Shown piece after piece: positions 1 to 20,000 of a stretch of 20,000 bases of DNA. The stretch lies in contig NW_027191497.1 of assembly GCF_011745625.1 (NCBI RefSeq), forward strand, positions 114,961-134,960. The letters run 5' to 3'. The notes under the pieces are model-generated. The model did no database searches. It saw nothing but the letters and a program-made list of their open reading frames with translations, and was not told the DNA's origin. The stretch's first letter is position 1; each line of letters starts with the position of its first letter. Origin of the DNA: Cladosporium halotolerans (Eukaryota). Position numbers and translations under genes: made by a program.

Positions 1-578
1 AGCGTGCTGGCTGCGGCAGAGTTGGGAGTCTGTGAGCCAGTGCCGCGAGTGTGAGGTGTGCCGCCTTCGTCTGAGGAAGGATCTGGGGTGCCCGGTCGGC
101 TGTTTTGGGAGCTGAAGTTGGGTCGCAGGAGTGAGGTGAGGGACGGTGATGGTGGAAGAGGTGTTGGTGGTCGATTGTAGAAGGGCGGTGCGAATGCAGA
201 AGGTGCGAGGTATGTGTGACTGCGGGAGTGCTGGTGGTAGAACTTGTGTGCCGGAGGAAGAGAGGTGATGTGTCCGCTTTCTTCCTCTGATGCCTCCTCG
301 TCTGAGGCCGAGTCGCCTGGAGAGAAAGTTCGGGCCTCATGCGCGTCAAGGGCAAAGTCTTCGATCGATGCAGGCTCGGATGGAGAGGTTATGTCGTCTG
401 GCGAGAGGAGGCCTTGGTCTGGCCGGGTATTGGTAGGTGTAGCATTTGCGGTGCTTGAGTCGCTGTTCTGGGCAGAGGTGATCGAGTGTAGGGTGGGAAG
501 GTTCGGGGTGGATTTCGAGTATATGCCCGCCGGCTTGGAAGGCGGCTTGTGCGAGTCGCCTCGACTTTGGGGTGGCAT
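1..578 (-). CDS. GPI19: PIG-P/Gpi19 subunit of GPI-GlcNAc transferase, 5' part (runs off the window start)
   Basis: Not in the ORF track. Frame is open from ATG 578-576 (context cacaATGc) to the window edge: MPPQSRGDSHKPPSKPAG...SAFAPPFYNRPPTPLPPSPSLTSLLRPNFSSQNSRPGTPD. I recognise the FAPPFYxRPPTPLPPSPSLTSLLRP block as the N-terminal extension of Pezizomycotina PIG-P proteins. The PIG-P domain itself lies outside the window. Confidence 0.75.
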   Translation of the reverse strand, partial: MPPQSRGDSHKPPSKPAGIYSKSTPNLPTLHSITSAQNSDSSTANATPTNTRPDQGLLSPDDITSPSEPASIEDFALDAHEARTFSPGDSASDEEASEEESGHITSLPPAHKFYHQHSRSHTYLAPSAFAPPFYNRPPTPLPPSPSLTSLLRPNFSSQNSRPGTPDPSSDEGGTPHTRGTGSQTPNSAAAST

Positions 579-922
579 TGTGTGTAGTGCCAATGGTGTC
601 CAGTGTGGATAGGACTGGCCGTGGCCCAAGTTGGACGGGTGTGATGGGGTCGCGCGTGGGGGAGGCTCGCGTTGCGCCAGATTTCCCCACGCCTCATCTT
701 CACCCCAGACATCAGTGACTTGAAGCCAACCAACCAAATCGTACGTCTTGTCATCAGTTGCAGAATACCATTTCGATCGGTCCAGTATCTCGATCTTCCC
801 TGGATCCACAAATAGTAGAGAATACAAATCGTTCAATTCCCTGTGAACACTGGACGCAAAAGTTTGCAGAGGACGACGGCTCTTCTTCCTATACAAAAGA
901 AGCATCCGGCCTGTCACGAAAC
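579..922. promoter_or_regulatory. Compact divergent promoter region shared by GPI19 and NTA1
   Basis: 344 bp between the two head-to-head start codons; inferred from gene arrangement only. Confidence 0.5.
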
Positions 923-1966
923 ATGAAGATCGCGACTCTGCAACTCGACTCCAAAATTCGGAATGTCACGACAAACATCGCCACTGCAGACTCCATCCTA
1001 GCATCTTCTCCGCCCCCTCCGGACCTTGACCTTCTGGTACTGCCGGAACTGGCTTTCACAGGCTACAACTATCCTTCGTACGATTCGATCCAACCTTACC
1101 TTGAGCCCACAACTGCAGGCGCCACGACAAAATGGGCCATCGCTACTGCCACACGCCTGAGGTGTCACGTAATCGTCGGATATCCTGAAATATCAACAGA
1201 CATCGACGAGGATCGCCAACCTACGACGGATGGAGAGCCCGTACATAAACGATACAACTCCACAGTAACTGTCAGCCCAACTGGCGAAATCCTAGCCAAC
1301 TATCGCAAATCTTTCCTTTACTACACCGATGAGAGTTGGGCAGCGGAAGGCCCTGCAGGCTTCTACTGCGACTCTCTCGGCTCATTGGGCAAGGTGGGCC
1401 TTGGTATCTGCATGGATATTAATCCTTACCAGTTTTCCGCGCCTTGGGACAAATACGAGTTCGCCACACATGTCTTGTCTGGTGGCGCGAAGTTGATCGT
1501 CATGTCCATGGCGTGGCTGACGACACTACCGAAGGAGGAGATCAAGGTGCTCCCTGGCCAGCCTGCTTTGGAAACCGTAGGCTACTGGCTGCAACGGTTT
1601 GAGCCTGCGATCGAAGCGAGCAAATCTGGAGAGGACATCACAGTGGTGTTCTCGAACAGGATTGGGATCGAGTGGAACGAAGTCAAAGAACTTACCACGA
1701 AGACTGGACAAGTTATTCCCCTAGGCGATGAAGTCTGTTATGCTGGGAGCAGTTGCGCCATGAGATTCAGTAATGGAGAGGTCAGCATTTTGGATATGCT
1801 TGGAAAGGGAGAGGAGGGATTGTTACTTGTTGACACCGATATCGTAAGTCTTGTTGAAGACAGGAGTGCCTCAGCCAATTGAGCTAACGACCAGCAGCCT
1901 GCCAAGTACGCTTTGCGACTCAGAGAACGCATAACAACCAACGAAGAAGAAGAAGATACAAGTTAA
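923..1966 (+). CDS. NTA1: Protein N-terminal Asn/Gln amidase (nitrilase/CN-hydrolase family); exons 923-1843 and 1895-1966
   Basis: Starts MKIATLQ at ATG 923. Nitrilase triad motifs: LVLPELAFTGYNY (Glu), YRKSFLYYTDESWA (Lys), GICMDINPY (Cys). Phase-0 intron GTAAGT(1844)...GCTAAC...CAG(1894). Last exon QPAKYALRLRERITTNEEEEDTS*, with AATAAA overlapping the stop. Confidence 0.88.
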
Positions 1967-2380
1967 TAAACCGTTCACGATTACCGTCATTCTTCGTTTA
2001 AGCCATACCCTTTGCGGCCATCCATTGACGAAGTGCGACGCAGATCGGAACTTTTCCAACGTTCGATTCACTATTCCATGGCTTATGTCGCCTTCTCAAT
2101 TCCTTAAGATTCTACTCGCGCAGAGTACAGCAGATAATGAGAGGTGCATCACACGCGTGGTGAAGATGGCTTCAAGTTGTCGTCTCAAGCAAAGCCCGAC
2201 AGACTTTCAGCACACAAGACGAACTTCTTTAGCCGGCTACTCCGGAATGCAGATCGCACCTGTCGTTCCGACTTTGCAGTCATCATTGAGTGCTCCACTC
2301 GGAATCAGATCCCACGAGGCTCCGATCATGGTCACAAATGTCTTTGCCAAGCATACCAAGTCGCCAAGTCTTGCTAATGA

Positions 2381-2554
2381 GCGGAGAATATATGGGGAAT
2401 GGGGTGTGGAGGCGACCGACACCCCTCATGTGGTCCCGACAAAATACGAGTAATCCTCAAAGATGGTTGGCGATGTTGCGAGTCGCGTTGACGTCGTCAT
2501 GGTGGGCAGGGCATGGATGCGAAGATATATAAATGCGCTCTACCTAGCGTGGGG
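2381..2554 (+). promoter_or_regulatory. Beta-galactosidase promoter: TATA box and CreA/Mig1-type sites
   Basis: TATATAAA at 2526-2533, about 70 bp before the ATG. SYGGRG matches at 2381 (GCGGAG), 2406 (GTGGAG) and 2549 (GTGGGG). These are short motifs and chance matches are possible. Confidence 0.45.
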
Positions 2555-2599
2555 TCTTAACGCAAGCCACACCCGGTCCTCCATTCGAGCACTGGCAAC

Positions 2600-5500
2600 A
2601 TGAGCGCTATGTCGAGCGTGTCAACCTTCCCAGGGTTTGTTCCTGATTGGTCCAACCTTGATGTCCTCCATCGGAACGAGGTCCCGGCTAGGGCTATCTT
2701 TTACAACTATGCTTCTGAGGCCGCCGCCTTGTCATTTAGCAAATCTGAAGCTGAATATGAAAGCCTGAACGGAGATTGGAAGTTCAACTACGCCGACTCC
2801 CCATTCGATGCTCCAGCATGGGATGAAGCTGAGTCGTGGGATACCATTGAGGTCCCAGGTCACTGGCAGAGACAAGGATACGGACGCCCTCACTACACCA
2901 ACATCCACTATCCTTTCCCGGTTTCACCTCCGAATGTGTCCTATCAAAATCCTACCGGCTCCTACTGGCGTCAATTCGAAGTTCCGGAGAAGTGGGATGG
3001 TCAGCACATCCGTGTTCGCTTCGAAGGCGTCGACAGCGCATTCCACGTTTACGTCAACGGAGACGAGGTCGGATACAGTCAAGGAGCTCGCAACCCTGCG
3101 GAGTTTGATATCACCGAATACCTTTCACCTGGCCAAAGCAACAACCTTTCTGCCCGGGTTTATCAATGGTCTGATGGGTCTTATCTCGAAGATCAGGATC
3201 AATGGTGGCTGTCCGGTATCTTCCGCGACGTGTACTTGATGCCTTTCTCTGAATCCTCAATCCAAGACTACCAAATCGTGCCGCATGTTGCTGATGACTT
3301 CAAGTCTGGGTTCTTCAGCTTCAACATTACAACTGCCGGTGGCAACGGAACTGTCAGTGCAAAACTTCTCGCTCCGAACGGGGCGGAGCTTGAGACCTAT
3401 GAAGGATCAGCGTCTGGAAACATTACCATGCAGGTCTCTGGGGGTGACTTCCACCTTTGGTCTGCCGAAACACCGACGCTCTACACGGTGGTTTTGAACT
3501 TAGGTGAACAGTACATCAGCCAAAAAGTCGGTTTCCACCGTATCGAACTCAGCGGTCCCAACATGCTGGTCAACGGTGAGCCTATCATCATCTACGGTGT
3601 GAACAGGCACGAGCACAACTCCGAGTCTGGCAGAACAGTCCCTTACGAGGCTATGCGTGCCGACATGATCCGCATGAAGCAGAGCAACATCAACGCCATC
3701 CGCGCTGCTCATCAACCCCACCACCCTGACTTCTTCGACCTTGCGGATGAGTTGGGCTTCTATGTCATTGCAGAGGCAGACTTGGAATGCCATGGCTTCA
3801 ACGACATCAACGACACCGTCTATGGTGCTTCTCAGTGGACCTCAAACAACACCGATTGGACCGGCGCCTACCTTGATCGTGCCGAACAACTTGTTGACAG
3901 ACTGCGAAACCACGTCTCCATCATCATCTGGTCTCTCGGCAACGAGTGCTACTATGGTCAAAACCATGTCGAAATGTACAACTGGATTCACGAGACCGAC
4001 CCCACCCGCCTTGTGCACTATGAGCCTGACCAGAATGCTACATCGACCGATATGTACAGCCACATGTACCCATCACTCGAGGACATGGACGAGCAGATTA
4101 GTAATTTCACAGACAAATTCTACATCCTCTGCGAGTATGCCCACGCCATGGGCAACGGTCCCGGAGGTCTCGTTGAGTACGTCAACAAGTTCAGGACTGA
4201 GCCCCTCATCCAAGGTGGACTCGTGTGGGAATGGAACAACCATGGTCTGAGGCACGAGCAAAATGGCACTGAGTTCTACGCTTATGGCGGTGACTTCGGC
4301 GACTACCCGAACGATGCCGACTTCATCATGGACGGTCTCACCCTGTCCGACCACACGCCCATGCCATCTCTCTATGAGTACGCTAAGATCATTCAGCCTG
4401 TTGAGGTAAAGCTTTCCAACGATTCTACTCAGATGATGATCAGGAACTGGTACGACTTCCTCGATTTGTCTCATCTGGATGCTTCCTGGCATATCGTTCG
4501 TGACGGCGGTGCCAACGCTTCTACTTCTACTCCACTCAACGTCTCTGTCGCCGCGGGAGAAACCGTATCTGTTCCAGTTCCAATTAATCGCAACACTCTC
4601 GATTCCGAGGCTTGGCTGACGGTCGAGTTTGCTCTCAAGGAGGACCATGCCTGGGCTCCGGCAGGCCATGTTGTTGCCTTCGATCAGCTCTACCTTGAAG
4701 GCCCCATGGCTGGCCAGTCAAACAGCACTCTGCAGACACGCTCCTCTTTCGCGCTATCTAACCGCCAAACCGAAGTCAACATGACTCAAACAGGCAACCG
4801 AATCATGGTCCACAGCGGCGACTCGACCTTCGGCTTCGACCTCGTCCGCGGCAACGTCACATGGACTTCCAACGGCGTTGACCTCTTCAACCGTGGCCCG
4901 GAGCTGTATTTCTACCGTGCCATGACGCAAAACGACAACGGCCAGAGCGGCGACGCCGAGTTCTGGAACGACGCCTGGGTCCACTCCATGCGCACTCAAG
5001 TCCGCGACGTCTTCTGGGAAGACACCGGCGATGCGCTCGAGGTCCGCTACAACGTCCGTGTCGCCCCTCAGGTCCTCGAATGGGGCGCGGAAGCAGACAT
5101 CATCTACACGATCCCGCATGATGAAGGCGCGCTCTCCATCCACGCCCAAGGCGACTTCGTCGGCAACAACACGCCCGAGGTCCTCCCTCGCATCGGTCTC
5201 CTGACCCATCTCAACCAAGACTTCGACGATGTCGCCTGGTTCGGCCGCGGCCCAGGGGAGAATTACCCCGACTCGAAGCAATCCCAGCTTTTCGGCGAGT
5301 ACTCGTCGTCCGTCGCCGAACTCTTCACCTATTACGACTACCCGCAAGAGAACGGCAACCGCGGCGAGCTACGCTGGCTACAGATCGGCAACCCGAACGC
5401 AGGCCTTACGCTCGACGCGCGCATGGACGGCGAGCCGTTCAGTTTCACGGCCAAGCGCGTGTCGGACTACGACCTCAACGACGCGCAGCACCCGCACGAC

Positions 5501-5644
5501 CTGCAGCAGCTGAACATGACGATCCTGAACCTGGACATGAAGAACAACGGTCTGGGCAGCGCGACGGTGGGCCCGAGGCCTTTCGAGCAGTACAAGTGCT
5601 ATTCTGGGCCGTTTGACTTTACCTTTCACTTGAAGTTGGTGTAG
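2600..5644 (+). CDS. Glycoside hydrolase family 2 beta-galactosidase (LacZ/LAC4/EbgA-like), 1014 aa, intronless
   Basis: Motifs FEGVDSAF, EDQDQWWLSGIFRDV, GVNRHEH, acid/base WSLGNE, nucleophile LCEYAHAMGN, YGGDFGDYPND, and C-terminal WFGRGPGENYPD and YPQENGNR. Confidence 0.96.
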   Translation: MSAMSSVSTFPGFVPDWSNLDVLHRNEVPARAIFYNYASEAAALSFSKSEAEYESLNGDWKFNYADSPFDAPAWDEAESWDTIEVPGHWQRQGYGRPHYTNIHYPFPVSPPNVSYQNPTGSYWRQFEVPEKWDGQHIRVRFEGVDSAFHVYVNGDEVGYSQGARNPAEFDITEYLSPGQSNNLSARVYQWSDGSYLEDQDQWWLSGIFRDVYLMPFSESSIQDYQIVPHVADDFKSGFFSFNITTAGGNGTVSAKLLAPNGAELETYEGSASGNITMQVSGGDFHLWSAETPTLYTVVLNLGEQYISQKVGFHRIELSGPNMLVNGEPIIIYGVNRHEHNSESGRTVPYEAMRADMIRMKQSNINAIRAAHQPHHPDFFDLADELGFYVIAEADLECHGFNDINDTVYGASQWTSNNTDWTGAYLDRAEQLVDRLRNHVSIIIWSLGNECYYGQNHVEMYNWIHETDPTRLVHYEPDQNATSTDMYSHMYPSLEDMDEQISNFTDKFYILCEYAHAMGNGPGGLVEYVNKFRTEPLIQGGLVWEWNNHGLRHEQNGTEFYAYGGDFGDYPNDADFIMDGLTLSDHTPMPSLYEYAKIIQPVEVKLSNDSTQMMIRNWYDFLDLSHLDASWHIVRDGGANASTSTPLNVSVAAGETVSVPVPINRNTLDSEAWLTVEFALKEDHAWAPAGHVVAFDQLYLEGPMAGQSNSTLQTRSSFALSNRQTEVNMTQTGNRIMVHSGDSTFGFDLVRGNVTWTSNGVDLFNRGPELYFYRAMTQNDNGQSGDAEFWNDAWVHSMRTQVRDVFWEDTGDALEVRYNVRVAPQVLEWGAEADIIYTIPHDEGALSIHAQGDFVGNNTPEVLPRIGLLTHLNQDFDDVAWFGRGPGENYPDSKQSQLFGEYSSSVAELFTYYDYPQENGNRGELRWLQIGNPNAGLTLDARMDGEPFSFTAKRVSDYDLNDAQHPHDLQQLNMTILNLDMKNNGLGSATVGPRPFEQYKCYSGPFDFTFHLKLV

Positions 5645-6071
5645 CTGAAGACTTCAGGTGGCGAGCAATGACTATGTAGCATGAAGATATGACGAAAATG
5701 AACAATATCTTGCATCACCTCGCGCTAAGAATGCGACACAGTCCAACCTGCCGCGCTTCTCAATGGCCAACCTGAATGAGTTTGCTGCTTCCCTCAAGCA
5801 CAATACAACATTCTGGCTTAATGCCGGTGAAGTGAAGTCAATGCGCGCTGTTTGTGCACGTGATCATCAAACAGCTTTCACTGTTGTCTGTCGCCTGATC
5901 AATATGAGCGCGCGCGCGCCCGACCTCTCCTTCAAAAGCGCGACTGTTTGCTCGTTTGCGCTTCCCACTCATATCCTTCATCGATTTTGTATCGGACTAT
6001 ACATTCAACGCTACCACACTCACCACCTCACACCTTTTGTCAATGCTACTCCACGGGTACGCATACGACAA

Positions 6072-7112
6072 ATGGCTTCCTTCAAAAGTCTCCCTCCGGA
6101 GATCCGCGAGATCATCTATGGCTACGCTCTCGCCTTCGACACGCCGTTGAGTCACGTCAACAGAATGCAGCCATTTGTCAAGAAGCTCACTGGAGTCGAT
6201 GGAGAGATACCTGTGGCCTCGTGCTTCCTGCAATGGGATCCTGGAGTTCTCTCTGAGTCGACTGAAGAATGCAGCCTCGAGTCAGACAGCGAGCGCGACA
6301 CCGAGCTCGACAGCGGCCCCAACAGTGAGCCTACAAGCGATCACGGTGGCGATGTTGAAATAAACCACGACAGCGAATGCATCTCTAGATACGGTAGCGG
6401 CTCTGACCACGAAGATGAGCGGAATCGTGTCAACACTGCGATCTTGACAGTCGACAAGCGTACCTACAAGGAAGCTATCGCCGTATTTTACAAGATCAAC
6501 TTCATCCATTTTGACTTCGATCTTATCCACATGACGATGACCTCTCCGCACGGGAGTGACCTATCTCTGGCAACTCGAGTGTTTACCAGGGCTGGAACTC
6601 CTCTGAAATCTCTCGAATACTTGCAGGTCATGCATACCGACCGTGCCGTTGCGGCACTCAGTAACATGTTGCCAACGCTGTCCGAAGCCACTCTGCAGGT
6701 GACCACTGACTCCTCCTTTACGGCACTCTTGCAACTCTTCGAGTATGTCAGACAATGTCGCCTCGAGGCACCGCGTTTTAATGCTCGCTTTGATGGCGTT
6801 GGATCCGTGGCAGCAGATATTCACCCAAGGATCCACCTAGCTTTGAAGTACGATAAAATCGTACAGCATTGGCGGGAGTTGGCCAACGATCCCTATCCAG
6901 CTCAAAGCTGTCTCCTCAATTTTCCCAGTGCCCGCACTCTGAAACGCATGAAGGAAGACGGCCGCCTGGAACCCCATGGCCGTATTATGACGCTTCTGCA
7001 GAACGTCTACAATAGCTATTTGCTTGACGACATTTTTGAGGACGACGAGGACAGCTACGAATTCTGGACCGTGATTGAAGACTGGCTTGTCAACGCTGAT
7101 ATCAACAGCTGA
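6072..7112 (+). CDS. Hypothetical 346-aa protein with an N-terminal F-box-like motif
   Basis: Likely start ATG 6072 (acaaATGg), giving MASFKSLPPEIREIIYGYAL, a typical fungal F-box-like FxxLPxEIRxxIY motif. It is followed by an acidic insert and a TAILTVDKRTYKEAIAVFYKIN motif common in these orphan families. Confidence 0.7.
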   Translation: MASFKSLPPEIREIIYGYALAFDTPLSHVNRMQPFVKKLTGVDGEIPVASCFLQWDPGVLSESTEECSLESDSERDTELDSGPNSEPTSDHGGDVEINHDSECISRYGSGSDHEDERNRVNTAILTVDKRTYKEAIAVFYKINFIHFDFDLIHMTMTSPHGSDLSLATRVFTRAGTPLKSLEYLQVMHTDRAVAALSNMLPTLSEATLQVTTDSSFTALLQLFEYVRQCRLEAPRFNARFDGVGSVAADIHPRIHLALKYDKIVQHWRELANDPYPAQSCLLNFPSARTLKRMKEDGRLEPHGRIMTLLQNVYNSYLLDDIFEDDEDSYEFWTVIEDWLVNADINS

Positions 7113-8666
7113 GACCAATGTTCAACCTCCGGCACTCTTCCGCAATCTTGCAGCGCATGCGATCTTCGAGGGAAAATGCAATCATGGCGAGTGGGCGGAG
7201 ATGTAGCACTCTACATTCTCGTACGATAACGGAGGCCCAAGATTGTACTCCAATGAAGGAGACTTTGTAGAGGTTTCTCTCGACCACTATAGTCTTACGG
7301 GCAACCTCAGGATTCTGCGAGCTTGGTGATCACGCGCTGAACGATCGATTATTTCTTGTTCTTGGAGCGAATTTGTAACGATCAACAATAGCGAAGCTCT
7401 GGGATGCGACACGGCTGAAGTTTTTCGATTCAAAGGGCTCTCCCATGTAGTTCAGATGTTCTGAGCTACTCGCATCACTCGTCAATGCGGACGGGAAATG
7501 ACGATGCATTGAATTTCCGAGGATGGCAAGCCTGGTAGGTAAATAGTACATAGATGGAATTCATAAACTGTTGCATTTGAGGACATACAAGTGTCAGGGA
7601 ATCTTTCAGAACTCACATACGAATCTCCGACTTCTCAGGCATTCCAAGGGAAAAGTGCCCGGCTGCCCTCCCCTGCAATCCTGCAAACCCATATGGACAC
7701 TCGAAGAGCCCGCGTGCTGGCCAAGCGATCAATCTCACACGAACGCAAGGCCAGCACCACCTCGACGGCGGTTCGCCATCTCTGAGACACCTTTGCAGTG
7801 TGGCAAAGAAGTGCGACGTCCTTTTCATAGGAGAGTCCACGTAGCGCAGGCTTTTAACTCAGCAGTGAAGATATGTCGTCGCCTTGCTAGACTCGCTCGG
7901 TACTGAAGGGAAAAGAAAGGAATAGTTCCAAGCAGACTTCCGGACAACCGAGCCACATGTCGAACGGAAGACGCAACACGAGTAGACGACAACGAACTCT
8001 CTCAATCAACGACCTCCCACCGCAAGAGCGCCGGCCAAATGAGTATCCGCGGACTGACACAATTGCGATGTCACAGCGACGACAGTAAACCATCTCTGGA
8101 AGCGAGAAGCCGTTATCTTGCGGACCAATCGACAGTTGGACGTCAGCGTGTGGGCTTGTTTCCGACTGGCGCAGTCTGCAGCTCACGGACACCGAGCAGC
8201 GCAGCAGATTCGATGATTGATGGTCGTGGCAAGCGGTCCTTAGCTTACGTAGGTGAAGGGAAGTCGGGAGCAGGTACTGCGGCGGTGAAGGTATGAGCCA
8301 GAAGGTCCTTATTATCGGTGAGCCCTGTCAAGGATCCAATAGTCGACGCAGTCGACGCAACCATGAAGTTGTAAGGTTTAGGCCCTAAACAGGGTAAGAT
8401 CTAGATTATACTCGGATCATTTCACGTCAGCTCGACATTTACACATGACACATTAAAGTATGAGATTCTGAGACAGTTCTTTCTTTTTTTCGTGTCGCTC
8501 AAGCATGCTTTCATTTCATCTAGCGGCTCAGAGGCGTCCCGAAAAATAGAAGGGAAGCAAACATATTCTACCAACGCCGGTATACTCTCATGCCTGCCTG
8601 CCGACTAGCCTCTGTGCCACCAGCAGGGGTTTCCTCGAGAAGTAAAGTCCAACACACCTTCCACGC

Positions 8667-9585
8667 TTAAGCCTCGGTCTCGAAGGCGTCGGGGAAGCGG
8701 CGCATGTTGTACTCAAGGGGACCCTTGGAGCTGAGGAACTGGACGTAGGCACCGTCGACACGGACCTTGCCCTCCTGGCGCTTGGTAACGTACTCCTCGC
8801 GGCGGAGGGGGGTGAAGCCCCAGTTCTTGGAGACGATGATCTTCTGGCGACCGGGGAACTTGTACTGGGAGCGACGGAGAGCCTCAATGACGTGAGCGCG
8901 GTCTGGGTTGTGGGTTAGTAATCTGCTTGGAGTGGCGGTTTTCGGTGGCGAAAAGGCTTACTGGAGTCGCGAGTACGGCAAGACAGGATGATCTGGCCGA
9001 TGTTGACACGGGCGACAAGGCCGTTGGGCTTGCCGAACGCACCACGCATACCGGTCTGCAGTCTATCGGCACCAGCGCACGACAACATCTTGTTGATGCG
9101 GACGACGTGGTACGGGTGGGCGCGGACGCGGAGGTGGAAACCTTCCTTACCGGCGGTCTTCACCATGTACCTTGAAGTGTGTTAGTATTCGCTGTCCCTG
9201 GCGAAGGGTTTCGCTTGGTGGGCACATACTTGTTGGCGCAAATACGGGCAGCCTCGAGGGCCTCGGAGGAGACCTGCTCATACTCGTTGGAGACGAGGTG
9301 GACACAGAGAGGGAACTCGTCAACGTTGGCGCGCTTGCGGCCAAGGTCGAAGATGCGAATCTTGGGGTCCGGCACACCACGGTTGAAGCGCGACTTAGGG
9401 TACGGCTATTATCCAGGCAGTCAGTATGCGTTTTCTTCCTCGTCTTGCCTCCGCTCGCCGCCCATCTCGATTCCTTCTCTTGCGCTCCAGATTTTCGCTC
9501 GGTTTCATCGGTGGGCGGCGGTAGAGAAAATTGGCCGTACCTTGTTCTTGCAGTAGCGGTAGCATCTCGCGGGACGACGGGCCAT
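8667..9585 (-). CDS. RPL10: 60S ribosomal protein L10 (uL16), 221 aa; exons 9585-9541, 9405-9230, 9170-8962, 8902-8667
   Basis: Spliced product [37 protein letters not shown]...[25 protein letters not shown]...[17 protein letters not shown]. Three GT-AG introns (135, 59, 59 nt) with CTGAC/CTAAC branch points. Exons total 666 nt. Confidence 0.97.
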
Positions 9586-10073
9586 TTTGACGGTATTTCG
9601 GTGGTCGATGGGCGTGGGAGAGGCGAAGTGAGTCGGATGGGTGACGTTCTCCTACAAAGGCACAGCGCTTCGCGAGTCTTGGCGGGCCGGCTTAGAAATG
9701 CAGTGTGGGAAGCGGCAAGTCCGTCAAGATCGTGGAAGGTGGGCCGAGCACGCGCGCAGAGCAGCCGAAAGCCCGATTTTGGGGCTCAGGCTTTTATTGT
9801 ATGGTGGCAGTTATGCTTATAAACCAAGTCGGTGAATGTGCTTTGAAATCAAGAGAGCCAAGCATATGTGAATCACAGTACTGCAGTCAAAACGGCCAGA
9901 AGGCACGGTTGTATTGGAACCAAAAAGCATGGGTATCTACGCTATTTGCCCTTCGCCCGGGCGAACACCACCGAGCGCCAGTCCATCTTGACCTCGCTAG
10001 GGCGTTCAGTCCACAGGCCGGACTTGCCTCTTCCAAACGCTTTGACTACTTGCTCGAATCACCCGACGATAAT

Positions 10074-10622
10074 CTACTGGGTGTTGGCAGACAGGATGTC
10101 GGAGTCACCGGCGTCGAGGATGGCCATGGTGGAGCAACGGAAGAGCTTACCGCAGGCGGTACCAAGCTCGATCTGCATTACGGATTCAAGTCAGCCATTT
10201 GGTCCCTCCAAAGTCTCTATTGCAGAGAGCTTCTTCTCAGGGCTCCAGAGTATCAATGTCCTCCAGAGCCACAATCAAAGCTCCTTCGCAAGACATGCGA
10301 TTTTTTTCTCCTCAATCGGGTATGGAACGTACGTTGTTGCCGGTGAAGTGGTGGACGGCGGTCTTGCCGAGCATGGAGTAGTACTCGAGCTCAGACTTGC
10401 GGAGAGGCGGGGTGTTGCCAGCAATGATGATGAGCTTGGCCTTGCCGGAGCGGAGGGCCTTGAGGGTGGACTTGTAACCCAGAGTGACCTTGCCGGACTG
10501 TGGAAATTCGGTCAGTTTTGCGCTTCGTCTTTTGGCTGCTCGCAAAGGGAGCGCACCTTGATAGTCAGCGCCAGCTTGGCGTTGATGCTGTCAGCGGTCT
10601 TCGCGCCCTTCTTCGGTGCCAT
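10074..10622 (-). CDS. RPL30: 60S ribosomal protein L30 (eL30), 109 aa; exons 10622-10557, 10497-10333, 10172-10074
   Basis: [65 protein letters not shown]...[30 protein letters not shown]. Introns of 59 and 160 nt with CTGAC branch points. Confidence 0.97.
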
Positions 10623-10787
10623 TGTGATGGTATTTGGGGGTTGTCGGGGGCGGTTTGGTCGAGGTCGTCGGTGGTCGTTTGGCTGCTGGGTTCAGAGAGC
10701 GAGAATTCGGCGTTGTGTGCGAGCAAAAGTTCGGCTGGGGAGGACGCAGGCCGCGGGATGTGTGCTGCGCAACATGCTCATAAATTC

Positions 10788-10802
10788 GGCACAGTCACGT
10801 GA
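10788..10802. promoter_or_regulatory. Homol-D-like / E-box element upstream of RPL30
   Basis: GGCACAGTCACGTGA about 170 bp upstream of the RPL30 ATG. It contains CAGTCAC (Homol-D core of fungal ribosomal-protein promoters) overlapping the palindrome TCACGTGA. Confidence 0.5.
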
Positions 10803-11462
10803 TTTGCCTCCGTCACGCATCGACCAGCATGCTCTTGCGAGTGAAGTGTTGCACTACCTTACTGAGGTTGGAATGTGGTCACTAAATTGAAGACAGATTG
10901 CAGGATAACAGGTGATTCACGTCGTCATGTCTGCGCCCACCAGTCTTCCTTTCCGTGGCGCATGCCGTTGTGAAGATGGCTGCCCCAACCCGGGATCACA
11001 TGTCCGTCACCGAGTAGACGGCCGGCATGCACGTAATCTCGTACCTCTAGCCGCGTTCGCTCTCTACCGCACTCGTCATGCTCACTCGTGTCACTCCAGC
11101 GATCGCACGCAGCTGACGACGGGTCGGATTAATCAATCGCGGACAACCATGTCCTCCGTGTGTCTCTGAAGCACCCTAATTTCCGGAGCACCGCATGCGA
11201 AACAGCCTTATTAGCCTTAGCCTCCATCCCTCCTACTAGTAACGAGGCCCCACGTCGCCGATCGCCCTCCCACATCCTCCCTGAAGCTTGCTAGGAAAGC
11301 CGACTGCCACCTGCACCGCCTCGAAGCCCGCCGCTGCAGCGTTCCCTATTCTTAGCCGCAAGTACCTGTACCACAGCATGCGTCGCTAGCCCCGCGCTGC
11401 ACCAACAGTCAACAGCCTTCACCAATCATCTTCTACTTGGCGCCGCAGTAAATACCGCCAGC

Positions 11463-13478
11463 ATGTCATCCGCGACCGCCAAAAAGCCGCCCGTCCCTGG
11501 CACCACCACCGCCCGGAGGCAATCCCAGAACCCGTCCACGTCGTCGCCTTCGCGAAGCCCTTCCAGGATAGGCGCGCAGAACTCGGCTGGATCAGCGACT
11601 GCTTCGAGCGTCAACAGGACTCGATCGACCCGGACTGGAACTCCTGTGTCAGCCAGGGCGGCCGCCAGGAAGCCCGCTCCTTCCAACGAGGCCGATAACG
11701 AAGCGAAAGCGGAGTTGCAGGTGAAAATGGAAGAACTCCAGGAGCAGCTTCGCCAGGCCGAGGAGAACTCGGCCGAAGTCCAGAAGCAAGCGGCGGTGCT
11801 GCAGGTCAAGCTGGACGAGGCGCTTAAGGAGACCTCAATGCTGGAGGAGCATGTTCACGAACACACTGAGCGCATCAATGATCTGGAGAACGAGAAGAAA
11901 GAGAATCTTCGCGCCCGCAGAGAGATGGAGCAGATCTACGAGAGCGAGCGCGCGGCCTTCATGAAAGAGCGGGAGGAGACCCAGACCAAGGAGGAGGAAA
12001 TGCAGGCTTCGATACAGCGCATGAAAGAGACGCTCGCGCAGAAAGAAATGCGCGCCGGCCTCGACGATGGAAAGAAGCCAGACCTATCGCGTAACTCTAG
12101 CTTCCGCAATAGCATGTCTTCCTCGCCTAACCCCGACGCCGGCCAATTCGCGCCACCTTCAGTTCAACGCAGCGATTCAAGAGGTAGCGACTCTAGGAAC
12201 AGCTCCCGACTCGTGATGCAGAAAGACAAGGTCATCGAAGGTCTGCGACTGGAACTTGCCGAAGCGCAGATCAAGCTCGTGGAGGTGGAGAACATGGGTG
12301 GCGGAAGGCTGCAAAAGATTGAAAACGAAATGTACGAGACCAAGGTGCAGAATGCTCGCTTGATGGAGGAGAATGAGAGTTTCCAGCTCCTGCTAAGCGA
12401 GAAGACACTTAACGGGGACTTCTCTAACAGTGAATTCCTTAGGCCGCACTCGAACGTTGATTCAAGGCCGTCATCGTCGCGTCAAGCCACGGGAAACACT
12501 TTGGCGGACGAACTTGAGGGTGAAGAGGAGGGCGAAGTTGGCGAGGATACTCGCAAGTTGCAGGCCGAGCTCGCTGCTGCGAAAGACCAGAACAAGGCCC
12601 TGACGCTGTACATCAACAACATCATCTCTCGCCTCTTGCAGCATGACCAATTTGAGCAGATCCTCGACAAGACCCCAGATCTTATGTCAGGCCAGCCTGC
12701 ATCCAACAACAAGCCGAACAAGCCTGCCAACACGGAGAAGGAACTGCCGCCTCCGCCACCGGAGAAAGATGAGCAGCCGACTGGTCTGTTGCAGCGAGCC
12801 CGGAGTGTCATGGGCGGCAAGAAGCCCAGACCTCAGTCGCAAATCATCACGTCAGAGCAGGCTCCGAGCATGAACGAGAACCCCAGCACTGCACCCAGTG
12901 TCCCTCTTTACGAGCGACGCAGCGTCAGCGGCGGTCACCGTCGCGCAAACTCCGAGTGGGCCGCCGCGAGCGTCGTGAATAACATGTACCGCGGACCGTC
13001 TCCCGGCAGCATGGCACCAGGCAGCCCTGGTCTGGGTTCACCCACTCAGCGTCCAGTCAGCTATTTCGCAGCACCACAACCGCTCGGTGCGCGCATGCCG
13101 TCGAACACGCGTAACCCATCCGGCAACAACGTCCCGACGATTGACGAGAACAACGTGACCTCCAGCAACGCGGAGAACGCGAACCCAACCTCCGCGCCCA
13201 ACCCCAACCGCATGAGCATACCTTCAAACCCCTTGATCGACGCACACGACGAAACAGGAGATGCCAGCAACCCATCGTCTCCGCCGCGCAGCGTCACCTC
13301 CAGCGGCGACCGCGAATCGCGCGCAGGCGGCAGCGGAGCCGTCATGATGGGCAGCAAAATGCGGCCACTGCGCCTCGTCAAAGAAGCCGAAACGCAAGAC
13401 GACGCAGCCAAGAAGCAGGCGAACCGTGGCAGCTGGTTCGGGTGGATGAACAAGGGTGCTTCGGCGAATCCCCAGTAG
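11463..13478 (+). CDS. Conserved fungal coiled-coil protein, 671 aa, with a possible Rab11-FIP-type Rab-binding domain
   Basis: Long intronless ORF with good start context. S/T/R-rich N-terminus, long E/K/Q heptad region, blocks QNARLMEENESFQLLLSEKTLNGDF and DQNKALTLYINNIISRLL, then a disordered P/S tail ending GSKMRPLRLV...RGSWFGW. Confidence 0.88.
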   Translation: MSSATAKKPPVPGTTTARRQSQNPSTSSPSRSPSRIGAQNSAGSATASSVNRTRSTRTGTPVSARAAARKPAPSNEADNEAKAELQVKMEELQEQLRQAEENSAEVQKQAAVLQVKLDEALKETSMLEEHVHEHTERINDLENEKKENLRARREMEQIYESERAAFMKEREETQTKEEEMQASIQRMKETLAQKEMRAGLDDGKKPDLSRNSSFRNSMSSSPNPDAGQFAPPSVQRSDSRGSDSRNSSRLVMQKDKVIEGLRLELAEAQIKLVEVENMGGGRLQKIENEMYETKVQNARLMEENESFQLLLSEKTLNGDFSNSEFLRPHSNVDSRPSSSRQATGNTLADELEGEEEGEVGEDTRKLQAELAAAKDQNKALTLYINNIISRLLQHDQFEQILDKTPDLMSGQPASNNKPNKPANTEKELPPPPPEKDEQPTGLLQRARSVMGGKKPRPQSQIITSEQAPSMNENPSTAPSVPLYERRSVSGGHRRANSEWAAASVVNNMYRGPSPGSMAPGSPGLGSPTQRPVSYFAAPQPLGARMPSNTRNPSGNNVPTIDENNVTSSNAENANPTSAPNPNRMSIPSNPLIDAHDETGDASNPSSPPRSVTSSGDRESRAGGSGAVMMGSKMRPLRLVKEAETQDDAAKKQANRGSWFGWMNKGASANPQ

Positions 13479-14047
13479 GACTGGACGGTGCTCAGAGACG
13501 GAGTGTTTGGATAAGGGTGTTGGGTCGTCTTCCGTGATTGGTACGATTGGAGTGTGTTTTTTCCCTGGGTTGTTTAGACCGGTTTGGATGTTTATCCTAA
13601 TCTGGACCCGCACAATACCCTTGCTTTTTGGTCCTTTTGATGCCGCAGGTTTCAGGAGGGTTTTATCATTTATTATTGAGACTTCGGCTCTCTGCTAGAC
13701 TTGCGGGCCTCACGAGGCATGCGTAGACTTAATGACAATTGGTTTTTTTTTCCCTTTTGACCGTACGTCTATCGGATCCAGCCTTCTTCCCCGATCTAAC
13801 AATCCAAATAGTACAATCCGTGCGGCCGTAGAATGCCTACACATGTAGGCGTGATCCATCTGGGCCCTGAGTTTCAGCCCTGTGCCTGACGTCTCACGTC
13901 ATGCCAAAGCTCACAGACGTCCACCAGCGACCTTCACATGCGAAGCATTCCCTCCATTGTCAACCAACGTCCTAGAAACATACCCACTCTACGAATCGAG
14001 ACACTCCCTCGCCAGCACGCCCACCCTACCATGCCCCTATTACTACG

Positions 14048-14969
14048 ATGTAAGCGCACCATCATCTCCCACCATCTCCAAACCACAACCTAACATGCCC
14101 TCCCAAGGATCGACCCATCAACCCGCCTCCGCCGCGCCATCCAACTGAACGACCCCGTCCTCGTCGCCCGCCTAATCCGCCTGCATCCCACCCTCCTCTC
14201 CAATCCCGACTTCGCCAACAAATCCAACACCTCGCTGCACCTCGCGGCCTCAACCGGCAGCGTGCCCATCGTGCAACTCCTCATCGCCGCCGGGCACGAG
14301 CACGCCGAAATCTCCCGCAACGCCCTGCAAGAAACACCGCTGATGCTGGCCGCGCGCAACGGCCACGTGCCCGCCGCGCGCGCGCTGGTCGAGGCCTTCC
14401 CGCGCTGCGTGCCGATGGTCGACAACCGAGGCCTCGACGCGCTGGCCCTCTGCGCGCAGAGCGCGTCCGGCGAGAGCACGGCGCTCATGCCCATACTCCT
14501 CCAGCAGCCGGGCTCCTCCGCAGCGTCAGCGCACAGCCGCGACGCAGACGGCAACACGCCGCTCCACCACGCTTCCGCCGCAGGCAACCTGGCCGCGCTG
14601 CGGATCCTGCTGGCGGCGGGCGCGAACCCGCTGGCAAAGAACGACTACGATTGGACGCCGCTGGCGTACAGCCAGACGGTGGCGGCGGAGGTGTACTTCA
14701 AGAACCTTGTGGCGGAGTTCGAGCGGCGGAAAGTGGAAGGGCAGCGGGTTGGGGAGGAGAGGGAGAGGCAGCGGGCGGCGGGGGTGCGGTTGGTAGAAGA
14801 GCCTGGGTCGCGGCCGGGGACGGCACAGCCGACGCACGAGGAGATTCCGGAGCTGGGGGTTGGGCAGTGGAGTCCCGGGAACAGAGGGGGGATTGTGGTG
14901 AGGGATCGGAGACCGGAGAGGGGGTTGGGGATCGAGGGGATGAGGATGAGGGCGGGGAGTGGAGATTGA
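14048..14969 (+). CDS. AVO2: Ankyrin-repeat protein, Avo2-like (TORC2-associated), 287 aa; coding exons 14048-14049 and 14108-14969
   Basis: Splicing GTAAGC(14050)...CCTAAC...AAG(14107) gives MIDPSTRLRRAIQLNDPVLVARLIRLHPTLLSNPDF, resembling the yeast Avo2 N-terminus (PSVRLREAI). Ankyrin motifs NTSLHLAA, ETPLMLAA, GNTPLHHAS, WTPLAYS. Confidence 0.8.
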
Positions 14970-15165
14970 TGAGGATGTGAGAGTGAGAGGTTTTGGAACT
15001 GTTTTCCTCGTTCGTTCAGCTATGATACCCATGCTTTGCTATGTACGCTTTCGCATCAGAGTTTGCCTTTTGAGTGTTTTCTATCCAATGCCGCGTGATT
15101 CAACATTTTCGGCTCGGTTCCTCAGCTATAATACACATGCTTTGCTACAGCATGACGATCCCACA

Positions 15166-18100
15166 TCAGAACTTGCCCTTAGGCATCTTCTTATCCACGC
15201 CGAAAGCTTCAACCTCCTTCGACTTGTAGTAGTGCGGTGCGACCTCGCTCAGCCACTCCGGCTGAAGCGGCATGACGCTGCGCATAAACTCCTTGCTGGT
15301 GAGGACGAGTTCGTAGAAAATGACCCACTTAGGCTTGCTCTCCAGCAGCACGCCACTGGGGTGCAGGTGGACCGTCATGTTATTCTTCACAGTGCGATAT
15401 GTGTCACCCGACCTCTGCAATCTGGCTGCGTTCGGGAAGAAGCCGGCCGTGAGAGCCTTCTGGATGGGCTGGATGTTGGAAGCACCGCAGGACGAGGGAG
15501 CGACTTCAACGCGGTCGCACAGCTTGACGAGCTGATCGCGGACATCGCGCGCTCTGGTGAGAGAGCGCTGCTGCAGAAAGTTCTCCTTCGCCCAGACGTA
15601 CGAGAAGTCGCTGTCGACCCATTGGTTGAAGATGTTGAGATACGTCAGGTGATCACCGCCCTCCTTGATCGTGAAACGGTTGCGAGCAGCGTCGGCTTGC
15701 ATCTTCTTGTCTTTGGGGCGGTAAAACAGAGCGCTTGCCTCGCCCAGCATCGCCACAATACTCAAAACCTCGTCAACGCAGCCTTCCTTGTCGGCCGCGA
15801 GGACGGCCTTAGCGAGCATGGGGTCGGTAGGGAACTCGGCCATCTGGCGACCCATCTTTGTGAGCTCACCTTTGTCGTTGAGGGCTCCGAGAGCATAGAG
15901 CTGCTCCAACGAACGAATGAGCATGTCCGGTGACGGCGGGTCCATGAAGTCAAAAGAGATAAGATCGTTGATGCCTAGCGATTTGAGCAGCAGGACCACG
16001 CTGTTGAGGTTGGTACGTTGGATTTCAGGAGTGGTGCTCTCCGGCAGATCGTTGTAGTACGCCCATTTCGTGTACAGTCTGAAGGCTTTGCCGGGTGCAG
16101 TGCGACCGGCACGGCCGGCACGCTGGTTTGCAGATGCTCGAGAAATCGGTACTGCGACCAAGCTCTCCATGTTCGTGGCGGGCGTGTACCTGTTTTCCTT
16201 GACGTAGCCTGGGTCGATGACATAGACGATGTTGTCGATGGTGAGCGAGGTTTCGGCGATGTTGGTTGCCAGCACAACCTTCCTGCATTTGGGCGGCGTC
16301 GGATCGAAAATCTTCTGCTGCAAGTCTGTGGGCAGGTTGGCGTAGATTGGACAAATAATCAGTTCTGGAGCAGCACTACCAAGCTTTTTCGCCGTCTCCT
16401 GTAAAGATAGCTCGGCCTGTTCGATCTCGTCTTGACCAGTCAAGAACACCAGAATGTCACCAGGCATTGGCTGAGAAAGGTGAATCTGGAAGACAGTCGT
16501 GATAGCAGCCGAGAGGTAGTTGGCCTCCGGCTGCATAGAATAGTTCATTTCGACGTCGAAGGTGCGACCAGGAATGTTGAGAATGGGTGCGCCGTCGAAG
16601 AATTCCGAAAACTTCTGCGCATCGAGCGTCGCAGAGGAGATCAACAGCTTCAGGTCTGGGCGTCCTCTTGCGATATCCTTGACGAGACCGAACAGAATAT
16701 CCGTGTGCAGTGTACGCTCGTGGGCCTCGTCGATCATCAAAGCGCTGTATCCGCCGAGATCCGGCTCGGTCAAGAACTCTCTCAGCAGCATACCGTCGGT
16801 CATGTATTTGAGCTTGGTCTTCTCGGTAGTAGCATCCTCGAATCGGATGGCGTAACCGACTTCGTTGCCGACCTTGACACCCACCTCTTCGGCGACGCGA
16901 GTAGCAACACTCATGGCTGCCACACGGCGAGGCTGGGTGCAGCCGACCTTCTGCCCGTTGTTGCAATAACCCTCTTCATACAGGTATTGAGGAAGCTGTG
17001 TTGTCTTGCCAGATCCAGTCTCTCCCACGATGATGAGGACTTGATATTCCTTTACAGCGTCCAAAAAGGTCTGCCTGTACTGGTACACCGGTAATGACTT
17101 CCGCTTCTCCTCGATAGTTTTCGCCTTCCTCTCTGCCGCAAGGAGTTGCTGTGCCATCATGCGCTCCTCCTGAGATTGCATGTTGTTCATTCCTCCCTGC
17201 AGAACAGCATCGGTCATCCACTTGAGCTGCTGCTCCTCGTCGAAGACGTAGTCGTACTCGTGCTGGTTCTGGCGCTCTGCCACCACGATTTGGGCTTTCG
17301 TCTTCGCAAGCTGCTCTCGTTCCCACTCCTCATGCTCCGTGACATATTTCTCGCGACCACGCTCGTCTCGGTCAACGTAGCGGCTGTACAGGGCATTCTC
17401 CTTCTTCTTGACATCCATCTTGCCCTTTTCGGTGATGTAGTCATCCGGCATTGCATAGCCATCCACCCAGTCGTCGATGTTCTCACGCTCCTCTGCAAGC
17501 CGCAGGGCCTCTCTGTTGCGCGCAAACTCGTCCTTCTCTCCTTGTGTCAGAGCAGGGTTACTTCTCTCCTCCTGCTCTTCGTCCATGACTTGCTTCCGCA
17601 GCAATATGAGCTCCTGCGCCGAGCGCTTCTGGAGGTAATCCTGACGCGATCTTAACCTGAGCGCCTTCATATCCTCCGCCGACAGTTTGCCGGCTTGTCT
17701 CCTCCGCTCCTCGTCCTCTTGCTCCCGCTTTGCCCGTTCGCCGCCGAGCTTCTTCGTCGAGTCGGCATCCTTGTTGCGGAGGCGATTCTCAAATTCCTTC
17801 TTCTCTCTGCGATCCCGCGTCTCCTCGTCCTCCTCGGGCTCCGGAGTGCGTTCCTTGCGCGGCGGCGAAGCAGATCGGTCCTCGAACCTCGCACGCTTCG
17901 GAGGCGGCGAAGCAAACTCCTCTTCCTCCTCTTCAACCTCCGCATCGCCCCAGCGATCATCGAATTCCCCATCCCTGCGACGCCGCGCCTTCTTGCTCGA
18001 CCGCTCCTTGCTCCTCGACCTCCGCGTCTCGCGCTCAGTCTTATGCCTCGACTTCCTCTCCCTCTCCTTGTCCCCCTTCTTCTCCTCCACAGCGACCTCC

Positions 18101-18393
18101 TCATCCTCCTCCGGCATGTCGACCAGCGCATACTTCTTCCTTGCCTGCTTCGGCTTCGGCGCCTGCGTCGCACCAGCAGACCCCTCGCTCCCCTTTCCGA
18201 CCCTGCTGAACAACCCTTCACTGAACCGCCTCAGATCCGCATCGCCAGACTCCAGCATGCCGGCGAGCTTGTCGAACAGCGCGCCGGGCGATTTGGCGCT
18301 CTTCGCGGTTCCGAGGACGAAGTCGATCATCATGTCCTCGCTGCCGCCGACCAGCTTGATCAGGTTGTCCGAGACGTAGGTGCGGACATCCAT
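15166..18393 (-). CDS. PRP2: Pre-mRNA splicing DEAH-box RNA helicase Prp2/DHX16 (S. pombe Cdc28-like), 1075 aa, intronless
   Basis: Motifs GETGSGKTTQLPQYL, TQPRRVAAMSVA, DEAHER, SAT, QRAGRAGR. The charged N-terminus with RSRQDYLQKR, GYAMPDDY and EHEEWEREQ blocks, and LFGLVKDIAR, point to the DHX16 subfamily rather than Prp16/22/43. Confidence 0.93.
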   Translation of the reverse strand: MDVRTYVSDNLIKLVGGSEDMMIDFVLGTAKSAKSPGALFDKLAGMLESGDADLRRFSEGLFSRVGKGSEGSAGATQAPKPKQARKKYALVDMPEEDEEVAVEEKKGDKERERKSRHKTERETRRSRSKERSSKKARRRRDGEFDDRWGDAEVEEEEEEFASPPPKRARFEDRSASPPRKERTPEPEEDEETRDRREKKEFENRLRNKDADSTKKLGGERAKREQEDEERRRQAGKLSAEDMKALRLRSRQDYLQKRSAQELILLRKQVMDEEQEERSNPALTQGEKDEFARNREALRLAEERENIDDWVDGYAMPDDYITEKGKMDVKKKENALYSRYVDRDERGREKYVTEHEEWEREQLAKTKAQIVVAERQNQHEYDYVFDEEQQLKWMTDAVLQGGMNNMQSQEERMMAQQLLAAERKAKTIEEKRKSLPVYQYRQTFLDAVKEYQVLIIVGETGSGKTTQLPQYLYEEGYCNNGQKVGCTQPRRVAAMSVATRVAEEVGVKVGNEVGYAIRFEDATTEKTKLKYMTDGMLLREFLTEPDLGGYSALMIDEAHERTLHTDILFGLVKDIARGRPDLKLLISSATLDAQKFSEFFDGAPILNIPGRTFDVEMNYSMQPEANYLSAAITTVFQIHLSQPMPGDILVFLTGQDEIEQAELSLQETAKKLGSAAPELIICPIYANLPTDLQQKIFDPTPPKCRKVVLATNIAETSLTIDNIVYVIDPGYVKENRYTPATNMESLVAVPISRASANQRAGRAGRTAPGKAFRLYTKWAYYNDLPESTTPEIQRTNLNSVVLLLKSLGINDLISFDFMDPPSPDMLIRSLEQLYALGALNDKGELTKMGRQMAEFPTDPMLAKAVLAADKEGCVDEVLSIVAMLGEASALFYRPKDKKMQADAARNRFTIKEGGDHLTYLNIFNQWVDSDFSYVWAKENFLQQRSLTRARDVRDQLVKLCDRVEVAPSSCGASNIQPIQKALTAGFFPNAARLQRSGDTYRTVKNNMTVHLHPSGVLLESKPKWVIFYELVLTSKEFMRSVMPLQPEWLSEVAPHYYKSKEVEAFGVDKKMPKGKF

Positions 18394-18556
18394 GGTGGGC
18401 GGCGGGGGTCGCGCGAGCGCGAAGAGAAGGAATGGGAGAAGTTTTAGGTTGTGTCGTGGTTTAGTGTGGTTTGGCGCAAGCTCGTGTGAGGCGAAGCTGT
18501 TGCGGTGCTAGCGCGGAGCTCAGAGGTGGAAGGTGCGACTTGCGCTGCAGCTACGC

Positions 18557-18570
18557 TAGGGTTAGGGTTG
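18557..18570 (+). promoter_or_regulatory. Telomere-like TAGGGTTAGGGTTG element (Tbf1/Tay1-type site) in the divergent PRP2/ncRNA promoter
   Basis: About two TTAGGG units, about 165 bp upstream of the PRP2 ATG. Function is inferred. Confidence 0.45.
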
Positions 18571-19565
18571 AGATTTTGTGGAGTTCCGGCGCGGGTTCTG
18601 AGCTCCAAGCGACCTCCGATTGTGACTTCGTCGAAACGGCTATTGTGCGGTTTCATGTCTTGGACAGTGGAGTGAACTGCTTTCGCTGAGTGGTTTTCTT
18701 CAGGACTGTCGCTGGTCTCAAGATCTTTGATGTCGAAAGATTCGAATCATTTGGAGTAACAACCCATGGTGGGAAGACAGCGAAAGCATATGAATGAAAT
18801 GCAACGTTGGTTGAAACGACGTTTCCATTCATACTTACGTTTCGAAATATCAGTTCACGCAGTGTATTTTCTTCCGTCTTTGTCACGAAACTTTTCAATC
18901 GAACCAACAGACGTTTGGAGGGAATTGAAGACCTTTGCGGGACAGCTCGGCGTCAATCTCCCATGCCGATTTTCCTTCTTGCATTCCGTTGGGTGTGCGA
19001 CTTCGACTTCAAAGGCTTCCACAAGAATAATGTAAAGGCTCGACCCCCGGCAATTTCCCTCACAGAGATAACCATTTCCTTCGACATGGAGAAAAAGGGC
19101 CAAAGGGATATTCAACCGCAGGCTGGTCATCGAATCGATTACCCCAACCCTAACCCTACCAACATCAACTCCTCATCGATCAACTCACCACCCACCGCGC
19201 CGACTTCTCATGATTCTCGCTGAGCGTATAAAATCACCATTTCAAAAGAAAGAATCTTTCTCGCTGCCGTTCATTGAGAGCGCAGCCTTACCTAACCGAT
19301 CGATCGATCGACCCACCACATTCCACGCCCACGAGACACTACCTTATCACTCCATGAACAAACATCCATACAAGCACAGCACGACATCAACACGACCCAA
19401 GGCACATAATTGCCCACACCCCGACACCATCACACCACACCGCTCTCGACGAACCCACGGCCCCGACAATCCCATACACACACACCCAAGACAGACCAGC
19501 CCAAACCAACACCCCCAGCCTCACAGTCCCTCACGGCCAAGTCCCCAACCCTCACTCCGGCAGAC

Positions 19566-19585
19566 CCTACCTACCTACCTACCTA
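19566..19585 (+). repeat. (CCTA)5 microsatellite
   Basis: Read directly from the sequence. Confidence 0.9.
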
Positions 19586-19817
19586 CCCATCCACCTCCCT
19601 CCAGTCTACATACAGTCCACCCCCAGCCCCACCCAGCCAACCCAGCAGAAAAACCACCGCTCCAAACCCGCCGATCCCCCCATCCAGACCGCAACCGCCT
19701 CGACCCCCAACCCTGCATCCCATCAACCTGAAACAGCACTTGCGGCGCGCACGAGCCCGCGCTCCGCCCGGCAGGACAGGGATTGCTTCGGCAGGCTCTG
19801 TGTGCAGATCCGAGGGG

Positions 19818-19836
19818 GAGAGAGAGAGAAAGAGAG
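19818..19836 (+). repeat. Imperfect (GA)n microsatellite
   Basis: gagagagagagaaagagag read directly. Confidence 0.8.
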
Positions 19837-20000
19837 CAGGGATTCCGCTCGATGTAGGAGGGTGAGACCGCGGGGCGGGCTCCCACTGGCTACTTTTTAG
19901 GTCGGTGGTCGGTGGAGGGGCCCGGGGCCGGGGGGGGTTCGTGTAGAGTTGCCCATCTGCGTTTATTTGTCCGACTAGGGCGGCTACTTTTCGATTGGGG

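Follow-up and report, generated by a model that had tools for sequence, protein, structure and literature searches.

A conserved helix resembling the FIP-type Rab11-binding domain in a fungus-wide coiled-coil protein family, with a candidate role as Rab11/RabE effector

Background

The window analysed here, a stretch of 20,000 nucleotides from Cladosporium halotolerans, contains a gene for a 671-amino-acid protein made up of coiled coil and disordered sequence. An earlier, sequence-only reading had likened residues 285-403 of this open reading frame (12315-12671, + strand) to the C-terminus of the Rab11 effectors FIP3, FIP4 and Nuf. The question raised by this locus is whether the fungal protein contains a Rab-binding domain (RBD) of the FIP type and, if it does not, what else the likeness may reflect. 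PMC9808001 and PMC9213775 present the Rab11-FIPs as effectors of mammals or metazoans, and a literature search, partly poorly targeted, found no description of a fungal FIP. For A. nidulans, PMC9213775 describes as uncharacterised the adaptors by which RAB11 secretory vesicles are joined to motors, and PMC5385943 states that the Hook complex is not used for dynein engagement there.

Gene, protein family and predicted structure

The positions of the gene and of the features discussed below are collected in Table 1. The window protein is 100% identical to a database protein (P0002) of 671 amino acids, and 1550 homologues were recovered by homology search. The family, ancient and uncharacterised, spans the fungi from Blastocladiomycota to Dothideomycetes, with orthologues throughout Pezizomycotina and in early-diverging fungi; its members are scaffold proteins of coiled coil and disordered sequence, and the protein looks single-copy. 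The N. crassa orthologue is NCU08962. It falls into one 90%-identity cluster with P0388, whose identity to P0144, a member from Sordariales, is 59%. NCU08962 and the other orthologues are like the window protein in length and motif order; a literature search for the tag NCU08962 found no paper. The source databases list the homologues as hypothetical proteins or name them automatically, as 'M protein, serotype 2.1' or with a 'NUDE domain'. Both names were rejected; the M-protein match is to a generic LxxENxxLxDQNKxLT coiled-coil repeat. Searches of Pfam and PDB with the whole protein and the whole alignment returned nothing relevant.

Table 1. Position, strand and basis of the gene and of the elements of its product
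Feature	Residues	Position in window	Strand	Basis
671-aa coiled-coil/disordered protein gene (P0001)		11463..13478	+	ORF and translation; intronless, single exon
Long N-terminal helix, presumed coiled coil	75-201	11685..12065	+	AlphaFold2
Second helix	244-316	12192..12410	+	AlphaFold2
Conserved block 1, ETKVQNARLMEENESFQLLLSEKTLNGDF	292-320	12336..12422	+	First block of the sequence-only reading
[ST]-L-A-[DE]-E-L motif (TLADEL)	346-351	12498..12515	+	Conservation, AlphaFold2, HMMER
FIP-RBD-like element	360-403	12540..12671	+	AlphaFold2, conservation, PF09457 matches, FIP3 alignment
K-x-L-P-P-P-P-P proline motif	426-433	12738..12761	+	Conservation
H-R-R-x-x-S	492-497	12936..12953	+	Conservation
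R-P-L-R-L-V motif	634-639	13362..13379	+	Conservation
Basic-aromatic C-terminal motif N-R-x-S-W-[MF]-G-W	654-661	13422..13445	+	Conservation

AlphaFold2 predicts helices of 127, 73 and 34 residues, with low-confidence, presumably disordered linkers between them. Confidence is high in the long N-terminal helix (pLDDT mostly 89-98 in blocks 81-130 and 161-190), which against Pfam gives generic coiled-coil noise only, and pLDDT is below 50 in 326 of the 671 residues. The third helix belongs to the FIP-RBD-like element, which is followed by another 268 residues with pLDDT below 50 for most of 404-640, and the earlier description of an internal RBD-like segment with a disordered tail is borne out by the model. 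Foldseek found 0 matches at E<=10 in PDB for the 124-residue AlphaFold2 model, and ESM Atlas look-ups with segments of P0001 and P0262 (an Actinomortierella member) gave no usable match.

A protein of mostly coiled coil and presumably disordered sequence might be structural or condensate-forming, and the region of interest a mere dimerisation coiled coil that has no specific ligand and owes its conservation to packing. The 'M protein' names and the M-protein match described below, both of which reflect generic coiled-coil repeats, agree with such an explanation, which is weighed against the pattern of conservation in the next section.

Conserved elements of the protein

Conservation was counted in a family alignment (A4) of up to 134 members, with denominators that vary by column. 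As the sequence-only reading had described, residues 285-403 contain KIENEMYETKVQNARLMEENESFQLLLSEKTLNG, TLADEL and DQNKALTLYINNIISRLLQHDQFEQILDK. Block 1, whose likeness to the FIP3 C-terminus is a proposal of the sequence-only reading, is among the most conserved stretches of the family (N297 125/132, L300 130/132, S306 124/133, Q308 128/133, L310 130/134, G318 129/133). The TLADEL motif, over which a short helix (347-354) is predicted by AlphaFold2, is conserved to a similar count (L347 129/133, A348 127/134, E350 127/134, L351 130/134).

Residues 360-403 form the most conserved element of the protein. In the AlphaFold2 monomer they comprise a helix (360-393), a break at 394 and a short helix (395-403), with pLDDT about 90. 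The core motif reads N377-K-A-L-x-L-Y383-I-N-x-I-I-x-R-L-L, in which Y383 is found in 133 of 134 members, A379 in 129, I387 in 127 and N377 and R390 in 123 each. Position 384 is I in 117 and V in 15 of the 134. Position 385, which corresponds to the D of the FIP Y-I-D motif, differs in that it is most often N (84 members), with D in 22 and E in 16. The Tyr-Ile(-Asp) hydrophobic core motif of FIP RBDs, seen also in FIP3, is conserved in the family helix. At several non-core heptad positions of the element conservation equals that of the core, as is expected of a partner-binding face.

This pattern argues against dimerisation alone. A plain dimerisation zipper can accept far more substitutions, whereas the outward residues Y383, A379 and R390 are, at the counts just given, conserved as the core is, conservation of the element is far above that of the long N-terminal helix, and the helix break is followed by a short helix that is itself conserved. 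A mere zipper is accordingly regarded as improbable. Strong non-core conservation favours a specific partner without saying which, and it also fits a second explanation, in which the conserved helix serves to dock a partner other than Rab11. Candidates for such a partner are a different small GTPase (Sec4/Rab8, Ypt6/Rab6, an Arf), a motor, and a polarity or septation factor. The likeness to FIP RBDs would then have arisen by convergence or by chance, a short amphipathic coiled coil being what the two have in common.

Beyond the element, four linear motifs stand out in the tail. The proline motif K-x-L-P-P-P-P-P (K426 101/114, L428 98/112, P429 123/130, P432 118/131) may serve to dock a domain of the SH3, WW or EVH1 type. 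In H-R-R-x-x-S, H492 is conserved in 78/119, R494 in 121/127 and S497 in 105/126 members, and H.R..[ST] is found somewhere in the sequence of 91 of the 134. The NDR/LATS kinase consensus is H-x-R-x-x-S/T, which residues 492-497 presumably fit. R-P-L-R-L-V (R634 106/122, P635 111/121, L636 106/121, L638 105/119, V639 104/119) is directly followed by a short predicted helix (641-654, AlphaFold2), and N-R-x-S-W-[MF]-G-W (R655 121/123, S657 114/121, W658 96/121, G660 106/119, W661 99/107) is possibly a membrane or partner anchor.

Similarity to RBD-FIP and FIP3

Matches to the Pfam family RBD-FIP (PF09457) were judged against its gathering score of 23.3 bits. The whole window protein has no match to RBD-FIP at E<=10, and neither has a 153-aa piece of it. 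The isolated segment of the window protein scores 14.3-14.4 bits (E 0.034-0.038), 9 bits below the 23.3-bit cut-off, and RBD-FIP ranks third there after the unrelated DUF7237 and Ada3, with near-tied scores. For the window protein alone, the likeness to RBD-FIP is not above chance.

The picture given by the family is broader. When 103 isolated homologous segments were compared with Pfam, RBD-FIP was the commonest family, matched by 23 of the 103 at E<=1 (best 2.4e-5), followed by DUF4200 (20) and Ada3 (13). Among 12 segments scanned one by one it was matched in 10 and was top in 8. Two Actinomortierella segments, taken in isolation, are above the gathering score (23.5 and 24.5 bits vs 23.3), and the same members as whole proteins reach 17.5-19.6 bits. 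In whole-protein scans of 30 distant homologues, RBD-FIP was matched at E<=1 in 9, all of them on the homologous motif and all ending at profile position 29-34 of 41; these matches across homologues are not independent, because one motif is common to all. RBD-FIP is the top match (E 8.2e-4) of the whole Actinomortierella protein P0262, whose own match to the window protein covers residues 245-412 of the latter (E 1.1e-12). As a control, helices 75-201 and 244-316 gave no RBD-FIP match at E<=10. The likeness is common to the whole fungal family and strongest in early-diverging fungi.

Comparison with PDB gave no significant match to a FIP. A profile built from 34 family sequences placed FIP3 (4uj3_C) fifth of 177,635 sequences (E 0.42, 14.3 bits), that is, at rank 5 of the 23 matches listed, among which uS7, Abraxas, Saglin and ATG16 are equally weak. 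The sequence of 4uj3_C reads SESLAAEISSV..SRDELMEAIQKQEEINFRLQDYIDRIIVAIMETN and was aligned by HMMER to the family consensus SLAdEL...NkALtlYInkIierlLqh in two colinear blocks, SLAAEI/SLAdEL and NfrLqdYIDRIIvaIMet/NkALtlYInkIierlLqh. The second and third of the FIP3 blocks given in the sequence-only reading are thus confirmed. A deeper family profile restricted to the RBD found no FIP in PDB at E<=10, its top match being a streptococcal M-protein repeat. With segments of 124 aa (n=34), generic coiled-coil families outnumber RBD-FIP (bZIP_1 10, ZapB 7, RBD-FIP 4). The earlier caution that coiled-coil bias could inflate the resemblance was well placed, given the weak competing matches to bZIP_1, ZapB, Ada3, DUF4200 and streptococcal M protein.

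Among the best 120-150 matches listed per homology search (for the representative search, the best 150 of 349 matches), metazoan FIPs, FIP3, FIP4 and Nuf included, are absent, and so are proteins that carry a precomputed PF09457 assignment. A search with the Actinomortierella region listed matches from fungi alone, with 37 proteins at E<=0.1 of 328 candidates.

Taken over the family as a whole, sequence comparison makes the likeness to RBD-FIP borderline significant, and the link of the family helix to the FIP Rab11-binding domain is suggestive. The proposed likeness to the FIP3 C-terminus stands as far as two colinear blocks shared family-wide are concerned; for the window protein itself it falls short of the Pfam cut-off. 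A partner other than Rab11 is the main rival reading and on this evidence almost as probable: statistics for the window protein are all sub-threshold, the PDB searches are non-significant or negative, and unrelated coiled-coil families score similarly. Against it stand the place of RBD-FIP as the commonest Pfam match in the 103 segments, the gathering score reached in two early-diverging homologues, and a constant RBD-FIP register with a colinear SLAxEL block, which exceed what is expected of generic heptads. The FIP-RBD profile also matches the C-terminus of ELKS/ERC, a Rab6-interacting protein, so that even true homology leaves the identity of the Rab unfixed.

A candidate Rab11/RabE effector

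The best explanation, offered tentatively, is that the window protein dimerises as a coiled coil and, on secretory vesicles, binds Rab11/RabE-GTP. Residues 360-403 would be remotely related to the Rab11-binding domain of FIPs. The helices of two protein copies would pair in a parallel coiled coil, with which Asn377 at heptad position 'a' would be consistent. A Rab-clasping surface would be formed by the outward residues L382, Y383, I388, R390 and L392 and by the short helix that follows the break at 394. It would take hold of Rab11 (RabE/Ypt31) in its GTP-bound state, at the switch regions, on secretory vesicles of post-Golgi origin, and by this clasping the protein would be recruited to the vesicles as a dimer. 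Block 1, the SLADEL helix and the LPPPPP, HxRxxS, RPLRLV and SW-GW motifs may couple the vesicle to other partners or to regulation. What the analysis shows is the family, its pattern of conservation, a predicted helix-break-helix and a borderline profile similarity to RBD-FIP; dimerisation, Rab11 as ligand, a place on vesicles and what the other motifs do are all inferred. When residues 340-415 were modelled as a pair together with GTP, Mg and residues 1-178 of a Rab11 of Pezizomycotina type, complex prediction gave 0.09 and 0.16 vs a mark of 0.34, scores that, obtained without controls and without alignments, count neither for nor against Rab11 binding.

The family is a concrete candidate adaptor for fungal RAB11 vesicles, with a FIP-like, putative Rab-binding helix. 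If Rab11 is bound, the FIP-type domain predates animals and hyphal tip growth gains an effector; if it is not, there is still in this family a putative docking helix of extreme conservation, along with several conserved linear motifs. A bolder proposal, which we consider unlikely, is that the family might be the long-missing fungal counterpart of the Rab11-FIPs, an ancestral dimeric RAB11/RabE-GTP effector linking vesicles to microtubule motors or to the machinery of the Spitzenkörper, with a switch for an NDR/COT1-type kinase at HxRxxS. In that case a FIP-type RBD would already have existed in the last ancestor that animals and fungi share.

Comparison with known systems

The FIP RBD and the fungal family share a helix of about 40 residues, a core of N-x2-L-x2-Y-I-[DN]-x-I-I and a preceding S-L-A-x-E-[LI]. 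The FIP RBD is laid out as a long helix with a C-terminal hook, which the predicted helix, break and short helix of the window protein resemble. The two differ in position. In FIPs the RBD is described as C-terminal (PMC9808001), whereas in the window protein the element is internal and ends at residue 403 of 671; it is internal in early-diverging homologues too, for example at about 239-260 of 606 in P0262. No Pfam match to C2 (class I) or EF-hand (class II) domains was found in the window protein or in 30 distant homologues, and both are absent from the 25 Pfam families listed for 24 close homologues. That the C-terminal position and the C2 or EF-hand domains which define FIPs are both absent again speaks for a partner other than Rab11.

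Class II FIPs (FIP3/arfophilin, FIP4 and Drosophila Nuf) resemble the family in their long coiled coil and in the S-L-A-x-E that precedes the Rab-binding helix. A true class II counterpart, acting as both Rab11 effector and motor adaptor of secretory vesicles, would account for the colinearity with the last ~45 residues of FIP3, SLAAEI upstream of the RBD included, and for the long coiled-coil architecture seen with AlphaFold2; it would also fill a place left vacant in PMC5385943 and PMC9213775, that of the dynein adaptor of fungal RAB11 vesicles. Other features tell against it. The coiled coil of the window protein, unlike that of class II FIPs, is broken by disordered linkers, the RBD-like element is internal, EF-hands were not detected, and a long disordered tail with the fungal-specific LPPPPP, HRRxxS, RPLRLV and SW-GW motifs sets it apart. 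FIP3, FIP4 and Nuf, moreover, are not among the homology matches listed. The suggestion of a FIP3/FIP4/Nuf counterpart, made in the sequence-only reading, is not upheld; EF-hand and C2 domains were not found, and the matches listed include no metazoan FIP.

The motor side was compared as well. Among modules that bind the dynein light intermediate chain (LIC), neither EF-hand nor Hook had a Pfam match in the window protein or in 54 whole homologues, and no other known LIC-binding domain was matched in them. No CC1-box or Spindly motif was recognised on inspection by eye. Activating adaptors of dynein have a long uninterrupted coiled coil after the LIC module, whereas the helices of the window protein are interrupted. 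A true class II counterpart is on balance unlikely, and the candidate Rab11/RabE effector with a remotely FIP-like helix is tentatively preferred; class II FIPs and the fungal family are alike candidate links between Rab11 carriers and motors.

A functional parallel within fungi is UDS1 (AN5595), also JANUS-1, the known coiled-coil RAB11 effector of filamentous fungi, a dimeric, rod-like protein that binds RAB11-GTP directly in A. nidulans (PMC9213775). The same paper names BapH, UDS1 and MyoE as RAB11 effectors from a GTP-dependent pull-down, and no evident member of the family of the window protein is among these three. Membership of the UDS1 family was considered and rejected, as the window protein has no match to PF15456 at E<=10. 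UDS1, with its Uds1 domain (PF15456), and the window protein thus belong to separate families, and UDS1 does in A. nidulans a job of the kind proposed here for the window protein.

The gene and its family

The window protein (671 aa), read from one unbroken ORF, is 100% identical to a database protein of equal length. Among the matches listed, its nearest named relative (80% identity) is from Cladosporium fusiforme and is annotated as hypothetical, which points to a Cladosporium-like Dothideomycete as the source of the window. The neighbouring carbon-nitrogen hydrolase, beta-galactosidase, ankyrin and helicase genes have no evident connection to the element at residues 360-403, which resembles the Rab11-binding domain (RBD) of animal FIPs. 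An exon-like ORF for ribosomal protein L7Ae/L30e lies about 900 bases upstream on the opposite strand. A homologue from Hypoxylon texense (P0389) bears the source name '60S ribosomal protein L30', which suggests that the coiled-coil and L30 genes adjoin in that species too and were merged or mislabelled there.

Of 7999 candidates scored in the database, 1550 were homologues at E<=0.001; the best 120 of these are all fungal, each labelled either 'hypothetical' or 'M protein, serotype 2.1'. When residues 245-412 were searched against the full library, 349 cluster representatives came up at E<=0.001 (165 at E<=1e-10), of which the best 150 were considered. Named among the matches listed are members from the Dothideomycetes, Sordariomycetes (Triangularia, Neurospora, Colletotrichum, Fusarium), Leotiomycetes (Blumeria), Lecanoromycetes and Pezizomycetes, and from the Mortierellomycota (Actinomortierella, Mortierella, Linnemannia), Mucoromycota (Blakeslea), Zoopagomycota (Dispira, Basidiobolus) and Blastocladiomycota (Paraphysoderma); none among them is from Saccharomycotina, Taphrinomycotina or outside the fungi. 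The N. crassa orthologue is NCU08962, a tag of which no mention was found in the literature searched.

Predicted structure and conserved motifs

The whole protein was modelled by AlphaFold2 with a 134-sequence family alignment; the conservation counts come from an alignment of 134 sequences (A4).

Features of the window and of the window protein
Feature	Residues	Window position	Strand	Basis or conservation
Carbon-nitrogen hydrolase		719-1879	+	domain match of open frame
GH2 beta-galactosidase, complete, five GH2/LacZ domains		2561-5641	+	domain match of open frame
Ribosomal protein L7Ae/L30e, exon-like ORF		10315-10545	-	PF01248, E 1.2e-13
Window protein		11463-13478	+	unbroken ORF
Disordered N-terminus	1-74			AlphaFold2
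Long helix	75-201			AlphaFold2
Helix, after linker	244-316			AlphaFold2
Stretch holding the FIP-like strings	285-403	12315-12671		
Block 1, NARLMEdNESFQLLLsEKTLNGdF				N297 125/132, L300 130/132, Q308 128/133, G318 129/133
[ST]LA[DE]EL motif				L347 129/133, A348 127/134, L351 130/134
Short helix, after linker	347-354			AlphaFold2
Helix, one-residue break, short helix	360-393 / 395-403			AlphaFold2
Helix motif LKDQNKALTLYINkIIxRLLQH				Y383 133/134, A379 129, I387 127, N377 123, R390 123
Low-confidence stretch	404-640			AlphaFold2
K-x-LPPPPP motif	426-433	12738-12761		conserved, disordered tail
H-R-R-x-x-S site (HRRANS)	492-497	12936-12953		H492 78/119, R494 121/127, S497 105/126
RPLRLV and C-terminal NRxSW[MF]GW	634-661	13362-13445		conserved, disordered tail
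Short helix near C-terminus	641-654			AlphaFold2
Ankyrin-repeat protein		14094-14966	+	domain match of open frame
DEAH-box helicase with HA2 and OB domains		15169-18507	-	domain match of open frame

The sequence-only reading had placed a roughly 270-aa disordered tail behind the element; it counts 268 residues, nearly all with pLDDT <50, and the three fungal strings cited in that reading are all found in residues 285-403. Modelled separately, residues 283-406 gave identical helices (pLDDT >90) with a pTM of 0.34, so that helix-helix packing carries no confidence. Foldseek comparison of this 124-residue model with the PDB gave 0 matches at E<=10, and ESM Atlas look-ups with segments of the window protein and of an Actinomortierella homologue (P0262) gave no usable match.

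Conservation within the family clusters in a few places. In early-diverging fungi the basic-aromatic C-terminus is found again in changed form, as RRWSLFG (Linnemannia) or AWKRMSGATW (Basidiobolus), among others. The H-R-R-x-x-S site fits H-x-R-x-x-S/T, the consensus of NDR/LATS kinases (Cbk1/COT1); these kinases are regulators of polarised fungal growth, and the site may mark the window protein as a COT1/NDR substrate. Its counterpart in Mortierellomycota homologues is H-[KQ]-R-R-Q-T.

Conserved hydrophobic residues recur at a 3-4 spacing (positions 366, 370, 373, 377, 380, 384, 387, 391 and 394), from which we infer a heptad register in which N377, I384 and L391 would occupy 'a' and L380, I387 and H394 'd'. 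By textbook knowledge, Asn at heptad 'a' marks a coiled coil as parallel and two-stranded. L382, Y383, I388, R390 and L392 point outward in this register and are as conserved as the core, which gives them the look of a partner-binding face. A zipper of purely structural role is the least probable of the readings considered. The best-supported reading, at somewhat under even chances, goes beyond the established family, conservation and helix prediction to a dimer, a partner and a location that we infer: two copies of residues 360-403 would pair in parallel as a coiled coil, and the conserved outer side of this dimer, with the short helix at its end, would bind GTP-bound Rab11/RabE on post-Golgi carriers. 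The remaining conserved motifs would draw in further partners and receive regulation.

Resemblance to the Rab11-binding domain of FIPs

Taken by itself, the window protein resembles RBD-FIP (Pfam PF09457, 41 positions) at chance level. The whole protein had no RBD-FIP match in Pfam, its sole match being HAUS6_N (E 0.25), and nothing relevant in the PDB; a 24-sequence Dothideomycete profile likewise gave nothing relevant in Pfam or PDB, and a 153-residue piece had no RBD-FIP match in Pfam. On the isolated 53-58-residue segment PF09457 reached E 0.034-0.038 (14.3-14.4 bits; gathering score 23.3), ranking third behind DUF7237 and Ada3. As an internal control, helices 75-201 and 244-316 had no RBD-FIP match at E<=10.

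Whole-protein scans of distant homologues gave RBD-FIP at E<=1 in 9/30: P0262 (8.2e-4, as top match), P0272 (0.0038), P0259 (0.037), P0306 (0.042), P0276 (0.068), P0264 (0.11), P0301 (0.14), P0256 (0.17) and P0279 (0.77). All nine matches coincide with the homologous motif, stopping at profile position 29-34 (of 41). Among 124-residue segments, RBD-FIP was matched in 4/34 members, against 10 for bZIP_1 and 7 for ZapB, both generic coiled-coil families, and among isolated RBD-like segments it was the most frequent Pfam family (23/103, best E 2.4e-5), followed by DUF4200 (20) and Ada3 (13). Twelve of the 103 were scanned singly (nine from early-diverging fungi, three divergent, of unnamed taxa); RBD-FIP was matched in 10 and was the top match in 8, and two Actinomortierella segments passed the Pfam cut-off (23.5 and 24.5 bits). 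Matches in different homologues are not mutually independent, and the sequence evidence for FIP likeness is consistent and in one direction, but borderline.

With a 34-sequence profile of residues 283-406, the Rab11-FIP3 chain 4uj3_C came fifth of 23 weak PDB matches (E 0.42, 14.3 bits, not significant), uS7, Abraxas, Saglin and ATG16 scoring equally. Its alignment sets FIP3 SESLAAEI against family SLAdEL and EINFRLQDYIDRIIVAIMETN against dqNkALtlYInkIierlLqhk, and so bears out, at this non-significant E value, the second and third FIP3 blocks and their order as given in the sequence-only reading. The 103-sequence profile of the RBD-like segment found no FIP in the PDB at E<=10; its best match (E 0.0035) was streptococcal M protein (serotype 6), to whose repeats it aligned through LxxExxxLxDQNKxLT (LxxExxxLKDQNKALT in the family) just ahead of the conserved Tyr. 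This match is the likely source of the misleading automatic name 'M protein, serotype 2.1' that many family members bear. The main rival reading, a serious contender though also below even chances, is that the helix docks another partner and that its FIP likeness is convergent.

Rab11 sequences in metagenomes

Metagenome contigs were scanned for Rab11 genes by means of a degenerate pattern built on a Rab11-specific motif, and many were found (loci L001-L115, for example L079:223-855, L041:300-929 (-) and L028:77-712). They yielded 26 unbroken Rab11 ORFs, of which L079:223-855 is of Pezizomycotina type (MANDEYDFLFK...), a type found as full-length unbroken ORFs on several short contigs, presumably from transcript assemblies. 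Genomic copies share the same large central exon, with introns on both sides.

Comparison with known systems

If Rab11 binding holds true, a FIP-type Rab-binding helix would exist outside animals, internal and in a different architecture, since early fungal evolution; no published fungal FIP was found in the literature searched, partly with poorly targeted queries. The family touches the open problem of motor adaptors on fungal RAB11 vesicles: adaptors between motors and these vesicles are called uncharacterised in excerpts of PMC9213775, and the Hook complex is not needed for dynein engagement on them according to excerpts of PMC5385943. Dynein activating adaptors have recognisable modules such as EF-hand or Hook domains, whereas Pfam scans found neither in the window protein or the scanned homologues and the helices are interrupted; a full motor adaptor of FIP3/Nuf type is thus unlikely. 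UDS1 is the coiled-coil protein known as a RAB11 effector in A. nidulans (excerpts of PMC9213775); membership of its family is ruled out for the window protein, which has no PF15456 match.

FIPs are described as having in common a coiled-coil RBD at the C-terminus, which enters into 2:2 complexes (PMC9808001, in excerpt). Of the resemblance claimed by the sequence-only reading, the Tyr-Ile core stands, as does, at a non-significant E value, the order of the second and third blocks, and the predicted helix, break and short helix may parallel the dimeric helix and hook of FIPs. In contrast, the window protein does not itself reach the profile cut-off, which two homologues just pass as isolated segments only; its element is not C-terminal, and neither a C2 nor an EF-hand domain was found in it. 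The window protein is therefore not classed as a FIP and is described as the carrier of a FIP-RBD-like element.
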